A stretch of 64,000 bases of DNA from Clostridia bacterium (lineage in GTDB: Bacteria; Bacillota; Clostridia; Oscillospirales; QAKW01), in the NCBI GenBank assembly GCA_017560905.1, contig JAFZEA010000023.1, forward strand, positions 8,718 to 72,717, read 5' to 3'. Of this stretch, positions 1-64,000 are shown piece by piece. A model generated the notes under the pieces. That model was given only the letters and a program-made list of their open reading frames with translations, did not search any database and was not told the origin of the DNA. How positions within the stretch are numbered: position 1 is the first letter of the stretch; each line of letters begins with the position of its first letter. Both the position numbers and the translations under genes were made by a program.

Positions 1-668
1 CGGCGGAAAACAGATTCGGTGTCAGTGCGGATATTCTTAATAACGATTATTATTCCTTTGCTTTTGACGGTAAGTCCGGCGGTACGGAGATCGATAATCT
101 CACGCTGGCCTACAAGGACGTTGGCATTATGTCCCAGGCATTTGTGTACTATATGCTCAAAAATGATCTGATGGAGCCGGAAGAGGAAACCCGATTCGGT
201 CTTTCTTCTCACGCCAGCATCGCAGAAACATTGGACGTTATTTATCGTATTGCCGGTAAACCCGATATTGAAAATGCCGCATTCAATCCGTTTACTGTTT
301 CTATGGAATACAGTGAAGCATTGCGCTGGTGTCTGTCAGTGGGTATTATACGAGATGACGGTCATATGCCGAAAAATCTCAGTAGTCGTATCACCATCGG
401 ACAGCTTGCACTGTTGATTCACCGCTTTGCTCTGTTCTGCGGTGTGGAGAGCGATATAGACGAGGACAAGACGGCAGATATCAGAGAAAGATATCCCGAT
501 ATGGGTGAGGAAATTCTGCAGGCGACGATGTTCTGCAAAACCAACAACCTGATCCCGGGCAACAATGATGAGGAATACGTTTTCTATACCTGGAATCTGG
601 GCGCCAAGAGAACGGCAGTTGCTTCGTCGCTGTACCGTTTGTGTACCTATTGCCTTGAAGAAGAATAA
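1..668 (+). CDS. 5'-truncated CDS running off the left edge: C-terminal part of a surface protein with an SLH-like wall-binding repeat
   Basis: Hand translation of frame 3 from nt 3 to the listed ATG at 129 has no stop (AENRFGVSADILNNDYYSFAFDGKSGG...), so the ORF continues upstream of the window. The segment FNPFTVSMEYSEALRWCLSVGIIRDDG...ITIGQLALLIHRF resembles SLH repeats. Confidence 0.6.
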   Translation, partial: AENRFGVSADILNNDYYSFAFDGKSGGTEIDNLTLAYKDVGIMSQAFVYYMLKNDLMEPEEETRFGLSSHASIAETLDVIYRIAGKPDIENAAFNPFTVSMEYSEALRWCLSVGIIRDDGHMPKNLSSRITIGQLALLIHRFALFCGVESDIDEDKTADIRERYPDMGEEILQATMFCKTNNLIPGNNDEEYVFYTWNLGAKRTAVASSLYRLCTYCLEEE

Positions 669-698
669 AAAAGGAGAGCAAAAAGCTCTCCTTTTTTA
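669..698 (+). terminator. Rho-independent terminator
   Basis: Stem aaggagagc / gctctcctt (673-679 / 685-691) followed by a T-run at 692-697, immediately after the stop codon. Confidence 0.8.
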
Positions 699-775
699 AA
701 AATTAGTCCAAAGTGGTTTAAATGTGGTATGATTTGTGATAAACTATAATTATAAAGAACTAAAGGAGAACACAA

Positions 776-1081
776 ATGGAAATTGTAATTACTGCTGAAA
801 ATTTTGAAAAAGAAGTTTTGCAAAGCGATAAAAAAGTGGTACTGGATTTTTGGGCATCCTGGTGCGGCCCTTGTATGATGCTTGCTCCCGTATTAGAGGA
901 AATATCAAACGAGAGAGATGATATCATCGTGGGTAAAGTCAATGTGGACGAGCAGCCCGAATTGTCGGCGCAGTTTGGCATTGTCAGCATTCCTACTCTG
1001 ATGCTGTTTGAAAAGGGAGCTCACAAAGATACCAGCGTCGGCTATATCAATAAAGCACAGCTTGAAAAATTTATCGGTTAG
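776..1081 (+). CDS. trxA: thioredoxin
   Basis: 101 aa with the WCGPC active site. RBS aaaggag lies 7 nt upstream of the ATG. Confidence 0.95.
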   Translation: MEIVITAENFEKEVLQSDKKVVLDFWASWCGPCMMLAPVLEEISNERDDIIVGKVNVDEQPELSAQFGIVSIPTLMLFEKGAHKDTSVGYINKAQLEKFIG

Positions 1082-1095
1082 TGCGGGAGAAATAT

Positions 1096-2277
1096 ATGAT
1101 CTACAAAGACTTTAAAGGAAAAAAACTTTCACTTCTCGGCTTTGGTACCATGCGTTTGCCCACTAAGGCAGATGGTAGTGTTGACAAAGAGATGACCGCA
1201 GAAATGACCGATATTGCTATCAAAAATGGTGTCAATTATTTTGATACTGCCGTGCCGTACCACGGCGGTGAGAGCGAGAAGGTAATGGGTGAGATATTGG
1301 CACGCTACCCACGCCACAGTTTTTATCTGGCCAGCAAGTATCCGGGACATCAGATTTTTGAAACCTATGATCCTGCCGCTATGTTTGAGGATCAGCTGGA
1401 GCGTTGCAGGGTGGAGTATTTTGACTTCTATCTCCTGCACAATGTGTTTGAAAATTCTATCCATACATACAAAGATGCCAGATGGGGCATTATCGATTAT
1501 TTTATCAAGCAGAAGCAGTGCGGCCGCATCAAACATCTTGGCTTTTCTACCCACGGCGGACTGGATGTCATCGAGGAGTTTTTGGATCTGTATGGCGAGC
1601 ATATGGAGTTCTGTCAGTTACAGGTCAATTATCTTGACTGGACGTTGCAAAACGCCAAAGAAAAATGCGAGCTGATGGCAAGCCGCGGTATTCCCGTATG
1701 GGTAATGGAGCCTGTGCGTGGCGGAGGCCTGGTTAATCTTAAAGATGAGGATATTGCCAAACTTAAGGCAAAACGTCCTGAGGACAGTGTGGCATCCTGG
1801 GGTTTTCGCTGGTTGCAGGGGCTGGACAATATCGGTATGATTTTATCGGGGATGTCCAACAAAGAGCAAATGCTTGACAACCTAAATACCTTTACAACGG
1901 AAAAGCCGCTCACCATGGCGGAAACAGAGCTGCTCTATGAAATTGCAGAGGGAATGAAAAAATCCGTGCCTTGTACCGCTTGCCGCTACTGTACCGACGG
2001 TTGTCCTATGGGGCTTGATATTCCGAAAATGCTTGGCATATACAATGAATTGCAAGTGGAAAAGAGTGTGAATATCGCTATGCGTCTTGAATTTTTGCCT
2101 GAGGACAAAAAGTCGACAGCTTGTATCGGCTGTGGGGCCTGCACTGCGGTTTGCCCCCAAAAGATCGACATTCCGCAGTACCTTGCGGCACTTAGCGAAA
2201 CCATCACTTCTATGCCCACTTGGACAGAGGTCAGCCGTCAGCGTGCCGAGGCGCTTAAGAAACTCAAACAAAAATAA
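1096..2277 (+). CDS. aldo/keto reductase with a C-terminal 2x[4Fe-4S] ferredoxin-like domain
   Basis: AKR-like N-terminus (LGFGTMRLP...NYFDTA..Y) plus two Cys clusters, CTACRYCTDGCP and CIGCGACTAVCP. ATG 1096 is preferred over the listed GTG 1081, which overlaps the trxA stop. Confidence 0.85.
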   Translation: MIYKDFKGKKLSLLGFGTMRLPTKADGSVDKEMTAEMTDIAIKNGVNYFDTAVPYHGGESEKVMGEILARYPRHSFYLASKYPGHQIFETYDPAAMFEDQLERCRVEYFDFYLLHNVFENSIHTYKDARWGIIDYFIKQKQCGRIKHLGFSTHGGLDVIEEFLDLYGEHMEFCQLQVNYLDWTLQNAKEKCELMASRGIPVWVMEPVRGGGLVNLKDEDIAKLKAKRPEDSVASWGFRWLQGLDNIGMILSGMSNKEQMLDNLNTFTTEKPLTMAETELLYEIAEGMKKSVPCTACRYCTDGCPMGLDIPKMLGIYNELQVEKSVNIAMRLEFLPEDKKSTACIGCGACTAVCPQKIDIPQYLAALSETITSMPTWTEVSRQRAEALKKLKQK

Positions 2278-2283
2278 TTACTG

Positions 2284-2321
2284 CCTCCTTTGGACACAAT
2301 AGAGCCAAAGGAGGTATTTTT
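2284..2321 (+). terminator. Terminator-like hairpin whose 3' arm is the Shine-Dalgarno of the next ORF
   Basis: cctcctttgg (2284-2293) pairs with ccaaaggagg (2305-2314), followed by tattttt and then ATG 2322. Confidence 0.6.
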
Positions 2322-2669
2322 ATGAGTGATACAAAACGATGGATACAACAAAACCACAGCGTTCTGGAAATGGGACTGAGCAAGGCGCAGGGGAGCAGGC
2401 TCAAAGCCTTACTGGAGCAGGGACTGGAAATCGAAAATGCGCTGCTGCAGGAGGCAGAGGATATTAAAACAAGTCAGAGCGGTATGGGGGAGGCACTGAC
2501 ACCGGATAAAAAGTTGGCACATCAACTTAGCGAAACGCTCAGTGAAAATGCACTCGCTCTGTCCCGACATCTCAGCAATCAAAAACTGGGACAGCCGGAA
2601 AAGATAGTGTTACAAAAACTGGTGGCATCGCAGGATCAGATGGTCTACCGATTGAGAGAATTTTTATAA
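2322..2669 (+). CDS. hypothetical helical protein, 115 aa
   Basis: Good RBS and ATG. No family recognised. Acidic/helical composition, and it lies just upstream of dpaAB. Confidence 0.55.
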   Translation: MSDTKRWIQQNHSVLEMGLSKAQGSRLKALLEQGLEIENALLQEAEDIKTSQSGMGEALTPDKKLAHQLSETLSENALALSRHLSNQKLGQPEKIVLQKLVASQDQMVYRLREFL

Positions 2670-2677
2670 AAAACAGC

Positions 2678-2737
2678 GGGGTGTCAAAAAAGTCGTTTCA
2701 GCACAGAAAAACGACTTTTTTGACACCCCGTTTGTTG
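2678..2737 (+). terminator. Long perfect hairpin (21-bp stem), a member of a dispersed repeat family, acting as a terminator
   Basis: ggggtgtcaaaaaagtcgttt (2678-2698) pairs perfectly with aaacgacttttttgacacccc (2709-2729), followed by gtttgttg. The 19-mer tgtcaaaaaagtcgtttca recurs at 4273-4291. Confidence 0.7.
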
Positions 2738-2748
2738 TATGGAGATGC

Positions 2749-2775
2749 ACGCTTTTATATTCTGTTCATATAATA
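2749..2775 (+). promoter_or_regulatory. sigma-K-type (mother-cell, late sporulation) promoter upstream of dpaA
   Basis: AC (2749-2750), a 16-nt spacer, then CATATAATA (2767-2775). This fits the B. subtilis sigma-K consensus AC-N16/17-CATANNNTA and sits 30 nt upstream of ATG 2806. Confidence 0.5.
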
Positions 2776-2805
2776 CACTGTAAATATCTTACGGAGGTGC
2801 GAAAT

Positions 2806-3603
2806 ATGCAGGTGGGTGTGATTCCGGCAGATGCCCGACAACATTCGGTGGCAGCTGCATTTGAGGCAAGAGGGGACGAGGTAGTTTATCTGACACTCAG
2901 CGATCCGCTGCCCGAAATCGTTCTGTTTCCCATGCCGGTGTCAGAGGACGGCGTGACAGTGTTTGCCAACGGTGACAAACTGACAGATTGGTTTGTTCGT
3001 TTGCAAGGCCGAACCGTTTATGGCGGTCGCGTGAGTGAGGCGGTGCAGACTTTGGCGGCACAGTACGGAGTGACCTTTTGGGATCATTTCAAGCAAGAAG
3101 AGGAGATCATCCGCAACATCATTCCCACAGTGGAGGGCGCACTGCAGCTGGCAATGGAGCAAACTCCCTTTACACTGCATGGCAGTGCGGTGCTGGTCTG
3201 CGGTTATGGGCGTATCGGCAAACTGTTGTCCCGTCATCTGGCGGCGCTGGGTGCTGTCGTTACCGTTTCTGCCCGCAAGGGGGCAGACCTTGCCTGGTGC
3301 CAGACTCTTGGCTACGGCACGGTCTTTACGGCTGATCTGCAGGCCTGCGTGGGAAAACAGCGGATCATTTTCAATACCGTACCGACACTGCTGTTTGATA
3401 GAACGGTACTGGACAAAATTCCCTCAGAGGCACTGATTATTGATCTGGCCAGTGCTCCGGGAGGCGTAGATTTTGCCTATGCTGCATCCTCCGGGAAACG
3501 AGCCCTGCAGGCACTCGGACTCCCTGCTAAGGTGGCGCCTCGTACCGCCGGTGAGATCATTTGCAGGACCATTATGGAAAGGGAGGAAAATACCCGTGGA
3601 TAA
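2806..3603 (+). CDS. dpaA: dipicolinate synthase subunit A (SpoVFA)
   Basis: Rossmann motif VLVCGYGRIGKLLSRHLAALGAVVTVSARK with SpoVFA-like length and context. The ggagg RBS favours ATG 2806 over the listed GTG 2797. Confidence 0.85.
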   Translation: MQVGVIPADARQHSVAAAFEARGDEVVYLTLSDPLPEIVLFPMPVSEDGVTVFANGDKLTDWFVRLQGRTVYGGRVSEAVQTLAAQYGVTFWDHFKQEEEIIRNIIPTVEGALQLAMEQTPFTLHGSAVLVCGYGRIGKLLSRHLAALGAVVTVSARKGADLAWCQTLGYGTVFTADLQACVGKQRIIFNTVPTLLFDRTVLDKIPSEALIIDLASAPGGVDFAYAASSGKRALQALGLPAKVAPRTAGEIICRTIMEREENTRG

Positions 3604-4165
3604 ATTGCGTGTGGGAGTTTGCCTGTGTGGCTCCTTCTGCACATTTTCTTCGGTGTTGCCCCAAATCGAAAAAATGTGTTCACGGTTTGACATAACACCG
3701 ATTATGAGCGCCACGGCGTTTCAAACGGATAGCCGATTTGGAAAAGCCGAGGATTTTATAAAACAAATAGAAGATATGTGCGGTAAAAAAGTATGGCACA
3801 CCATAGCCGAGGTGGAGCCCATCGGGCCTAAGAAATTACTTGACGTGCTGGCGGTGGTACCTGCCACGGGCAACACGCTGGCAAAATTGGCTTGCGGAAT
3901 TGCAGACGGTGCGGTTACCTTGGCGGTCAAGGCGCATCTCAGAAATGAGCGACCTGTGGTACTGGCGGTGTCGACCAATGATGCACTGTCTGTAGCCGCC
4001 AAAAATATTGGTACATTGCTGAATGCAAAGCATATGTACTTCGTACCCTTTAAACAGGATGACCCGCTTCATAAACCGCGCTCTGCCGTGGCAGATATGA
4101 CAAAACTGGAAGAAACCATTGATCTTGCCGCCAAAGGACAACAAATTCAGCCGATTTTGCTATGA
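3596..4165 (+). CDS. dpaB: dipicolinate synthase subunit B (SpoVFB, flavoprotein family)
   Basis: VGVCLCGSFCTF...ATGNTLAKLA.GI.D is flavoprotein-like. GTG 3596 with RBS gggagg 9 nt upstream overlaps the dpaA stop. The ORF-track N-terminal extension lies inside dpaA. Confidence 0.85.
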   Translation: MDKLRVGVCLCGSFCTFSSVLPQIEKMCSRFDITPIMSATAFQTDSRFGKAEDFIKQIEDMCGKKVWHTIAEVEPIGPKKLLDVLAVVPATGNTLAKLACGIADGAVTLAVKAHLRNERPVVLAVSTNDALSVAAKNIGTLLNAKHMYFVPFKQDDPLHKPRSAVADMTKLEETIDLAAKGQQIQPILL

Positions 4166-4167
4166 TA

Positions 4168-4208
4168 AACGGCCCAATAAAACAGGTGTTTTTTGGGGGC
4201 CGTTTTTG
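4168..4208 (+). terminator. Rho-independent terminator of dpaAB
   Basis: acggcccaa (4169-4177) pairs with ttgggggccgt (4193-4203) with a bulge, followed by a T-run. Confidence 0.7.
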
Positions 4209-4227
4209 AGAAAGGAACGTTAAAAAT

Positions 4228-4267
4228 AGAGAAATACCATATTTCAAGCGAAATATGGTATTTCTCT
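4228..4267. repeat. 40-bp palindromic repeat, copy 1
   Basis: agagaaataccatatttcaagcgaaatatggtatttctct forms a 17-bp stem (gagaaataccatatttc / gaaatatggtatttctc) with loop aagc. It is identical to 4535-4574. Confidence 0.95.
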
Positions 4268-4534
4268 CAGACTGTCAAAAAAGTCGTTTCACCACAGAGA
4301 AATAATAAAATAAAAGAAAACAAGTTTGTACTAAATACAAACTTGCCATTCTTTTCAAAATCAATTCATAACAGAAGTATCGTTTTGGGAAGCCTTGTAC
4401 AGCAAGGCTTTTCTCTGTTTTCCGGCAACAAACCTCCTACCGTACCCACGTACGCCGACGGAGTTTTGTTGACGAAATGCAACTTCCTTTTTTGACACCC
4501 TACAGCGTGTCAAAGAGGATTCTTTGACACGCTG

Positions 4535-4574
4535 AGAGAAATACCATATTTCAAGCGAAATATGGTATTTCTCT
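4535..4574. repeat. 40-bp palindromic repeat, copy 2
   Basis: Exact copy of 4228-4267. Here it is followed by ttcttttttg, so it is terminator-like on the + strand. Confidence 0.95.
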
Positions 4575-4620
4575 TTCTTTTTTGCTTGTAAAAGCAATCT
4601 TTTGCTTTCTGTTTGTTTGG

Positions 4621-5439
4621 TTACTGCTTTTCGATAATATCTGCAGCAGCCTCCAGCGCATCGCCTTCAAACAACTCGATAAGTCCGTTGTCAGCGATTT
4701 TGGCCACTTCCGGATCAATGGGCAGGCTGGCCAGTACTGGAATGTGGTGAGCCTCGGCTACCTCTGCAATATGACTGTCGCCGAAGATCTTAATCTTTTC
4801 ACCGCAGTGCTTGCACTCGTAGTAACTGTAGTTTTCCACGAGGCCTACGATGGGAATATTCATCATTTCTGCCATACGGACGGCTTTGTTGACAATGGTG
4901 GATACCAACTGTTGAGGAGAGGTGACTACGATGATGCCGTCAACGGGCAGGCTCTGAAACACGGTCAGCGGTACATCGCCTGTGCCGGGAGGCATATCCA
5001 CGAACATATAGTCAATGTCCTTCCAAATGGTGTCCGTCCAGAACTGGCTGACGGCCCCGCCGATGACGGGACCTCTCCAGATGACGGGATCATCTTCGTT
5101 GGGGAGCAACAAATTGATGCTCATCATTTCAATGCCGGTCTTACTGCGGGCGGGCAATAGCTTTTCATCCATGGCCTCTGCCTTGTCGTGTACGCCGAAC
5201 ATTTTAGGAATAGAGGGACCGGTGATGTCTGCATCCAGAATGGCGGTGCGGTGACCTCTGCGATTCATAGCGACGGCCAGCATAGAGGTTACGGTGCTTT
5301 TACCGACACCGCCCTTGCCGCTGACAATGGCGTATACCTTGTTAACTTTGCTCAGATCGTTGAGAGGCTTGAGCAAGTTCTCGGGCTGCTTGGAGGAGCA
5401 ATCCGAGGAGCAAGTACTGCAATTATGTGTACAACCCAT
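4621..5439 (-). CDS. Mrp/ApbC/NBP35-family Fe-S cluster carrier ATPase
   Basis: Deviant Walker A SGKGGVGKST, a Cys-rich N-terminus (CTHNCSTCSSDC) and a CKHC motif. Confidence 0.9.
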   Translation of the reverse strand: MGCTHNCSTCSSDCSSKQPENLLKPLNDLSKVNKVYAIVSGKGGVGKSTVTSMLAVAMNRRGHRTAILDADITGPSIPKMFGVHDKAEAMDEKLLPARSKTGIEMMSINLLLPNEDDPVIWRGPVIGGAVSQFWTDTIWKDIDYMFVDMPPGTGDVPLTVFQSLPVDGIIVVTSPQQLVSTIVNKAVRMAEMMNIPIVGLVENYSYYECKHCGEKIKIFGDSHIAEVAEAHHIPVLASLPIDPEVAKIADNGLIELFEGDALEAAADIIEKQ

Positions 5440-5565
5440 ATATGCGTCTCCTTTATTTATAATTCTTAATTATTTTACTCTTTTTGATTTCAAATGTCAA
5501 ATGTTATTGTTTAAATTGCATTATATTAAAATTCGGCCATAAAATAAATCTGCGGAGGTATTAAA

Positions 5566-6375
5566 ATGGACAAGCGTGTTGAAATTCTCAAAAAAGTGAA
5601 ATGTTTTATTTTGGATATGGATGGCACAATCTACCTGGGCGGTAAGCTGATCGATGGTGCGGATGAGTTTATTCGTTGTTTGGAGCCTTTTGGTCTGGAT
5701 CATTATTTCTATACCAACAATTCCTCAAAAAATGTGCCTTTCTATGAGGAAAAGCTTCGCCGTATGTCCGTGCCCGGCGGTGACGGTAAGGTTATGATCT
5801 CTAATCACGTTATTCTCAATCACCTGCGTAAAAATATGCCCGATGCCAGAGTATTTCTGTTGGGTACGCCTTATCTTAGAGAGGATTTTGAAAAAGCGGG
5901 TGTCAGTCTGGTGGAAGAAGATCCCACGTTAGTGGTCGTCGGCTTTGATACTACGCTTGCTTATGATCGTCTGGCGCAGGCCTGTACCTATATTCGCAAC
6001 GGCGTACCGGTATACGGTGTTAACCCTGATTTAAATTGCCCCATTGAGGACGGTTTTATTCCCGACTGCGGTGCAATCTTTGCGCTGATTACCTGTTCTA
6101 CCGGAGTGGAACCGCTGGAATACTTCGGTAAGCCCTCCCGCAGAACACTGGAATACGTGCTGGATAAAACGGGTTACAAGGAGGAAGAGGTTGCTTTTGT
6201 AGGGGACAGACTGTATACCGATATGGCAGTCACTCAGGGTACCAAGGCGCAGAGCTTGTTGGTGCTCAGCGGCGAGAGCACGGTAGAGGATATTGAAAAA
6301 TACAATATTCATCCCACTGCCATCTTTTCTTCTGTTGATGAGATTCGCGAACTGCTCTGTGAAATTTACGGCTAA
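5566..6375 (+). CDS. HAD-IIA family hydrolase (NagD-like sugar phosphatase)
   Basis: ILDMDGTIY motif I, YTNNSS and GD.L.TD motifs. RBS ggagg. Confidence 0.85.
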   Translation: MDKRVEILKKVKCFILDMDGTIYLGGKLIDGADEFIRCLEPFGLDHYFYTNNSSKNVPFYEEKLRRMSVPGGDGKVMISNHVILNHLRKNMPDARVFLLGTPYLREDFEKAGVSLVEEDPTLVVVGFDTTLAYDRLAQACTYIRNGVPVYGVNPDLNCPIEDGFIPDCGAIFALITCSTGVEPLEYFGKPSRRTLEYVLDKTGYKEEEVAFVGDRLYTDMAVTQGTKAQSLLVLSGESTVEDIEKYNIHPTAIFSSVDEIRELLCEIYG

Positions 6376-6381
6376 AATAAG

Positions 6382-6416
6382 ATCATCCCGGAAAAATTCC
6401 GGGATGATTTTATTTT
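6382..6416. terminator. Bidirectional terminator between convergent genes
   Basis: atcatcccgg (6382-6391) pairs with ccgggatgat (6399-6408). It is flanked by an A-run and a T-run and overlaps the stop of the minus-strand lipoprotein gene. Confidence 0.75.
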
Positions 6417-7108
6417 AGTGAATCTGCCAGTTCTTTTCTGGCGGCGAGAGCATCTTCGGAGAGCTGATAGGCCAGCTCTTCATTGTTGTAGTCATATTCT
6501 TCCAGTCGTGAGCGGATGTTGCTATAGTGCTCTGTCAGTGCATTTTCCTTGGGTGGGTTTTCTTTTTGATACTCTTTTAGGCTCTCGGCAAAAGCGTCGG
6601 GTGTGGTGGCACGCTTGTAGTTGAGGTCAACGTTGCTGTCGTGTACCAGAATTTCGTCGTTGAACAGTCGAAGATAGGTGGACTCCAGCGGAGAGATCAG
6701 CCAAACAAGACCGCTCTCGTGTACCCAGCTTTCCAGGCGGATAATATAACTTCTGCCGACGATCAGCTCTTCTCTTTGGGGAAAGCCTTCAGCGGTACCC
6801 AAAATAAAGATGTTCACGGTGTTTGTGTCGATCTGATCGGTAAACTCTCTGTCCACCGTGGCGGTAATGCGGGTGTAAGTGGTGTCGTAGACCTCGTATT
6901 TTTCAATGATGTCGGTCACGGTTTTGACTTCTGTTACGGTGATGGCTGCCAGTGCATCGGCGTTGTTGCCGACAACGGCAAACAGATCACTGAAATCATC
7001 ACTTGCCTTTTTGGTGGAATAGCGGGGCGTATCATCTTCTTTTTCGTTACAGGCGCACAGACTGAGCGTCAGCAGGAGAATCAGTAATACAGAAATAAAC
7101 TTTTTCAT
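6410..7108 (-). CDS. lipoprotein of unknown function
   Basis: Signal peptide with lipobox MKKFISVLLILLLTLSLCAC. Its start overlaps the upstream gene's stop by 4 nt (7105-7108), suggesting translational coupling. Confidence 0.7.
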   Translation of the reverse strand: MKKFISVLLILLLTLSLCACNEKEDDTPRYSTKKASDDFSDLFAVVGNNADALAAITVTEVKTVTDIIEKYEVYDTTYTRITATVDREFTDQIDTNTVNIFILGTAEGFPQREELIVGRSYIIRLESWVHESGLVWLISPLESTYLRLFNDEILVHDSNVDLNYKRATTPDAFAESLKEYQKENPPKENALTEHYSNIRSRLEEYDYNNEELAYQLSEDALAARKELADSLK

Positions 7109-8610
7109 TCGGTGTCCTCTACGTAATAGATTTTGTCAGCTTGGGCAAAAAAGCGAAGCTGTCGGCTGTAAAAGCTTTGTGGCTCAAAGTACATACTGTA
7201 AGCCGTGTCACTCAGCGTAACATTGAAATTTTCTTTGACCGTGTCCACCTCGATGGCGGGAATGGCATTGGTGGCACTCAGATCAAAGGTGACACCGTTG
7301 TCCAGAAATCCCTTATAAAAAATACAGGTATCATACTGCTGTTCCAGATAACGGTCTGTCAGTCGGGCCAGCTCCAGCTCCAAACCATAGTCAAGCGTCA
7401 GATACAGTCTGGCAAAACGAGGAGCCCAAGCGTCCGTTGTGTCCTCGGTATACAATGTAACGGAAGCAATATCAAAGACACATTTGCCCTCGGGCATATC
7501 CATGCGGAAGGTGGAGGCACAGGACATTTCAAAGTCGTCCTTGCCGGGCGTGTCCAACAAATAGGTATAGGTGTAGGCACCGTCTTTGAGACGCGTGTGG
7601 AAGGTAACCTCGGCGCGTAATACGCCGTTGTAGTTGAGGTCTTCGGTTTCCGGCAGACGGCTGTTTTCTCCCGGCTGGGTGTGAATCTGACCGTTGCGCG
7701 TGGCTGAAACCGTTTCGACGTCCATATACAGTGCCGTGGCACTGCTCAGTGCCAGTGATTGCAGAGTGTCGTTTTTAAGTGTAATATCGTCAAAGTCGGT
7801 CAGACCGTGCTGCGAGAGAGTGTTAAGCTTTTGAAAGAGAAGACTGGTCTGGCTGTAGGTTTGACTGTCGGAACGCACATCCTTGAGTTCAATGGAACGT
7901 ACCAGGTCGGTGCCGCTGCCCAGACGGGCGGGCGCAGTACTTTCGGCAATCAGTTGCCGCTTGCCGCCCAATAACAAGGACACACGGGCGTATTCACACA
8001 GCCAGTCGTCATAGCTGCCGTCGGCGGCTGCGGTAATGGTCAGTGCCACATCTCCGATATCAAAGGGTGTGTAGCCAAAGGGGAGGGTTACGATAAAATG
8101 GGTTTCCTTACCGGAGATGAAACTGTCCTTGCGGAATTTTTTCTTCAGAGAAAGCTCTGCGGCGGTGCCGTCGGTAAAGGTGAGACGAAGGTTGACACCT
8201 CCTGCATCCAGCGTGGCAGTGCGGTCGGAAAGATTGTCCGTTTTTCCTGTTTTGACAGTTACACACAGATGGTTGGAGCAACCAATGGCATTGAGTGTGC
8301 GGAAATAGGGAACAGCGGTATCGTAGTCAGCACCGTAGGTCAGCTTGTTTACGATCATATCCTCGGTATCGCGCAGATATACGTTTGTGATATGCGCACC
8401 TGTTAGACTCAGAATAGCAAATATACCGCTGATCAGCGCAATGTATACCTTACGGGCAAACTGTCCGCGTACCGCTTTACGAAAGTATTCTCCTATGAAG
8501 AAGCGGCGTACTTTTCGGCTGGCAAACTTAAAGTTGACCCGTAGCCATGTCCACAGTCGGCGCTGTCTGATATTCTTTTTGAATTTATTAAATGCCAAAG
8601 GGAAAAACAC
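7105..8610 (-). CDS. membrane-anchored protein of unknown function with two PLAT/LH2-like beta-sandwich segments
   Basis: Basic N-terminus followed by one TM (VYIALISGIFAILSL). Two segments with a PLAT-like pattern (VTVKTGKTDN...W.CEYARVSL and VTFHTRLKDG...WAPRFARLYL). The real start may be TTG 8598, which is 10 nt after aaggag, rather than GTG 8610. Confidence 0.55.
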   Translation of the reverse strand: MFFPLAFNKFKKNIRQRRLWTWLRVNFKFASRKVRRFFIGEYFRKAVRGQFARKVYIALISGIFAILSLTGAHITNVYLRDTEDMIVNKLTYGADYDTAVPYFRTLNAIGCSNHLCVTVKTGKTDNLSDRTATLDAGGVNLRLTFTDGTAAELSLKKKFRKDSFISGKETHFIVTLPFGYTPFDIGDVALTITAAADGSYDDWLCEYARVSLLLGGKRQLIAESTAPARLGSGTDLVRSIELKDVRSDSQTYSQTSLLFQKLNTLSQHGLTDFDDITLKNDTLQSLALSSATALYMDVETVSATRNGQIHTQPGENSRLPETEDLNYNGVLRAEVTFHTRLKDGAYTYTYLLDTPGKDDFEMSCASTFRMDMPEGKCVFDIASVTLYTEDTTDAWAPRFARLYLTLDYGLELELARLTDRYLEQQYDTCIFYKGFLDNGVTFDLSATNAIPAIEVDTVKENFNVTLSDTAYSMYFEPQSFYSRQLRFFAQADKIYYVEDTE

Positions 8611-8688
8611 TCCTTTTCAGTGTATATTATAGAGGCACTCTTCCGACGAAGAGTGCCTCATATTATATATTAAGGTAGGACCTTGGAA

Positions 8689-10164
8689 TTACTCTTCGGT
8701 CGAGGAGGTGTCGGCCTCAACTTCGATCTTCTCAACAACTTCGTTGTAAGCGGTGTACTGCTCGACAACGGCATTAATGTTGTCCTGATAATCAGCATCG
8801 TTGCGGTAGAGGTCGATCAGGCAGTTGACATAGTAACCGTAGTTGAATTCTTGTTCGTTGGCAAGGCGGGCCATTTTTTGACGGTAGTAGTTGATCATCA
8901 ACTCGGGATAAACCAGATAATTCTCGGAAGAGGACTGGCTGGAGTTATCGGCATAGCTGATAGAACTGGTGTTACCGTACAACTTATCCAAAGACTTGGT
9001 GTAGTAAATGACTTCCTTTTTGATTTCGTTCTTCAGGGCACCTGCCAGGGTGGCATAGTTAGCTGCATTATGTCTGGCCAGATAGTTACCGCAGGACAGG
9101 TATGCATTAAAGTAAGCGGAGTACTGTACGTAGGCAACGTCGCTGTACTGAGAGCATACGATGTAAGCGATCATATCAGCTTGTGTATCGGATTGGAAGC
9201 CTCTCTGCTTGGCGATCGCTTTGGCGATCAGCATAGGTGTGGCAACCTTGGGGAAATAGGGATTGATCAAAGCCTCACCGGTCAAGGGGGAGTAAATGCT
9301 GCCGATGTTCAAGGCATTGTAGATGGGACCGGCCAACAGCTCCTTGGCTGTGATCTCGGAACCTGCCAATGCGGGAATGTCCTCTGCAGCTCTCTTGAAA
9401 GCTTCGTTTACAGCGGCGGAGATCTTGGCGGTGGAACTGCCGGAAACATTGGGCTTGGAAGCACCGGTGTTACCGTTGTAGACAATGGTCTGATCGGCTG
9501 CGGCATCCTCGATAACGGTGGTGTTGAGCTTGTCAATGAAGTACAGCAAAGCTTCACTCAGTTGTGCTTCATAACTCTTGGTATTGGTATACATCGGCTG
9601 ACCGTTGATCTCAGCGGTTGCATTGTGGAAAGCGGTGCGGTTGCCGATAATGCCGTAGCCGAAGCTGAACAGCATAGCGATGACCATCAAAACAGCCAGT
9701 GTGGAATAACCGAACTGGATCCACAAACGGGTAGCAAGCAGCTTGCCGTTTTTATGAGTCTGGATAAATCTGACAATAATGAATACCAGATAACCCAGCC
9801 AACCCAACGCAGTCAGAATGACCACGATCTCCATAACGGAGAAGGGAAGGAAATTGTTGATGGCAGCCAATACACCGGTAAATCCTTTGTAGAAACCGCT
9901 CAGCGCATCGGAAAATCCGGGGATGAGTGCGGCAAGCAACCAAAAGATTGTGGAAATCAGGCCGATACCGATGATCGAAAACTTGATGATGGTATTGACA
10001 GTGGGAGTCAGCAACAAGAATTTTGCTTTTTCCTTACCTGTCAGAGTACCCTCCTCGTAATCGAGGATTTCCTGATCTGTAAATTCCAATAAAGCGTTCT
10101 GCTCTGCGACGTCAGCAGAGGCAGCTTCCATAACAGTGGAAGTACCTTTCATCTCTTCGCTCAT
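8689..10164 (-). CDS. polytopic membrane protein of unknown function (possibly DUF3810-like)
   Basis: 491 aa. Acidic N-terminus, about 4 TM helices, then a large extracytoplasmic domain. A -35/-10 pair (ttgcac-17-taaaat) and aaggagg lie upstream on the minus strand. Confidence 0.6.
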   Translation of the reverse strand: MSEEMKGTSTVMEAASADVAEQNALLEFTDQEILDYEEGTLTGKEKAKFLLLTPTVNTIIKFSIIGIGLISTIFWLLAALIPGFSDALSGFYKGFTGVLAAINNFLPFSVMEIVVILTALGWLGYLVFIIVRFIQTHKNGKLLATRLWIQFGYSTLAVLMVIAMLFSFGYGIIGNRTAFHNATAEINGQPMYTNTKSYEAQLSEALLYFIDKLNTTVIEDAAADQTIVYNGNTGASKPNVSGSSTAKISAAVNEAFKRAAEDIPALAGSEITAKELLAGPIYNALNIGSIYSPLTGEALINPYFPKVATPMLIAKAIAKQRGFQSDTQADMIAYIVCSQYSDVAYVQYSAYFNAYLSCGNYLARHNAANYATLAGALKNEIKKEVIYYTKSLDKLYGNTSSISYADNSSQSSSENYLVYPELMINYYRQKMARLANEQEFNYGYYVNCLIDLYRNDADYQDNINAVVEQYTAYNEVVEKIEVEADTSSTEE

Positions 10165-10271
10165 TGAAAGTCCTCCTTATAACCCTTAATATAATTATTT
10201 TATACTATTACTCTTAAAAGTGCAAGAGTAAATTGGTAATTTCTATATTTTTTATATAAAATAACTAAAAA

Positions 10272-11120
10272 TTAACCGTTGACCTTAAACAGTACGCCGA
10301 GAGTACCCTGTCCGCAATGGCTGTTTATGGTGCTTCCTGCCTTAGTTTCGTAGATATTTTCGAAAATTGCGGCGGATTCTACCTCTGCACGTACGGCGGC
10401 AACGATGGCTTCGTCACAGTTGGCATGTGTGATAAATACGTTTTTGGGGTTAATGTTTTCGGTGCTCAGAACCTCACGGACGTATTTGATAATGACGGTA
10501 GCCATGGGACCGCGGTATTTGGTACCCACACCCATTTTGCCGTCTTTGACGTCAATGCGGGGATGCAGTTTGAGCATATTGGCGCCCAGTGCCGCAACGG
10601 TACTGCAGCGGCCGCCCATGCGCAGGTAATCCAATACATCCACTACGAAACTGGCACGCACGTTGGGAATAGCGTTCTCGATCTCTTCGAGGATTGCGGA
10701 AATCTCTTTGCCTGCAGCGATGCTGTCGACGGTATCCAGAATCAACAGTGAGATACCGGTGGACAGATTGCGGGAATCAATGACGTGAATATGTTCGCCC
10801 ACTTCGCTTGCGGCAATGCAGGCATTCTGGTAAGACGAGGACATATCACTGCTGATGGTAAAATGGATTACCTCACTGCCGTCGGCAGATAATTTGGTGA
10901 AGAAATCAAGATAATCGGCAAAGGAACGGGCGGCTGTTTTGGGCAGCTGCTTGTTGGCAGCAACGTAGGAATAGATGTCAGTGGGGTGGATGTCCACGCC
11001 GTCCTGATAATACGTTTCGCCCAGACCGACCAGCAAAGGCATAATGTTAATGTTCAGCTTTTGGATCAGCTCGGGGCTGAGATCGCAAACGCTGTCAGCT
11101 GAAAGAACGATTTTACTCAT
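10272..11120 (-). CDS. DegV family fatty-acid-binding protein
   Basis: The typical DegV N-terminus (I.LSADSVCDL) and a length of 282 aa. Confidence 0.85.
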   Translation of the reverse strand: MSKIVLSADSVCDLSPELIQKLNINIMPLLVGLGETYYQDGVDIHPTDIYSYVAANKQLPKTAARSFADYLDFFTKLSADGSEVIHFTISSDMSSSYQNACIAASEVGEHIHVIDSRNLSTGISLLILDTVDSIAAGKEISAILEEIENAIPNVRASFVVDVLDYLRMGGRCSTVAALGANMLKLHPRIDVKDGKMGVGTKYRGPMATVIIKYVREVLSTENINPKNVFITHANCDEAIVAAVRAEVESAAIFENIYETKAGSTINSHCGQGTLGVLFKVNG

Positions 11121-11274
11121 AGTCAGATACTCCTTCTTTTTAACTTACTATTAATAATATGTTTTTTTGCGGCGATTGTCAATCAAATTATTTTTTTAGG
11201 CAAGGAAGTGACATTTTTTTTCGGGTGGAGCGCGTAAGATAGTATGTAGTATTGGCGAAAAGGCGTGAAACGAT

Positions 11275-12141
11275 TTGACCATATATGTAGATCTGCTGTT
11301 CATTGTCAACTGGGTGCTTAATTCTTTGGTGCTGGCGGCCGCAGCGGCGTTGGCAAGAGAAAAACTGCACCGCTTGCGCTTGCTGACGGCGGCGGCACTG
11401 GGCGCACTGTACAGTGTAATGATGTTTTTTCCCGAAACCGAGTTTTTGTACCGTGCCGTCATCCGTCTGGTGACGGGAGCGGTGATGGTACTCATCGGGT
11501 TGCCCACCCCCTCGTTGCGACGGTTTTTGAGAGCGCTTCTTTGTTTTTACATATCTTTGGGTGTATTCGGCGGCGGAATGTATATTTTCTATAATTTTAC
11601 GGCGGCGGGTGCCAATATGGTGTATTCCAACGGCGTATATTATGTGGATCTGCCGCTGTGGATGTTGTTGGTGCTCAGCTTTGGGTTTTACGGTGTGATA
11701 CGGCTTACTGCATTTGTGCAGTACCGCCGCCGTCCGACGGAGGGGCTGGTCGAGGTGGAGATTTGCTGCAGAGGACAGTACAGAACACTGACCGCTTTTC
11801 TGGATACGGGAAATTCTCTGGTGGATCCTATGACTCTGTCTCCCGTGGTGGTGGCAGAGGCTGCGGCACTGAAGGGAATGTTGCCTGCCGAATTACTGTC
11901 GGCTGTGCGGGAGGGGCGTCCTGAGCTGTTGGCGGAGCTGTCGGCTCAACATTCGGGGCTTAAATGTCGGTTGATTCCTTACAAGGGCGCCGTGGGCGAG
12001 AGTTGTCTTTTGTTTGCCGTTCGCCCCGATTGGATCCGCCGTCTGCCCGACGGGGCGCCAGTGGAAAATGTTCTTTTGGGGTTGACAGGGCATAAACTGT
12101 CGGAAGAATATCAGGTGCTGTTGCACGGAGAAGGTTTGTAG
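11275..12141 (+). CDS. spoIIGA: sigma-E processing aspartic peptidase SpoIIGA
   Basis: N-terminus [14 protein letters not shown], five TM segments and the LDTGNSL active-site motif. It lies directly upstream of sigE. The TTG start is uncertain. Confidence 0.85.
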
Positions 12142-12155
12142 AGAGGAGATATGAT

Positions 12156-12845
12156 ATGTTCGTATGGCTTTATAATCTATTGATGCGCCTGAGCGGCAGA
12201 CTGTTTTATCTGGGAGGGTATGTAACCTTGCCGCCGCCGCTGTCGACCCAGCAGGAAGAAAAGTATATCCGACTTTTGTCCGAGGGGGACGAGGCGGCAG
12301 GACAAAAACTCATTGAACACAATTTGCGACTTGTGGTGTTCATCGCGCGCCGATTTGACAACACAGGCGTGATGACGGAAGATCTTATCAGTATCGGCAG
12401 TATTGGACTTATCAAGGCTATCCGTACTTTTAAAGCAGATAAGAATATCAAACTGGCCACTTATGCTTCCCGCTGTATTGAGAATGAAATATTGATGTTT
12501 CTGCGCAAGAACAACGCTACCCGCGCAGAGGTGTCCATAGATGAACCGCTTCACGTGGATTGGGATGGAAACGAATTGCTTCTCAGTGATATTCTGGGAA
12601 CGGAAAATGACAGTGTGGGCAAGGATATTGAGAGCTTCGAAGAAAAAAGGATGTTACATATGGCACTGAAGTGCCTTGAAGATCGGGAACGGCATATTAT
12701 GGAAATGCGCTTTGGTCTTCGGGGTGGCAGGGAAATGACTCAAAAGGAAGTGGCGGATATGTTGGGAATCTCTCAGTCCTATATATCTCGTCTGGAAAAG
12801 AAGATCATTAAGCGCCTCAAGCGTGAGATAGAACGCATCAGTTAA
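12156..12845 (+). CDS. sigE: sporulation sigma factor SigE (pro-sigma-E)
   Basis: Pro-sequence followed by YLGG..LPPPLS, then [16 protein letters not shown] and GLIKAI.TF. The C-terminal HTH is [13 protein letters not shown]. Confidence 0.95.
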
Positions 12846-12859
12846 ACTGTATATGGCAT

Positions 12860-12891
12860 CCCCTTTTCGTCAAAACTAATGGCGAAAGGGG
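12860..12891 (+). promoter_or_regulatory. Hairpin between sigE and sigG whose 3' arm contains the sigG ribosome-binding site
   Basis: ccccttttcg (12860-12869) pairs with cgaaagggg (12883-12891) with one bulged T, followed by tgttttc. The AAAGGGG doubles as the SD for ATG 12903. Confidence 0.6.
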
Positions 12892-12902
12892 TGTTTTCAT
12901 AT

Positions 12903-13670
12903 ATGCGTAAGGTGGAGATCAGCGGTATCAATACCGCAGAGCTTCCGGTTCTGAGTGAAAAGGAAAAAAATGAATTGCTGCATCGAATTAAAGCGGGGGA
13001 TAAAAAGGCGGAGGAGGTTTTTATCCGCGGTAATCTGCGACTGGTGCTGAGCGTATTACAGAGATTCAGGGGACGGGATGAAAATCCGGATGATCTGTTT
13101 CAGGTGGGGTGCGTGGGGCTTATCAAAAGCATCCGCAATTTTGATCTGAGTTTGGGACTGCGCTTTTCGACCTATGCGGTACCTATGATCTTGGGAGAAA
13201 TCCGTCGCTATCTCAGAGATAACAATATGGTACGTGTGTCACGTTCAGTGCGGGATACAGCGTATAGAGCGCTGGCGGTCAAGGAAAAACTGACGGGAGA
13301 ACTTGGCCGTGAGCCGACGGTGGAGGAGATTTCTAAGAGACTTGAGTACGACAAGGAAGAGGTGGCGGCGGCTCTGGATGCCATTGTAGATCCGGTGAGC
13401 TTGTTTGAGCCGGTGTATGCGGAGGGTAGCGATACAATTTACGTGATGGATCAGGTAAGAGATACCAAAAACAGCGATGACAACTGGATGGAGGAAATAC
13501 TGATCAAAGAGTCTATTTCCAAATTGCCGCCCAGAGAAAAACAGATCATAGCTCTGCGCTTTCTGGAGGGGAAAACGCAGATGGAGGTGGCAAAGGAGAT
13601 CGGTATTTCTCAGGCGCAGGTTTCTCGTCTGGAAAAAGGGGCGCTCGGCAGGATAAAAGGGGCATTATAA
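12903..13670 (+). CDS. sigG: sporulation sigma factor SigG
   Basis: VEISGINT..LPVL, FIRGNLRLVLSVLQRF, GLIKSIRNFD and GISQAQVSRLEK motifs. ATG 12903 is preferred over ATG 12879, which lies inside the hairpin. Confidence 0.92.
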   Translation: MRKVEISGINTAELPVLSEKEKNELLHRIKAGDKKAEEVFIRGNLRLVLSVLQRFRGRDENPDDLFQVGCVGLIKSIRNFDLSLGLRFSTYAVPMILGEIRRYLRDNNMVRVSRSVRDTAYRALAVKEKLTGELGREPTVEEISKRLEYDKEEVAAALDAIVDPVSLFEPVYAEGSDTIYVMDQVRDTKNSDDNWMEEILIKESISKLPPREKQIIALRFLEGKTQMEVAKEIGISQAQVSRLEKGALGRIKGAL

Positions 13671-13674
13671 AGAG

Positions 13675-13714
13675 AAAAGCAGTGTAAAGAAGAAGTTCTT
13701 TACACTGCTTTTAA
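13675..13714. terminator. Bidirectional terminator (sigG / rsmI)
   Basis: A 15-bp stem, aagcagtgtaaagaa (13677-13691) / ttctttacactgctt (13696-13710), flanked by an A-run and a T-run. Confidence 0.85.
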
Positions 13715-13745
13715 AATTTACGCAAAGCCTTGTGCGGCAATGGGT

Positions 13746-14585
13746 TTATTCTTTTGATTCAACGGAAATCTTATAGATTTCGTTTTTGGGAACACCGCGA
13801 TCCTTGGCAACCGCTTTCACGGCATCCATGTTGGAAAAGCCCAGTGTTTTATAGTGCTCAATGTGCTGCGGAACGCTCCAACTGTCCCAAAAATTATCAC
13901 TTTGTACCTCTTTGGCACCGTCCACGATCACTACGTATTCGCCTCGGGGCGCCTGCGTTTCGTAATAGGCGATCATATCACCGATACTGCCGCGCAATAC
14001 CTCCTCGTGCATCTTGCTGAGCTCTCGTGTCAGAGCTATGCGACGGGCGGAACCGAAGGCCTTGGCAAAGTCGGTCAATGTGTTTTTGAGCTTTTGGGGC
14101 GATTCATAAAATATCATGGTGCGTTGTTCGTTTTTAAGTGACTCCAAATGCTCGTTTCGACTTTTTTTGGCTGTGGAGAGAAAGCCCTCAAAACAAAAGC
14201 GACCTGTAGGCAATCCGCTTAAGATCAGACCGCTGACAAAGGCGCAGGGACCTGCCACTGCCGTTACACAATAGCCGTGTTCATAGAGTAATGCCACCAA
14301 GTCTTCGCCGGGGTCGCTGACAGCGGGCATACCTGCATCGGTGACAAGGGCTCCGATCTGACCTGCCTCGATTTTTTTGAGTATTTCTTCGCCGCGTTGC
14401 CGTTTGTTATGCTCAAAATAGCTGATCAGCGGTTTTTTGATGCCCATAAAGTTGAGCAATTTGAGAGTGTTGCGTGTATCCTCGGCGGCGATGAAATCCA
14501 CTTTTTTCAGTGTTTCCCGCACGCGGGGAGATATGTCGGACAGATTACCGATGGGGGTGCCCACCAGATAGAGTACAGGTTGCAT
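13746..14585 (-). CDS. rsmI: 16S rRNA (cytidine1402-2'-O)-methyltransferase
   Basis: LYLVGTPIGNLSDIS N-terminus and tetrapyrrole-methylase-like fold motifs. Confidence 0.9.
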   Translation of the reverse strand: MQPVLYLVGTPIGNLSDISPRVRETLKKVDFIAAEDTRNTLKLLNFMGIKKPLISYFEHNKRQRGEEILKKIEAGQIGALVTDAGMPAVSDPGEDLVALLYEHGYCVTAVAGPCAFVSGLILSGLPTGRFCFEGFLSTAKKSRNEHLESLKNEQRTMIFYESPQKLKNTLTDFAKAFGSARRIALTRELSKMHEEVLRGSIGDMIAYYETQAPRGEYVVIVDGAKEVQSDNFWDSWSVPQHIEHYKTLGFSNMDAVKAVAKDRGVPKNEIYKISVESKE

Positions 14586-14586
14586 A

Positions 14587-15303
14587 TTATTCTCCTTTGT
14601 AAATTGCTTGATAGGCGTCGGAATGACTGCCGTCGGGCTTCTGGAGCGTAAAGGTATTCGCCTTGCAAGACAGCTGTTCGTTTGTTTTGACAGCGCGCAG
14701 TAAAAATAACTCGGTAGGGGTTCCGGGCGTAGAAAAAACTGTGGTGATCTCTACGGCGCATAACCCATATTTCTTAATTTTTCTCAGGATTTCGTTCTGC
14801 CTCGATCTGCGATGTACCATACAAAAAGTACCGCCTTCTCGCAACAGATATACAGCCGCCTCCAAGACGTCGTCTATCGTGCATTCCAGCTCGTGCCGAG
14901 CTATGGCGATGGGCAGTTTGGATGGTAGTAATCCGCTGCCTTTTTTGAAATACGGGGGATTGACGGTGACGGTATCCGTTTGTCCATCGGATAAGATATC
15001 TTTAATTTTGCGCACGTCTCCGCAGCAGACGGTTATTTGCTCGGAAACACCGTTGATCGCTGCGCTTTTTCGACAAAGGCGACAGCCCTCAGCTTGCAAT
15101 TCCAGTGTGGTGATGCGCTCGCATTTGCCGCCTGCCAACAACAGCATGGCCACCGCTCCGTTACCGCTGCACAGATCCACAGTGCGACCGGCGGGTGAGG
15201 GGGTAATATGGTACAAAAGAACGGCATCTGTGCCGAAACGAAACAGGTTTCCTTGCTGACAGAGCTTAAAACCGCCCAAGATCAGATCGTCTGTTTGTTC
15301 CAT
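14587..15303 (-). CDS. SAM-dependent methyltransferase, YabB/TrmN6-like tRNA (adenine-N6)-methyltransferase
   Basis: The DLCSGNG SAM motif and VNPPYF (NPPY). Its position upstream of rsmI matches B. subtilis yabB-yabC. Confidence 0.8.
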   Translation of the reverse strand: MEQTDDLILGGFKLCQQGNLFRFGTDAVLLYHITPSPAGRTVDLCSGNGAVAMLLLAGGKCERITTLELQAEGCRLCRKSAAINGVSEQITVCCGDVRKIKDILSDGQTDTVTVNPPYFKKGSGLLPSKLPIAIARHELECTIDDVLEAAVYLLREGGTFCMVHRRSRQNEILRKIKKYGLCAVEITTVFSTPGTPTELFLLRAVKTNEQLSCKANTFTLQKPDGSHSDAYQAIYKGE

Positions 15304-15454
15304 ATCGCACCTCCTTTGTTTCAGTTTATCTATTGTAGCACAAACCGTCGTGTTTTGTCAAAAAAGTCAGTTGTCAAACTGTACAAAAATGTCATTATAA
15401 TTTTGTTGACATCTCACATTTATCGTATTTTTTAGAAATTCACGCAGTTTGTTA

Positions 15455-15483
15455 TTGACGAAAGTGACTATTAGTATTATAAT
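15455..15483 (+). promoter_or_regulatory. sigma-A-type promoter for the SLH protein gene
   Basis: TTGACG (15455-15460), a 17-nt spacer, then TATAAT (15478-15483). Confidence 0.6.
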
Positions 15484-15513
15484 ATTTATAACTGTATAAA
15501 GGAGGACTATCAG

Positions 15514-17532
15514 ATGAAACTTTGGAGAAGTTTACTGTCGATGGCACTCGCGGTACTGATGGTTGCCACTATGTCTGTTGGGGCATTCGCCGCCTACAAC
15601 GACGTTCCGGAAGGCAACGCATATCTCGAGTACATCAAAATAGTGGACAGTCTTGGACTGATCCCTGCTAACAACGTGGGTGACTTTAACCCCCGCGGTT
15701 ACTACACCCGTGGTGAGGCATTGATCACCGCTTACCGTATGATCAACGGCGGAGATGAGGGCCTTGAAAATTACACGGGCGCCTCCGGTGTGTTTGATGA
15801 TGTGGATAGTGAGCATCCCATTATGCCCTATGTCAACTGGGCGTATGACAATGGCCTGATCACCAACGAAATGGAAGAGAAGAATTTCCTTCCTGCCGAT
15901 CCCATCAGCGGTGCTGAATTTCTGACCCTGTTCTGCAAGGTTGGTAATATCAATCCCGCAGACCTTGCTTCTTCCGGCGACGGTGAGGAAGGCGGCGACG
16001 ATGAGATGACCGATGAGGAAGGCGAGAGCGGCGGCGACGGCGAAGGCACCACCACCGGTGATCTGGTTTATCCCGATTCTTATATTGAAGCTGCCTACGA
16101 CTGGGCGGGCGATATATATGGTGATGAAGCTACCATCACCCGTGAAATGGCCGCTATGGCGATTGCACAGCTGCTCTGGTATCAGGACAGCGAAACCTTG
16201 ATCGATCTGACTACTCTGGAGGACGATATGGGTAACCGTCTGGATTGCTTTGCTACCAAAGTATACGGTCTTAACAAGGTTACTTTGAATATCCGTGCTA
16301 CCGCTAATCGTACCATGGGTTATGAATTTGATGGCGACGTGTTGCTGAGCAACGGTTCTATTCTCACTACCGAAGAGGATCTTTCCAAGTATATCGGACA
16401 TCCTGTGGTGGTCACCTTCTGCGATATGGACAATTCCGGTACTCTGACCGAGGATGAAGAGATCATCGATTACGTTGTAAACTCTATGATGATTCTCACC
16501 CCCGATCTATCTGAGATCACACTGACCAGTTATGCTGAGTTTAAGGTCATCAGCGTCGGTCTTGCTTTCTATATTACTAATGCTACCAGATTCTTCTACA
16601 ACGATCAGATCTGGAATGAGGATCCGCTGAACAATCTGATCACCATTGCCGGCGGTGTCAGCGCTACTATGACCATTACCGACCGGCCCAATATGAGCTT
16701 TACGGTTGTTCCCTCTGAAATATTTGATCCCGAAGGCTCCAACAACATGGCGCTGGAGGTCTTTGTTGAAGAGCATCGTCCTGCTAAGATCATTGACATC
16801 ACCGACGGTGTGTATACTCTCTACGACTATTATGCAAGAGGCACTGCGGAAGAGTACATTAAGTTTGATACCGACAATATCGTATTCGAGGCTTCCTCCT
16901 GCAACGTAGGTGATTACATCAACTACTACACCTCTGCTTCTACCTGCCATATGCTGGAGGGAAGCGCACTGAAAACCGCTATTAAAGCTGTAGGAGATGA
17001 CAATACGCTGATTCTCGAGGACGGCACCGTTCTGATCCCCCATCAGCTGTATCAGCGCTCCACCACCATTCCCACAGTCGGCAAAGAAATGATCATCATT
17101 ACCGAAGATGTTACCGGTACATATTATCTCGGTTGGGAATATCCCACCACAATGGAGCAGACTTCGGCTTTGATCATCAGCCTGACAGAAAATGTGGACA
17201 GCGTTACCTATGTTATTTATGATTGCGCTACCGCACAGCAGATGTCCATTGAAGTTCCGATGGATAACATATTTACCAATTCCCGTATTGAAGCGGGCGA
17301 GTTCATCTACTACAGCAAGGATTCTGCCGAGGATTATGTTGTAGAGCGTGCCAACATTTCCGATGTTGTCAAGCTGGGTGTTGAAACCGACAGTTACTTT
17401 GTTGAGTCCTCTACCGGTAATATTTACAACAAGAGTAAGTACTATTATGGTAATCTCTATACCGATACGTTTAAGGAAGATTATTACAAGATGATCCTGG
17501 ATGTCTCCGGCAACGTATTGGCCTTGATGTAA
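15514..17532 (+). CDS. secreted SLH-domain surface protein
   Basis: Signal peptide (MKLWRSLLSMALAVLMVATMSVGAFA), two SLH-like repeats (YNDVPEGNAYLEYI... and FDDVDSEHPIMPYVNWAYDNGLI...), an acidic G/D/E linker, and a large C-terminal domain of unknown function. Confidence 0.8.
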   Translation: MKLWRSLLSMALAVLMVATMSVGAFAAYNDVPEGNAYLEYIKIVDSLGLIPANNVGDFNPRGYYTRGEALITAYRMINGGDEGLENYTGASGVFDDVDSEHPIMPYVNWAYDNGLITNEMEEKNFLPADPISGAEFLTLFCKVGNINPADLASSGDGEEGGDDEMTDEEGESGGDGEGTTTGDLVYPDSYIEAAYDWAGDIYGDEATITREMAAMAIAQLLWYQDSETLIDLTTLEDDMGNRLDCFATKVYGLNKVTLNIRATANRTMGYEFDGDVLLSNGSILTTEEDLSKYIGHPVVVTFCDMDNSGTLTEDEEIIDYVVNSMMILTPDLSEITLTSYAEFKVISVGLAFYITNATRFFYNDQIWNEDPLNNLITIAGGVSATMTITDRPNMSFTVVPSEIFDPEGSNNMALEVFVEEHRPAKIIDITDGVYTLYDYYARGTAEEYIKFDTDNIVFEASSCNVGDYINYYTSASTCHMLEGSALKTAIKAVGDDNTLILEDGTVLIPHQLYQRSTTIPTVGKEMIIITEDVTGTYYLGWEYPTTMEQTSALIISLTENVDSVTYVIYDCATAQQMSIEVPMDNIFTNSRIEAGEFIYYSKDSAEDYVVERANISDVVKLGVETDSYFVESSTGNIYNKSKYYYGNLYTDTFKEDYYKMILDVSGNVLALM

Positions 17533-17560
17533 ACTTCTCCAAAACATCTTTTTATAAATT

Positions 17561-17632
17561 ATGCCCCACAAGTCGCAAGATTTGTGGGGCATTTAAAAAG
17601 CGTTCAATCACTTTGGTGCTGAACGCTTTTTT
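17561..17632. terminator. Two tandem hairpins forming a bidirectional terminator (SLH gene / dapF)
   Basis: atgccccacaa (17561-71) pairs with ttgtggggcat (17582-92). aaaagcgttca (17596-606) pairs with tgaacgctttt (17620-30). A/T runs flank both sides. Confidence 0.8.
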
Positions 17633-17644
17633 ATAATATGAAAA

Positions 17645-18454
17645 TTATATTTCAATGGTTCCCTCAAACACAAACTCTGCAGGGCCGGTCATCCACAGCG
17701 TTTCATTGGTGCGGCGGACTGTGAGTATGCCACCCGGAAGAAATACGGAAATATCTGTGTTTTCAGGGCAGAAGCCTTCATATACAGCGGCCGCTGCTGA
17801 TGCACAGGCGCCTGTACCGCAGGCCATGGTTTCGCCACTGCCACGCTCCCAGACACGCATACGGATCTCAGTGGGGGAGAGGAGCTCGGCAAATTCAACA
17901 TTGACACGGTCGGAGAAATGCTCAGTCTGATTTTCAATGACGGGTCCGTCCGTCCTTACGGGCATATTTTCTACGTCTTTACAAAAGATGACAAAATGCG
18001 GATTGCCCATACTGATGCGACGACCGGTATAAGTGTGGGCGTTGGCATCAACGGTGAGCGTCTCGCTGTCAATGACAGGAGCACTCATATCCACACTGAC
18101 GGTTTGTACTACGCCGTCTGTTATATTCAGCTTCAGATGCTTGATTCCTGAGGCGGTTTCTATGGCAAGCTCGGTTTTGTCTGTCAAACCTTTTGTATAT
18201 ACATATTTTCCGATACAGCGGATGGCGTTGCCGCACATAGAACCCTCGCTGCCATCGGCATTGAACATCCGCATACGAAAATCCGCCTGCGTTGAGGGCA
18301 AGATCAGTACCAGCCCGTTACTGCCCACCGATAGGTGCCGATGACTCAGTCGCTTGGCCAGTGCTCCCGGTTGTTCGGGTGCGCCTGCAAGGCAGTTGAG
18401 ATAGATATAATCGTTTCCAATGCCGTGCATTTTGGTGAATTTAAGTGTAGTCAT
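17645..18454 (-). CDS. dapF: diaminopimelate epimerase
   Basis: FTKMHGIGNDY plus both catalytic Cys motifs (MCGNAIRC and ACGTGA). Confidence 0.95.
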   Translation of the reverse strand: MTTLKFTKMHGIGNDYIYLNCLAGAPEQPGALAKRLSHRHLSVGSNGLVLILPSTQADFRMRMFNADGSEGSMCGNAIRCIGKYVYTKGLTDKTELAIETASGIKHLKLNITDGVVQTVSVDMSAPVIDSETLTVDANAHTYTGRRISMGNPHFVIFCKDVENMPVRTDGPVIENQTEHFSDRVNVEFAELLSPTEIRMRVWERGSGETMACGTGACASAAAAVYEGFCPENTDISVFLPGGILTVRRTNETLWMTGPAEFVFEGTIEI

Positions 18455-18566
18455 ATCTGAATTCTTTCCAATATATAATTATTTGTAAGTATATTATCTA
18501 TCTTTTTCTTCATAAAGTCAATCAAAATCTGTCACCTTAACAAAAATTGATGCTTGAATTAAAAAA

Positions 18567-18609
18567 TGTCGAAAAAACTGTTGATTTTTTTAAAAAATGG
18601 TATTATACT
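18567..18609 (+). promoter_or_regulatory. gdhA promoter with an upstream Spo0A-box-like heptamer
   Basis: TGTCGAA (18567-18573), 7 nt, TTGATT (18581-86), a 17-nt spacer, then TATACT (18604-09). Confidence 0.5.
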
Positions 18610-18643
18610 TTTTCCATATTTATATTATGAAGGAGTGTTCTTT

Positions 18644-19990
18644 GTGAAAAACGAATATTTATTGAGTGTACTGGAAACAGTCAAAAAGAGAAATCCCGGC
18701 GAGCCCGAGTTTATCCAGGCCGTAACTGAGGTTCTGGAAACTCTGGAGCCTGTTATTGAAAAGCGTCCCGATTTTGTTGAGGCAGGCGTGATCGACCGTA
18801 TGGTCGAGCCCGAGCGTATGATCGTTTTCCGTGTACCGTGGGTGGATGATGCCGGTAAGCCTCAGGTTAACCGCGGCTTCCGTGTTCAGTTCAATTCTGC
18901 GATCGGTCCTTACAAGGGCGGTCTGCGTTTCCATCCTTCCGTTAATGCTTCTATCATCAAGTTTCTGGGCTTTGAGCAGACCTTTAAGAACAGCCTGACC
19001 AGCCTGCCTATGGGCGGCGGTAAGGGCGGTTCCGACTTTGATCCTCGCGGCAAGTCCGACGGTGAGATTATGCGCTTCTGCCAGAGCTTTATGACAGAGT
19101 TGGCCAAGCACATCGGTCCTGACACCGACGTACCTGCAGGTGATATCGGTGTAGGCGCCAGAGAAGTGGGCTATCTCTTTGGCCAGTACAAGAGACTGCG
19201 TAATGAGTTTACCGGCGTTCTCACCGGTAAGGGTCTGCCTTACGGCGGTTCTTTGATCCGTCCTGAGGCTACCGGCTTCGGTGCTGTTTATTATACTGTT
19301 GAACTGCTCAAGTCTGTGGGCGAAGATATTAAGGGTAAGACCTTTGCCGTTTCCGGTTTTGGTAACGTAGCTTGGGGTACTGTTAAGAAGATCACCGAGC
19401 TTGGCGGTAAGGTTGTGACCATCTCCGGTCCCGATGGTTATGTCTACGACGAGAACGGTATCAATACCGATGAGAAGATCGAATTTATGCTCGAAATGCG
19501 CGCTTCCGGTCACGATAAGGTACAGGATTATGCTGACAAGTTCGGCGTACCCTTCTATGCCGGTCAGCGTCCTTGGAACGTTAAGGCTGACGTTGCTATG
19601 CCTTGCGCTACTCAGAACGAGGTTGGTATTGAGGATGCTAAGAATCTGGTTGCCAACGGCGTTAAGTATTACGTTGAGGTTGCCAATATGCCCACTACCG
19701 AAGAGGCCGTTGCTTACTTCAAGGCCAACAACACCATCATCGCTCCCTCCAAGGCTGTTAATGCCGGCGGCGTAGCTGTTTCCGGTCTTGAAATGAGCCA
19801 GAACTCCATGCGTTACAGCTGGACTGCCGAGGAAGTTGATGCCAAGCTGCAGCAGATCATGAAGAACATCTTTGCTTCTTCCGTTGCCGCTGCTACAGAG
19901 TACGGTCTGGATGGCGATCTGATCGCCGGTGCCAACATCGCAGGCTTCCTTAAGGTAGCTGAAGCTATGAAAGCTCAGGGCCACGTATAA
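18644..19990 (+). CDS. gdhA: NADP-specific glutamate dehydrogenase
   Basis: KGGLRFHP and GGGKGGSDFDP motifs. GTG 18644 with gaaggag 8 nt upstream gives 448 aa. The listed 5' extension lacks an RBS and overlaps the promoter. Confidence 0.93.
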   Translation: MKNEYLLSVLETVKKRNPGEPEFIQAVTEVLETLEPVIEKRPDFVEAGVIDRMVEPERMIVFRVPWVDDAGKPQVNRGFRVQFNSAIGPYKGGLRFHPSVNASIIKFLGFEQTFKNSLTSLPMGGGKGGSDFDPRGKSDGEIMRFCQSFMTELAKHIGPDTDVPAGDIGVGAREVGYLFGQYKRLRNEFTGVLTGKGLPYGGSLIRPEATGFGAVYYTVELLKSVGEDIKGKTFAVSGFGNVAWGTVKKITELGGKVVTISGPDGYVYDENGINTDEKIEFMLEMRASGHDKVQDYADKFGVPFYAGQRPWNVKADVAMPCATQNEVGIEDAKNLVANGVKYYVEVANMPTTEEAVAYFKANNTIIAPSKAVNAGGVAVSGLEMSQNSMRYSWTAEEVDAKLQQIMKNIFASSVAAATEYGLDGDLIAGANIAGFLKVAEAMKAQGHV

Positions 19991-20209
19991 ACTCAAAAAG
20001 CACGTATAATTCTGCCGTTGCTCCTGCTTGCATATACATAGTATGCGATGCAGTCGCACTAACGAAATTCTCCGCACTTTTATGAGCTTATAACTCAAAA
20101 AGCACCGCCTTTTCCGTCAACCGCTTTCTGGCGTACACAAAGTACGCCGACGAAAACTGAGTTGACGAAAAAATCGGCACTTTTTCCTGTTCATAAACTA
20201 AAAAAGCAC
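19991..20209. repeat. Three tandem modules of about 103 nt, each opening with ACT[C/A]AAAAAGCAC
   Basis: actcaaaaagcac at 19991-20003 and 20093-20105, and actaaaaaagcac at 20197-20209. Modules 1 and 2 end in gcactttt. Module 2 is a long imperfect palindrome centred near 20137. Confidence 0.7.
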
Positions 20210-20220
20210 AATTTATTTTA

Positions 20221-20252
20221 ATGGGGCAGACCTTCGGGTCTGCCCCATTTGC
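20221..20252 (+). terminator. GC-rich hairpin terminator
   Basis: atggggcagacc (20221-32), ttcg loop, ggtctgccccat (20237-48). The T-tract (atttgc) is weak. Confidence 0.6.
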
Positions 20253-20269
20253 AAAAACAGATTTAAAAA

Positions 20270-20314
20270 TGTCGAAAGTTTATATTGAAAACAGTGTCGA
20301 GATTGTGATATACT
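20270..20314 (+). promoter_or_regulatory. Promoter of the UPF0371 gene with an upstream Spo0A-box-like heptamer
   Basis: TGTCGAA (20270-76), 8 nt, TTGAAA (20285-90), an 18-nt spacer, then TGaTATACT (extended -10, 20306-14). A second near-box, TGTCGAG, lies at 20295-20301. Confidence 0.5.
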
Positions 20315-20347
20315 AATTGTATATTTTTGATTAAAGGGGTGACCTCG

Positions 20348-21826
20348 ATGAAAAAGATAGGTTTCGATAATGAAAAATATCTGAAAATGCAGTCCAGCCA
20401 TATTCTGGAGAGGATTCAGAAGTTTGACGGCAAGCTGTATCTGGAGTTGGGCGGCAAACTGTTTGACGACTATCACGCTTCCCGTGTATTGCCGGGGTTT
20501 GAGCCGGACAGTAAGATCAAGATGCTTTTGCAGCTCAAGGAGCAGGCTGAGGTCATCATTGCCATCAATGCTCAGGATATTGAAAAGAATAAGATCCGTA
20601 GTGATATTGGTATTTCCTATGACAATGACGTAGTGCGACTCATAGATGCATTCCGCGGTATGGGGCTGGTGGTCAGCAGCGTGGTAATGACTCGCTATGC
20701 CGGTCAGTACGCAGCCGACGTTTTTAAGAAAAAACTGGAAAATTTAGGTGTTCAGGTTTATCTTCACTATCCCATTTTGGGGTATCCCAACAACATTCCG
20801 TTGATCGTAAGTGAAGAAGGCTACGGTCGTAACGAATATATTGAAACCACCAAACCGTTGGTAATTGTTACTGCGCCCGGTCCCGGCAGCGGTAAGTTGG
20901 CCACTTGTCTGAGCCAGCTTTACCACGAGCATAAACGAGGTGTACAGGCAGGATATGCAAAGTTTGAAACCTTTCCTATCTGGAACTTATCTCTCAAGCA
21001 CCCTGTGAATCTTGCCTATGAAGCGGCCACCGCTGATCTCAACGATCTCAATATGATCGATCCTTTCCATCTGGAAGCCTACGGGCAAATGACGGTCAAC
21101 TATAACCGTGACGTAGAGGCGTTTCCGTTACTTAAGGCAATGTTGGAGCGCATTTTGGGCGAGAGTCCCTACCAGTCACCTACCGATATGGGTGTCAATA
21201 TGGCGGGTAACTGTATCTTTGACGATGAGGCTGTCTGTGCCGCCGCCAAAGAGGAGATCATTCGCCGTTATTATAAAGTTAAATGTGATAATCTGTTGGG
21301 CGCTGTCACCGAGAGCGCTGTGGTCAAGGCTGAGAGTATTATGCGCCAGGCCAAGGTCACTACCGATGATCGTCCCGTGGTCAAGGCCGCTTTGCAAAAA
21401 GCAGACCTCACCGGTGTACACGCAGTAGCGTTTCAACTGCAGGACGGCACCATTGTAACCGGTAAGACCAGTAATTTGCTGGGTTCCCTGTCTGCGGCGC
21501 TGCTCAACGCTATGAAGGTTATGGCAGGCATTGATGATGAAGTGCTGCTGATCGCACAGGCGCATATTGAGCCGATCGTCAAACTGAAAAGAGAGATCTT
21601 TCATTCTGCATATTCGCACCTTGATTCCAATGAGATGCTGATTGCACTGTCTTCATCTGCAGGTGTCAATCCTCAGGCCCGTAAGGCACTGGATCAGATT
21701 TCCGCCCTGCGGGGTACAGAACTTCATTCCTCGGTGATGCTGTGCGATGCGGACGAACAGGTGCTCAAAAAGCTCGGTGTCAACTACACCTGCGAGCCGG
21801 TACGAAGAACCAAAAAATTATATTAA
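20348..21826 (+). CDS. UPF0371/DUF1846 family protein
   Basis: The N-terminus MKKIGFDNEKYLKMQSSHILERI and a length of about 492 aa match my memory of this conserved Firmicute family. ATG 20348 follows the aaagggg RBS. Confidence 0.75.
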   Translation: MKKIGFDNEKYLKMQSSHILERIQKFDGKLYLELGGKLFDDYHASRVLPGFEPDSKIKMLLQLKEQAEVIIAINAQDIEKNKIRSDIGISYDNDVVRLIDAFRGMGLVVSSVVMTRYAGQYAADVFKKKLENLGVQVYLHYPILGYPNNIPLIVSEEGYGRNEYIETTKPLVIVTAPGPGSGKLATCLSQLYHEHKRGVQAGYAKFETFPIWNLSLKHPVNLAYEAATADLNDLNMIDPFHLEAYGQMTVNYNRDVEAFPLLKAMLERILGESPYQSPTDMGVNMAGNCIFDDEAVCAAAKEEIIRRYYKVKCDNLLGAVTESAVVKAESIMRQAKVTTDDRPVVKAALQKADLTGVHAVAFQLQDGTIVTGKTSNLLGSLSAALLNAMKVMAGIDDEVLLIAQAHIEPIVKLKREIFHSAYSHLDSNEMLIALSSSAGVNPQARKALDQISALRGTELHSSVMLCDADEQVLKKLGVNYTCEPVRRTKKLY

Positions 21827-21828
21827 AT

Positions 21829-21860
21829 CAAAGGGCAAGTTATACTTGCCCTTTATTTTG
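21829..21860 (+). terminator. Rho-independent terminator
   Basis: aagggcaagt (21831-40) pairs with acttgccctt (21844-53), followed by tattttg. Confidence 0.8.
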
Positions 21861-21874
21861 TACTGTGTTGTACA

Positions 21875-22306
21875 TTGCGCTGTATGTTGCCTTTTGTCAG
21901 TACGGCGGCTCAGAGCAAATTTGCCGATACAAAAAGCGACGCTTTTTATTATAGCGCAGTGGAATGGGCAGTAAATGAGAAGATCACCAACGGTGTTTCT
22001 GCCACTCGCTTTGCGCCGGGAGATCAGTGTACCCGTGGGCAGGTGGTAACCTTCCTGTGGCGTGCTGCAGGCTCACCGAAGGTTTCGGGAAAAAATCCGT
22101 TCCGTGATGTTTCAAGTAAAGGCTTTTATTACAAAGCAATGCTGTGGGCGGTGACTGGTACCACAACGGTAGGGGACAGGGAGAAAAAATCTACTACACA
22201 GGTCACACTGAATCCGGAAAGCCATACTAAAGTGCGTGATGTCACGGACGTTACGCAGCAAACATATCGCAAAAACAAACAGACTCATTTGGGCCGGCCC
22301 AAATGA
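21875..22306 (+). pseudogene. Remnant of an SLH-repeat surface protein gene
   Basis: One intact repeat (FADTKSDAFYYSAVEWAVNEKITNGVSATRFAPGDQCTRGQVVTFLWRAAGSP). The second repeat (FRDVSSKGFYYKAMLWAV) breaks off into unrelated sequence. There is no signal peptide and no RBS, and it starts inside the upstream terminator tail. Confidence 0.5.
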
Positions 22307-22325
22307 GTCTGTTGCTTTTTATTTT
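22280..22325. terminator. Bidirectional terminator (perfect 16-bp palindrome)
   Basis: cagactcatttgggcc (22280-95) pairs with ggcccaaatgagtctg (22296-311), followed by ttgctttttatttt. Confidence 0.8.
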
Positions 22326-22726
22326 AATTCATCTAAATAATGGGCACTCGTATCTGCTGTTTTGCCGTTTTCATCGGTGGCGGTGAAGCGGAAGTAAGCG
22401 ATATGTTCCCCGTCTACCTTAAATGAGGCTTGGGTAATCAGCTCATCTGTCTTGGCTACACGTTTTGCCTTTCTTTTGCCGTCGGGATAGGGACGATAGG
22501 CATTGAATTTCAGTTCGTATCCTGTCATCGCCAAAAACTCATCGTCCGTCAACTCGTGATGAGGAATCATCGGACGGTGATCGGTGTAGGCAAGAATGCT
22601 GTAGCCGTGGGACTTGTAATGCTCTTTGAGTTGCTCGGGGGTCAGCGAACCATCGGAAAAGGTGGAATGGCAGTGGAGGTTGGCTTTGTAAAATTATCCG
22701 TTTTCGGGCAACAAATGTTTTTTCAT
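22319..22726 (-). pseudogene. PHP-domain phosphoesterase remnant: in-frame TAA after codon 10 and probable internal deletion
   Basis: The minus-strand reading from ATG 22726-22724 is [49 protein letters not shown]... The stop is the reverse complement of tta at 22694-22696. Total length is about 135 codons, against about 250-300 for intact PHP proteins. The ATG overlaps the metA stop (TAATG). Confidence 0.65.
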
Positions 22727-23646
22727 TACTTTCCCATCTCTTTCAGATCGTAAGGTGTGGTCTGATAAACGTAGTAATTGAGCCAGTTGGAATAGAGCAG
22801 ATTGGCGTGACTGCGCCAGGTCAGCGGGGGCTGTTGGGTATCGTCATTGTCGGGATAATAGTTTTTGGGCATCTCAATGGGCAGCCCTGCATTTTTATCT
22901 CGCAGATACTCGGCTTCCAACGTGGTGGCATCGTACTCGGAGTGACCGGTGACAAACACTTGTCTGCCGCCGTCAGTGGCGACGATATATACACCCGCTT
23001 GCTCACTGGAGGCAAGGATGCGCAGAGCAGGTACCTTTTCAATATCCTCTCTGAGCACGGTGGTGTGTCTGGAGTGAGGCACCATAAATATATCGTCAAA
23101 ACCGCGCAGCAGTATCGACTTTTTGTAATCGGCACGGTGGGGAAAGATACCAAACATCTTTTTGTCCAGCGGATGCTTATCGATACCGTAGTGGTAATAA
23201 AGTCCTGCTTGTGCACCCCAGCAGATGTGGAAGGTGGAGGTGACGTGAGTCTTGCTCCACTCCATAATTTGGCACAGTTCTTCCCAGTATTCCACCTCTT
23301 CAAAGGGCATCTGCTCCACGGGTGCGCCCGTGATGATCATGCCGTCGAAATTCTGATCCTTGACATCGGCAAAGGTCTTGTAAAATGCCAGCATATGCTC
23401 AGCAGAGGTGTTTTTGGAAACGTGGCTTTCCGTGTGGATGAGGGTGAGCTCCACTTGCAGGGGGGAGTTGCCGAGCAGACGTGCCAGCTGTGTTTCCGTC
23501 TCGATCTTTTTGGGCATCAGATTGAGCAGAAGAATTTTTAGCGGACGGATGTCCTGCGTGATGGCACGGGTCTCGGTCATAACAAATATATTTTCATCTG
23601 CCAGCGTTTGTACGGCAGGCAGATCACCGGGTACTTTGATGGGCAT
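22726..23646 (-). CDS. metA: homoserine O-acyltransferase (MetA family)
   Basis: MPIKVP..LPA...L..ENIFVM...[15 protein letters not shown] and the ICWGAQA catalytic Cys region. Confidence 0.93.
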
Positions 23647-23709
23647 AGATTTTATTCCTTTATAGAAATTTTAAATAAGAAAAAGTTTGCTTATAATGTT
23701 CCTTGTTTT

Positions 23710-24987
23710 CTACAGGCCGAGTGCTTGTTTAATGTCTGCAATGAGATCATCAGAGCTTTCCAGACCGCAGGACAAACGGATCAGATCGGCGCTGACACCT
23801 GCGGCGACCAGCTCCTCGTCGTTCATCTGGCGGTGGGTAGCGTTGGCAGGATGCAGACAACAGCTTCTTGCATCGGCTACGTGGGTCTCGATGGCGATGA
23901 TCTTGAGTTTCTTCATAAACTCCTCAGCTGCTTTACGTCCGCCCTTGACACCGAAGGATACGACACCGCAGCTGCCGTGGGGCAGATATTTTTGCGCCAA
24001 AGCGTAATAGGGAGAGGAGGGAAGCGAGGGGTAGTTGACCCAAGAGATCGCCTCACAACTTTCCAGAAACTCAGCAACGGCCATACCGTTTTCACAGTGG
24101 CGCTGCATACGGACGTGAAGACTCTCCAGTCCCAGATTCAGATAATAGGCATCCTGCGGAGATTGGATGGAGCCCAGATCACGCATCAACTGAGCGGTGG
24201 CCTTGGTAATAAATGCGCCCTCCAGACCGAAACGCTCCACGTAGTTTACTCCGTGATAACTCTCGTCGGGAGTGCACAGACCGGGAAATTTGTCAGCGTA
24301 TTTCATCCAGTCAAATTTACCGCTGTCTACGATACAACCGCCCACGGCAGAACCGTGACCGTCCATATATTTGGTGGTGGAGTGGGTGATGATGTCAGCG
24401 CCCCATTCAAAGGGACGGCAACCCACGGGGGTGGCAAAAGTGTTGTCGATGATCAGCGGCACGCCGTTTTTGTGCGCCATATTGGCCCAACGCTCGATGT
24501 CAAAGACGGTCAGAGCGGGGTTGGCAATGGTCTCGCCGAATACTGCCTTGGTATTGGGGCGAAATGCGGCCTGCAGGTCCTCATCGGTGCAGTCGGGGGA
24601 GAGGAAGGTAAATTCGATACCCATTCTCTTCATCGTTACGGCAAACAGATTGTAGGTGCCGCCGTAGATTGAGGATGAAGAAATGATGTGATCGCCTGCG
24701 GAGGCAATGTTGAATACGGCAAAAAAGCTGGCGGCCTGACCGGAAGAGGTCAGCATAGCGGCCGTGCCGCCCTCCAACTCGCAGATCTTTGCGGCGACGG
24801 TGTCGCAGGTGGGGTTTTGCAGGCGGGAATAAAAGTAACCGCTGGCTTCCAGATCAAAGAGCTTTCCCATTTCCTCACTGGTAGAATATTTGAAGGTGGT
24901 GCTCTGAATAATGGGTACCTGACGGGGCTCGCCGTTACCGGGGGTGTAGCCACCCTGTACGCATTTGGTTTCGATTTTAAGGCTCAT
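23710..24987 (-). CDS. metY: O-acetylhomoserine aminocarboxypropyltransferase (sulfhydrylase), PLP-dependent
   Basis: Cys/Met-metabolism PLP family with the STTKYMDGHG lysine motif. 425 aa, directly upstream of metA. Confidence 0.9.
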   Translation of the reverse strand: MSLKIETKCVQGGYTPGNGEPRQVPIIQSTTFKYSTSEEMGKLFDLEASGYFYSRLQNPTCDTVAAKICELEGGTAAMLTSSGQAASFFAVFNIASAGDHIISSSSIYGGTYNLFAVTMKRMGIEFTFLSPDCTDEDLQAAFRPNTKAVFGETIANPALTVFDIERWANMAHKNGVPLIIDNTFATPVGCRPFEWGADIITHSTTKYMDGHGSAVGGCIVDSGKFDWMKYADKFPGLCTPDESYHGVNYVERFGLEGAFITKATAQLMRDLGSIQSPQDAYYLNLGLESLHVRMQRHCENGMAVAEFLESCEAISWVNYPSLPSSPYYALAQKYLPHGSCGVVSFGVKGGRKAAEEFMKKLKIIAIETHVADARSCCLHPANATHRQMNDEELVAAGVSADLIRLSCGLESSDDLIADIKQALGL

Positions 24988-25033
24988 AATATTTTCCTCC
25001 TTAGAGAGTAAAAACTAAAAAAGATATACAATA

Positions 25034-25062
25034 AATATAACAAATATTACTATCAATGTCAA
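25034..25062 (-). promoter_or_regulatory. sigma-A promoter for metY-metA
   Basis: On the minus strand: TTGACA (reverse complement of 25057-62), a 17-nt spacer, TATATT (reverse complement of 25034-39). The leader is only about 45 nt. Confidence 0.6.
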
Positions 25063-25085
25063 TGCAACTTTTTGTCATTTCTTTG

Positions 25086-25114
25086 TTGACAAAAAGAGGG
25101 GACGGTGATATAAT
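25086..25114 (+). promoter_or_regulatory. sigma-A promoter for the pyr operon
   Basis: TTGACA (25086-91), a 17-nt spacer, then TGaTATAAT (extended -10, 25106-14). Confidence 0.8.
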
Positions 25115-25119
25115 AATTA

Positions 25120-25240
25120 AGAAAAAAACGAGATCTTTAAGATCGATCCAGAGAGGTCGGCAAGGTCCGCTATAGCAAGATACGTATCAGTCGTATCTGT
25201 TTTTTATGCGGTCTTGCTTCGGCAGGACTTTTTCTTTTTT
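25120..25240 (+). promoter_or_regulatory. PyrR-type transcription attenuator (pyr leader)
   Basis: gAUCCAGAGAGGUCgg at 25145-25160 matches the conserved PyrR binding loop (UCCAGAGAGG). Two hairpin-plus-U-tract structures follow: agatacg/cgtatct plus tttttt (25179-25205), and gtcttgc/gcaggac plus tttttctttttt (25211-25240). Confidence 0.75.
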
Positions 25241-25253
25241 GGAGGGTAATATT

Positions 25254-26450
25254 ATGGCGAGCAAAATTTACGGAAAAGAACAATTTGCAGATATGGTATC
25301 TGCTCGTTTGCTCACCCCCGAATTTCGTGATATCTTTTGTGATGAATATACTGTTTTTCCCGGCTTTTGTGACGTGCACGTGCATTTTCGCGAGCCGGGA
25401 TTTTCTTATAAGGAGACTATTTCTTCGGGCAGTGCCGCCGCAGCGGCGGGCGGTTATACCGCAGTTTGTACTATGCCCAATCTCTCCCCCGTGCCGGACA
25501 GCGTGGAGCATATCGGCGAGCAGATCAAGATTATTGAAGAAGACGCCTGCATTCATGTATACCCCTACGCCTCGATTACCGTAGAGCAAAAAGGGGAGCG
25601 TCTTTCCGATATGGAGGGAATGCGGGATATGGCATTTGCCTACTCGGACGACGGCAAGGGCGTGCAGGACGAAGCTCTTATGCGCGCCGCTATGATAAAA
25701 GCCAAAGAGCTCGGCAAAACTATTGTTGCCCACTGCGAGGACAACAGTTTGTTGCTTGGCGGTTACATTCACGATGGCGAATATGCCAAAGCGCACGGAC
25801 ACAGAGGCATTTGCTCGGAGAGCGAATGGCGCCCCATCGAGCGTGATCTCAAACTTGTCAGAGAGATCGGCTGTGCCTATCACGTCTGTCACATCTCCAC
25901 CAAAGAGAGCGTAGAACTTATCAGAAGGGCCAAGGCAAGCGGTGTCAACGTTACATGTGAAACGGGTCCGCATTATCTGGTGATGGACGACACGTTTTTA
26001 CAAGAGGACGGCAGATTTAAGATGAATCCGCCCCTCAGAGCCAAAGAGGACAGACAAGCACTGGTGGCAGGTATGCTGGATGGCACCATTGATATGATCG
26101 CCACCGATCACGCGCCTCATTCCAAAGAGGAAAAGAGCAAGGGGTTGGTGGGCAGTGCTTTTGGTGTAGTAGGACTGGAAACGGCGTTTCCCGTAATGTA
26201 TACCCACTTTGTTCGCACCGGAAAAATCAGTATGGAAAAACTGATGGATCTGTTGGTCTACAATGCAAGAGAGCGATTTGATATTCCCATAGGCGAAGAT
26301 TTCAGTGTGTGGGATCTTAACAAAGAATACACCGTAGACCCCGATACGTTTGTTTCCTGCGGTAAGGCTACGCCCTTTGCCGGAAATAAATTGTTCGGAC
26401 AGTGTATGCTCACCGTCTGCGACGGCAAAATAGTTTACAAAAGAGTTTGA
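25254..26450 (+). CDS. pyrC: dihydroorotase
   Basis: DVHVHFREPG metal motif and ATDHAPH. ATG 25254 follows the ggaggg RBS. The listed upstream extension covers the attenuator. Confidence 0.92.
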   Translation: MASKIYGKEQFADMVSARLLTPEFRDIFCDEYTVFPGFCDVHVHFREPGFSYKETISSGSAAAAAGGYTAVCTMPNLSPVPDSVEHIGEQIKIIEEDACIHVYPYASITVEQKGERLSDMEGMRDMAFAYSDDGKGVQDEALMRAAMIKAKELGKTIVAHCEDNSLLLGGYIHDGEYAKAHGHRGICSESEWRPIERDLKLVREIGCAYHVCHISTKESVELIRRAKASGVNVTCETGPHYLVMDDTFLQEDGRFKMNPPLRAKEDRQALVAGMLDGTIDMIATDHAPHSKEEKSKGLVGSAFGVVGLETAFPVMYTHFVRTGKISMEKLMDLLVYNARERFDIPIGEDFSVWDLNKEYTVDPDTFVSCGKATPFAGNKLFGQCMLTVCDGKIVYKRV

Positions 26451-26471
26451 TATATTAGGAGGAAAACAAAA

Positions 26472-29400
26472 ATGGCTAAGAGAACAGATATTAAAAAGAT
26501 ACTCATTATCGGCTCCGGTCCCATCGTTATCGGACAGGCGGCTGAGTTTGACTATGCCGGCACACAGGCGTGTCTGGCACTCAAGGAAGAGGGCTACGAA
26601 GTTGTACTTTGCAACTCCAACCCTGCGACCATTATGACGGATACCACCATTGCGGATAAGGTATATATGGAGCCGCTGACTCTTGAATATATCGCTAAAA
26701 TTCTGCGCTATGAGCGTCCGGATGCCATCGTTCCCGGTATCGGTGGACAGACAGGCCTTAACCTTGCAATGCAGTTGGAGAAAAAAGGCGTACTCAAGGA
26801 GTGCGGTGTAGAGTTGCTGGGTACTTCCTCCGAAAGCATTGAGCGCGCTGAGGACAGAGAACTCTTCAAGGAACTCTGCGAGTCCATCGGTGAGCCCACC
26901 ATCCCCTCAGAGATCACCTATTCTCTGGAGGAAGCCAAGGCAGCTGCCGCTCGAATCGGCTATCCCGTTGTTCTCCGTCCCGCATTCACGTTGGGCGGTA
27001 CCGGCGGCGGTTTTGCTTACAATGAGGAGGAACTCATTGAGGTAGGTCTTAACGCCTTTAAACTCTCTCCCGTTCATCAGGTACTCATCGAAAAGAGTGT
27101 TAAAGGTTACAAGGAGATCGAGTTTGAGGTTATGCGTGATTCGAGCGATCACGCCATCACCATCTGCGGTATGGAAAACATCGACCCTGTAGGCGTTCAC
27201 ACCGGTGACTCACTGGTTGTAGCACCTATTATGACGCTTTCCAAAGAAGACGAAAAGATGCTCAACGACAGTGCTATCAAACTGATCAAGGAGCTTAAGA
27301 TCGAGGGCGGATGTAACGTACAGTTTGCGCTCAACCCCAACAGCAGTGAGTATTATCTCATCGAGGTCAACCCTCGTGTTTCCCGTTCTTCCGCACTGGC
27401 CAGTAAGGCTTCGGGTTATCCCATTGCCCGTGTTACCGCCAAGATCGCAGTAGGTATGGAGCTGGAGGATATTTCGATCGCCAACACCACCGCGGCTTTT
27501 GAGCCTGCGCTTGACTACGTCATCGCCAAGCTGCCGCGCTTCCCCTTTGATAAGTTTGCTTCCGCTCCCAACACTCTGGGCACACAGATGAAAGCAACCG
27601 GTGAGGTCATGGGTATCGGTTCTTCGCTGGAGGAGTGTCTGCTGAAGAGCGTTCGTTCTCTGGAGATCGGCGCCTGCCATTTCCACTTGCCCAAGTTTGA
27701 CGGTAAAAGCATAGAAGAACTCAAAGAGTATATCAAAGAGTTTAAGGATGATAATATCTTTGCCGTGGCAGAGCTGATGCGTCAGGGCGTATCCATTGAG
27801 GAACTCTTTTCCATCACGCAGATCACGCCCTATTTCCTGGAGAGCATCCGGAAGATCGTGGATATGGAAACTGCGGTTAAAGCTGCCGCAGGCGACCTTG
27901 CCGTACTGCGCACCGCCAAGGAGATGGGCTTTAGCGATAAGTTTATTGCCAAGCTGTGGAATTGTACGGAGCTCGAGGTTTACAATCTCAGAAAAGAAAA
28001 CCGTATGTTCCCCATTTATCGTATGGTGGACACCTGCCATACCGGTGCCTATATTCCGTATTTCTATTCCTCCTATCAAGGAGAAAACGCTTCCCGTCTT
28101 ACGGATAAAAAGAAGGTCGTCGTACTGGGTGCCGGCCCCATCCGTATCGGTCAGGGTGTAGAGTTTGACTATTCTACCGTACACGCTGTCACCACCATTA
28201 AAAATTCAGGCTATGAGGCCATTATTATCAACAATAACCCCGAAACCGTTTCCACCGACTACACCACGGCAGATAAGCTGTATTTTGAGCCGCTGACCGC
28301 CGAGGATGTTATGAATATCATCGAGTTTGAAAAGCCTGAGGGCGTTATCGCTTCTTTGGGCGGACAGACTGCGATCAACCTTGCTGAGCCTCTGATGCAG
28401 AGAGGCGTCAAGATCATCGGTACCGACTGTGCCGCCATTGAGCGCGCGGAAAACCGTGATTCTTTTGAAAAGATCTTGGAAGAACTCAACATTCCTCAGC
28501 CCAAGGGTAAGGCCGTGACCAAGATCGAGGACGGTATTGCCGCCGCTGCTGAGATCGGCTATCCCGTATTGGTCCGTCCCTCTTTCGTGTTGGGCGGCAG
28601 AGCTATGCAGATCGTAGCAGGTGAGGAGCAGCTGCGCCAGTACCTCAAGACTGCGGTTGAGATCGACGAGGACAAGCCTGTATTGGTTGATAAATATATT
28701 CAGGGTAAAGAGGTCGAGGTCGACGCTATTTGTGACGGTCAGGACGTATTTGTTCCGGGTATTATGGAACTGGTTGAGCGTACCGGTATTCACTCGGGCG
28801 ACTCTATCAGCGTATATCCCACCTTCTCTATTTCCGACAAGGTCAAGGGCATCATTCTGCAGTACGCCAAAAAGCTGGGACTCGGCATCGGTATCGTTGG
28901 TCTTTACAACATTCAGTTTATCGTAGATGAGAACGATAACGTATTTATCATCGAGGTCAACCCCCGTTCTTCCCGTACCGTACCCTTCTTGTCCAAGGCT
29001 ACGGGATATTCTCTGGCTGACATTGCCACCGAAGTCATCCTGGGCAGAAGCCTTAAGGAACAAGGCATTTTTGGAATTTATCCCGATGAAAAAGAGAGAT
29101 ATTACGTCAAAGTTCCCGTATTCTCTTTCAATAAGATCAAGGGTCTGGACGCCTATCTGTCCCCCGAGATGAAGTCCACGGGTGAGGCCATCGGTTACGA
29201 TGACAAGCTCAATCGCGCTCTGTTCAAGGCATTGCAGGCCAGCGGTATGCACCTGCAGAACTACGGTACCGTGTTTGCCACCATCGCCGATAAGGACAAG
29301 GAAGAGGCACTGCCTCTCATCCGCCGCTTCTATAACCTCGGTTTTAACATTCAGGCTACCGAGGGTACGGCGGCATTCCTTAAGGAAAACGGCATCCGCA

Positions 29401-29645
29401 CCCACGTTCTCAAAAAGATCAATGAGGACAATGATGAGTTGCCCGATGCATTGCGTCAGGGACATATTGCTTACGTTATCAACACCCGTGATATCGCTTC
29501 CGTAGGACAGGCTTCCGACGGTTATCAGATCCGCCGTATCGCTACCGAGAACAACGTGACCATCTTCACGGCTCTCGATACCGTAAAGGTGCTTCTGGAT
29601 GTTCTGGAGGAAACCACACTGACCATCTCTACCATTGATGCATAG
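26472..29645 (+). CDS. carB: carbamoyl-phosphate synthase large subunit
   Basis: 1057 aa with duplicated ATP-grasp halves. The N-terminus is [26 protein letters not shown]. Confidence 0.97.
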
Positions 29646-29655
29646 AGGCCTTGCC

Positions 29656-30387
29656 ATGAAACAAACGATTTTTACCATAATTGAAAATAAAGCTCTCACC
29701 GACAGTGTCTATCAGATGACACTGTCGGGAGATACCGAGGGCATCGCCTGCGGACAGTTTGTCAATATCAAGCTGGACGGTCTGTTTTTGCGCCGTCCCA
29801 TTTCGGTGTGTGACTGCACCGAGGGAACGCTGACCTTGGTCTATAAGGTAGTGGGCAAGGGCACCGAACAGATGAGCCGTATGAAAGAGGGCAGTCTTGA
29901 CGTATTGACGGGGCTGGGCAACGGATATGATACCTCGATTTCCGGTGAGCAAGTGCTGTGCCTTGGCGGTGGCGTAGGTGTGCCGCCTCTCTATATGCTG
30001 ACCAAAAAACTGATCTCTGAGGGCAAAAAGGTTACGGTTATCTTGGGCTTTAATACCAAAAACGAAGTTTTTTATGAACAAGAATTTCGGGCATTGGGCG
30101 CCGAAGTGACCGTCACCACTGCTGACGGCAGTTATGGCACGAAGGGCTTTGTCACCGATGCTTTGAAGTGTGTGGATTATACATACTTTTATACCTGTGG
30201 CCCCGAGCCTATGTTAAAGGCTGTATACGGTGCTACCAATACCGGCGGCCAGTTCTCTTTTGAGGAGAGAATGGGTTGCGGGTTTGGCGCCTGTATGGGT
30301 TGCTCCTGCAAAACGATAACCGGTTATAAGCGGATCTGCAAAGAAGGTCCCGTACTGCAAAAGGAGGAGATCTTATGGGCAGACTGA
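29656..30387 (+). CDS. pyrK: dihydroorotate dehydrogenase (type 1B) electron-transfer subunit
   Basis: FAD/NAD-binding fold plus the C-terminal 2Fe-2S Cys cluster CGFGACMGCSC...C. ATG 29656 is preferred. Confidence 0.9.
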   Translation: MKQTIFTIIENKALTDSVYQMTLSGDTEGIACGQFVNIKLDGLFLRRPISVCDCTEGTLTLVYKVVGKGTEQMSRMKEGSLDVLTGLGNGYDTSISGEQVLCLGGGVGVPPLYMLTKKLISEGKKVTVILGFNTKNEVFYEQEFRALGAEVTVTTADGSYGTKGFVTDALKCVDYTYFYTCGPEPMLKAVYGATNTGGQFSFEERMGCGFGACMGCSCKTITGYKRICKEGPVLQKEEILWAD

Positions 30388-31286
30388 GTGTAAATCTCTG
30401 CGGCGTGGAGATGGATAACCCCATCATTCCCGCCAGTGGTACTTTTGGCTACGGCTACGAATTTGCCGAGCTGTACGACATTAATATTTTGGGTTCATTT
30501 TCCTTCAAGGGCACGACAAAGGATGCCCGTTTCGGCAACCCCACACCCCGTATTGCTGAGTGTCCTATGGGTATGATCAATGCGGTGGGACTGCAAAATC
30601 CCGGCGTGGAAAAGGTGCTCTCCCAAGAGCTTCCCAAAATGCGCAAAGTTTTTCATAAACCTGTGATGGCCAATGTCAGCGGTTTTTCGGTGGAGGACTA
30701 TGCCTACACCGTGGAGCGTCTTGACGGTGAAAGTGATATCGGTTGGTTTGAGGTTAACGTCAGTTGCCCCAACGTACACGGCGGCGGAATGAGCTTTGGC
30801 ACCTCTCCCGAGGCAGCGGCTGAAGTCACGAGAGCCGTTCGCAAAGTTACCGATAAACCTGTCCTTATCAAGCTCAGCCCCAACGTAACGGATATTGTAT
30901 CCATCGCCAAGGCTTGCGAGGTGGCGGGTGCAGACGGTATCAGCCTGATCAATACCCTGCTGGGTATGCGCATTGATCTTAAGACCAAAAAGCCTGTGAT
31001 CGCCAACAAGATGGGCGGTTTTTCGGGTAGCGCTATTTTCCCCGTGGCGGTACGTATGGTCTATCAGGTGGCCGGCGCTGTCAACATTCCTGTTGTGGGT
31101 ATGGGTGGCGTGAGCTGCGCAGAAGATGTTATCGAAATGATGCTGGCAGGTGCTACCGCTGTTGAGGTGGGAGCTGCCAATCTGACCGATCCTTTTATCT
31201 GCAAAAAAATCATTGATGAGCTTCCTGCCGTAATGGACAAATACGGCATTGGTGAGTTAAAAGAAATTATAGGAGGAGCTAAGTAA
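30375..31286 (+). CDS. pyrD: dihydroorotate dehydrogenase B catalytic subunit
   Basis: NPIIPASGTFGYG and VSCPNV motifs. It overlaps the pyrK end. Confidence 0.95.
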   Translation: MGRLSVNLCGVEMDNPIIPASGTFGYGYEFAELYDINILGSFSFKGTTKDARFGNPTPRIAECPMGMINAVGLQNPGVEKVLSQELPKMRKVFHKPVMANVSGFSVEDYAYTVERLDGESDIGWFEVNVSCPNVHGGGMSFGTSPEAAAEVTRAVRKVTDKPVLIKLSPNVTDIVSIAKACEVAGADGISLINTLLGMRIDLKTKKPVIANKMGGFSGSAIFPVAVRMVYQVAGAVNIPVVGMGGVSCAEDVIEMMLAGATAVEVGAANLTDPFICKKIIDELPAVMDKYGIGELKEIIGGAK

Positions 31287-31987
31287 TGGGAAAAGATGTT
31301 ATCGTTGCCTGCGATTTTGCAAGTGCTGAGCAGGTGTTTACTTTTTTGGATAAATTTGAGGGAGGCAGAAAGCCTTTTGTCAAGATCGGTATGGAGTTGT
31401 TTTATGCCGAGGGCCCCTCTATCGTAAGAGAGATCAAAAAGAGAGGACACAAGATCTTCCTCGATCTCAAACTGCATGATATTCCCAACACTGTTAATAA
31501 GTCTATGAACGTGCTGTCCCGTCTGGACGTAGATATGACCAATCTGCATGCGGCAGGCACCGTTCGTATGATGGAGGCCGCCATTGAGGGACTGACCCGT
31601 CCCGACGGTACCCGCCCGATGCTGATCGCCGTTACACAGCTGACCAGCACCGATCAAGAGAGTATGGAAAATGACCTGTTGATCAAAGAACCCATCGACA
31701 AGGTCGTAATGCATTATGCCGCTAACGCCAAAAAAGCGGGACTGGACGGTGTGGTCTGTTCTCCCCTGGAGGCAGGCAAGGTGCACGACACTTGTGGTGC
31801 CGGCTTTGTTACCGTGACCCCCGGTGTGCGCTTTGCTGACGGTGATATCGGCGACCAGAAGCGTGTAATGACTCCCGCCGAAGCCAAGAAGATCGGCTCG
31901 GATTATATTGTAGTGGGACGTCCCATTACCGCCGCTGAGGATCCCGTGGCCGCCTACAACCGCTGTGTTGCCGAATTCTGCGACTAA
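31286..31987 (+). CDS. pyrF: orotidine 5'-phosphate decarboxylase
   Basis: FVKIGMELF, DLKLHDIPNT and VVGRPI motifs. Confidence 0.95.
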   Translation: MGKDVIVACDFASAEQVFTFLDKFEGGRKPFVKIGMELFYAEGPSIVREIKKRGHKIFLDLKLHDIPNTVNKSMNVLSRLDVDMTNLHAAGTVRMMEAAIEGLTRPDGTRPMLIAVTQLTSTDQESMENDLLIKEPIDKVVMHYAANAKKAGLDGVVCSPLEAGKVHDTCGAGFVTVTPGVRFADGDIGDQKRVMTPAEAKKIGSDYIVVGRPITAAEDPVAAYNRCVAEFCD

Positions 31988-32270
31988 GCCCACCGAGTGG
32001 GCACTCAAACTTGGACGGCGACCTACTACCGTACGGCCACCGAAAGAGTGCTAACCTGTAGTAACTGGCCGCAGAAACGAGACCAATACTTGTTGTGTGG
32101 CTCAACCCGCTCACTTTTTTGTATAGAGCATCAGAGCGTTAGCGGTTGATGCTTGGCGGACATACCGTTGAGATGGAGGCGTAAGCCGACAGCGAAAACT
32201 CCCCCGACCGACACGGCGGCAAAATCAAACAAGCTGTTATTTTTGCTTGTTTGATTTTGCCTAAAGAAAA
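31988..32270. repeat. Hairpin-rich non-coding spacer inside the pyr operon sharing motifs with other intergenic regions
   Basis: gcccac/gtgggc hairpin (31990-32004). ctaccgtac (32026-34) is also at 4437-45. gtaagccgacagcgaaaact (32181-200) resembles gtacgccgacgaaaact at 20142-58. A perfect 16-bp stem, gcaaaatcaaacaagc / gcttgtttgattttgc, lies at about 32219-32260. Confidence 0.6.
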
Positions 32271-32301
32271 GAATAATATGAAGATTAGGAGATATATAAC
32301 C

Positions 32302-32940
32302 ATGGAAAAATTGATTGCTAAAGATTTGCTGAGCATTAAGGCGGTATTTTTCCGCCCCGAGGAGCCCTTTACCTGGGCCAGCGGTATCAAAAGTCCCGTA
32401 TATTGCGACAACCGTCTTACTCTGACCGCACCCAAGGTGCGCACCGATGTAGAAGAGGGACTGGCAAAAACTATCAAAGAACATTATCCGGAAGCCGAGG
32501 TACTGATGGGTACTTCTACTGCCGGTATTGCTCACGCCGCCATTACCGCTCATATTATGGGCCTTCCCATGGGCTACGTGCGCTCGGGCGCTAAGGATCA
32601 CGGCAGACAGAACCAGATCGAGGGCAAGTTGGAAGCAGGACAGAAGGTCGTTGTTGTGGAGGATCTGATCTCCACCGGCGGCAGTGTGCTGGAGGTTGTT
32701 GAGGTACTGCGCGAGGCAGGTGCCGAGGTACTGGGTATCGTATCCATCTTTACCTATGGTATGCAAAAGGGCATCGACCGTATGGCCGCTGCCAACGTTA
32801 AAAACGTATCTCTGACCAACTTTGATGTTATTGCAGAGGTTGCTGCCGAAGAGGGCTACATTCAGCCTGCCGATGTGGCACGTCTGATCAAATTCCGCAA
32901 TAATCCTTCTGACGAGAGTTGGATTGCTGAGGGCAAGTAA
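32302..32940 (+). CDS. pyrE: orotate phosphoribosyltransferase
   Basis: [16 protein letters not shown] and the PRPP motif [16 protein letters not shown] 32302 follows aggag. Confidence 0.93.
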
Positions 32941-34014
32941 ATGAAAAGTCTTATTGACGTTCTGGATTTCAGTGTAGAGGAACTGGACAGTCTGCTTACT
33001 ACGGCTTGTGATATCATTGAAAACCCCGCCAAATACAGCGAGTGCTGTAAGCATAAAAAACTGGCCACTCTGTTTTTTGAACCCTCCACCCGTACCCGTC
33101 TGAGCTTTGAGGCGGCGATGTTGGAGCTGGGCGGTAGTGTCATCGGTTTTTCCGATGGCAGCAATTCCTCTGCCTCCAAGGGCGAAAGTGTGGCAGACAC
33201 CGCTAAGGTTATCAGCTGTTATGCGGATATTATAGCTATGCGCCATCCCAAGGAGGGCGCACCATTGGTGGCTGCGATGAACGCTACTATTCCCGTTATC
33301 AATGCGGGTGACGGCGGTCATGCCCATCCCACGCAGACGTTGGCAGACCTGCTGACCATCTACCGTGAAAAGGGAAGACTGACTGACCTCACCGTCGGTT
33401 TTTGCGGAGACCTCAAGTACGGACGCACCGTACATTCTCTGATCGCCGCACTCAGCCGATATACGGGCATTAAGGTAGTGCTGATCGCTCCCGAGGAGCT
33501 GGGACTTCCCAAATATGTAAAACAAGAGTTTATGCAGAATATGTCTTTTGTGGAAACCACCTCTCTTGAAGAGGCGCTGTCCGACCTTGACATACTCTAT
33601 ATGACCCGCGTGCAAAAAGAGCGATTTGACTGTCTTGAAACCTACGAAAGACTCAAGGACAGTTATATCTTGGACACTGCCAAAATGCAGTTGGCCAAGA
33701 GCGATATGTGTGTATTGCATCCCTTGCCTCGCGTCAATGAGATCGCAGTGGCCATAGACAATGACCCCCGTGCTTGCTACTTTAAGCAAGTGGCCAACGG
33801 CAAGTATATGCGTATGGCACTCATTTTGAAACTGCTCAGTGAGGATGCGCCGATCAGCGAAATTCCGGGAGTTAAGCAGGAGGGTCTGGTTTGTACCAAT
33901 CCTCGTTGCATTACCTCGATCGAGCAGGAGCCGGAGCACCGTTTCCGTCTGGAGGACGCCAAAAAGGGAATATGCCGCTGTGTATACTGCGAAGCGGAAT
34001 ACAAAGCACTGTAA
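32941..34014 (+). CDS. pyrB: aspartate carbamoyltransferase catalytic chain with a C-terminal PyrI-type zinc domain
   Basis: FFEPSTRTR and HPLPR motifs. The extra C-terminal 43 aa or so, [40 protein letters not shown] (C-x4-C...C-x2-C), resembles the Zn domain of the ATCase regulatory chain. Confidence 0.88.
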
Positions 34015-34066
34015 ATTTCCCTAAAAAAAGATAGTAATTCACAACTTTTTTTGACATCGGTGTGCC

Positions 34067-34096
34067 TTGACATATATTATAATATTATGTTATACT
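34067..34096 (+). promoter_or_regulatory. sigma-A promoter for the pur operon
   Basis: TTGACA (34067-72), an 18-nt spacer, then TATACT (34091-96). An alternative TTGACA lies at 34051-56. Confidence 0.6.
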
Positions 34097-34112
34097 TTAA
34101 GGGTATTAATAA

Positions 34113-34195
34113 TGCCTTTTGCGACTGACGGAAGTGGAGCACCACAAAGGAACAAAAGGTATGCAAACACCCTTTTGCCGACCGTCTGGGCACAT
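34113..34195 (+). promoter_or_regulatory. ZTP (pfl-motif) riboswitch aptamer
   Basis: gccuuuuGCGACUGACGGAAGUGGAGCACCACAAAGGAACaaaaggu, a linker, then GCCGACCGUCUGGGCAC. This matches the remembered conserved cores GACUG(G/A)CGGAA..GUGGA..CCAC and CCGaCCGcCUGGGCA. P1 pairs ccuuuu with aaaagg. Confidence 0.8.
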
Positions 34196-34237
34196 TTAAC
34201 TACTGATTTGTGGTTAGGTGTGCCCTTTTGTGTTTTT
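34188..34237 (+). terminator. Riboswitch expression-platform terminator
   Basis: gggcaca (34188-94, shared with the aptamer 3' core) pairs with tgtgccc (about 34219-25), followed by ttttgtgtttttt. Confidence 0.7.
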
Positions 34238-34261
34238 TGAACGATTAAGGAGGTTTCAAGC

Positions 34262-34744
34262 GTGAAAAAAGTCGGAATCATTATGGGCAGTGACAGTGAT
34301 CTGCCGGTAGTGGAAAAGGCCACTGCCATACTTAAAGAATTAAATATTCCCTATGAAGCGCACATTTATTCCGCGCACCGTACTCCCGTAGAAGCGAGAG
34401 ATTTTACGGTAAAAGCAAGAGAGAATGACTTTGGTGTTCTGCTTTGCTTTGCGGGTATGGCTGCCCATCTGGCAGGTGCGGTTGCCGCAGGTACCACACT
34501 TCCCGTGATCGGCGTGCCCTGTAAGGGCGGTGCTATGGACGGATTGGATGCACTGCTGTCCACCGTTATGATGCCTTCGGGTATTCCCGTGGCCACGGTT
34601 GCCATCGGCGGCGGAGCCAACGCCGCATTACTCGCTGCACAGATCATCGCGGTGGAGGATAAAGAACTGGCGAACAAGCTGAACGCCAAACGTGCTGCAG
34701 ATGCCGCTAAGGTTCTAACCAAAGATGCGGCGCTGAATATATAG
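34262..34744 (+). CDS. purE: 5-(carboxyamino)imidazole ribonucleotide mutase (PurE)
   Basis: GSDSDLPV, SAHRTP and GMAAHLAG motifs. GTG start after aaggagg. Confidence 0.93.
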   Translation: MKKVGIIMGSDSDLPVVEKATAILKELNIPYEAHIYSAHRTPVEARDFTVKARENDFGVLLCFAGMAAHLAGAVAAGTTLPVIGVPCKGGAMDGLDALLSTVMMPSGIPVATVAIGGGANAALLAAQIIAVEDKELANKLNAKRAADAAKVLTKDAALNI

Positions 34745-34785
34745 TTTATAAATTAACATTTACATAACGAAAAGGAGAAAAAATT

Positions 34786-35469
34786 ATGAAACTTGTTTAC
34801 ACCGGAAAAACCAAAGATGTATTTGCATTGGATAACGGAAATTATCTCTTGAAATTCAAAGACGATTGCACCGGCAAGGATGGCGTGTTCGATCCCGGTG
34901 AAAATAGCGTAGGTCTTACCATTGAGGGTGTGGGCGACGTTAATCTGCGTATGTCCATCTATTTCTTTGAAAAGGTCAATGCTGCCGGCATCAAGACTCA
35001 CTATGTAAGCGCTTCTCTTGAAGACACTACCATGGAAGTTCTGCCCGGTAAAGTATTCGGTAAGGGTCTGGAAGTTATCTGCCGTCACAAGGCTGTAGGT
35101 TCTTTCTATCGCCGCTACAGTGATTACATCGAAGAGGGCGCTGATCTGCCCGCATACGTTGAGATGACCTTCAAAAACGATGAGAAGGGCGATCCGCTGG
35201 TTACCAAAGACGCTCTGGTAGATCTGGGCGTTATGACCGCCGAGCAGTATGACGATATGAAAGAGATGACTCAGAAGATCACCCAGATCGTTGCTGACGA
35301 TCTTAAGGACAAGGGTCTGGTTCTCTACGATATCAAATTCGAGTTTGGTTACGATGCCGACGGCAAGGTAATGCTGATCGACGAGATCGCTTCCGGCAAC
35401 ATGCGCGTTTATAAGAACGGAGAGTACATCGATCCTATGACTCTCTCTGAGTTGTTTTTTGCTGAATAA
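34786..35469 (+). CDS. purC: phosphoribosylaminoimidazole-succinocarboxamide synthase
   Basis: [10 protein letters not shown]-terminus and SAICAR synthase length. Confidence 0.92.
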
Positions 35470-35479
35470 GGAGTAACCT

Positions 35480-36901
35480 ATGGGAGGATTTTTCGGAATT
35501 GCCTCTAAAAAAGAGTGCCTGATGGACGTCTACTTTGGTGTAGACTATCATTCCCATCTGGGTACCCGCAGAGCAGGCCTGGCTGCGTATGACCGGAACA
35601 TCGGTCTGCAACGGCAAATTCACAATATTGAAAAAACACCGTTCCGTACAAAATTTGAGGGCGTATTTGAGGAAATGAAGGGTACCAGTGCCATCGGATG
35701 TATTTCCGATGTGGACCCTCAGCCCTTGCTCATCCGTTCCAAGATGGGTACCTTCGCCATTTGTACCACAGGTATTATCAATAATGCGGAAGAACTGATC
35801 GAAAAGTATCTGGACAACGGCGGTCACTTTGATGCGATGACCGGCGGCAACGTCAACAATACGGAGTTGCTGGCTTCGCTCATCTCTCTTAAAGGTGATT
35901 TTGTCCAGGGCATCAAATTTGCGCAGGAAGTTATCGACGGCACCACCACCATACTCATTCTCACAGACGACGGTTCCATCATCGCCGCCCGTGACAAGAT
36001 GGGCAGACTGCCTGTTTTAGTGGGTAAAAACGAGGATGGATATTGTGTGACGCTGGAAAGCTTCGCCTGTACGAAGCTGGACTATGCCGAGGATCGTACC
36101 TTGGGCCCCGGTGAGATCGTTAAGATCACGGAGGACGAAATTGTTCAGTTGGTAGCCCCCGGTAATAAAAAGAGAGTTTGCTCTTTTCTGTGGACCTATT
36201 ACGGTTACTCTACCTCCTCTTATGAGGGGATCAGCGTAGAGGGTATGCGCTACCGCGACGGCGCTCTGCTTGCAAAGCAAGACGAGCAAAAAGGTTCGGT
36301 AGGGGAGATCGACTACGTATGCGGTATGCCGGACAGCGGTATCCCGCACGCCATTGGTTATGCCAATGCCAGCGGCAATCACTATGCCCGTGCCTTTATC
36401 AAGTATACCCCCACTTGGGCTCGTTCTTTTATGCCCGCCAAGCAGATCGAGAGAGACCGTATTGCTAAGATGAAGCAGATTCCCGTACACGATCTCATTC
36501 GTGATAAGAAACTGTTGTTTGTAGACGATTCTATCGTGCGCGGCACGCAGATCAGAGAAACTGTAGATTTTCTCTATGAAAACGGCGCCAAGGAAGTACA
36601 TATGCGCTCCGCCTGCCCGCCTATTATGTACGGTTGTAAGTTTCTCAACTTCTCCCGTTCCACCTCGGATATGGATCTGATCGCTCGCAGAGTGATATTG
36701 GAACTGGAAGGGGAGGATGGTTTTGCACATATCGATGAATACATCGATGCCACCACTGAGCGTGGTCAAAAGCTCAGAGATGTGCTGTGCAAACGATTTA
36801 ATTTTGCTTCTCTTGAATTTCAGTCACTGCAAAATATTATTGAGGCCATCGGCCTGCCGGAGTGCGAGCTGTGCACGTACTGTTGGAACGGCAAAGAATA
36901 A
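35480..36901 (+). CDS. purF: amidophosphoribosyltransferase-like protein lacking the N-terminal nucleophile Cys
   Basis: In the purF position of the operon. The PRTase motif LLFVDDSIVRGTQ is present. The N-terminus is MGGFFGIAS, where canonical PurF has MCGI(V/L)G. ATG 35480 follows aaggag and the purC stop, so no upstream Cys is possible. Confidence 0.8.
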   Translation: MGGFFGIASKKECLMDVYFGVDYHSHLGTRRAGLAAYDRNIGLQRQIHNIEKTPFRTKFEGVFEEMKGTSAIGCISDVDPQPLLIRSKMGTFAICTTGIINNAEELIEKYLDNGGHFDAMTGGNVNNTELLASLISLKGDFVQGIKFAQEVIDGTTTILILTDDGSIIAARDKMGRLPVLVGKNEDGYCVTLESFACTKLDYAEDRTLGPGEIVKITEDEIVQLVAPGNKKRVCSFLWTYYGYSTSSYEGISVEGMRYRDGALLAKQDEQKGSVGEIDYVCGMPDSGIPHAIGYANASGNHYARAFIKYTPTWARSFMPAKQIERDRIAKMKQIPVHDLIRDKKLLFVDDSIVRGTQIRETVDFLYENGAKEVHMRSACPPIMYGCKFLNFSRSTSDMDLIARRVILELEGEDGFAHIDEYIDATTERGQKLRDVLCKRFNFASLEFQSLQNIIEAIGLPECELCTYCWNGKE

Positions 36902-36929
36902 AAAATAAAAAAGTAAGGAAATAACGATT

Positions 36930-37979
36930 ATGGCTATGCATGCGAACTCCAAATCTGATTCCTACGCCGCAGCAGGCGTAGATATTACCGCCGGTTACAA
37001 GGCGGTTGAGCTGATGAAGAGCCACGTGGCTCGTACTATGACCCCCGGTGTATGCTCCGATGTAGGGGGCTTTGGTGGCCTGTTTGAACTGGACCTCACC
37101 GGTATCACCCGCCCCGTATTGGTCAGCGGCACCGATGGTGTAGGCACCAAGCTTAAATTGGCTTTTATTATGGATAAGCACGACACTGTGGGTATTGACT
37201 GTGTGGCAATGTGTGTTAACGACATCATTTGCGCCGGTGCCAAGCCCCTGGTATTTCTGGACTATATCGCCTGCGGTAAAAACTTCCCTGAAAAGATCGC
37301 TGCCATTGTCAGCGGTGTGGCAGAGGGTTGTGTGCAGGCAGGCGCCGCACTTATCGGCGGTGAAACGGCCGAGATGCCCGGTTTTTATCCCGTTGACGAA
37401 TACGATCTGGCCGGTTATTCCACCGGTGTGGTCGATAAGAGCAAGATCATTGACAACAGCAAGATGAAAGCGGGCGACGTTATCATCGCTCTGCCCTCCA
37501 GCGGTGTCCACTCCAACGGCTTTTCTCTGGTAAGAAAAGTATTTGATGTGGAGAACGCTGATATCAAATCCCCCTGCGAAGAACTGGGCGGAAAATCGAT
37601 CGGTGAGACTCTGTTGACCCCCACTAAGATCTATGTTAAACCTGTATTGGCCTTGCTTGACAATGTTTCCGTCAAGGGTATTTCTCACATTACGGGCGGC
37701 GGCTTCTACGAGAACATCCCGAGAAGCATTCCGGGGGGCCTGGGCGCCAAGATCGAGCGTAGCGCTATTAAGATCCTGCCCATCTTTGATCTGATTGCAA
37801 AGCGCGGTAACATTTCTGAGAGAGATATGTTCAACACCTTTAATATGGGTGTTGGTATGAGCATCGTAGTGGCCCCCGAGGACGTAGATAAGTCTTTGGA
37901 AATTCTGAAAGCCAACGGCGAGGAGCCTTATGTCATTGGTACCATCATTGAAAGTGACGAGGAAGTCGTATTCTGCTGA
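36930..37979 (+). CDS. purM: phosphoribosylformylglycinamidine cyclo-ligase (AIR synthase)
   Basis: [15 protein letters not shown] and DGVGTK motifs. Confidence 0.95.
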
Positions 37980-37990
37980 GGAGGACGATT

Positions 37991-38596
37991 ATGAATAAGG
38001 CGAAAATTGCCGTGCTGGTTTCCGGCGGCGGTACCAACCTGCAGGCACTGATTGATGCACAAAAGCAGGGGATACTGTTGAGCGGCGAGATCAAGCTGGT
38101 CATTTCCAACAAACCCGGCGCCTACGCTTTGGAGCGTGCCGCAGGGGCGGGCATCGATACGCTTGTGATAGATAAAAAGAGTTGTGTCGATCACGCCGAA
38201 TTTGAGCAAAAACTGATGGATGCTCTTGCGGAAAACGGTATTGACCTGATCGTACTGGCAGGCTTTATGGTGATCCTGTCCGAGCGCTTTACAAGCGCAT
38301 ATCCCAAGCGGATCATCAACGTGCATCCTTCACTTATTCCGTCGTTTTGCGGCGAGGGCTTTTACGGCCTCCGTGTCCACGAAGCGGCACTGAAATACGG
38401 TGTTAAGGTCACAGGCGCTACCGTACATTTCGTCAATGAGATTCCTGACGGCGGTGAGATCATTCTGCAAAAAGCAGTGGATATTCAAGATGGGGACACC
38501 CCCGAAATCCTGCAGCACCGTGTTATGGAGCAGGCAGAGTGGACATTGCTTCCCCGCGCCGTGGAAAAAGTTTCAAAAAATATAGCAAACGAGTAG
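37991..38596 (+). CDS. purN: phosphoribosylglycinamide formyltransferase
   Basis: IAVLVSGGGTNLQALID and NVHPSLIP motifs. Confidence 0.95.
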   Translation: MNKAKIAVLVSGGGTNLQALIDAQKQGILLSGEIKLVISNKPGAYALERAAGAGIDTLVIDKKSCVDHAEFEQKLMDALAENGIDLIVLAGFMVILSERFTSAYPKRIINVHPSLIPSFCGEGFYGLRVHEAALKYGVKVTGATVHFVNEIPDGGEIILQKAVDIQDGDTPEILQHRVMEQAEWTLLPRAVEKVSKNIANE

Positions 38597-38637
38597 GGTG
38601 ACTCTTGTCACCCTAAGTTAAAAGGAGAGGTATACAT

Positions 38638-39357
38638 ATGGATATTTATAAGATTCATAATATTGCAGAACTTATCAAGGATAACAGTTACGTAGGCCGC
38701 GGTATCGTCATCGGTAAGACCGCCGACGGTAAAAAGGCCGCAACCGCCTACTTTATTATGGGCCGCAGTGCCAACTCCCGCAACCGTATCTTTACCCAGC
38801 GTGATGGTGCTGTATTTACCGAGCCCTTTGATGCCTCCAAGGTTGAGGATCCCAGTCTGATCATCTATGCCGCTATCCGTGAGTACGAGAATAAGCTCAT
38901 CGTTACCAACGGCGATCAGACCGATACCATCTACGAGGGTCTTGACAGCGGCATCGGCTTTGCTGCAGCGCTCACTCAGAGAGAGTTTGAGCCGGATGCG
39001 CCCAACCTCACCCCCCGTATCAGTGGTATGCTTACCTTTGATGAGGGCGACTTTACCTACGATATGAGTATTCTCAAGAGCGCAGATGCCGCAGGCACCG
39101 CTTGTAATCGCTATACCTTCTCCTACGCCCCCCTTGCCGGTCTGGGTCATTTCATCCACACCTATGTTTGCGACGGTAACCCCATCCCCACCTTCCAAGG
39201 CGAGCCCGAGAGAGTGGCCATCCCCGACAGCATTGACGAGCTGACCGACAGCCTGTGGGATGCTTTGGATGCCGAAAATAAGATTTCCCTGTACGTCCGT
39301 TATATTGACCTTGCCACCGGTGAGGTTGAAAACCGCATGATCAATAAAAATAACTAA
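38638..39357 (+). CDS. purO: IMP cyclohydrolase, PurO-like (archaeal type)
   Basis: YVGRGIVIGKTADGKKAATAYFIMGRSANSRNRIF resembles the PurO N-terminal signature. It lies immediately upstream of a stand-alone AICAR transformylase gene. Confidence 0.75.
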   Translation: MDIYKIHNIAELIKDNSYVGRGIVIGKTADGKKAATAYFIMGRSANSRNRIFTQRDGAVFTEPFDASKVEDPSLIIYAAIREYENKLIVTNGDQTDTIYEGLDSGIGFAAALTQREFEPDAPNLTPRISGMLTFDEGDFTYDMSILKSADAAGTACNRYTFSYAPLAGLGHFIHTYVCDGNPIPTFQGEPERVAIPDSIDELTDSLWDALDAENKISLYVRYIDLATGEVENRMINKNN

Positions 39358-39368
39358 GGAGACAGACC

Positions 39369-40553
39369 ATGAAAGAATTTGAACTCAAGTACGGCTGTAA
39401 CCCCAATCAAAAACCTTCTCGTATTTTTATGAGAAACGGTGCCGACCTGCCCATCAAGATTCTTAACGGCAGACCCGGCTATATCAATTTTCTGGATGCT
39501 TTCAACTCCTGGCAGTTGGTTAAAGAGCTCAAAGAAGCCCTTGGCCTGCCCGCAGTAACCTCTTTCAAGCACGTCAGCCCCACCTCTGCGGCAGTCGGTA
39601 TTCCGCTGTCCGACAAACTCAAGAAGGCTTGCTTTGTTGAGGATATCGAGGGACTGGATGACAGCCCTCTGGCCTGCGCTTATGCCAGAGCAAGAGGTAC
39701 TGACAGAATGTGTTCTTTTGGTGACTGGGTGGCACTGAGCGACGTTTGCGACGTCACCACCGCCAAGATGATCGCCCGTGAAGTTTCTGACGGCATCATC
39801 GCCCCCGGCTATCAGCCCGAAGCTTTGGAAATTCTCAAAGCAAAGAGAAAGGGCAGCTACAATGTCGTAGAGATCGACCCTGGCTATGTCCCCGAGGTGC
39901 AGGAGACCAAAGAAGTCTTCGGTATCACCTTTGAGCAGGGCAGAAATAATTTTGAGATCAACCGTGAGTTGCTGGGTAATATCGTGACCGCCAACAAGGA
40001 TCTGCCTGAAAGTGCGGTACGTGATCTTATCATTGCACTCATCACGTTGAAATACACCCAGTCCAACTCTGTATGCTATGCAGTGGACGGACAGGCTATT
40101 GGTGTAGGCGCAGGACAGCAATCCCGTATTCACTGCACCCGTCTGGCGGGTACCAAGGCAGACACCTGGTTCCTCAGACAACACGATAAAGTTTTGAACC
40201 TGCCCTTTAAGGCAGAGATTCGCCGCCCCGATCGTGACAACGTTATCGACGGCTATATCAACCGTAACGAAGAAGACGTATGCGCTGAGGGCAACTGGCA
40301 GAAATATTTCACTACCCGTCCCGAGCCGCTGACCGACGAAGAGATCAAGGCTTATCTTGCCACCATCGACGGCGTGGCACTGGGCAGTGATGCTTTCTTC
40401 CCCTTTGATGACAACATTGAGAGAGCCTATCGCTCCGGTGTTAAGTACATCGCCGAGCCCGGCGGCTCTATCCGTGACGATGTTGTGATCGAGTGTGCCG
40501 ACAAGTACGGTATGACTCTGTCCTTTACCGGAATGAGACTGTTCCATCATTAA
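39369..40553 (+). CDS. purH: AICAR formyltransferase (PurH C-terminal-domain-only form)
   Basis: LKYGCNPNQ opening and AICARFT-like sequence throughout. At 394 aa it lacks the MGS-like IMP cyclohydrolase domain. Confidence 0.85.
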   Translation: MKEFELKYGCNPNQKPSRIFMRNGADLPIKILNGRPGYINFLDAFNSWQLVKELKEALGLPAVTSFKHVSPTSAAVGIPLSDKLKKACFVEDIEGLDDSPLACAYARARGTDRMCSFGDWVALSDVCDVTTAKMIAREVSDGIIAPGYQPEALEILKAKRKGSYNVVEIDPGYVPEVQETKEVFGITFEQGRNNFEINRELLGNIVTANKDLPESAVRDLIIALITLKYTQSNSVCYAVDGQAIGVGAGQQSRIHCTRLAGTKADTWFLRQHDKVLNLPFKAEIRRPDRDNVIDGYINRNEEDVCAEGNWQKYFTTRPEPLTDEEIKAYLATIDGVALGSDAFFPFDDNIERAYRSGVKYIAEPGGSIRDDVVIECADKYGMTLSFTGMRLFHH

Positions 40554-40575
40554 TCTGCAGGAGAAAAGGCTACAT

Positions 40576-41844
40576 ATGAAAATAATGGTTGTAGGTGGCG
40601 GCGGACGAGAGCACGCCATCATCAAAAAAATCAAAGAAAACCCTAACGTCAGCGAGATCTTTGCCCTACCAGGCAACGGCGGTATGGCAGGTGATGCCAC
40701 GCTGGTGCCCATCGGTGCAAAGGATATTGACAACATTGTGGCCTTTGCCGAGGAAAAAGGCATTGACTACGCTGTGGTTGCGCCCGACGATCCGTTGGTA
40801 CTGGGTTGTGTGGATGCATTGGAAGAAAAGGGGATTCCTTGCTTTGGCCCCAGAGCCGATGCCGCTATTATTGAGGGCAGTAAGGTATTTTCTAAAAACC
40901 TGATGAAGAAATACGGTATTCCCACTGCGGAATACGAAGTATTCGACGATATGGAAGCTGCGCTGAAATATCTTGAAACCGCACCCGCTCCCACGGTTAT
41001 TAAGGCCGATGGTCTGGCACTGGGTAAGGGCGTTATTATCGCCACCACTCGTGAGGAAGCTATGGAAGCCGTTAAGAGTATGATGGCAGACAAGGTGTTT
41101 GGTCACAGCGGTGACCACATCGTAATTGAAGAGTTTCTCACCGGTCCCGAGGTCAGCGTACTGTCCTTTACCGACGGCAAATGTGTGGTGCCGATGATTT
41201 CTTCTATGGACCACAAGAGAGCAGGGGATAACGACACGGGACTCAATACCGGCGGTATGGGTACGGTTGCCCCCAATCCCTATTATACCGATGACATTGC
41301 CGAGCGTTGTATGAAGGAGATATTCCTGCCCACGATCAACGCTATGAATGCCGAAGGGCGCACTTTCAAGGGTTGCCTGTATTTCGGACTGATGCTGACA
41401 GACAAGGGTCCCAAAGTCATTGAGTACAACTGCCGTTTCGGTGACCCCGAAACACAGGTGGTACTGCCTCTGTTGGAAAGCGACTTGCTTACAGTAATGC
41501 AGTCGGTCACAAACGAAACGTTGGCAGATACCGAAGTTCAATTTGCCGACCGCCATGCCTGCTGTGTCATTATGGCATCCGAGGGCTATCCCACCGCCTA
41601 TGACAAAGGCTTTGAGATGACCATTCCCGCTGAGATAGCAGACAACGTGTATGTCGCAGGCGCAAAGCTTGCCGACGGAAAATTGCTCACCGACGGCGGA
41701 CGTGTATTGGGCGCCACAGCCGTAGCAGATACGCTGCCTGAGGCAATCAAGGATTCCTATGCACTGGTTGAACAGATTCACTTTGACAATGCTTACTATC
41801 GTCACGATATCGGTGCCCGTGCGCTGAAAGCAAAAGGAGAATAA
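40576..41844 (+). CDS. purD: phosphoribosylamine--glycine ligase
   Basis: MKIMVVGGGGREHA N-terminus and ATP-grasp motifs. Confidence 0.96.
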   Translation: MKIMVVGGGGREHAIIKKIKENPNVSEIFALPGNGGMAGDATLVPIGAKDIDNIVAFAEEKGIDYAVVAPDDPLVLGCVDALEEKGIPCFGPRADAAIIEGSKVFSKNLMKKYGIPTAEYEVFDDMEAALKYLETAPAPTVIKADGLALGKGVIIATTREEAMEAVKSMMADKVFGHSGDHIVIEEFLTGPEVSVLSFTDGKCVVPMISSMDHKRAGDNDTGLNTGGMGTVAPNPYYTDDIAERCMKEIFLPTINAMNAEGRTFKGCLYFGLMLTDKGPKVIEYNCRFGDPETQVVLPLLESDLLTVMQSVTNETLADTEVQFADRHACCVIMASEGYPTAYDKGFEMTIPAEIADNVYVAGAKLADGKLLTDGGRVLGATAVADTLPEAIKDSYALVEQIHFDNAYYRHDIGARALKAKGE

Positions 41845-41845
41845 A

Positions 41846-44800
41846 ATGGTATACAGAATATATGTAGAAAAGAAAAAAGAACTGGCTCACGAAGCCAAGG
41901 CGCTGCTGGGCGATGCTCGCAGTCTGCTCGGCATCAAGGCATTGGAAGATGTACGTGTTATCAACCGCTACGATGCGGAGAACATCTCCGAGGAACTCTT
42001 TGAGAGAGCCAAGACGACCGTATTTTCCGAGCCGCAGCTGGATAATATCAGCGATACTCTGGAAACAGAGGGCGCTACCGTATTTGCAGTAGAGTATCTG
42101 CCCGGTCAGTTTGACCAGCGTGCCGACTCTGCCGCTCAATGTATTCAAATTCTGTCGCAGGGTGATCGTCCTACCGTACGCACCGCTAAGGTGTATGCAC
42201 TGTACGGCGCACTGAGCGAGGCAGAAATTGACGAGATCAAAAAATACGTTATCAATCCCGTAGAAGCCCGTGAGGCTACTCTTGAAAAGCCCCAAACACT
42301 TAAGATGGAGTATGATCTGCCCACGACCGTTAAAACACTGGATGGTTTTATTGATCTGGACAGAGCAGGGCTGGAGGCTTTTGTTGAGGAATATGCACTG
42401 GCTATGGATGCGGACGATATTGCATTTTGCCAGAATTATTTCCGCAGTGAGCACCGTGATCCCACCATTACCGAGATTCGTATGATCGACACCTATTGGT
42501 CAGATCACTGCCGTCACACCACCTTCCTTACCGTTATTGACGACGTTAAGTTTGAGGACAAACTGTTGCAGGAGACCTATGAGGATTACCTCAACACCCG
42601 TAAAGAACTTGGCCGCACCAAGCCCATTTGCTTGATGGACATTGCCACACTGGCCGTGCGCTATCTTAAAAAAGAGGGCAAACTGGAAAAACTTGACGAG
42701 AGCGAGGAGATCAACGCCTGTACCGTCAAGATCGAGGTAGAAGCCGACGGCAAAAAAGAGCCGTGGCTGTTGCTCTTTAAAAACGAAACCCACAACCATC
42801 CCACCGAGATCGAGCCGTTCGGCGGTGCCGCCACCTGTATCGGCGGTGCTATCCGCGATCCGCTGTCGGGACGTGCTTATGTTTATGCCGCTATGCGTGT
42901 TACCGGCGCCGCTGACCCCTTAAAGCCCGTCAGCGAAACCATTCCCGGCAAGCTGCCGCAGAGAAAGATCGTTACCACCGCCGCCGCAGGTTACTCCTCT
43001 TACGGTAACCAGATCGGTCTGGCTACGGGTATGGTAGACGAGATCTTCCACGATGGTTATGCCGCTAAGCGTATGGAAATCGGTGCCGTAATTGCTGCTG
43101 CTCCTGCCGAAAACGTAAGAAGAGAGCGCCCCGAAGCAGGTGACGTTGTCATTTTGCTGGGTGGTTCTACGGGACGAGATGGTTGCGGCGGTGCTACCGG
43201 TTCTTCCAAGAGCCACACCTCCAAGTCTTTGGAAACCTGTGGTGCTGAGGTACAAAAGGGTAATGCACCCGAAGAAAGAAAACTGCAAAGACTGTTCCGT
43301 AACGGTGAAGCCACCCGTATGATCAAGCGTTGTAACGACTTTGGTGCAGGCGGTGTATCCGTTGCCATCGGTGAATTGGCTGACGGTCTTGTTATCGACC
43401 TCAACGCTGTTCCCAAGAAATACGAAGGTCTGGACGGCACAGAGCTTGCCATCAGTGAAAGCCAGGAGAGAATGGCTGTTGTTGTTGAGGCAGGAGATGT
43501 AGATGCGTTCCTCGCACTGGCCGCCAAAGAAAATCTGCAGGCTTGCGCCGTGGCTACCGTGCAGGCAGAGCCTAGACTGGTTATGCACTGGAATGGCAAC
43601 AAAATCGTTGACCTGTCCCGTGAATTCCTCAACTCCAACGGTGCTGACAAGCACATCACCATCACTCCCGCCGCTCCCGCGCTCAAGGCAAAAGAGATCG
43701 ACGGCGGATTTGCAGATAACTATACTAAGCTGGCAGGTGACCTCAATATCTGTTCTAAGAGAGGTCTCAGTGAGCGCTTTGACTCTACCATCGGTGCGGG
43801 CACCGTATTGATGCCCTTTGGTGGAAAGCATCAGCTCACTCCCATTCAGGCAATGGTACATAAGATTTCTATGGAGGAGAAAAAGACCGAGGACGTTTCC
43901 TATATGTCATGGGGCTACAATCCCTTCATTACCGAACAGAGCCCCTATCACGGCGCTTATCTGGCCGTAGTGGAATCGGTTTGCAAACTGATTGCTGTAG
44001 GCGCTTCCTTTGAGGACGTTTATCTGACCTTCCAGGAATACTTTGAGCATCCCGGTAAGGATGGCAAGCGTTGGGGTAAGCCTCTGGCCGCCCTGCTCGG
44101 TGCCTTTGCCGCACAGAAAAACCTCGGCATCGGTTCTATCGGCGGTAAGGACTCTATGAGTGGCTCCTTTGAAGATCTCGATGTTCCGCCCACACTGGTA
44201 TCCTTTGCCGTAACCACGGGTAAGGAAAAAGAGGTTATTTCTCCCGAATTTAAGAGAGCAGGGGACAAGGTCGTACTGATCACCCCCGATTTTGACGAAA
44301 ACGGTCTGCCCGTCACCGACAGTCTGGTCGCTGTGATGAACCGTGTGACCGACCTTATGCGTAAAGGCAAAGTACTTGCTTGCTATACACCCACTATGGG
44401 CGGTATTGCCGAAGCTGTGATGAAGATGGCATTCGGTAACGGTCTGGGCTTTGCCTATGATGCCGCTATGGATGTAAAGACGGTCTTTGATTATAACTAC
44501 GGCAGCTTCTTGCTGGAAGTTACCGAAGATGTTGAGGGCGCTACTCTTGTCGGTGTCGTTACCGACGACGGTGCGCTGACAATGGGCGGCGAGTGTGTTG
44601 ACCTTGCAAAGTTGCTGGGTGTTTATGAGGATAAACTGGAAAGCGTATATAGCTGCAATATTCCTCAGAGCGGCAAGGTAGAAAACTTTACATACGAAGC
44701 CACCTCTTATCCCGCACCTGCTATCGCCGTTGCCAAGCCTCGAGTACTTATTCCCGTATTCCCCGGCACCAACTGCGAGTATGATTCTGCCAAGGCTGTT

Positions 44801-45535
44801 GCCCGTGCCGGTGCCGAGCCTGAGATCATCGTTATTAAAAACCGTACCTCTGCCGCCATTCAGAGCAGTGTAGAGGAATTTGCGGATAAACTTAAGAGCG
44901 CACAGATGATCTTTATCCCCGGCGGTTTCTCCGGCGGTGACGAGCCGGACGGCAGCGGTAAGTTTATTACTGCTTTCTTCCGCAATGCCGCCGTTAAGGA
45001 AGGCGTGACAGACCTGCTTGAAAAGAGAGATGGTCTGATATGCGGTATCTGCAACGGCTTCCAGGCACTCATCAAGCTGGGTCTGGTACCCTACGGTAAG
45101 ATCATCGACACCGATGAAACCTGCCCCACGCTGACCTTCAATACCATCGCACGTCACCAGTCCCGTATCGTGCGCACCCGTATTGCTTCCAATAAGTCTC
45201 CTTGGCTGAGTCTGATGAACGTAGGCGACATTGTCAATGTTCCCATTTCTCACGGTGAGGGTCGTTTCCTTGCTGACGAAGCCCTGATCCGTAAACTGGC
45301 CGAAAACGGACAGATCGCTACCCAGTACGTAGATCTTTGCGGTAATGCCACTACGGATGTTCATTTCAATCCTAATGACTCTATGTATGCCATTGAGGGT
45401 ATCACTTCTCCCGACGGTCGAGTATTCGGTAAGATGGGTCACAGTGAGCGTATTGCCGACGGTCTTTATAAGAACGTTCCCGGTGAATATGACATTCGTA
45501 TGTTCGAAGCCGCTGTGAAGTACTTTAAGAAATAA
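41846..45535 (+). CDS. purL: phosphoribosylformylglycinamidine synthase, single-chain (PurS-L-Q fused) form
   Basis: 1229 aa. The C-terminal glutaminase is intact (GICNGFQ Cys and SHGEGRF His). Confidence 0.95.
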   Translation: MVYRIYVEKKKELAHEAKALLGDARSLLGIKALEDVRVINRYDAENISEELFERAKTTVFSEPQLDNISDTLETEGATVFAVEYLPGQFDQRADSAAQCIQILSQGDRPTVRTAKVYALYGALSEAEIDEIKKYVINPVEAREATLEKPQTLKMEYDLPTTVKTLDGFIDLDRAGLEAFVEEYALAMDADDIAFCQNYFRSEHRDPTITEIRMIDTYWSDHCRHTTFLTVIDDVKFEDKLLQETYEDYLNTRKELGRTKPICLMDIATLAVRYLKKEGKLEKLDESEEINACTVKIEVEADGKKEPWLLLFKNETHNHPTEIEPFGGAATCIGGAIRDPLSGRAYVYAAMRVTGAADPLKPVSETIPGKLPQRKIVTTAAAGYSSYGNQIGLATGMVDEIFHDGYAAKRMEIGAVIAAAPAENVRRERPEAGDVVILLGGSTGRDGCGGATGSSKSHTSKSLETCGAEVQKGNAPEERKLQRLFRNGEATRMIKRCNDFGAGGVSVAIGELADGLVIDLNAVPKKYEGLDGTELAISESQERMAVVVEAGDVDAFLALAAKENLQACAVATVQAEPRLVMHWNGNKIVDLSREFLNSNGADKHITITPAAPALKAKEIDGGFADNYTKLAGDLNICSKRGLSERFDSTIGAGTVLMPFGGKHQLTPIQAMVHKISMEEKKTEDVSYMSWGYNPFITEQSPYHGAYLAVVESVCKLIAVGASFEDVYLTFQEYFEHPGKDGKRWGKPLAALLGAFAAQKNLGIGSIGGKDSMSGSFEDLDVPPTLVSFAVTTGKEKEVISPEFKRAGDKVVLITPDFDENGLPVTDSLVAVMNRVTDLMRKGKVLACYTPTMGGIAEAVMKMAFGNGLGFAYDAAMDVKTVFDYNYGSFLLEVTEDVEGATLVGVVTDDGALTMGGECVDLAKLLGVYEDKLESVYSCNIPQSGKVENFTYEATSYPAPAIAVAKPRVLIPVFPGTNCEYDSAKAVARAGAEPEIIVIKNRTSAAIQSSVEEFADKLKSAQMIFIPGGFSGGDEPDGSGKFITAFFRNAAVKEGVTDLLEKRDGLICGICNGFQALIKLGLVPYGKIIDTDETCPTLTFNTIARHQSRIVRTRIASNKSPWLSLMNVGDIVNVPISHGEGRFLADEALIRKLAENGQIATQYVDLCGNATTDVHFNPNDSMYAIEGITSPDGRVFGKMGHSERIADGLYKNVPGEYDIRMFEAAVKYFKK

Positions 45536-45556
45536 CTTTGAGGAGAATTTATAACC

Positions 45557-47233
45557 ATGGCTTATAAAACCGACATTGAAATTGCACAGGAATGTGTTAT
45601 GCGTCCCATTACCGAGATCGCTGCGGCGGCTCACGTGGACGAAAAATACATTGAGCAGTACGGCAAATATAAAGCAAAGATCGACCTCAGCCTTTTAAAG
45701 GAAACCGACCGTCCCGACGGCAAACTGATCTTGGTGACCGCCATTACCCCCACCCCTGCGGGTGAGGGTAAGACCACCACGACCATCGGTCTGGCGGATG
45801 GTATGAAGCGCATCGGTAAGGATGTTACCGTCGCTCTCCGTGAGCCCTCTCTCGGTCCCGTATTCGGTATCAAGGGTGGCGCTGCAGGCGGCGGCTATGC
45901 ACAGGTAGTGCCGATGGAGGATATCAACCTGCATTTCACCGGTGACTTCCATGCCATCGGTGCGGCCAACAACTTGCTGGCGGCTATGTTGGACAACCAT
46001 ATTCAGCAGGGTAACGCTCTGGGTATCGATGTTAAAAAGATCACCTGGAAGCGCTGTGTGGATATGAATGACAGACAGCTCAGAAACGTAATCGATGGTC
46101 TGGGCGGCAGAATGCAGGGTGTCCCCCGCGAGGACGGTTTTGACATCACCGTTGCCAGTGAAATTATGGCAGTGCTTTGCCTGTCCTCCTCTATTACCGA
46201 CCTCAAAGAAAGACTGGCTCGTATCATCGTCGGTTACACCTATGATGACAAGCCCGTGACCTGCGGTCAGCTCAAAGCGGCAGGTGCTATGACTGCTTTG
46301 CTCAAGGATGCCATCAAGCCCAATCTTGTACAAACATTGGAAGGTACACCCGCATTCGTTCACGGCGGTCCTTTTGCCAACATTGCTCACGGTTGTAACT
46401 CCGTTATGGCCACCAAGCTGGCTCTTAAGATGGGTGATTACACCGTGACCGAGGCAGGATTTGGCGCAGATCTCGGCGCTGAAAAGTTCCTAGATATCAA
46501 GTGCCGTATGGCAGGACTTACCCCTGATGCCGTAGTTATGGTCGCCACTGTCCGCGCGCTCAAGATGCACGGCGGTCTGGCCAAAACAGAGCTGGGCAAC
46601 GAAGATCTGGCGGCACTGGAGAAGGGTATTCCCAACCTTCTGCGTCATGTTTCCAATATCAAAAACGTTTATAAGCTGCCTTGTGTGGTTGCGGTTAACC
46701 GTTTTCCCACCGACACTGACAATGAGATCGAGTTTATCATTGCCAAGTGTAAGGAACTGGGTGTCAACACCGTTCTGTCCGATGTATGGGCCAAGGGCGG
46801 CGAAGGCGGCATTGAACTTGCCAAAGAAGTGGTACGTCTTTGCGAAGAAGAGCAGGGCGACTTTACCTTCTCCTACGAATTGGACGGCACCATCGAGGAC
46901 AAGATCGAAGCTGTGGTACAAAAGGTCTACGGTGGTAAGGGCATCAATGTTCTGCCTGCCGCTAAAAAGCAGATCGACCAGTTGACTTCTCTCGGATTTG
47001 ACAAGTGTCCCGTATGTATGGCAAAGACGCAGTACAGCTTTTCCGACGACCCTGCAAAGCTGGGCGCGCCTGAGGACTTTACCGTGACGATCAAAAACGT
47101 CAAGGTTTCTGCAGGTGCCGGATTTGTCGTTGTGTTGACAGGTGATATTATGACAATGCCGGGACTTCCCAAGTCTCCCGCTGCCGAGCGTATCGATGTT
47201 GACGAAAACGGTAAGATCACCGGATTATTCTAA
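45557..47233 (+). CDS. fhs: formate--tetrahydrofolate ligase
   Basis: [13 protein letters not shown]-loop and 558 aa. It lies 21 nt after purL. Confidence 0.96.
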
Positions 47234-47270
47234 ACCCTTACCATTCAAAACTATAAAAAGGTGTTTGTCT

Positions 47271-47312
47271 TGGCGTTGTGTTCTAAAGGACACAACGCCA
47301 GTTTTATTTTTT
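47271..47312 (+). terminator. Rho-independent terminator of the pur-fhs operon
   Basis: tggcgttgtgt (47271-81) pairs with acacaacgcca (47290-300), followed by ttttatttttt. It is nested inside a 15-bp inverted repeat (47255-69 / 47342-56). Confidence 0.85.
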
Positions 47313-47429
47313 GTGCTTCTTTTTTAGGGCACAACCCATAGGACAAACACCTTTTTTGCATACGGAAAAACGGCTGTTGGTTTCGCAATGTGTTTTTTTG
47401 TAAAAACTCTTTAAAAATAAATATTTAGG

Positions 47430-47438
47430 TGTTATAAT
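47430..47438 (+). promoter_or_regulatory. Extended -10 element (TGtTATAAT) upstream of murT
   Basis: tgttataat lies 34 nt upstream of ATG 47473. The -35 is weak. Confidence 0.4.
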
Positions 47439-47472
47439 AATTTCTGTAAAGTAATATATAGGAGTTGATGAT

Positions 47473-48789
47473 ATGAGATTTGCTCTGACTGCACTGTTGT
47501 GTAAGGCACTGAGCATAGCGGGTAAGTTGTTGGGCGGCGGCACCGATCTGCCGGGCAAAATTGCACTGAAAATGTATCCGCGCGTTATGAAAAAGCTGAA
47601 ATTTGACGGCAAAGTGTTGGCTATCACCGGCTCTAACGGTAAGACAACCACTGCCAACATCGTGGCACACGTTCTCCGCGAAAACGGCTACAGTGTTGTC
47701 AATAACGAGTTGGGATCCAATATGACCAGCGGTATTGCTTCCACGCTGTTGTGTGCGTGTACTCTGGGCGGCAGGATCAAGGCAGATTATGTCGTACTGG
47801 AAGTGGACGAGTGTTACAGCCGCTTTATATTCAAAGATCTGCGCATCGATTATTATTTGATACTTAATCTTTTGCGAGATCAGGTGGTGCGTAACGGTCA
47901 TCCCGATCTGGTCAGCACCAAAATTGTCGAGGCCATTGCCGCACAGCCTGAGATGACGCTCATTCTTAATGCTCAAGAGCCCATTTCGCAAAATCTGGCA
48001 GGGGACAACTACGCGGTATACTTTGCTATGGATCGCACCGAGCGTTCTACCGACAACTGTGTCAGCGGCACCCACGATGCCAAGATCTGTCCTCGTTGCT
48101 TCCACGAAATGAAGTACGAATTTTTCCACTACAATCATCTGGGTAATTTTGCTTGTACCCACTGTGATTATCAGAGTTTTCATCCCGATTTTTTGGCCAC
48201 CGACGTTGACTTTGAAAATAGGACGATTACCATCAACGGCGAACAGATCTCCGTGACTTACAACACCACCTTTAATATGTTCAACACCGTAGCCGCCGCT
48301 GCGCTGGCACTGACGGCAGGCGTGAGTATGGAGGAGTTTAAAAAAGGCGTAGCCACCTTCGGCGGTGCTAAGGGACGACTGGATACCTTTGACTTTGAGG
48401 GAAGAAAGGTCACCCTGATGATGACCAAGCAAAACGCCGCATCGCTTGACCAGTCCATTTCTTTTGTGTTGGAGCAAGCGGGGGATAAGAGCGTAGTGCT
48501 GTTTATCAACAACGTATTGTATCTTGACTATAAGGATATTTCCTGGTTATATGATGTGGCATTTGAAAGACTGCACGGTAAGGTTAAAAATATTCTTTGT
48601 ACCGGTAACCGTGCACTGGATGCTGCCGTTTGTATCAAGGCCTGCGATTTTGACAGTCGGACACTGCATTATGAGAATGACCTGTCCAAGATCAAAGAGG
48701 CTTTCCGCAATACTGAGGGCGATATCTATATCCTCGCCGCTTCTGCTTTCGGTCACGAGGGCAAGATCATAGAGGAGTTGAAAAAATGA
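47473..48789 (+). CDS. murT: MurT-like Mur ligase family protein (lipid II isoglutaminyl synthase ligase-subunit homologue)
   Basis: ITGSNGKTTT P-loop, the Cys4 ribbon CPRC...CTHC and a DUF1727-like C-terminus (DISWLYDVAFE). 438 aa. Confidence 0.8.
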   Translation: MRFALTALLCKALSIAGKLLGGGTDLPGKIALKMYPRVMKKLKFDGKVLAITGSNGKTTTANIVAHVLRENGYSVVNNELGSNMTSGIASTLLCACTLGGRIKADYVVLEVDECYSRFIFKDLRIDYYLILNLLRDQVVRNGHPDLVSTKIVEAIAAQPEMTLILNAQEPISQNLAGDNYAVYFAMDRTERSTDNCVSGTHDAKICPRCFHEMKYEFFHYNHLGNFACTHCDYQSFHPDFLATDVDFENRTITINGEQISVTYNTTFNMFNTVAAAALALTAGVSMEEFKKGVATFGGAKGRLDTFDFEGRKVTLMMTKQNAASLDQSISFVLEQAGDKSVVLFINNVLYLDYKDISWLYDVAFERLHGKVKNILCTGNRALDAAVCIKACDFDSRTLHYENDLSKIKEAFRNTEGDIYILAASAFGHEGKIIEELKK

Positions 48790-49502
48790 GAAACATAAAA
48801 ATATTGCATATTTATTCCAAGGCGCTTGATTTGTACGGAGATTATAAAAATCTGACAGTCCTCTCCCAGCGCATCCGCGAGACCGGCAACCAAGTGGAGA
48901 TCATCACCGCAGAACTTTTTGAAAACTTAGAGTTTTCGGGCTTTGATATGGTGTATATCGGTCATGGTAAGGTGAAGAATCTGGCGGCCGTGGCGGCTCA
49001 CTTTGTTCCCTACGCAGACAAGGTAAAAGAGCAGATCGAAAACGGACAGGTCTGGTTTGTTACCGGTAATGCTTCGGAGCTTTTTGGTCAGAGTTTTACC
49101 ACCCCCGACGGCGGGGAAATCAAGGGCATCGGCCTGTTTGACTATAAGGGCGTGGAAACCAATAAAGTATTTGTTTCTGATATGATCGGCCGTCCCGTAT
49201 TTGACAAAGAGGAAACCGTCTACGGTTTTGCCAACCGCACAGCGTATCTGGAGGGCGAGAACAAATATCCGCTCTTTGAGGTAATAGACGGCTTTTCAAA
49301 CGGCAAGACCCCTGACGGCAAGGAAGGCACGCTGTATAAAAACTTTTTTGCCACTTGGTCTATGGGACCGGTATTGTCCCGCAACCCCGCGCTGATGCGA
49401 GAGATTTTAAAACGCCTCTTAAAAGAGGACTACAAAGAATGTGATTATACTCTGGAGCAGCAGGCACTTGAACTGGTGTTGGCAGAGTTTAAGAAAGGAT
49501 AA
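48786..49502 (+). CDS. GatD-like CobQ/CobB-type glutamine amidotransferase homologue with substituted catalytic residues
   Basis: It overlaps murT by 4 nt. LDLYGDYKN and FTTPDGGEIKGIGLFDY align with GatD, but the nucleophile position reads TGNASE instead of CGGYQ, and the His position reads WSMGP instead of YLHGP. Confidence 0.7.
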   Translation: MRNIKILHIYSKALDLYGDYKNLTVLSQRIRETGNQVEIITAELFENLEFSGFDMVYIGHGKVKNLAAVAAHFVPYADKVKEQIENGQVWFVTGNASELFGQSFTTPDGGEIKGIGLFDYKGVETNKVFVSDMIGRPVFDKEETVYGFANRTAYLEGENKYPLFEVIDGFSNGKTPDGKEGTLYKNFFATWSMGPVLSRNPALMREILKRLLKEDYKECDYTLEQQALELVLAEFKKG

Positions 49503-49507
49503 TTGCT

Positions 49508-50920
49508 ATGGAACAAAAACTTGAACGCAAACTCAGTCCGCTCAACGTCTGGGCGTTGGCACTGGGCAGTATCATCGGTTGGGGCGCTTTCGTTATGCCC
49601 GGTAACACCTTTTTGCCCAACGCCGGTCCTGCCGGTACGGCGATCGCAATGGGTATTGCGGCGCTCATTATGATCTCGATCGCCTTTAACTACAACTATA
49701 TGATCAACAAGTACCCCGTTGCGGGCGGTGAATTTACCTACACCGAAAAGTCTTTTGGTAAAATTGCCGGTTACATATGCGCGTGGTTTTTGGGGCTGTC
49801 GTATCTTGCCATCGTTCCGCTCAACGCAACTGCGCTGGCACTGATCGGCAGAAACCTGTTTCCCGCTGTATTCCAGTGGGGTGAACTCTACACCGTAGAG
49901 GGATATACCATCTATGCAGGTGAGGTACTGCTCGCTGTGGTGGCTCTGGTACTTTTTGCGCTGATAAGCATCAGAGGTATCAGCGTGGCGGGTAAGTTCC
50001 AGACGGTTCTGGCTTTGCTGCTCGTTGGCTCGGTTGCCCTGCTGGGCGTGGCGGCGTTGATCTCCGATAAGGCAACGCTTACTCATATGATGCCTGCATT
50101 TCAGAGTAATGCGGCAGGCAATATCAATATCGGCGGCATTATCGCTGTCATAGCGGTAGCCCCTTGGGCATTTGTCGGTTTTGACTCCATTCCGCAGGCC
50201 AGTGAGGAGTTTAACTTCTCTCCCAAAAAGACCAAGATCATTATGGTGCTTTCCATTATTTTCGGTGGTCTGCTGTATGTGGTTCTCAATACCATCACTG
50301 CCGCAGTCGTTCCCGATGGTTATGCCAACTGGAGCGAATATATCGCAGAGTTTAAGAGTCTGGAGGGCATCTCCGCACTGCCTACCTTCAATGCGGCCGA
50401 AGAATTGTTGGGCATTCCCGGACTGATCGTATTGGCCGTGGCACTGTTCTGTGCCGTTCTCAGCGGTATCGTCGGCTTCTATATGGCCACCAGCCGCTTG
50501 CTTTATTCCGTGGCAAGAGAGGGCATTCTCCCTGCCGCATTTGCCAAACTGCACCCCAAGTATAACACACCCTATGTCGCCATTCTCTTTATTATGATCA
50601 TTTCTTTGATCGCGCCTTGGTTTGGCAGAGAGGTATTGGGTTGGGTCGTAGATATGTCTTCTATCGGTGCGGCCATTGGTTACGGATTTACATCGCTGGC
50701 CACATTTGCTACCCTGCAGAGATGCAAAGAAAAAAGTATAGGCCTGCGCATCAACGCCATTATCGGCGCGCTGTTCTCCCTTGCATTCGTGGCACTGTTG
50801 CTCAGCCCCGCTTCTTTAGGCTTCGGAGGACTCAGCATGCCTGCCCGAATTGCACTGGCGGTCTGGGTAGTACTGGGTATCGTATTTTTCTTTGTTGCCA
50901 AAAAAGGGAAGAAGGTATAA
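49508..50920 (+). CDS. APC-family amino acid permease
   Basis: 470 aa, about 12 TM. The N-terminus is L..LNVWALALGSIIGWGAF. Confidence 0.85.
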   Translation: MEQKLERKLSPLNVWALALGSIIGWGAFVMPGNTFLPNAGPAGTAIAMGIAALIMISIAFNYNYMINKYPVAGGEFTYTEKSFGKIAGYICAWFLGLSYLAIVPLNATALALIGRNLFPAVFQWGELYTVEGYTIYAGEVLLAVVALVLFALISIRGISVAGKFQTVLALLLVGSVALLGVAALISDKATLTHMMPAFQSNAAGNINIGGIIAVIAVAPWAFVGFDSIPQASEEFNFSPKKTKIIMVLSIIFGGLLYVVLNTITAAVVPDGYANWSEYIAEFKSLEGISALPTFNAAEELLGIPGLIVLAVALFCAVLSGIVGFYMATSRLLYSVAREGILPAAFAKLHPKYNTPYVAILFIMIISLIAPWFGREVLGWVVDMSSIGAAIGYGFTSLATFATLQRCKEKSIGLRINAIIGALFSLAFVALLLSPASLGFGGLSMPARIALAVWVVLGIVFFFVAKKGKKV

Positions 50921-50943
50921 ATCTTGCTGTTTTTTAAAAACGC

Positions 50944-51087
50944 TTGTATAAAAACAATGGTAGGGAGGACATCCCCAACGGACAGATCCTCGTAGATGAG
51001 GGTAAGATCGTTGCGGTGGGTACGGATATAGCGGTACCTGCAGGCCATTCCTCGTCACGGAAACGGAGCCACCCGTATCAATGTTGA
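50944..51087 (+). pseudogene. N-terminal fragment of an amidohydrolase-superfamily gene
   Basis: The frame reads LYKNNGREDIPNGQILVDEGKIVAVGTDIAVPAG, a typical amidohydrolase N-terminal beta-sandwich, then unrelated residues and a stop at 51085-87. Confidence 0.5.
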
Positions 51088-51368
51088 TGGAGAGCAGTGA
51101 ACCGTTGATGAGAGCGATTCAAAAGAATTTACAGCGTTGCGGTTTGCGCACGACAGAGAATTTGTCTATGGTTTTGGGTGGCAGTGAGGATGTGTCTTAT
51201 ATGATCAACCGTGTGCAGGAGCGGGGCGGACAAGCTTCCTTTATGCGCCTGCTCACCGATATGGCAGGACCTGCGCATAACCCAAACTTTGATTTTGATG
51301 AGCGGGTATTGGTCAACGGCGTGTGCGCTCTTGCAGGATACGTTCTCTTTGGCGATAAGGAATTTTAG
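51081..51368 (+). pseudogene. C-terminal fragment of an M20-family amidohydrolase/peptidase gene
   Basis: GGSEDVSYM...GPAHNPNFDFDERVLVNG is the C-terminal signature of M20D amidohydrolases. Only about 95-120 codons remain, and the frame is open back to 51006. Confidence 0.55.
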
Positions 51369-51405
51369 TATAAACCGTAAAGTTATAACACTTTACATAG
51401 ATTTG

Positions 51406-51437
51406 ACAAAAAGGCACTCGTAAGAGTGCCTTTTTTG
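51406..51437 (+). terminator. Rho-independent terminator
   Basis: aaggcactc (51411-19), gtaa loop, gagtgcctt (51424-32), followed by a T-run. Confidence 0.85.
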
Positions 51438-51463
51438 CGTATACTAAAGTTGAGGTGATGAAC

Positions 51464-52777
51464 ATGCATCAATCCATTTGGAAAGAAACCAAGCTAGCGT
51501 CCTTTCCTCGGCTGACAGAAAACAAGAAAACCGACGTGCTGATCATCGGCGGCGGTTTGTGCGGTGTGCTGTGCGCCTATTATCTGAAGCAGGCAGGAGT
51601 GGACTGCCTGTTGGTGGAAGGCGACCGCATTGGGTCGGGCGTAAGCGGCAATACCACGGGTAAGGTTACGTGGTTGCAAGGGCTGGTCTATTCCGATCTC
51701 ATTCAAAAATACGGTCGGGAAAAGGCGCAAATGTATCTGCGCTCACAGCAAGAGGCACTGAGAGAATATGAAAAATTGTCTGATGCCTACGACTTTGACT
51801 TTGAAAAGCGCAGTGCCTATACCTATTCACTTAAAAGTAAAGAGGGGGTGGAGCGAGAGGGAATCGCTCTGCGCGCATTGGGGGCTGAGGTACACCTCAG
51901 TGCAGCAGAGGAACTCCCCTTTAAAACACAAGGGACGCTGTGCGCCGCAGAGCAGGGACAGCTCAATATCATAAAACTGTTGCGGCATCTGACGCGTGAC
52001 ATTACCGTTTTTGAGCACACGTTTGTAAAGAATATTACCGCTGAGGGAGTATATTTTCATCACGGTGTTATATGTGCCAAGAATATTATTGTCGCCACTC
52101 ATTTTCCCTTTGTTGACCGATGGGGCGGTTATTTTCTCAAGCAGTATCAGCACCGCTCTTATGTGCTTGCACTAAAAAATGCCCCGCGGATCAAGGGCAT
52201 GTATGTTGACGAAGCGGATAAGGGTATGTCGTTTCGCTCTTATGGGGATACGCTGTTGCTGGGTGGCGGCGGACACCGTACGGGCAAGCGGGGCGGAGGC
52301 TTTGAGGAAGTTGAAAATTTTGTTCGCTCGTATTATCCCAAAGCCAAGGTCGTCACTTGCTGGGCCACACAGGACTGTATGACACTGGACCGCTTGCCTT
52401 ATATCGGACAGTATTCTTCCAAAACACCAAACATATTTGTAGCTACGGGATTTAATAAATGGGGGCTGACCAATTCTATGGCGGCGGCCCTGCTGCTCAG
52501 GGACAGCATTTTGGGCAAAAAGAAGGACTGGGACTTGGTATTCTCGCCGCGGCGCTCTGTGCTTCATCCGCAGTTTTTTATCAACCTTGGGGAAACGGCG
52601 GGTAATATGATATTGCCGCTGCCAAAGCGTTGTTCACATCTGGGGTGCGCTTTGCACTATAATAAGGCAGAACATTCCTGGGATTGCCCCTGTCACGGCT
52701 CTCGGTTTTCCGAAAACGGCAAGGTTCTCGACAATCCCGCCGACCGCCCTGCGAATGTAAAATCTCATTTTCATTAA
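51464..52777 (+). CDS. FAD-dependent oxidoreductase with a C-terminal Rieske [2Fe-2S] domain (YhfW-like)
   Basis: DVLIIGGGLCG dinucleotide motif and the Rieske motif CSHLGC...CPCHGS. ATG 51464 lies 6 nt after gaggtg. 51455 and 51458 are alternatives. Confidence 0.85.
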   Translation: MHQSIWKETKLASFPRLTENKKTDVLIIGGGLCGVLCAYYLKQAGVDCLLVEGDRIGSGVSGNTTGKVTWLQGLVYSDLIQKYGREKAQMYLRSQQEALREYEKLSDAYDFDFEKRSAYTYSLKSKEGVEREGIALRALGAEVHLSAAEELPFKTQGTLCAAEQGQLNIIKLLRHLTRDITVFEHTFVKNITAEGVYFHHGVICAKNIIVATHFPFVDRWGGYFLKQYQHRSYVLALKNAPRIKGMYVDEADKGMSFRSYGDTLLLGGGGHRTGKRGGGFEEVENFVRSYYPKAKVVTCWATQDCMTLDRLPYIGQYSSKTPNIFVATGFNKWGLTNSMAAALLLRDSILGKKKDWDLVFSPRRSVLHPQFFINLGETAGNMILPLPKRCSHLGCALHYNKAEHSWDCPCHGSRFSENGKVLDNPADRPANVKSHFH

Positions 52778-52814
52778 AACAGCTGACAAGGGAAAAGCCT
52801 TGCCAGCTGTTTTG
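52776..52814. terminator. Bidirectional terminator
   Basis: acagctgacaagg (52779-91) pairs with ccttgccagctgt (52798-810) with one mismatch, flanked by aaa and tttt. Confidence 0.75.
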
Positions 52815-52836
52815 AGGATACCCAAATGGTTTTGCT

Positions 52837-53388
52837 CTATATCTTGAATTTTTTGACGAAAGAAGGATGCAGGTATTTGTAGATAAGCACGCCCAAAAAT
52901 GCACCCAACGTATTGAGCATAAAATCGTCAATATCGGTATAGCGGGGCAGGGCGAGCTGTAAAAGTTCGATCAGCAGGGAAGTGCCGCTGCCCAACAGTA
53001 CGACCTGCCACGGCTTGATTTTCCACAGTAGGGGGATGAGCAGGCCGGGCGGTAAAAAAATACCGATGTTGCCAAGACAGTTGATGATAAAATATTCGTA
53101 ATTTTTGTAGGAAGAAAGTTTAACAAACTGAAAGGGTTGCAGATTGATTCCGCTGAGTCCCTTGTATTCCAGTATCAGTGTACCGCCACTCAGTGTCAGC
53201 CGCGGCAGCAGAGTGTGAGCGGCAAGACCTGTCAGACACATTACCAGCAGCATCAGCCCTACCTCGTGATAAGGGTTGAAGCGTCGGGGGTGTATCTTGC
53301 AGTACAGTACCCTTGCCAATATGCCCATCGGTAGAGCCGATAACATAAAGGGAAGGACAGTAACGATATATTCTAAAATTGCGTTCAT
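52837..53388 (-). CDS. VanZ-family membrane protein
   Basis: Multi-TM protein with LLIELLQLALPRYTDIDDFMLNTLGAFLG, matching the VanZ signature E..Q...P.R..D..D...N..G. Confidence 0.75.
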   Translation of the reverse strand: MNAILEYIVTVLPFMLSALPMGILARVLYCKIHPRRFNPYHEVGLMLLVMCLTGLAAHTLLPRLTLSGGTLILEYKGLSGINLQPFQFVKLSSYKNYEYFIINCLGNIGIFLPPGLLIPLLWKIKPWQVVLLGSGTSLLIELLQLALPRYTDIDDFMLNTLGAFLGVLIYKYLHPSFVKKFKI

Positions 53389-53461
53389 AAATACCTCTTT
53401 TCAAAATAAGAAGTATTAAGATAGTATCAAAAAAATTCCTGTTTGTAAAGAGAAAACTCAG

Positions 53462-53494
53462 CAAAAAGAGGCGATTGCAGTTGCAATCGCCTCT
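53462..53494 (-). terminator. Rho-independent terminator (minus strand)
   Basis: agaggcgattgca (53467-79) pairs with tgcaatcgcctct (53482-94). The U-run on the minus strand is the reverse complement of aaaaa at 53463-67. Confidence 0.8.
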
Positions 53495-53508
53495 CTAAGG
53501 ATATGATT

Positions 53509-53814
53509 TTATTCGATTACGGTTACTTTTCCGTCCTCATATTCCCAATGCTTGGTCATACGAATGGGCTTGATGTTTCCGTCCTCGCCAAATTCCATAA
53601 CATCCAGACACATAAAGCGTCCGTTGCCGTCGGTGACGTTGTTGTCGTGGCTTGTCCAGTGAGTGAGGGCTTTGCTGGTCCAACATACTTGATTTTTTTG
53701 TTCATCAAAAGGGAGTGATACGGTGGCATAGATCACATATTGTCCCTCATAAATGCGAGCTTCCGGATCGGCAAACCAACCATTGTCGATGGGATTTTTG
53801 ATTGTAAATTTCAT
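53509..53814 (-). pseudogene. Internally deleted GH43-like glycoside hydrolase remnant
   Basis: MKFTIKNPIDNGWFADPEARIYEGQYVIYAT is a GH43 N-terminus and ALTHW follows. The protein then ends after about 100 aa with a C-terminal-like segment (GEDGNIKPIRMT). No convincing RBS. Confidence 0.45.
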
Positions 53815-53868
53815 AGGAAACACTTCTTTGGTTTTTCGCATGATGAATTGTTTGTATCGATGAAACGA

Positions 53869-54669
53869 TTAAGGACGCAGACCCATACCACCCTCGAGGG
53901 TCAGTGTCTCACCGTTGAGGTATTTGAAGTCGGGGTTTGCCAGTTGTACGCATACTCTGCCGATTTCGGTTTCGGGATCGCCGAAGTGACCCGCGGGCGG
54001 CATTTTAACGTTGGCCTTAAAGGCTTCGGGATAGGCTTTTTCAAAGTTTTCCAGCTGTGCCGTCCAGGCTAGAGGGCAGATGACGTTGGTATTGATGCCG
54101 TCTTTTGCCCATTCGGTAGCGGCTACACGGCTGAGACCTCTGATGCCTTCCTTGGCAGCGGCGTAGGAACACTGACCGTAGTTGCCGAACAGACCGGCAC
54201 CGGAGGCAAAGTTAATAACGGAACCCTGAGTTTCCTTAAGATAGGGATAGCAAGCCTTCATGTAGTAAAAAGTGGCGTACAGACCGGAATACATAGCAAG
54301 ATCAAACTGCTCGGTGGTGTGATCCTGAATGGTGACACCGGAGGCAGAGGCCTGTGCGTTGTTGATGAGAACGTCAATTCTGCCAAAGGCTTCAATGGCG
54401 GCATCCACTACACTTTTGGCAGTGGCTTCGTTGTCGGTGCCGGCAGAGATGTCGGCGGCCAGTGCCAGCACTTTGATGCCGTACAGCTTTTCCAATTCTT
54501 CTTTTGCTTTCTCAAGCTTAGCTACGTTTCTGCCGGTAATGACGATATTGGCGCCTTCTTTGGCAAAAGCGGTGGCGATTCCGTAGCCGATAGAGCCGCA
54601 CTTGCCGTCGGAAAGAACGGCGTATCCACCGCCGGTGATAACGGCAGTTTTACCTTTTAAAAAACTCAT
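53869..54669 (-). CDS. SDR-family oxidoreductase
   Basis: TAVITGGG...GIG cofactor motif, NNAQ, and the Y..AK active site (YAAAKEG). Confidence 0.88.
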   Translation of the reverse strand: MSFLKGKTAVITGGGYAVLSDGKCGSIGYGIATAFAKEGANIVITGRNVAKLEKAKEELEKLYGIKVLALAADISAGTDNEATAKSVVDAAIEAFGRIDVLINNAQASASGVTIQDHTTEQFDLAMYSGLYATFYYMKACYPYLKETQGSVINFASGAGLFGNYGQCSYAAAKEGIRGLSRVAATEWAKDGINTNVICPLAWTAQLENFEKAYPEAFKANVKMPPAGHFGDPETEIGRVCVQLANPDFKYLNGETLTLEGGMGLRP

Positions 54670-54903
54670 ATTGTATATTTCCTTTCACAAATAAAGTTTT
54701 ATATTTTCTATATTATTATACCAAAGATTTGTGTAAAGGTAAAGCGATTTTTTCGAATCCTGATTTGACTATAATAAGGGGATATAGTATAATGAATTTA
54801 ACGAAAATTACTATTTGCTTTCGGGGGCCTATGAGTGAATATTTGACAAAAATCATTGATAATCTGCAGCGCATCGAAGCCGAAGAGGCAGGCACACTGT
54901 CGA

Positions 54904-55032
54904 ATGCTGGCAGAGGGGAAGGACCTCAGAACCGCCGTACGGCAAGCCACGGCAGCGGCAGGCATCAGCGTAACGCGTCGTTATGCCGCTTCCTCTATCC
55001 CTACCAAAAAAGATGTTGAAAGGAATTTGTGA
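54904..55032 (+). pseudogene. C-terminal fragment of a PfkB/ribokinase-family kinase gene
   Basis: MLAEGKDLRTAVRQATAAAGISVTRRYAASSIPTKKDVERNL* matches the ribokinase C-terminus pattern (A..A.AAAA.SVTR.GA..S.PT..EV). Its TGA (55030-32) overlaps the next gene's ATG (55032). Confidence 0.55.
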
Positions 55033-55475
55033 TGTATCAGTTGCTTTGTGAACAGCTGCGCGCTCTGACAGATAGACCCTATCCCATTGCCAACCTTGCC
55101 AATGCGGCTGCTCTCTTATATCATACGATGGATCAGATCAACTGGGCGGGGTTTTATCTTCTGGAGGGAGATAAACTCATTCTGGGACCGTTTCAGGGCA
55201 AGAGTGCGTGTGTTGAGATTCCTTTGGGCAAAGGGGTCTGCGGCACCGCCGCTGTGAGAGATCAGACTGTAGTGGTGGAGGACGTGCATCTTTTTGAGGG
55301 GCACATTGCTTGTGACTGTGCCTCTGCTTCGGAGATCGTTATTCCCTTGCACAAGGACGGTAAGCTTATTGGCGTACTGGATATAGATTCGCCGGTCAAA
55401 AATCGCTTTTCACCGTCAGACAGACTGGGACTGGAACAGTTTGCTGAAATTTTAGAAAATACCAAAATCAAATAA
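55032..55475 (+). CDS. msrC: GAF-domain free methionine-(R)-sulfoxide reductase
   Basis: NWAGFYL..LILGPFQGK.ACVEIPLGKGVCG.AA and GHIACD..S.SEIVIPL motifs. Confidence 0.85.
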   Translation: MYQLLCEQLRALTDRPYPIANLANAAALLYHTMDQINWAGFYLLEGDKLILGPFQGKSACVEIPLGKGVCGTAAVRDQTVVVEDVHLFEGHIACDCASASEIVIPLHKDGKLIGVLDIDSPVKNRFSPSDRLGLEQFAEILENTKIK

Positions 55476-55515
55476 AAAAGTGGCGCACTTTTTAAAAGTG
55501 CGCCACGATGTTTTA
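55475..55515. terminator. Bidirectional terminator
   Basis: gtggcgcac (55480-88) pairs with gtgcgccac (55498-506), with flanking A/T runs. Confidence 0.85.
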
Positions 55516-56391
55516 TTGAGCTTTTTCTATTCTCGAGTACCAGAACACACCGCCCAAAATGAACAGTGCGCCCAATATTTGGAGAGGAGAGGGAATCTCT
55601 GCAAACAGAAATACCGCCAGCAGGGCGGCCACCACCGGCTCGAGCAGCTTGGCCGCTGAAATAAAAGAGGGGGAAAAGAATTTCAGGCACCAACTGAAAA
55701 TGCTGTGTCCCAGCAAGGTGGAAAAAGCCGAAAGCAGCAGTCCCACGATAACGGGGCTGATGCCATAGCCAAACAGGTGTGTATCCTGTGCCACACATAA
55801 AATCAAAAGAGAGAGCGCACAGGCACTGTACACCAGATAGGTATATACCGTGGTGGAGGCTTTTTTACGTACCTCTCTGCCGAGCAACATATAGACCGCA
55901 ACAGCAATGGCAGAGGCCAGTGAAAGCGCATCTCCCAACAGGTGCGCTTCGCTTGTCGAATCGGCAAAGGCGATGATAACGCTCCCGATAAAGGCTATGG
56001 CAATGGCAAGGCCTGCCTTTATGGTGATCTTACCCTTTAAAAACAAGCAGTAGCCGATGGACACCCAGATGACCTCTGTGCATACCAGCGCCGTTGAGCT
56101 TGCTACTGAGGTGTGCTGTAACGACTCAAACCACAGCACGAAATGTGCCGCCAGAAAGATGCCGCTGACAATGCTCAGTATTACGGTTTTACTTCCGCAA
56201 GAAAAGAGCTCTGTTCGTATATTCTTTTTGCCCCAGACGGCAGGACTCATCAACAGTACCGTCCATATAAGGCGGGAGGCGGCGGTCACGGCGGAGGGGG
56301 CGGCGGAATACTTGACAAGAATGGCCGACAGTCCGATGCCAAGCACACCGATGACGATCATTATAAGTGGGTGTTTTTTAAAATATTTCAT
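55513..56391 (-). CDS. EamA/DMT-family transporter
   Basis: 292 aa, 10 TM, with a duplicated EamA-like pattern. Confidence 0.85.
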   Translation of the reverse strand: MKYFKKHPLIMIVIGVLGIGLSAILVKYSAAPSAVTAASRLIWTVLLMSPAVWGKKNIRTELFSCGSKTVILSIVSGIFLAAHFVLWFESLQHTSVASSTALVCTEVIWVSIGYCLFLKGKITIKAGLAIAIAFIGSVIIAFADSTSEAHLLGDALSLASAIAVAVYMLLGREVRKKASTTVYTYLVYSACALSLLILCVAQDTHLFGYGISPVIVGLLLSAFSTLLGHSIFSWCLKFFSPSFISAAKLLEPVVAALLAVFLFAEIPSPLQILGALFILGGVFWYSRIEKAQ

Positions 56392-56475
56392 AATCTACCT
56401 CTTTTCGGTCAGTGGCATTATAACATACATTTTTCTCGCATGCAATGGCAAAGAGAAGTAGTTTTAAAATAATAC

Positions 56476-56504
56476 TTGATATATATTAGATTATATGTTA
56501 TACT
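56476..56504 (+). promoter_or_regulatory. sigma-A promoter for the ACP-MBOAT cassette
   Basis: TTGATA (56476-81), a 17-nt spacer, then TATACT (56499-504). Confidence 0.6.
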
Positions 56505-56568
56505 GACTAATTGTATAAGAACTTGCAAAAGAAAATGACTTTAAAACTGTAGAAGGAGAAGAAATACT

Positions 56569-56799
56569 ATGGATAAAATTTTGGAGATTTTGAAATCTAT
56601 AAGAGATGATGTGGATTTTGAAAACGAAACATTGTTGATCGATGGAGGTATTTTGGATAGCTTTGATATCGTATCGATCGTAGCAGAATTGTGTGCAGAA
56701 TACGATATAACCATTACCGCAGATATGTTGGAACCCAAGAATTTTAACAGCGCTGCGGCTATGTTGGCTTTGGTAGAGAGCATTTTAGACGAGGAATAA
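56569..56799 (+). CDS. acyl/D-alanyl carrier protein (DltC-like)
   Basis: 76 aa. GGILDSFDIVSIVAEL carries the phosphopantetheine Ser in a DltC-like GIIDSF context. Confidence 0.85.
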   Translation: MDKILEILKSIRDDVDFENETLLIDGGILDSFDIVSIVAELCAEYDITITADMLEPKNFNSAAAMLALVESILDEE

Positions 56800-56835
56800 A
56801 ATTGTAACAGCGCAGAAACAGAAAGGAAAAGGGAA

Positions 56836-58449
56836 ATGTCTTTTACTTCATTTAATTTTTTTCTTTTTTTATTTGGCGTTATTCTCGTGTATTATCTTGT
56901 GCCGAAGAAACTGCAATGGGCCGTTCTTTTGATCGCCAGCTACGGTTTTTATCTCAGCACCGGAACAGATAACCTTGCCTACATAATATTTACAACATTA
57001 TTTACTTATTGCGCCGGAAGATTTATGCAGAGGCAACGCAATAAGAGTCAAAAGAAAATACTCGACATGGGCGAGGATGTCAGCCGAGAGAAAAAGCGAG
57101 AGATTAAAAAGATTACCGCACAAAAGGTGCGTACCATACAGATCGTAACTGCTCTGATCAATCTGGGCGTATTGGTGTTTGTAAAAACGGCCGGTTTTTT
57201 CACGGCAAACATAAACCAGTTTTTTGACTTTTTCCAATGGAATGCCTCTGTCCCGGTGGTTAATATAATTGCACCGTTGGGTCTTTCTTACTACACTTTC
57301 AATTCTATCGGTTATCTGATCGACGTGGGTCGCGGCAAGATTGAGGCAGAAAAGCATCTGGGTAAGTTCGCATTATTTGTATCTTTTTTTCCTTCCATTG
57401 TTCAAGGCCCGCTGTTCCGTTATGGCGATGTAGGTCAGCAACTGCAACAACCCCATAAGTTAGAGTACAATAATCTTAAATTTGGTGCACAACTTATTCT
57501 TTGGGGCTGCTTTAAAAAGTTGGTTATTGCCGACAGAGTCAGTGCGATCGCATCTGCAATATTTTCCTCGGATTTTGTTTCGGGCGAATTCAACGGCGCA
57601 CAGGTGTTTTTTGGAGTTTTGGCGTATTCCTTCCAGATTTACGGCGACTTTTCGGGCGGCACCGATATCACGAGAGGTGTGGCACAGATGTTGGGCATAG
57701 ACCTGCCGGTGAACTTCGAACAGCCCTTTTTTGCCACCTCCATGGCAGACTTTTGGCGTAGGTGGCATATGTCACTTGGTGCATGGATGAGGGAGTTTGT
57801 GTTTTTCCCCGTTATGCTGTGCAAGCCGGTTACCGCTCTCAGTAAAAGCTTTCGTAATCGATTTGGAAGCCATGCCGGCAAAATGGTCCCCTCTGTTGTG
57901 GCCCCGATGGTGGTGTTTTTCCTGATTGGTATTTGGCACGGAATATCGTGGCAGTACATTGTCAACGGATTATATAATGCCATTATTATTTCTTCAAGTG
58001 TAGCGCTGGCACCGGTGTATGTTAAGTTGGCAGAAAAACTGCGAGTCAATACAGAGGCATTTAGTTTTCGTTTGTTCCAGATATTGCGAACCTTCTGTGT
58101 TTTGTGCATATCACGTATCATTGTTAAAGCACCCAGCCTGTGGGACGCTATGCGTATGATCCGCTCGCTGTTCCGTCCATGGGATATGGATTTCTTTTTG
58201 GGCAACAATGGAGAAATTTTTTCCTACGGTGTAAATGAAAAGCAGATGTTTGTCCTGTTTATTTCGATATTGGTGCTGCTGGTGGTAGGCATCCTGAGAG
58301 AGGGCGGCATGAAGATAAGAGAAACGCTGGACAAACAGAATTTGATTTTCCGTTGGGGCATGGTATTGCTTTTATTTGTATTTGTTTTGATCTTCGGTAT
58401 TTACGGTCCCGGCTATGATGCCAGTGATTTTATTTATGGTCAATTCTAA
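56836..58449 (+). CDS. MBOAT-family membrane O-acyltransferase (AlgI/DltB-like)
   Basis: FWRRWHMSLGAWMREFVFFP and the invariant His region GIWHG. 537 aa, polytopic. Confidence 0.9.
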   Translation: MSFTSFNFFLFLFGVILVYYLVPKKLQWAVLLIASYGFYLSTGTDNLAYIIFTTLFTYCAGRFMQRQRNKSQKKILDMGEDVSREKKREIKKITAQKVRTIQIVTALINLGVLVFVKTAGFFTANINQFFDFFQWNASVPVVNIIAPLGLSYYTFNSIGYLIDVGRGKIEAEKHLGKFALFVSFFPSIVQGPLFRYGDVGQQLQQPHKLEYNNLKFGAQLILWGCFKKLVIADRVSAIASAIFSSDFVSGEFNGAQVFFGVLAYSFQIYGDFSGGTDITRGVAQMLGIDLPVNFEQPFFATSMADFWRRWHMSLGAWMREFVFFPVMLCKPVTALSKSFRNRFGSHAGKMVPSVVAPMVVFFLIGIWHGISWQYIVNGLYNAIIISSSVALAPVYVKLAEKLRVNTEAFSFRLFQILRTFCVLCISRIIVKAPSLWDAMRMIRSLFRPWDMDFFLGNNGEIFSYGVNEKQMFVLFISILVLLVVGILREGGMKIRETLDKQNLIFRWGMVLLLFVFVLIFGIYGPGYDASDFIYGQF

Positions 58450-58466
58450 ATTAAAGGAGAAGGCAT

Positions 58467-59546
58467 ATGACTAAAAAACAGATTGGCCGTTGTTGTGCGT
58501 TTGTTTTAGTGGTTTGTTTGCTTCTGGTTTTTTTGAGCGACCTGTTTGAGCTGGAAAACACCACAAATTATGACAAGAGATTTTATACATACAGAACGCT
58601 GGAGTCAAACACAGTGGATGCCATTGTTATCGGCACAAGCGGTATAGATCGCTACTATGTGGCACCCAAAGCGTTTGAAGAGCACGGATTATCGGTGTAT
58701 ACATTAAGCACAGATGCCATGCCCTCCTGGCTGTATATCGATGTGATTGAATATGCCTGCAGAAAGCAGGATCTCAAGCTGGTTGTTGTTGATATGCGCG
58801 CCTTCAGGCAGAATAACACAAAATCTGTTACCGTTGATGCACGTGGCAGACGCGTGATCGATGCGATGGATTTCTTTTCTCTTTCCCGCACCAAAGCGGC
58901 TTTTAAAACCATGGAAGTCATGCATGCGGTTTCCGATGAAAATCCCCGCTTTGACCTTTCCTATCTGCTGCCTTATATTAAATTCCACAGCAAATGGGAA
59001 GAGGAGTATTCCATTGCCAATAATCTGGGAAGCAAGGAACATCTTTACGGCGGCTTTTTTATGAGCTCCAGGAAAAGCCTTAAGAAGCAAGAACAAAGCC
59101 CGCTTGTATATGATAATGACGTTTATGAGGATCTGGATCCTATCGCAGAGGAGTCTTTGTATGAGCTTTTGGACTATGCGGAGAAGAAGGGGCTGGAGTT
59201 GTTATTTGTAGACACCCCTCATTATAAAGACGATTCCGAAATGGCCCGTTCCAATACGCTGCAAAAGATTTTAAAAGAGCGAGGAATGAATTACGTCAAT
59301 TATTGCCAAACTAACGAAAACGGTGATTTCCTGTATGATTTAAACCTCGATCATAATAACGATTTTTACAACGATGCCCATGTTAACTACTATGGTGCAG
59401 AGAAATTTACAGATGTTTTTGCAAGATATCTTGTTGAAAATTACGACCTTCCTGATCGCAGACAAGATGAAGCCGCACAAAAATATTGGAACGGCATTTA
59501 TGCAAAAATCAAAAGAGATATTGAAAAATGGGAAAAGGACGCATAG
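58467..59546 (+). CDS. membrane-anchored accessory protein, DltD/SGNH-like (unassigned)
   Basis: N-terminal TM anchor. VIGTSGIDRY is a possible nucleophile block and NDAHVNYYGAEKF is a D..H block as in DltD/AlgJ-type proteins. Confidence 0.5.
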   Translation: MTKKQIGRCCAFVLVVCLLLVFLSDLFELENTTNYDKRFYTYRTLESNTVDAIVIGTSGIDRYYVAPKAFEEHGLSVYTLSTDAMPSWLYIDVIEYACRKQDLKLVVVDMRAFRQNNTKSVTVDARGRRVIDAMDFFSLSRTKAAFKTMEVMHAVSDENPRFDLSYLLPYIKFHSKWEEEYSIANNLGSKEHLYGGFFMSSRKSLKKQEQSPLVYDNDVYEDLDPIAEESLYELLDYAEKKGLELLFVDTPHYKDDSEMARSNTLQKILKERGMNYVNYCQTNENGDFLYDLNLDHNNDFYNDAHVNYYGAEKFTDVFARYLVENYDLPDRRQDEAAQKYWNGIYAKIKRDIEKWEKDA

Positions 59547-59579
59547 TTCATACCATTTGGTCGGCAATAGGAGGAAATT

Positions 59580-61058
59580 ATGTTAGGTTCAATTGCACTG
59601 ATGATTCAAAAGTTTGCAAAAGAAACGCCGGATAAAGTTGCGATTGTCGTAGGTAATGAGAGTTGCACATATGGGCAGTTGGCAGAATGCAACAGAAAGG
59701 CCGCCTTATACCTTAGCCAAAACGGCATACAGGCGGGGGATCGGGTTATAGTGGAATCAGATCATATTCTCCCGTATATATATGTGTGGTACGGTATTCA
59801 ATTATTGGGAGCGACCTTTGTACCTCTTGAAAAAGGAACGCCCAGCAATCGCGTGCGGGAGATCGCTTCGGAACTGAGCGTCTCTGCAGTTATTACGCTT
59901 ACCTCAAGAGAAGACTATGCTCAGGCATGGAATCTTCAGGATTTAATATCTCGTATTATGGAAACGGAAGATGGTTTTTCTGTGGATGACGTCAACAGCG
60001 AAAACTTATCTGAAATTTTGTTTACCACAGGAACCACAGGAAAATCCAAGGGTGTTATGGTTTCCTATGCAAATCAAATTAATATTGCTATGGCGGGTAT
60101 TGAATCTACCAATATCCAATCGGACAATATTTGGTTAATACCCACACCCATGAATCATGCGGCGGGCTTGAGAAAGGTTCATATTGCCATGGCCGTGGGA
60201 AGTACGGTTGTGCTTTTAGAAGGCTTTAGAAATTTCAAGGTGCTTTTTCAAACCATTCATGAGCACAAAGTCACATCTTTGTATTTGCCGCCTATGGCAA
60301 TCCATATGTTGTTGGCGATTGCCTCTCAGGAACTTGCCGCTTTGAATGACCAGTTAAGGTTTATTTATTCGAGCTCTTCGGCCTATCCTGAAACTGATAA
60401 AGAAAAGATGCGTAAGCTCATGCCGGATGTTTGTATGTACAACTGTTATGGCGGATCGGAAGTTGGGGTCGTTTGTACCGATGAGTTTTGCGTTTCGGGA
60501 GGCTCGGTTTATCCCGGCAGCGTGGGAAAACCCAATTCGCTGTGCAGCATTTTCATCATTGATGAGAATGACAATGTAATTGAAAACTCCTCTGCTGATA
60601 ATCCCGGCTTGATTGCCATTCGCAGTAAATCTGTAACTCAGGGTTATTGGGATGAGCCGGAGCAAACCGCCAAGGCATTTCGTAACGGTATGCTTGTAAT
60701 GAGCGATTTGGGCTATTTTGCTCCGAATGGTGAGCTGATCCTGGTGGGACGCAGCAACGATACGATTAATTTAGGCGGCTTTAAGGTGGCGCCTTTGGAG
60801 GTTGAGGAAGTGGTTATGCGCGTGCCCTGTGTGGACGAGTGTATGCTGATTCCCATATCCAGAGGGGGCAATACCGCTTTGAAATTACTTGTCGTGTTAA
60901 AAGAAGGTATGACGTTGGATGAAACGGCGATCCGTCAAATCATCGCTGATACCTTGGAACCATACAAACAGCCTAAAAAAATCCAAGTGATCGATGAAAT
61001 TATCCGCACCTTTAATGGTAAAATCGATCGCAAACAAATGATTGCCAAATATTCGTAA
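59580..61058 (+). CDS. ANL-superfamily adenylating enzyme (DltA-like carrier-protein ligase)
   Basis: AMP-binding core LFTTGTTGKSKGV, plus the GD.G and GK motifs (FNGKIDRKQ). Confidence 0.88.
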   Translation: MLGSIALMIQKFAKETPDKVAIVVGNESCTYGQLAECNRKAALYLSQNGIQAGDRVIVESDHILPYIYVWYGIQLLGATFVPLEKGTPSNRVREIASELSVSAVITLTSREDYAQAWNLQDLISRIMETEDGFSVDDVNSENLSEILFTTGTTGKSKGVMVSYANQINIAMAGIESTNIQSDNIWLIPTPMNHAAGLRKVHIAMAVGSTVVLLEGFRNFKVLFQTIHEHKVTSLYLPPMAIHMLLAIASQELAALNDQLRFIYSSSSAYPETDKEKMRKLMPDVCMYNCYGGSEVGVVCTDEFCVSGGSVYPGSVGKPNSLCSIFIIDENDNVIENSSADNPGLIAIRSKSVTQGYWDEPEQTAKAFRNGMLVMSDLGYFAPNGELILVGRSNDTINLGGFKVAPLEVEEVVMRVPCVDECMLIPISRGGNTALKLLVVLKEGMTLDETAIRQIIADTLEPYKQPKKIQVIDEIIRTFNGKIDRKQMIAKYS

Positions 61059-61059
61059 G

Positions 61060-61100
61060 AAAACCGCTCGACGTGCTTCGGCACGATCGAGCGGTTTTTT
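61060..61100 (+). terminator. Rho-independent terminator
   Basis: aaaaccgctcga..cgtgcttcggcacg..tcgagcggtttt followed by tttgtg. Confidence 0.9.
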
Positions 61101-61138
61101 GTGTTGACTTTGGCAGAGCAGGGGACTGGTTTGTACGG

Positions 61139-62038
61139 TCAATGTGTTTCTTTTAATAAGTTGATGGCGTATTGGGCATATTGAGAAAGATATTGTCCGC
61201 GGCGGGTAACAATAGCGGGTTGACGGGAGTATAAACTGTTTTTTATTTTGAAAAATGCAACATTACCGTTTAATGTTGAGTGGAAAAGGGGGTGTAAGGG
61301 CATGAGAGCACATCCCACTCCGGAGTATACCATGGACCAAGCGGTAGTAACAGTAGATACCTCTGCAGCAATATGCGGAGTGAATCCTGCGGTGCTGCAA
61401 AAGTTGTCTAATAATTGCCGAAGCTCGTGCCCTTGTCCAAGTGTTACAAAAGGTAGCTTTCTTGCTGCAACAAAATCAAGCTCGTCTGTTGTGGCATCTA
61501 CGCCTTGAATTAAATCACGCATGGAATCCGGAACAGCCAGTACCAGTGTATCGTGTGCCAGAGGAATTGCATCCATCAGTGATATATCAACGGGTAAATT
61601 TATGATGGCAAAATCCACTTTGCCTTCCGCTGCATCCTTTCGGAGCTGTACGCTGGGCACCTCATGGAGCGTTACCTTTATTCCCGGAAAGGTTTCCCGC
61701 ATTTTTTTAATCAGATCGGGAGCTAAATGCAGACTGCGAAAAGGCGTGACCCCAATGGTCAGCTGTCCCATTTCGCTTGAATCAAACTGGCAAAGTACCT
61801 TACGTAGTTGTTCTTCACGGAAGGTCAGCTCACGTGCGTTGTGGATAAAATATTCACCGGCAGGGGTCAGGGACAATGGGCTGCGATTTCGGTTAAATAA
61901 TACGACGCCGAGATCTCTCTCTAAATTCTGAATTTGTTTGCTTAGAGCAGATTGAGAGATACCGAGTTGTTCTGCTGCTTTGGAAAAATTTAGTGTTTCT
62001 GACAGAACAAGGGCATATTGAACCTGCTTTATATTCAT
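61139..62038 (-). CDS. LysR-family transcriptional regulator
   Basis: The N-terminal HTH is MNIKQVQYALVLSETLNFSKAAEQLGISQSALSKQIQNLE. 299 aa. Confidence 0.92.
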   Translation of the reverse strand: MNIKQVQYALVLSETLNFSKAAEQLGISQSALSKQIQNLERDLGVVLFNRNRSPLSLTPAGEYFIHNARELTFREEQLRKVLCQFDSSEMGQLTIGVTPFRSLHLAPDLIKKMRETFPGIKVTLHEVPSVQLRKDAAEGKVDFAIINLPVDISLMDAIPLAHDTLVLAVPDSMRDLIQGVDATTDELDFVAARKLPFVTLGQGHELRQLLDNFCSTAGFTPHIAAEVSTVTTAWSMVYSGVGCALMPLHPLFHSTLNGNVAFFKIKNSLYSRQPAIVTRRGQYLSQYAQYAINLLKETH

Positions 62039-62131
62039 ATTTGGACCGCCTCTCTATCCCACAAGATGTAGTATATTTATAATACATCTTTCATTGTGAA
62101 AAAGCAACATTATATTTTAAAAGAAATTCTA

Positions 62132-62160
62132 TTGACAAAGCATAATAATCTTGTTATGAT
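62132..62160 (+). promoter_or_regulatory. sigma-A promoter for the permease gene, divergent from the LysR gene
   Basis: TTGACA (62132-37), a 17-nt spacer, then TATGAT (62155-60). Confidence 0.55.
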
Positions 62161-62214
62161 ATTTCTGAAAAGGAATAGAATCTATTACAATTTAGAATGA
62201 AAGGAGTTTTTGCT

Positions 62215-63579
62215 ATGGAAGCATTATTGTATTTAGGCATACTGTTGGCAATCATTTGTGTATGGTTTCTGGCGTTTAAGCGACCGGTTTATGAGGCAGT
62301 TCTTCTGGCCTTTGTTGTGTTGCTCTTTGTGACCGGAACCTGGGGCAATGTTTTGTCCTATATCGATGAGGGTCTGTCGACCTCATTGTTATACTCAATG
62401 GTGGCCTTTGTTGCTATGTCCATTTTGCTGACAAAAACAAAAATTGTCGACAGCTGTATCGCTGTCATCTTATCGCTGATAGGTCGTATCCGTGGTGGTG
62501 CAGGATATACGGCTGTTGTAGCCAGCTCCTTTATGGGTGCGCTGTCCGGCTCCGGCCCCGGCAACGTAATGGCCACCGGAACCCTGACCATTCTGGCTAT
62601 GAAGCGCACCGGTTTTCCTGCTGAATTGGCCGCTAACATTGAGTCCAATGCCAGTTATATGGGGAATATGATTCCTCCATCCTCCAATATTGTGGCGGCA
62701 ATGGCCGCTTTCACAACATTTGCTTCAGGTGCCGGCATTGCTGATGTAACGCAGGGACAGTTCTGGATTGCATTGTGGGGAATTTCGGCCTGGTTTATCG
62801 CGCAGCGCCTGATTATGGTGTGGGCTTTTTGTAAATATTATAAGGTAAAGCCTATGAGCAAGGAGGAACTTCCCGATCTGAAGCAAACCTTAAAGGCCGG
62901 TTGGCAGGCTTTGTTATTACCGCTTGTCATCCTGCTTCCTTTTGTCTTGGATGCTATTTTTGCAGACAACTTTTTTGTGGCTCGTCTGGGAGAAACGGGT
63001 GCCGGTTACCTGTCAAAGTCGGTACTGTTGTTTGTTGCAGGAATCTCGGCTTTGTACGCATGCCTGATCGTGAAGGACAAGTCTACCATCACCCCCGGCA
63101 AGATTGCAAAGATGTTTGCCGATGGTATTAAAACGATTGCCCCTGCGATCGGGGTTTGTGTATTTGGCTATATGATCGGTGCCATGTTTGAGGATTTGAA
63201 TGTGGCCAAATCGCTTGGTGAATTGATCACCACCTGGAACTTTGGAAAGCTTGGTATGATTTTGGCCATCTGTGCGATCACCCTCGTTATGGGCATGGTG
63301 GTTCCCGGTTCCTCACAAATTGTTATTTTTGGGCCCATGTTTATCACCCTGCTGTCCAATGTCGGTGTTAATCCTCTCTTGGCAGCCGCCATGTTGCCTT
63401 GCATTTGCGGTGTTATGTGCGGCATCACACCGCCCTTGGGTCTGGGCATGTATGCGGGTATGACCATTGCAGAGTCGGATTTTAGCAAAACCTTTAAAAA
63501 CAATCTTTGGTGGGTCAGTGCACAGTTTATTTTACAGGTTTTGGTTTTGATGGGTTTGCTGCCCATATTTGGATTGTAA
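62215..63579 (+). CDS. DctM-like (TRAP large-subunit family) permease
   Basis: GGAGYTAVVASSFMGALSGSGPGNVMATG...MIPPSSNIV resembles the DctM signature. About 12 TM. ATG 62215 follows aaaggag. Confidence 0.7.
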   Translation: MEALLYLGILLAIICVWFLAFKRPVYEAVLLAFVVLLFVTGTWGNVLSYIDEGLSTSLLYSMVAFVAMSILLTKTKIVDSCIAVILSLIGRIRGGAGYTAVVASSFMGALSGSGPGNVMATGTLTILAMKRTGFPAELAANIESNASYMGNMIPPSSNIVAAMAAFTTFASGAGIADVTQGQFWIALWGISAWFIAQRLIMVWAFCKYYKVKPMSKEELPDLKQTLKAGWQALLLPLVILLPFVLDAIFADNFFVARLGETGAGYLSKSVLLFVAGISALYACLIVKDKSTITPGKIAKMFADGIKTIAPAIGVCVFGYMIGAMFEDLNVAKSLGELITTWNFGKLGMILAICAITLVMGMVVPGSSQIVIFGPMFITLLSNVGVNPLLAAAMLPCICGVMCGITPPLGLGMYAGMTIAESDFSKTFKNNLWWVSAQFILQVLVLMGLLPIFGL

Positions 63580-63592
63580 GGGGGAAGCTCGC

Positions 63593-63871
63593 ATGAAAAG
63601 AATTTGCAAAAAGATTTCGGATGTGCTGAAGACAGTTTTCGGTTATGGGATCATGATTTCCTTATTTGCCGGCGGACTGACATTCTTTGGTTATGTAGCT
63701 GCTCTTTTGATCGGCGGAGAGATTGCCGCCGCTATTTGTACGGTGATCTACAAGCATATCATCCCGGTTATTATCTACTTGGCTGTTATTATGGTGTTGC
63801 TTGGTCTGCTGGCTATGTATTTGGCAGGGGAAAAAGCACTGACACCCGAAAAAAAGAAAGCACAAAAGTAA
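63593..63871 (+). CDS. small membrane protein (92 aa, 2-3 TM)
   Basis: RBS aaggggga precedes ATG 63593. It lies 13 nt after the permease gene, with hydrophobic helices and a basic C-terminus. Confidence 0.55.
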   Translation: MKRICKKISDVLKTVFGYGIMISLFAGGLTFFGYVAALLIGGEIAAAICTVIYKHIIPVIIYLAVIMVLLGLLAMYLAGEKALTPEKKKAQK

Positions 63872-63916
63872 CAAGGAGAGCTGTAAGCATCCTTTTAGAC
63901 AATAAAATCGACCCTC

Positions 63917-63954
63917 GGGCTGTCTTTCTATCTAAAGAGAGGCAGCCCTTTTTT
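63917..63954 (+). terminator. Rho-independent terminator
   Basis: gggctgtctttc (63917-28) pairs with gagaggcagccc (63937-48), including G-U pairs, followed by tttttt. Confidence 0.75.
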
Positions 63955-64000
63955 CACAATTACCACCTCCAACTATATTTTAGCATAAAGAAAAGGTAGA

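Follow-up and report, generated by a model that had tools for sequence, protein, structure and literature searches.

A MurT/GatD-like gene pair of a Clostridia bacterium with an apparently glutaminase-dead GatD partner

The closest known systems to the gene pair described here are the canonical MurT/GatD lipid II isoglutaminyl synthases (EC 6.3.5.13) of Staphylococcus aureus, Streptococcus pneumoniae, Streptococcus pyogenes and Mycobacterium tuberculosis (PDB 6gs2, 6h5e, 6fqb and 9sq9). In S. aureus GatD, none of the substitutions C94G, C94S, C94A, H189A and R128A leaves any glutamine-dependent activity (PMC6113224, PMC5871853, PMC3266927), and with R128A the glutaminase activity itself is lost (PMC5871853). 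The Asp of the glutaminase triad is S. aureus MurT-D349 in GRD349TSW, outside the DNAAD motif of the same protein (PMC6113224); for S. pneumoniae, GatD Asp32, equivalent to S. aureus Asp19, has been proposed as an alternative third residue (PMC6085368). Here, we describe a MurT/GatD-like pair found in a 64,000-nucleotide stretch (the window) of contig JAFZEA010000023.1 of a Clostridia bacterium, together with its relatives.

The MurT-like gene (47473..48789, + strand; 438 amino acids) and the GatD-like gene (48786..49502, +; 238 amino acids, with a GATase_3 fold lacking the Cys and His) are intact reading frames that overlap by 4 nt (ATGA), adjacent and coupled like the canonical genes. Ribosome-binding sites were read directly as TAGGAG (47460..47465, +), 7 nt 5' of the MurT-like ATG, and GAGGAG (48771..48776, +), within the 3' end of the MurT-like gene and serving the GatD-like gene; the two genes are a real, translationally coupled pair. 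Upstream, an intrinsic-terminator-like hairpin with a T-run (47270..47311, +; 14-bp stem, 7 GC pairs, then TTTTATTTTT) would close the fhs gene and separate the cassette from it. A promoter-like site, TTTAAA-17-TG-TATAAT (47410..47438, +), follows 5' of the MurT-like gene and is a candidate promoter by consensus match (10/12 positions, extended -10 TG).

Like canonical MurT, the MurT-like protein combines a Mur ligase central domain (Mur_ligase_M, PF08245, 6.8e-7), a Cys4 ribbon and a MurT_C domain (PF08353, DUF1727, 1e-19). Its best solved-structure match (phmmer) was S. aureus MurT (6gs2_B, 2e-51), and the closest solved relatives of both proteins were MurT and GatD of S. aureus, S. pneumoniae and S. 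pyogenes. Pfam domains, solved structures and gene coupling thus agree with the MurT/GatD architecture that a first-pass annotation of this DNA had proposed. Unlike the canonical proteins, both score far under the NCBIfam equivalog cut-offs; the MurT-like protein reached 209.5 and 193.4 bits against NF052464 and NF045635 (cut-off, 800) and is therefore not a MurT equivalog.

The Mur ligase superfamily features (P-loop, Mg-binding Glu/Asp, hinge Arg and three-layer central domain) are present. The P-loop, ITGSNGKTTT (47623..47652, +), carries K57 and T58; the corresponding P-loop Lys mutation in S. pneumoniae MurT, K59A, abolishes activity (PMC6085368). The acceptor-carboxylate loop G81-S82-N83 (47713..47721, +; canonical G-A-N) has Ser at position 82 in 99/112 relatives versus Ala in canonical MurT, and N83 corresponds to S. 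pneumoniae N85, whose replacement by Ala inactivates the enzyme (PMC6085368). Mg2+ ligands are provided by E110-V-D112-E113 (47800..47811, +; roles from PMC6085368). In the interface/channel loop RDQVVRNGH (47875..47901, +), R135, D136 and R140 are kept, while canonical D139 and E143 have become Val and His; the activity of S. pneumoniae MurT is affected by changes at D136 and R140, and little by those at D139 and E143 (PMC6085368). The Cys4 zinc ribbon CPRC...CTHC (C206, C209, C228 and C231; 48088..48165, +) completes the set. K57, T58, N83, E110, D112, E113, D136, R140, each ribbon Cys, K319 and D361 are invariant (112/112 relatives), the E110-V-D112-E113 motif as a whole included, and R135, R302 and N321 (111/112 each) and N271 (110/112) nearly so. 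Mutation at these conserved ligase positions inactivates the MurT of S. pneumoniae or S. aureus (PMC6085368, PMC6113224). Judged by its full complement of ATP-, Mg- and acceptor-binding residues (S. pneumoniae K59, T60, N85, E110, D112-E113 and R304), the ligase looks active and ATP-dependent.

The first-pass annotation had further held that all three glutaminase triad positions were lost in a coordinated manner, and HMM- and structure-based alignment upheld the two GatD positions and overturned the MurT one. S. aureus GatD Cys94 lies opposite Gly94, and His189 opposite Met193, by phmmer, MAFFT and Foldseek alike. The triad Asp of MurT is kept as Asp355 (codon GAT in YKD355ISW, 48535..48537, +; S. 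aureus D349 by phmmer alignment) in 112/112 relatives, so a coordinated loss of three residues is wrong; the DNAAD motif had been taken for the triad Asp. The alternative third residue, GatD D19, is kept as well (117/120). Asp355 is lost in the distant subgroup B2. What is substituted in the MurT-like protein is the DNAAD loop, which adjoins the triad Asp: NNVLYLD stands there with a one-residue insertion (48508..48528, +; D342 replaced by Asn in 109/112). Across loci the replacement differs by subgroup, being NN[VI]LYLD in A, DA[IV]SRKF in B1 and DD.x[DE] in B2. Taken together, the MurT-like protein differs from canonical MurT in its DNAAD loop, in KQN for KNP by insertion, and in A82S, D139V and E143H, and keeps the triad Asp (D349 in S. 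aureus, D355 in S. pneumoniae).

The GatD-like protein matches Pfam GATase_3 (1.8e-11) and, among solved structures, S. pneumoniae GatD (6fqb_E, 1.6e-21) followed by S. aureus GatD (5n9m, 2.7e-21; 6gs2, 3.1e-21); against the GatD equivalogs NF045636 and NF052463 it scored 93 and 83.8 bits (cut-offs, 400 and 450). Its AF2 model (pLDDT 95.9) aligned by Foldseek with S. aureus GatD 6gs2_A at a TM score of 0.89 (rmsd 2.2 Å), and with any non-GatD amidotransferase at no more than 0.57. The fold is that of an intact GatD as modelled, with the GATase_3 core, the extra C-terminal helices, the Y17/D19/N22 segment and the G-P motif all shared with the canonical protein.

The residues of glutaminase chemistry are gone from this fold. 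The former nucleophile elbow reads V92-T93-G94-N95-A96-S97-E98 (49059..49079, +) for canonical T-I-C-G-G-Y-Q. The Gly94 codon is GGT (49065..49067, +), and Gly occupies this position in 120/120 homologues, down to 43% identity, a pattern that points to purifying selection. Met193 (ATG, 49362..49364, +), followed by the retained G-P, replaces His189; homologues carry Met (99 of 120), Leu (9), Val (4), Ile (3) or His (2). Val128 (49167..49169, +; Val in 119/120) stands in place of the glutamine-capturing Arg128. The changes relative to S. aureus GatD include C94G, H189M, G60H, G95N, R128V, Q98E and E147A plus deletion of H149, with the oxyanion-hole residues G60 and G95 now His and Asn. Of the class I Cys-His(-Glu/Asp) triad, Cys and His are missing and the acidic residues GatD D19 and MurT D355 remain. 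By several independent criteria, the GatD-like subunit is predicted to be dead as a glutaminase, that is, unable to split glutamine.

The pocket also holds new conserved residues. In the former oxyanion strand, G59-H60-G61-K62 (48960..48971, +) replaces G-G-G-S/Q, and among 120 homologues H60 (113), K62 (115), T93 (114), N95 (110) and R97 (115) are near-invariant; judged from these residues, the pocket is remodelled and not merely knocked out. The gate/plug segment that faces MurT, Y17-G18-D19-Y-K-N22 (48834..48851, +), is retained (Y17, 116/120; G18, D19 and N22, 117/120 each), and its counterparts with described roles are S. pneumoniae GatD N28-T29-Y30 and D32 (PMC6085368). Also conserved is the "negative gate" formed by MurT D355 and D361, and the path toward MurT is thus retained. 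Dozens of positions are invariant, clustered in the pocket and the interface.

Relatives are numerous. The profile search returned 1,101 clusters, which come almost without exception from Oscillospirales, Erysipelotrichaceae and their allies in gut or rumen, and T-G-N was found in 47/48 profile matches. A tree was built from 158 sequences (full-length members of the best 150 exhaustive-search representatives plus locus open reading frames); about 143 of them, and 15/18 species-genome loci, have a Cys-less, His-less T-G-N-[AS] elbow. In the tree, canonical Cys/His GatDs form a clade separate from the Cys-less proteins, whose signature is T-G-N-[AS] for I-C-G-G and a non-His residue before G-P. 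Their MurT partners show changes of their own that vary in step with the type of GatD, and have lost none of the residues for ATP, Mg and the acceptor carboxylate. The partner signature is A82S, a non-acidic residue 139 and the K-x-N insertion; position 143 is His (or Asn) in MurTs of the Cys-less type. The pair described here carries both signatures (VTGNA and SMGP in GatD; GSN, V139 and KQN in MurT).

Identity to the canonical clade is 27-28% for the MurT-like and 22-26% for the GatD-like protein, and the three Cys-less subgroups are as distant from one another as from that clade. The T-G-N elbow is identical in all subgroups, H60 and K62 are not conserved in B1 and B2, and subgroup B keeps Arg128 although it has no catalytic residues. 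A search of the literature for a Cys-less MurT/GatD-like family found none. By its signatures and tree position, the pair belongs to a Cys-less clade that is very large, deep and undescribed. The substitutions are more than chance, since they are fixed across a large family and not private to one genome.

The two gene types are adjacent in 18/21 distinct MurT-type loci examined (L001-L023); some relatives (L004/L005, L021) have a MurT-like gene with no adjoining GatD-like gene. Flanks vary among relatives (pur/fhs, mnmG, recA, rpsB-tsf, alaS), with occasional wall-related neighbors (a MurJ/MatE-type gene, DAP epimerase, FemAB). The genomic context is of housekeeping type; among the loci compared, we found no neighbor conserved across the whole family and no association with capsule or secondary-metabolite genes. 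In the window, an APC-superfamily permease of amino-acid/polyamine type (49508..50920, +; 470 amino acids; AA_permease_2, 8.3e-38; no NCBIfam equivalog match) starts 6 nt past the GatD-like stop codon. No terminator lies between them, and the permease is therefore probably a third cassette gene in this lineage. It is linked to the pair in 6/7 close relatives and holds the same position, despite unrelated flanks, in L006, L086, L087, L090 and the P0207 fusion call; it is absent from L091 (72% identity), L088, L089, L001, L003 and L004. An Orn/Lys/Arg decarboxylase lies near the pair in L087.

We tentatively favor the view that the pair is a glutamine-independent derivative of lipid II isoglutaminyl synthase, which would amidate D-iGlu with ammonia and retain GatD as an obligate, noncatalytic partner. 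The MurT-like subunit would bind ATP and Mg2+ and phosphorylate the D-iso-Glu alpha-carboxylate of the lipid-linked peptidoglycan precursor, and a nitrogen nucleophile would attack the resulting acyl-phosphate. The GatD-like subunit, without Cys, His and Arg128 and with an altered oxyanion hole, would hydrolyze no glutamine; its role would be structural and obligate, completing the C-terminal domain of MurT as well as the former ammonia-path entrance. The nucleophile would most likely be free cytoplasmic ammonia of gut and rumen anaerobes. Named sources of family members are almost all gut or rumen metagenome-assembled genomes, and these habitats are ammonia-rich. Mitochondrial carbamoyl-phosphate synthetase I likewise uses free ammonia and keeps an inactive glutaminase-like domain in which the Cys is replaced. 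The analogy is one of principle only: a glutamine-dependent ancestor and a retained dead class I amidotransferase module with a structural or allosteric role would be common to both, whereas the synthetase is an ATP-grasp enzyme and not a Mur ligase, is fused into a single polypeptide and is eukaryotic.

By analogy, the Cys-less pair may be regarded as the natural counterpart of the engineered S. aureus MurT/GatD_C94G (Munch et al. 2012, PMC3266927), in which the nucleophile Cys was likewise changed to Gly. That complex shows no glutamine-dependent lipid II amidation and keeps NH3-dependent amidation at pH 8.5 (PMC3266927). S. aureus MurT by itself is inactive whatever the nitrogen donor; GatD is therefore still required, even when catalytically dead (PMC3266927). 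Unlike that one-residue mutant, which uses NH3 at pH 8.5 only, the natural pocket appears thoroughly remodelled and the MurT loops co-adapted. The S. aureus complex uses NH3 at pH 8.5 and not at pH 7.5 (PMC3266927), and efficient use at neutral pH would therefore need adaptation. Against this explanation, it is not obvious why a mere scaffold or an entrance for ammonia would need new conserved polar residues, the permease linkage is left unexplained by ammonia use, and some relatives have no adjoining GatD-like gene. The subgroup-specific replacements of the DNAAD loop, for which a role in engaging the stem peptide or incoming group has been proposed, look like a change of specificity and so count against it too. 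Of the options that the first-pass annotation had raised, free ammonia, a substituent other than an amide and a GatD scaffold are all live hypotheses.

The main rival, a neofunctionalized ligase that joins the D-iGlu alpha-carboxylate (or a similar one) to an amine other than ammonia, such as a diamine or polyamine, glycine or another amino acid, is somewhat unlikely in our estimation. Binding or delivery of the amine would fall to the remodelled pocket of the GatD-like subunit and to the MurT loop, and in this lineage the permease would import it. The near-invariant new residues H60, K62, T93, N95 and R97, alongside the kept gate (Y17/D19/N22 and MurT D355/D361), are consistent with such a role, and so are the permease directly 3' of the pair in the window and in the five loci named above and the decarboxylase near one of them. 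On the other side stand the T-G-N elbow shared by all subgroups, where differing nucleophiles should diversify the pocket; the distance in crystal structures between the GatD pocket and the MurT acyl-phosphate site; and the retained Tyr17 plug, which suggests passage of a small molecule only. The permease, whose specificity cannot be called, is missing already in the 72%-identity relative and in all more distant members, and no neighbor is conserved family-wide. MurE has a DNPR-type specificity motif. The DNAAD loop, its counterpart in MurT (PMC6113224), is swapped for a distinct conserved motif in each subgroup. Similarly, His or Asn143 of Cys-less-type MurTs falls in the loop where canonical MurT "lacks a histidine," a His carried by all amino-acid-adding Mur ligases (PMC6085368). 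The MurT-like protein shares ATP-dependent acyl-phosphate chemistry and the central domain with MurC/D/E/F, and often, among Cys-less-type MurTs, a His in the 135-143 loop; unlike them, it has no N-terminal UDP-binding domain and has a Cys4 ribbon, MurT_C and a GatD-like partner. Substituents of the D-Glu alpha-carboxyl other than ammonia-derived ones exist in nature. In Negativicutes, cadaverine or putrescine is attached there, to the same carboxylate and through a nitrogen nucleophile, by an enzyme that the literature found does not name. The chemotypes of Schleifer and Kandler reportedly include Gly, Gly-amide, D-Ala-amide and B-type cross-bridges at the D-Glu alpha-carboxyl. The Negativicutes are different organisms and provide a lead only; we found no evidence tying the Cys-less family to their polyamine attachment, and no direct evidence places such a substituent in Oscillospirales or relatives.

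The same fold might instead do another job, acting on a carboxylate outside lipid II (in a wall polymer, capsule or metabolite) or using the GatD-like protein as a regulatory, ligand-sensing subunit, of nitrogen status for example, that gates an ordinary MurT. The equivalog scores far under cut-off (209/800 and 93/400), the low identities to the canonical proteins with subgroups equally far apart, the Arg128 of catalytically empty subgroup B and the loss of a loop implicated in stem-peptide binding would all suit such a role; we nonetheless consider it improbable, because MurT retains its whole set of acceptor-side residues (G-x-N83, D112-E113, R135/D136/R140), the pair sits as a single copy in a housekeeping-like setting, which is what a core wall function would predict, and capsule or secondary-metabolite genes are not associated. 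A survey found one murT copy in almost all bacteria (bioRxiv 10.1101/2022.11.30.518518), which fits the pair as the putative only MurT of its organism. Much less probable again is a cryptic glutaminase releasing ammonia from glutamine or another amide (asparagine) through, for example, Thr93 with Lys62 or His60. All three residues are new to the former active site and near-invariant, and Thr/Ser-Lys amidases exist in other folds. However, the nucleophile of a class I amidotransferase must occupy the strained elbow apex, and the preceding residue points the other way; here, the apex is Gly94, and Thr93 precedes it and points away. Moreover, B1 and B2 have the same elbow without conserving H60 or K62, subgroup A has lost the glutamine-binding R128, Q98, E147 and H149, and S. 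aureus GatD is inactivated by C94G, C94S or C94A. To decay of the pair into a nonfunctional remnant heading for loss we give next to no credence. One subunit is without catalytic residues, a GatD-like gene does not adjoin in every relative, and GatD is under somewhat weaker constraint, relative to MurT, than its canonical counterpart (GatD:MurT identity ratio, 0.76-1.00 versus 1.24), a ratio that indicates mild relaxation, not decay. Both frames are intact and coupled, each with its ribosome-binding site; G94 (120/120) and D355 (112/112) hold across 43-100% identity; the family spans 1,101 clusters; and the many invariant positions concentrate in pocket and interface. Decay is effectively refuted by this family-wide conservation, and the earlier argument against it stands on G94, on the coupling and on the GatD fold predicted at high confidence.

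The intact ligase, the glutaminase-dead partner and the size of the family indicate that gut Clostridia with this pair probably use another nitrogen source, or attach another group, in peptidoglycan modification. More speculatively, and in our view rather unlikely, the Cys-less clade may comprise the missing enzymes that attach nitrogen nucleophiles other than ammonia (diamines or polyamines, glycine or other amino acids) to the D-iso-Glu alpha-carboxylate of lipid II. The former glutaminase subunit would then have been turned into a module for binding or delivering the amine, specificities would differ between subgroups A, B1 and B2, and in the lineage of this pair the permease would supply the amine. 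If true, such attachment would add an unrecognized layer to the chemical diversity of peptidoglycan among dominant gut Clostridia.

The pair consists of a MurT-like gene (47473-48789, + strand; 438 amino acids; Pfam Mur_ligase_M and MurT_C) and a GatD-like gene (48786-49502, + strand; 238 amino acids; Pfam GATase_3), two ORFs whose stop and start codons overlap in ATGA. On the same strand, the sequence has a strong terminator-like hairpin closing the upstream fhs gene (47270-47311), a promoter-like site with a TG-extended -10 element (47410-47438), and ribosome-binding sites graded good for both the MurT-like (TAGGAG, 47460) and GatD-like (GAGGAG, 48771) genes. The best solved relative of the MurT-like protein was Staphylococcus aureus MurT (2e-51), and those of the GatD-like protein were the GatD proteins of Streptococcus pneumoniae (1.6e-21) and S. 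aureus (2.7e-21). Both motifs that the first-pass annotation read are present, namely the ITGSNGKTTT P-loop and the ribbon CPRC...CTHC; by NCBIfam, both proteins score far under the equivalog cut-offs for MurT and GatD. Assignment to another characterised family, which that annotation had left open, was ruled out for CobQ, HisH, PdxT and archaeal pMur ligases, as MurT/GatD was far the best match in sequence and fold.

The first-pass annotation had all three glutaminase triad positions substituted; this holds for the two in GatD but not for the one in MurT. In phmmer alignments against PDB, the nucleophile Cys94 (S. aureus numbering) lies opposite Gly94 (GGT, 49065-49067) and His189 opposite Met193 (ATG, 49362-49364), and MAFFT with 120 homologues placed both pairs in the same columns. 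An AlphaFold2 model of the GatD-like protein (pLDDT 95.9) superposes on S. aureus GatD with a TM score of 0.89 at 2.2 Å. The MurT triad Asp is kept as Asp355 (GAT, 48535-48537), since D349 of GRD349TSW aligns with YKD355ISW, and Asp355 is invariant in 112/112 full-length MurT-like family members. The DNAAD segment, earlier taken as the triad donor, is indeed replaced (NNVLYLD), but in MurT this loop has been proposed to bind substrate, and the triad residue lies next to it (PMC6113224). An alternative third residue proposed from the S. pneumoniae structure, GatD Asp32 (S. aureus Asp19; PMC6085368), is conserved too. Separately, in the distant Cys-less subgroup B2 (loci L012 to L015, L018 and L023; Acholeplasma sp. 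CAG:878, Faecousia, Acutalibacteraceae and Clostridia MAGs), the D355 equivalent is V, N or S, so all three positions are substituted in some distant relatives, though not in the window.

Judged from its residues, the glutaminase of the GatD-like subunit is dismantled well beyond Cys and His. Among the 120 closest homologues (43 to 100% identity; canonical residues as listed in PMC5871853), the oxyanion-hole G60 is His in 113/120 and S62 is Lys in 115/120; along the nucleophile elbow, I93 is Thr (114/120), C94 is Gly (120/120), G95 is Asn (110/120), G96 is Ala or Ser (117/120), and Y97 is Arg (115/120; Ser in the window protein). The glutamine-capturing R128 is Val in 119/120, E147 is hydrophobic, and H149 is deleted. 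Y17-G18-D19 and N22, in the MurT-facing segment where the ammonia path is plugged, are kept in these homologues, as is the G-P after the former His position. The pocket is thus rebuilt, with polar residues that are both new and conserved, rather than eroded. The Ser at position 97 (49074-49076), where close relatives have Gln or Ser, means that one of these residues is not retained in the lineage of the window.

The MurT-like ligase looks fully active from its residues: in the family, every position at which mutation abolishes the activity of S. pneumoniae or S. aureus MurT is invariant or nearly so. It keeps Lys and Thr of the P-loop, the Asn for the acceptor carboxylate (G-x-N83), E110 and D112-E113 as Mg ligands, the Cys4 ribbon, interface-loop R135, D136 and R140, hinge R302, K319 and N321, and both "negative gate" Asps (D355 and D361). 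The two subunits co-vary across loci, where MurT changes track the GatD type. MurTs paired with Cys-less GatD, and not those paired with canonical (Cys/His) GatD, share A82S, a non-acidic residue for D139, His or Asn for E143, and a one-residue insertion turning K-N-P into K-[QE]-N. The DNAAD replacement is specific to each Cys-less subgroup: NN[VI]LYLD in A (that of the window), DA[IV]SRKF in B1, and DD.x[DE] in B2. The GatD:MurT identity ratio was 1.24 for canonical pairs and 0.76 to 1.00 for Cys-less pairs, which indicates somewhat relaxed constraint on the dead glutaminase, and nothing like decay.

The Cys-less family is large and old. HMMER, run exhaustively against 1.84 billion cluster representatives, gave 1,419 relatives. 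In a tree set of 158 sequences (the query, S. aureus GatD, ORFs taken from the loci, and those of the best 150 representatives that were full-length), about 143 lacked both Cys and His and carried T-G-N-[AS] at the elbow in place of the canonical I-C-G-G, down to 28 to 30% identity; only 12, S. aureus GatD included, were canonical. A profile of the Cys-less proteins matched 1,101 clusters (E ≤ 1e-10), and 48/48 newly seen members had T-G-N/T and no His. In the distance tree, canonical sequences formed one clade, and every Cys-less sequence fell beyond it, in no fewer than three deep subgroups (A, B1 and B2), which in MurT are as distant from one another as from the canonical group (27 to 31% identity for all group pairs). 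The canonical clade holds two sporadic single substitutions (Ser/His and Asp/His), and a Gly/His sequence branches just basal to it. In these three representatives (P0293, P0382 and P0380), the other glutaminase machinery is intact; they are independent inactivations or variants, probably recent, and stand apart from the T-G-N clade.

Species-representative genomes were sampled with a MurT-seeded scan, whose P-loop pattern matches all Mur ligases, giving at least 18 MurT-type loci. Among the matches listed, the adjacent GatD-like gene was Cys-less at 15/18 loci and canonical at 3/18 (one Bacillota, one Clostridia and one Chloroflexi MAG). The Cys-less loci listed were found in Ruminococcaceae, Oscillospiraceae, Oscillibacter and Faecousia, and also in Acutalibacteraceae, Erysipelotrichaceae, "Acholeplasma" CAG:878 and a Methanomethylophilaceae bin. 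The last, a bacterial-type pair on a short contig (L008; CAVBAX010000129.1, 4,136 bp) assigned to a wall-less methanogen (Candidatus Methanomethylophilaceae), could be bin contamination or horizontal transfer. "Acholeplasma sp. CAG:878" was considered as a wall-less carrier at odds with a wall function; its locus encodes a GerM/Germane protein in an ordinary housekeeping context, and therefore does not refute such a function. At that locus alone, a "sugar-transfer associated ATP-grasp" gene (PF14397; L012:8790-9791, - strand) divergently adjoins the MurT-like gene.

When ORFs within 6 kb of the pair were clustered across 21 loci, none was common to more than 4, and the upstream ORF common to L007, L010 and L023 was the housekeeping gene mnmG. 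Flanks vary (pur/fhs in the window; elsewhere mnmG, recA, rpsB-tsf, alaS or ABC transporters), as expected of a core housekeeping function, with occasional wall-related neighbours (FemAB in L004, a MurJ/MatE-type gene in L089, and DAP epimerase in L090). As a companion of the pair, a canonical murT-gatD was found neither in the 64-kb window (tblastn) nor in any locus examined; almost all bacteria have one murT, according to a published survey (bioRxiv 10.1101/2022.11.30.518518). MurT-like genes without an adjacent GatD-like gene, in or near the family, occur at two loci, the first being L004:5977-7317 and L005 (P0171, 57% identical; in L004, recA follows after 166 nt) and the second L021:9971-11308. 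Their partner is either encoded elsewhere or dispensed with in some lineages.

In the window, an APC-superfamily permease gene (49508-50920, + strand) begins 6 nt past the GatD-like stop codon. It lies directly 3' of the GatD-like gene in 6/7 checked relatives with MurT identity of at least 66%, and occupies this place amid unrelated flanks at L006:11981-13504, L086:7034-8452, L087:7177-8610 and L090:6045-7487 and in the miscalled fusion P0207. It is absent from L091 (72% identity) and from all more distant members examined. The permease had no NCBIfam equivalog and only distant similarity to the solved transporters GkApcT, LAT2 and CAT1. At one locus (L087, GCA_054297185), an Orn/Lys/Arg decarboxylase gene (OKR_DC_1; 10155-11332, - strand) and a second amino acid permease gene lie within 4 kb of the cassette, which is suggestive of diamine metabolism. 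Beyond the permease in the window, a 95-amino-acid ORF (51081-51368) matches peptidase family M20 towards the C-terminus only (profile positions 128 to 204 of 206) and appears to be what truncation has left of a larger gene. It is followed by a 440-amino-acid FAD-dependent oxidoreductase (51455-52777) of the DAO family that carries a Rieske [2Fe-2S] domain at its C-terminus, an unusual combination for which no equivalog was found.

Our tentative first choice is that the pair is a glutamine-independent, ammonia-using complex for lipid II D-iGlu amidation, in which a catalytically dead GatD-like partner would be retained while the MurT-like ligase would amidate D-iGlu with NH3. We infer that lipid II is the acceptor, that NH3 is the nucleophile, and that the GatD-like partner is required. 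The organisms that carry the pair are anaerobes of gut and rumen, habitats rich in ammonia. A well-known analogue of the proposed complex is carbamoyl-phosphate synthetase I, which uses ammonia and retains an inactive glutaminase module. The decisive precedent comes from experiments on S. aureus: MurT/GatD_C94G, with the same Cys-to-Gly substitution as the window GatD-like protein, loses glutamine-dependent activity and keeps NH3-dependent lipid II amidation at pH 8.5, whereas no nitrogen donor supports activity of MurT on its own (PMC3266927). This precedent explains at once the retained dead GatD, the conserved interface and gate residues, and the intact ligase.

A pure scaffold-plus-ammonia complex does not fit the new conserved H60/K62/T93/N95/R97 pocket and the subgroup-specific DNAAD replacements, which suit a ligase that has changed its nucleophile and joins an amine other than ammonia to the D-Glu alpha-carboxyl. 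The His appearing in the MurT 135-143 loop also fits such a change, since canonical MurT, unlike amino-acid-adding Mur ligases, has no His at this position (PMC6085368). The linked permease, too, fits a change of nucleophile and not a scaffold plus ammonia alone. Substituents other than ammonia on the D-Glu alpha-carboxyl are known in nature: polyamines are attached there in Negativicutes, of which Selenomonas and Veillonella have polyaminated peptidoglycan, and glycine, amides and B-type bridges belong to classical chemotaxonomy, with no enzymes named in the literature found on them. As no direct evidence for a non-ammonia substituent in the carriers was found, we consider this reading possible but doubtful. 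The others are less likely: a different acceptor or a regulatory role is improbable, a cryptic Thr-based glutaminase still more so, and decay scarcely credible, being rejected on the family-wide conservation. The first-pass view that the pair has not simply decayed is thus supported, and considerably extended.

On the ligase side, the pair resembles MurT/GatD and by sequence belongs to the Mur ligase superfamily. It differs from the glutamine-hydrolysing lipid II isoglutaminyl synthase in lacking Cys, His, the oxyanion Gly pair, R128 and DNAAD, and in falling under the equivalog cut-offs; having failed these defining tests, it should not be filed as an orthologue of that enzyme. It is best placed in a sister clade of MurT/GatD that is undescribed and has a pseudo-glutaminase for a subunit; our search of the literature on Cys-less GatD, Ruminococcaceae MurT paralogues, MurT and polyamines, and DUF1727 found no description of a Cys-less family. 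In staphylococci, streptococci and mycobacteria, the MurT/GatD enzyme modifies peptidoglycan, is essential and serves as a drug target. One paper calls its operon "widespread in the Clostridiales" (PMC6085368). The survey shows that a large part of these homologues (>1,000 clusters, chiefly of Oscillospirales, Erysipelotrichaceae and allies living in gut and rumen) are predicted to be incapable of acting as glutamine amidotransferases. Public databases name them only "hypothetical protein", "DUF1727 domain-containing protein", "glutamine amidotransferase" or "CobQ-like...", and for so large a share the third name is misleading. If free ammonia is used, the family would provide a natural pseudo-glutaminase as an obligate partner and tie wall chemistry to gut nitrogen ecology; if another amine is attached, the enzymes behind orphan peptidoglycan chemotypes would be identified. 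Susceptibility to lysozyme and beta-lactams (PMC6113224) and muropeptide recognition by host NOD receptors (PMC11132681) are both influenced by the state of the D-iGlu alpha-carboxyl, so that under either mechanism the family is relevant to the sensing of abundant commensals.

Follow-up and report, generated by a model that had tools for sequence, protein, structure and literature searches.

A four-gene cassette at positions 56476–61100 of the 64,000-nucleotide stretch of Clostridia bacterium DNA analyzed here (the window) probably encodes an MBOAT-SGNH pathway that depends on a carrier protein, serves to acylate a polymer of the cell envelope outside the cytoplasm, and combines features of the Dlt system with those of the PatAB/AlgI systems. 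An earlier note on this DNA had recognized the Dlt machinery's four functional classes, ordered C-B-D-A, which is correct, and had proposed that the products esterify a surface polymer with an amino or acyl group. This is still the best reading, with an acyl group now likely and an amino group unlikely.

The cassette comprises four plus-strand genes in the ORF list, located exactly where they had been described: a 76-aa carrier protein (56569–56799), a 537-aa MBOAT acyltransferase (56836–58449), a 359-aa protein (58467–59546) and a 492-aa adenylating enzyme (59580–61058). Successive ORFs are separated by gaps of 36, 17 and 33 bp. The genes are flanked by a promoter-like site (TTGATA-17-TATACT with TG in the spacer; 56476–56504, plus strand) and a strong intrinsic terminator, recognized by sequence reading and folding as a hairpin followed by a U run (61058–61100, plus strand). 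The hairpin has a folding energy of -30.6 kcal/mol (z = -6.97), and 0 of 200 shuffles were equally stable. The promoter-like site is a consensus match, at 10 of 12 positions, and such matches are common in AT-rich DNA here (18 observed vs 11.8 expected); a TTGACA-17-TATAAT-type site is also found 5′ of the carrier-protein gene in orthologous loci. Judged by the ORF layout, the promoter-like site and the terminator, the four co-oriented genes are one transcription unit, as had been suggested.

The carrier protein scores 20.6 bits against the Pfam PP-binding model, whose gathering score is 20.8. Its top NCBIfam match is DltC (NF003464, 29.4 bits vs a cut-off of 68), it reaches 18.6 bits against TIGR01688 (cut-off 52.35) and thus falls short of the DltC equivalog, and it matches DltC structures at E 0.002–0.003. 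NCBI labels the protein ‘acyl carrier protein’. The carrier fold and the Asp-Ser site are retained all the same: Ser31 (codon 56659–56661), within ILDSFDIV, is the phosphopantetheine-attachment site, and none of the 55 orthologues departs from D30-S31-F32-D33.

The MBOAT acyltransferase (PF03062, E 8.6e-17) has a DltB-like core. The TIGR04091 DltB model covers residues 125–429 with 171.5 bits (cut-off 375), the PDB sequence matches are to DltB only (E 5e-33), and DltB is also the top fold match (E 1e-8, TM 0.61) of the AF2 model, which is moderately confident (pLDDT 72.7, <50 at the tail). The catalytic residues are His368 and His311 (codon 57766–57768), the latter lying in the WHMSL motif aligned with the catalytic His region of DltB; W310, H311 and H368 are invariant in 63/63 orthologues. 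A charged insertion is present at approximately residues 60–97. The motifs FWRRWHMSL and GIWHG, previously taken as AlgI markers, are present but are general MBOAT motifs, common to DltB too.

The MBOAT extends for 108 residues past the end of the DltB model, forming two extra helices (468–489 and 503–526) that have no counterpart in that model and ending in FIYGQF. The codons of this FXYXXF motif (F532-I-Y534-G-Q-F537) occupy 58429–58446 on the plus strand, and all 63 orthologues keep F532 and Y534, in every case at their very C-terminal end. In DltX and PatA, experiments have defined FXYXXF as the acyl-Tyr shuttle, and non-Dlt MBOATs carry it on two extra C-terminal helices (PMC12148441). 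The protein thus has the features of bacterial MBOAT-SGNH systems, a conserved catalytic His and FXYXXF on two additional helices, and Tyr534 is by analogy the presumed acyl-accepting residue. No separate DltX-like small ORF was found in the 177-bp upstream region or within the operon; the C-terminal extension stands in for it. Because this extension finishes in FXYXXF, the MBOAT can be called AlgI/PatA-like. Its earlier description as AlgI-like and not of the DltB type therefore holds for the longer AlgI/PatA-type architecture but not for the core, which is nearest to DltB by both sequence and fold.

The third product is predicted from its AF2 model and Foldseek comparison to be a membrane-anchored SGNH-fold protein and a functional analogue of DltD. 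Its family comprises 6605 cluster representatives at E <= 1e-3, and it has no Pfam, NCBIfam or PDB sequence match, even with the family profile; the Pfam model of DltD gives no match even at E = 10. The AF2 model (pLDDT 89.6) has DltD structures 7dxm, 6pfx and 3bma as its top Foldseek matches (E 2e-4, probability 1.0), which were obtained by Foldseek only, at 12–13% identity and TM 0.3–0.4, and are followed by GDSL hydrolases and PatB. An N-terminal TM helix spans residues 3–27. The VIGTSG and NDAHVNYYG blocks that the earlier note had regarded as weakly DltD/SGNH-like are present and hold Ser58 of GTSG (codon 58638–58640), the candidate nucleophile, and His305 of HVNYYG (codon 59379–59381), the candidate base. 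G56, S58, H305, N307 and G310 are invariant across the family, and in the model Ser58 follows strand 52–56 and His305 precedes helix 308–325. The resemblance is hence undetectable by sequence methods, while the predicted structure backs the SGNH fold, and the protein fits an SGNH partner that would use Ser as nucleophile and His as base.

The cassette genes are real and conserved in other species-level genomes. The cassette is kept in about 51 species-level MAGs from Oscillospirales and Lachnospiraceae, all of them uncultured; the hosts are uncultured gut Clostridia. A search for the four-gene order proposed in the earlier note recovered C-B-D-A in 36 of these genomes, with A-C-B-D in the other 15, and the adenylases form two clades. 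The two gene orders indicate that the four functions remain linked despite rearrangement.

PatA/PatB O-acetylate peptidoglycan, AlgI/AlgJ/AlgX alginate and WssH/WssI cellulose. Like the present cassette, these systems pair an MBOAT with an extracytoplasmic SGNH-type transferase, and the MBOAT is of similar size (~470–540 aa), with a C-terminal FXYXXF and two extra helices (PMC12148441). They use acetyl-CoA as the donor and ‘lack a similar carrier protein’ (PMC12148441). O-acetylation of the PatA/PatB or AlgI/AlgJ type, in which the MBOAT and the SGNH protein need only acetyl-CoA and the neighbouring carrier and ANL genes belong to an unrelated pathway, would accord with the fused FXYXXF architecture, which is that of acyl-CoA-using MBOATs (PMC12148441), and with loci L003, L021, L065 and L067, where relatives of the MBOAT and the third protein occur with no carrier or ANL gene nearby. 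In L003 and L021 the MBOAT and third-protein pairs are close relatives and no carrier or ANL gene is present up to 6 kb away, so that another donor might serve the MBOAT as well. We nonetheless consider this explanation of the cassette quite unlikely: the carrier and ANL genes sit inside the same tight operon and are conserved members of it in about 51 genomes and two gene orders, their products are the most conserved of the cassette (69–84% identity), and the MBOAT core resembles the carrier-dependent DltB.

The evidence on what the carrier protein might carry in the proposed acylation pathway comes in part from the adenylating enzyme (PF00501, E 2.9e-58; PF13193, E 4.7e-10). Motifs A3, A5, A7, A8 and A10 are intact in its translation (TTGTTGKSKG, YGGSE, SDLG, GRSND and NGKIDRK), and the A10 lysine, Lys481, is invariant, which places the enzyme in the ANL superfamily. 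Its top NCBIfam matches are acyl-CoA ligases, namely two fatty-acid-CoA ligase subfamilies (PRK06187, 252 bits; PRK08316, 233 bits) and MenE, which we regard as generic because all of them are far under the cut-offs. The DltA models score 158.8 vs 559.85 bits (TIGR01734) and 170.3 vs 476 bits (NF003417).

In DltA and NRPS domains, an Asp of the Asp235 type binds the α-amino group of the substrate. The pocket of the present enzyme has His193-Ala194, with Ala194 (codon 60159–60161) at the Asp235-equivalent position; two independent alignments made with HMMER against LgrA A domains both put the His opposite Phe234 and the Ala opposite Asp235. The pocket floor carries Arg198 (codon 60171–60173), equivalent to W239, and Tyr299 and Ser301 also line the pocket. 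The His, Ala and Arg, along with the Lys, are invariant in 54 orthologues from the two clades. Loss of the Asp and the invariant pocket-floor Arg make an amino group unlikely as the cargo and an acyl group likely. Given the alignment register and by analogy with NRPS codes, Arg198 may signify an anionic substrate. The substrate had previously been judged unreadable from the sequence, but the pocket makes it partly readable and hints at an acid without an amino group. The enzyme is presumably an acyl-carrier-protein ligase, and from the gene linkage we infer that it loads the carrier protein and not CoA.

Comparison with Dlt reveals the same series of components: a stand-alone ANL enzyme and a carrier of ~80 aa feeding an MBOAT, the FXYXXF Tyr and an SGNH transferase, DltB being the closest solved relative of the MBOAT core and DltD that of the SGNH fold. 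All four Dlt functional classes are present, and the top matches to DltC, DltB and DltD described above would likewise be expected of an ordinary but divergent dlt operon with shuffled gene order, in which D-alanine or a different small amino acid, for example glycine, is loaded to yield aminoacylated teichoic acid. However, the DltA, DltB and DltC equivalog models all remain far under their cut-offs, and the third protein has no detectable sequence similarity to DltD. The amino-binding Asp is replaced by Ala in 54 of 54 orthologues, the result of the comparison with the DltA pocket that had been put forward as a check. Whereas DltB is ~400 aa long and has no shuttle motif, the motif and two helices are built into the 537-aa MBOAT, in place of a separate DltX. 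The gene order also differs, and the cassette has as its neighbour a permease of the organic-anion type or an enzyme of the PrpD family, not an alanine racemase. An ordinary dlt operon thus appears highly improbable, in line with the earlier view. As a bona fide dlt operon, the cassette was rejected on the equivalog scores.

Other Dlt-derived pairs of ligase and carrier, AlmE/AlmF/AlmG of Vibrio cholerae and dra of Bordetella, decorate another envelope molecule. AlmG is an LpxL-type acyltransferase, not an MBOAT-SGNH pair, and both Alm and dra still move amino acids (glycine and D-alanine), with the Asp kept.

The functional unit probably runs past position 61100 to include a LysR-family regulator, a permease and a small membrane protein (61139–63871), since other genomes also keep these three genes with the cassette, the module lying beside it in at least three arrangements at 13–17 loci. 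The 299-aa regulator (HTH_1 and LysR_substrate domains; 61139–62038, minus strand) has orthologues with 44–58% identity no more than 6 kb from the cassette in 13 loci, variously arranged, and 4 further loci have less similar ones (25–31% identity). The stand-alone DctM-family permease (62197–63579, plus strand; PF06808, E 3.7e-54) is 460 aa long from the first ATG, or 454 aa in the public gene call, which starts at 62215. Every TRAP model in NCBIfam gives it a score under the cut-off, and no DctP or DctQ gene, of the kind that a DctPQM TRAP transporter would have, was found near it. Its orthologues adjoin the cassette in 13 loci at 66–82% identity and in two more at 44–52%. The small conserved membrane protein (92–100 aa; 63569–63871, plus strand; annotated publicly with 92 aa) has no family match; its gene is always 3′ of the permease gene, directly so in 13 loci with 63–73% identity.

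Upstream of the permease gene, we read from the sequence a promoter-like TTGACA-17-TATGAT and, after it, the dyad ATTTCTGAAAAGGAAT, which may be an operator (62132–62176, plus strand); 12 other loci have an equivalent dyad in the corresponding place. The dyad forms no RNA structure (-0.75 kcal/mol), and its pattern is not enriched within the window. The cassette promoter lacks such an operator-like dyad, so co-regulation is hypothetical. The three flanking genes probably supply or sense the acid. At 12 loci of the second ANL clade, the cassette is preceded instead by genes for an MmgE/PrpD-family enzyme, which has IDS epimerase and cis-aconitate decarboxylase as its nearest matches, and for a cyclic amidohydrolase; their presence points to organic-acid chemistry.

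These neighbours bear on a further alternative, in which the same machinery uses a fatty or aryl acid and lipidates or arylates a surface polymer or lipid. MBOATs generally carry fatty acyl groups, and both the ligase matches of the ANL enzyme and its His-containing A4 motif, typical of acyl- and aryl-CoA ligases, are compatible with such cargo. Yet those matches are generic, the pocket-floor Arg and the Tyr299/Ser301 lining argue against a long hydrophobic tunnel, and small hydrophilic organic acids are what the DctM-family permease and the PrpD-family enzyme suggest. We therefore regard a fatty or aryl cargo as unlikely.

The cassette is AT-richer than its surroundings, as had been noticed by eye, with a GC content of 0.4285 vs 0.483 for the window. 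Its three large genes have GC of 0.418–0.443 and GC3 of 0.45–0.49, compared with 0.498 +/- 0.026 and 0.557 +/- 0.050 in the 46 other ORFs. The difference between cassette and flanks is -0.059 here, that is, 5.9 points, and +0.003 +/- 0.018 in 50 orthologous loci, which show no such deficit. The GC deficit relative to the flanks supports horizontal acquisition of the cassette, in agreement with the earlier suggestion. The LysR gene is similarly low in GC (0.447) and GC3 (0.395), and the regulator probably belongs to the same acquired module.

In the carrier-dependent acylation pathway that we favor, the ANL enzyme would adenylate, in the cytoplasm, a carboxylic acid devoid of an α-amino group and probably bearing a distal anionic or polar group, and would attach it as a thioester to the carrier protein's phosphopantetheine arm at Ser31. 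The loaded carrier would dock at the cytoplasmic face of the MBOAT, where His311 would pass the acyl group through the membrane to Tyr534 in the C-terminal FIYGQF tail of the same enzyme, a step performed in Dlt by the separate microprotein DltX. From the tail the group would go to Ser58 of the anchored SGNH-fold protein, which would use it to esterify a hydroxyl of a surface glycopolymer; teichoic acid, peptidoglycan and a secondary wall polysaccharide are possible acceptors. We model the direction and chemistry of the individual steps on Dlt and PatAB. To our knowledge, DltB is the only MBOAT known to use a carrier-protein donor. Thus, if the proposed pathway is correct, the cassette would represent a second carrier-protein-fed route of surface acylation, besides the D-alanylation of teichoic acid.

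The cassette consists of four plus-strand genes encoding a 76-aa carrier protein (56569–56799; Pfam PP-binding, 20.6 bits against a gathering score of 20.8), a 537-aa MBOAT (56836–58449; Pfam MBOAT, E 8.6e-17), a 359-aa third protein matched by no Pfam family (58467–59546), and a 492-aa ANL adenylating enzyme (59580–61058; Pfam AMP-binding and AMP-binding_C, E 2.9e-58). The intergenic gaps are, in order, 36, 17 and 33 bp. The genes follow a promoter-like site, TTGATA-17-TATACT with a TG extension (56476–56504), a consensus match of a kind frequent in the window DNA. A hairpin with a U run stands directly after the last stop codon (61058–61100; −30.6 kcal/mol, z = −7, no shuffle folding as well). 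The co-oriented unit with promoter and terminator described in the earlier note was thus recovered in all its parts. In the public record, that of an uncultured 'Clostridia bacterium' MAG, the products are named acyl carrier protein, MBOAT family protein, hypothetical protein and acyl-CoA ligase. The NCBI start of the MBOAT lies 17 codons downstream (520 aa; the difference spans 56836–56886); the orthologues align from the upstream ATG, which gives 537 aa.

The four genes are not an ordinary dlt operon, as all scores against the NCBIfam Dlt equivalogs are far under the curated cut-offs: 159–170 bits for the adenylase against the DltA models (cut-offs 476–560), 171.5 bits for the MBOAT against DltB (cut-off 375) and 29 bits for the carrier protein against DltC (cut-off 68). 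Generic acyl-CoA ligase models give the adenylase scores as high as these or higher. Its PDB matches, at E 1e-31 to 1e-36 per domain, are NRPS A domains, beta-aminoacyl-ACP synthetases, MenE, oxalate- and malonate-CoA ligases, and DltA. The match to LgrA at E 1e-57, which seemed to indicate a glycine-activating domain, adds together two unremarkable A-domain matches (85 and 112 bits). As these are no better than the matches to MenE, the oxalate- or malonate-CoA ligases or DltA, LgrA was rejected as a substrate clue.

Independently of each other, two HMMER alignments with the A domains of LgrA place the adenylase segment MNHAAGLRK opposite xFDxSxxE, with His193 opposite Phe234, Ala194 opposite Asp235, and Arg198 opposite position 239 on the pocket floor. 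In NRPS A domains and in DltA, Asp235 of the Stachelhaus code binds the amino group of the substrate. Across 54 adenylase orthologues from two clades there is no variation in the His, Ala, Arg or A10 Lys, and the remaining pocket positions are clade-dependent. The position of Asp235 being invariably Ala, an alpha-amino acid is an unlikely substrate. Together with the low equivalog scores, this replacement renders a true D-alanylation system highly improbable. The pocket Arg suggests an anionic or polar distal group on the substrate, by analogy with Lys239 in the codes of Glu-activating NRPS domains.

The MBOAT core (about residues 125–429) has DltB as its sole match among solved structures (E 5e-33), and a fold search with the AF2 model (pLDDT 72.7) likewise ranks DltB first (E 1e-8, TM 0.61). 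Since the sequence match includes the alignment of FWRRWHMSL to FWNRWHMSL of DltB, the motifs that had been called AlgI-like are general MBOAT motifs. The protein extends 108 residues past the end of the DltB model, with two further hydrophobic helices (468–489 and 503–526) followed by the terminal DFIYGQF. All 62 MBOAT orthologues recovered carry F-x-Y-x-x-[FYH] at the extreme C-terminus, F532 and Y534 being invariant, and by its sequence this element is the FXYXXF acyl-shuttle motif. On DltX, a microprotein, the Tyr of FXYXXF accepts D-alanine, and on PatA it accepts acetate; MBOATs outside the Dlt system carry the motif as a fusion, on two additional helices (PMC12148441). The cassette MBOAT is thus a hybrid of a DltB-like core and a fused-shuttle C-terminus, and a carrier protein and a fused FXYXXF motif occur together in the cassette.

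Sequence searches with the third protein were empty throughout: no match was found in Pfam, NCBIfam or the PDB (27 family members were each scanned in Pfam at E = 10), and neither phmmer nor a 27-member profile retrieved anything from the PDB. Fold search alone gave a match. The AF2 model built from the 27-member alignment (pLDDT 89.6) comprises an N-terminal transmembrane helix (3–27) and an alpha/beta domain, for which the best Foldseek matches are the DltD structures 7dxm, 6pfx and 3bma (E 2e-4 to 7e-4, probability 1.0, 12–13% identity), followed by GDSL/SGNH hydrolases and PatB. Ser58, in a GTSG motif at a strand-to-helix junction, and His305, in HVNYYG, are invariant in the family; Asp299 is conserved, position 302 is Asp or Asn, and position 303 is Asp or Glu. 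These residues stand at the positions of SGNH blocks I and V. The superfamily is large and lacks a Pfam model: at E ≤ 1e-3 it has 6605 representatives of 50% clusters, and at E ≤ 1e-30 there are 736. Some distant members (P0335, P0359 and P0383) are fused to GDSL lipase, fn3 (fibronectin type III) or GH85_C domains, fusions in keeping with an extracellular location.

We consider it fairly probable that these parts constitute one acyl-transfer chain. The ANL enzyme would adenylate a non-amino carboxylic acid and load it onto Ser31 of the carrier protein; His311 of the MBOAT would then move the acyl group to Tyr534 of the same protein at the outer face, from where the anchored SGNH protein would take it on Ser58 and esterify a surface glycopolymer. 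The individual steps are modeled on the demonstrated Dlt and PatAB mechanisms (PMC12148441), and the parts list and its conservation come from the present analysis.

When one genome per GTDB species was scanned for the pattern, 69 loci emerged, all of them in MAGs from animal guts belonging to Oscillospirales (Acutalibacteraceae, Oscillospiraceae, Ruminococcus, Faecousia) or Lachnospiraceae. The gene-neighbourhood search proposed in the earlier note found the window's order, carrier-MBOAT-SGNH-ANL, in 36 of these loci. Among them, identity to the window proteins is 69–84% for the carrier, 64–77% for the MBOAT, 41–55% for the third protein and 69–76% for the ANL enzyme, except in two loci (L047 and L053) whose ANL enzyme belongs to the other clade (37%). 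Fifteen loci have the order ANL-carrier-MBOAT-SGNH, with ANL enzymes of the second clade (36–40% identity). The third protein is the least conserved member (the others range over 64–84%) and is duplicated two or three times inside the cassette in eight loci (L004, L016, L019, L020, L024, L025, L038, L045), which suggests diversified acceptor specificity. In a few loci the MBOAT and third-protein genes are present but carrier and ANL genes are lacking, and some loci have only a third-protein paralogue. An acetyl-CoA system, to which the carrier and ANL genes are unrelated neighbours, is nonetheless very unlikely in our estimate.

The 5' leader of the carrier gene has a hairpin right after the −10 box in many orthologous loci (L001, L006–L008, L011, L013, L016, L018–L020, L027 and others). 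Its position is constant and its sequence varies among loci, and it could be an mRNA-stabilising or regulatory stem; the window has no obvious counterpart. Rfam revealed no riboswitch that could name the ligand. A sub-threshold Trp_leader match (55475–55580, minus strand; 29.7 bits against a gathering score of 41, E 0.008), situated between the GAF-domain gene and the EamA gene, which are convergent, probably represents no more than a hairpin resembling a terminator. Also upstream of the cassette, at about 47473–49502, is a pair of MurT-like (Mur_ligase_M/MurT_C) and GatD-like (GATase_3) genes for peptidoglycan amidation, another cell-wall modification system on the same contig.

The cassette had been judged AT-rich by eye, consistent with horizontal acquisition, and the calculation bears this out: its GC is 0.4285 versus 0.483 for the window. 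The three large cassette genes are 2–3 SD lower in GC and 1.3–2 SD lower in GC3 than the other 46 ORFs, and the LysR gene that follows is likewise low. The difference between cassette and flanks is −0.059 in the window versus +0.003 ± 0.018 (range −0.039 to +0.043) in 50 orthologous loci, so low GC is not inherent to the cassette genes. This supports fairly recent acquisition from a lower-GC donor. Searches for insertion marks at the cassette found no flanking direct repeats, tRNA genes or mobile-element genes. In Acutalibacteraceae, the cassette lies between a conserved radical-SAM/DUF2344 pair and CwlD/RadA/DUF6873, a position that is another sign of insertion.

Three genes travel with the cassette: a LysR regulator (61139–62038, minus strand), a stand-alone DctM-family permease (62197–63579) and a membrane protein of 92–100 aa (63569–63871). 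Thirteen loci have close orthologues of this module no further than 6 kb from the cassette, and up to 4 others have more distant ones. The module may stand upstream on the same strand (L001, L005, L011, L018), in the window's own downstream position (L009, L015, L017, L020) or inverted (L016, L023, L025, L027); that the linkage outlives rearrangement argues for a functional tie. The EamA transporter, divergent from the cassette, was not counted as part of the unit, since other loci do not conserve this adjacency. The permease gene has a near-consensus promoter, TTGACA-17-(TG)TATGAT, with the dyad ATTTCTGAAAAGGAAT directly after it (62132–62176), and dyads of the ATTCCATTGTTGGAAT or ATAACCGTTAT type occupy equivalent sites in 12 loci (L001, L005, L009, L011, L015, L016, L018, L019, L020, L023, L025, L027). 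Because RNAalifold finds no RNA structure here, the dyad is more likely a protein operator than an RNA element, perhaps for the divergent LysR regulator. A search for it at the cassette promoter, where its presence would have supported co-regulation by LysR, was negative. A 10-mer, TTTTAAAATA, shared by the cassette promoter and the LysR–permease intergenic region was discarded as being at about chance level in AT-rich DNA.

The sister cassette, with the ANL-first order, is preceded in 12 loci (L032, L040, L043, L046, L049–L052, L054, L055, L063, L068) by two enzyme genes in the same orientation, 22 bp from the ANL gene. One encodes an MmgE/PrpD-family protein, with IDS epimerase and cis-aconitate decarboxylase as closest structures, and the other an allantoinase/hydantoinase-like amidohydrolase; they may form a built-in route to the acid substrate of the sister cassette. 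Both neighbourhoods point to small organic acids, imported or made, as the putative cargo. That this machinery instead handles a fatty or aryl acid is unlikely.

As presently understood, bacterial MBOAT-SGNH pathways split in two: Dlt uses a carrier protein and a separate DltX, and the others use acyl-CoA and a fused shuttle motif (PMC12148441). The cassette resembles Dlt in its donor logic, the carrier protein, and PatA/AlgI in its MBOAT architecture, and it has a new SGNH family and a non-amino-acid pocket. Because it joins a carrier, a fused shuttle and such a pocket, it suggests that carrier-fed acylation of the envelope extends beyond D-alanylation to the delivery of other acids. No account of the cassette turned up in the searchable literature; the supplement of Schultz et al. 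2023, outside that scope, might mention such loci.

We tentatively propose, as a possibility short of even confidence, that gut and rumen Oscillospirales possess a second, previously undescribed carrier-dependent MBOAT-SGNH pathway, which would place on a surface polymer, as an ester, an environmental organic acid taken up by a dedicated LysR-controlled DctM-like permease or, in the sister clade, made by a PrpD-family enzyme. If true, the cassette would represent a new class of envelope decoration, in which surface chemistry is tied directly to a gut metabolite. The four-gene system is small and should be readily testable by reconstitution. The large third-protein family gains a putative function and a predicted fold, and for abundant uncultured gut and rumen Clostridia the cassette indicates a candidate surface modification that could alter surface charge, sensitivity to phages or antimicrobial peptides, and host recognition.
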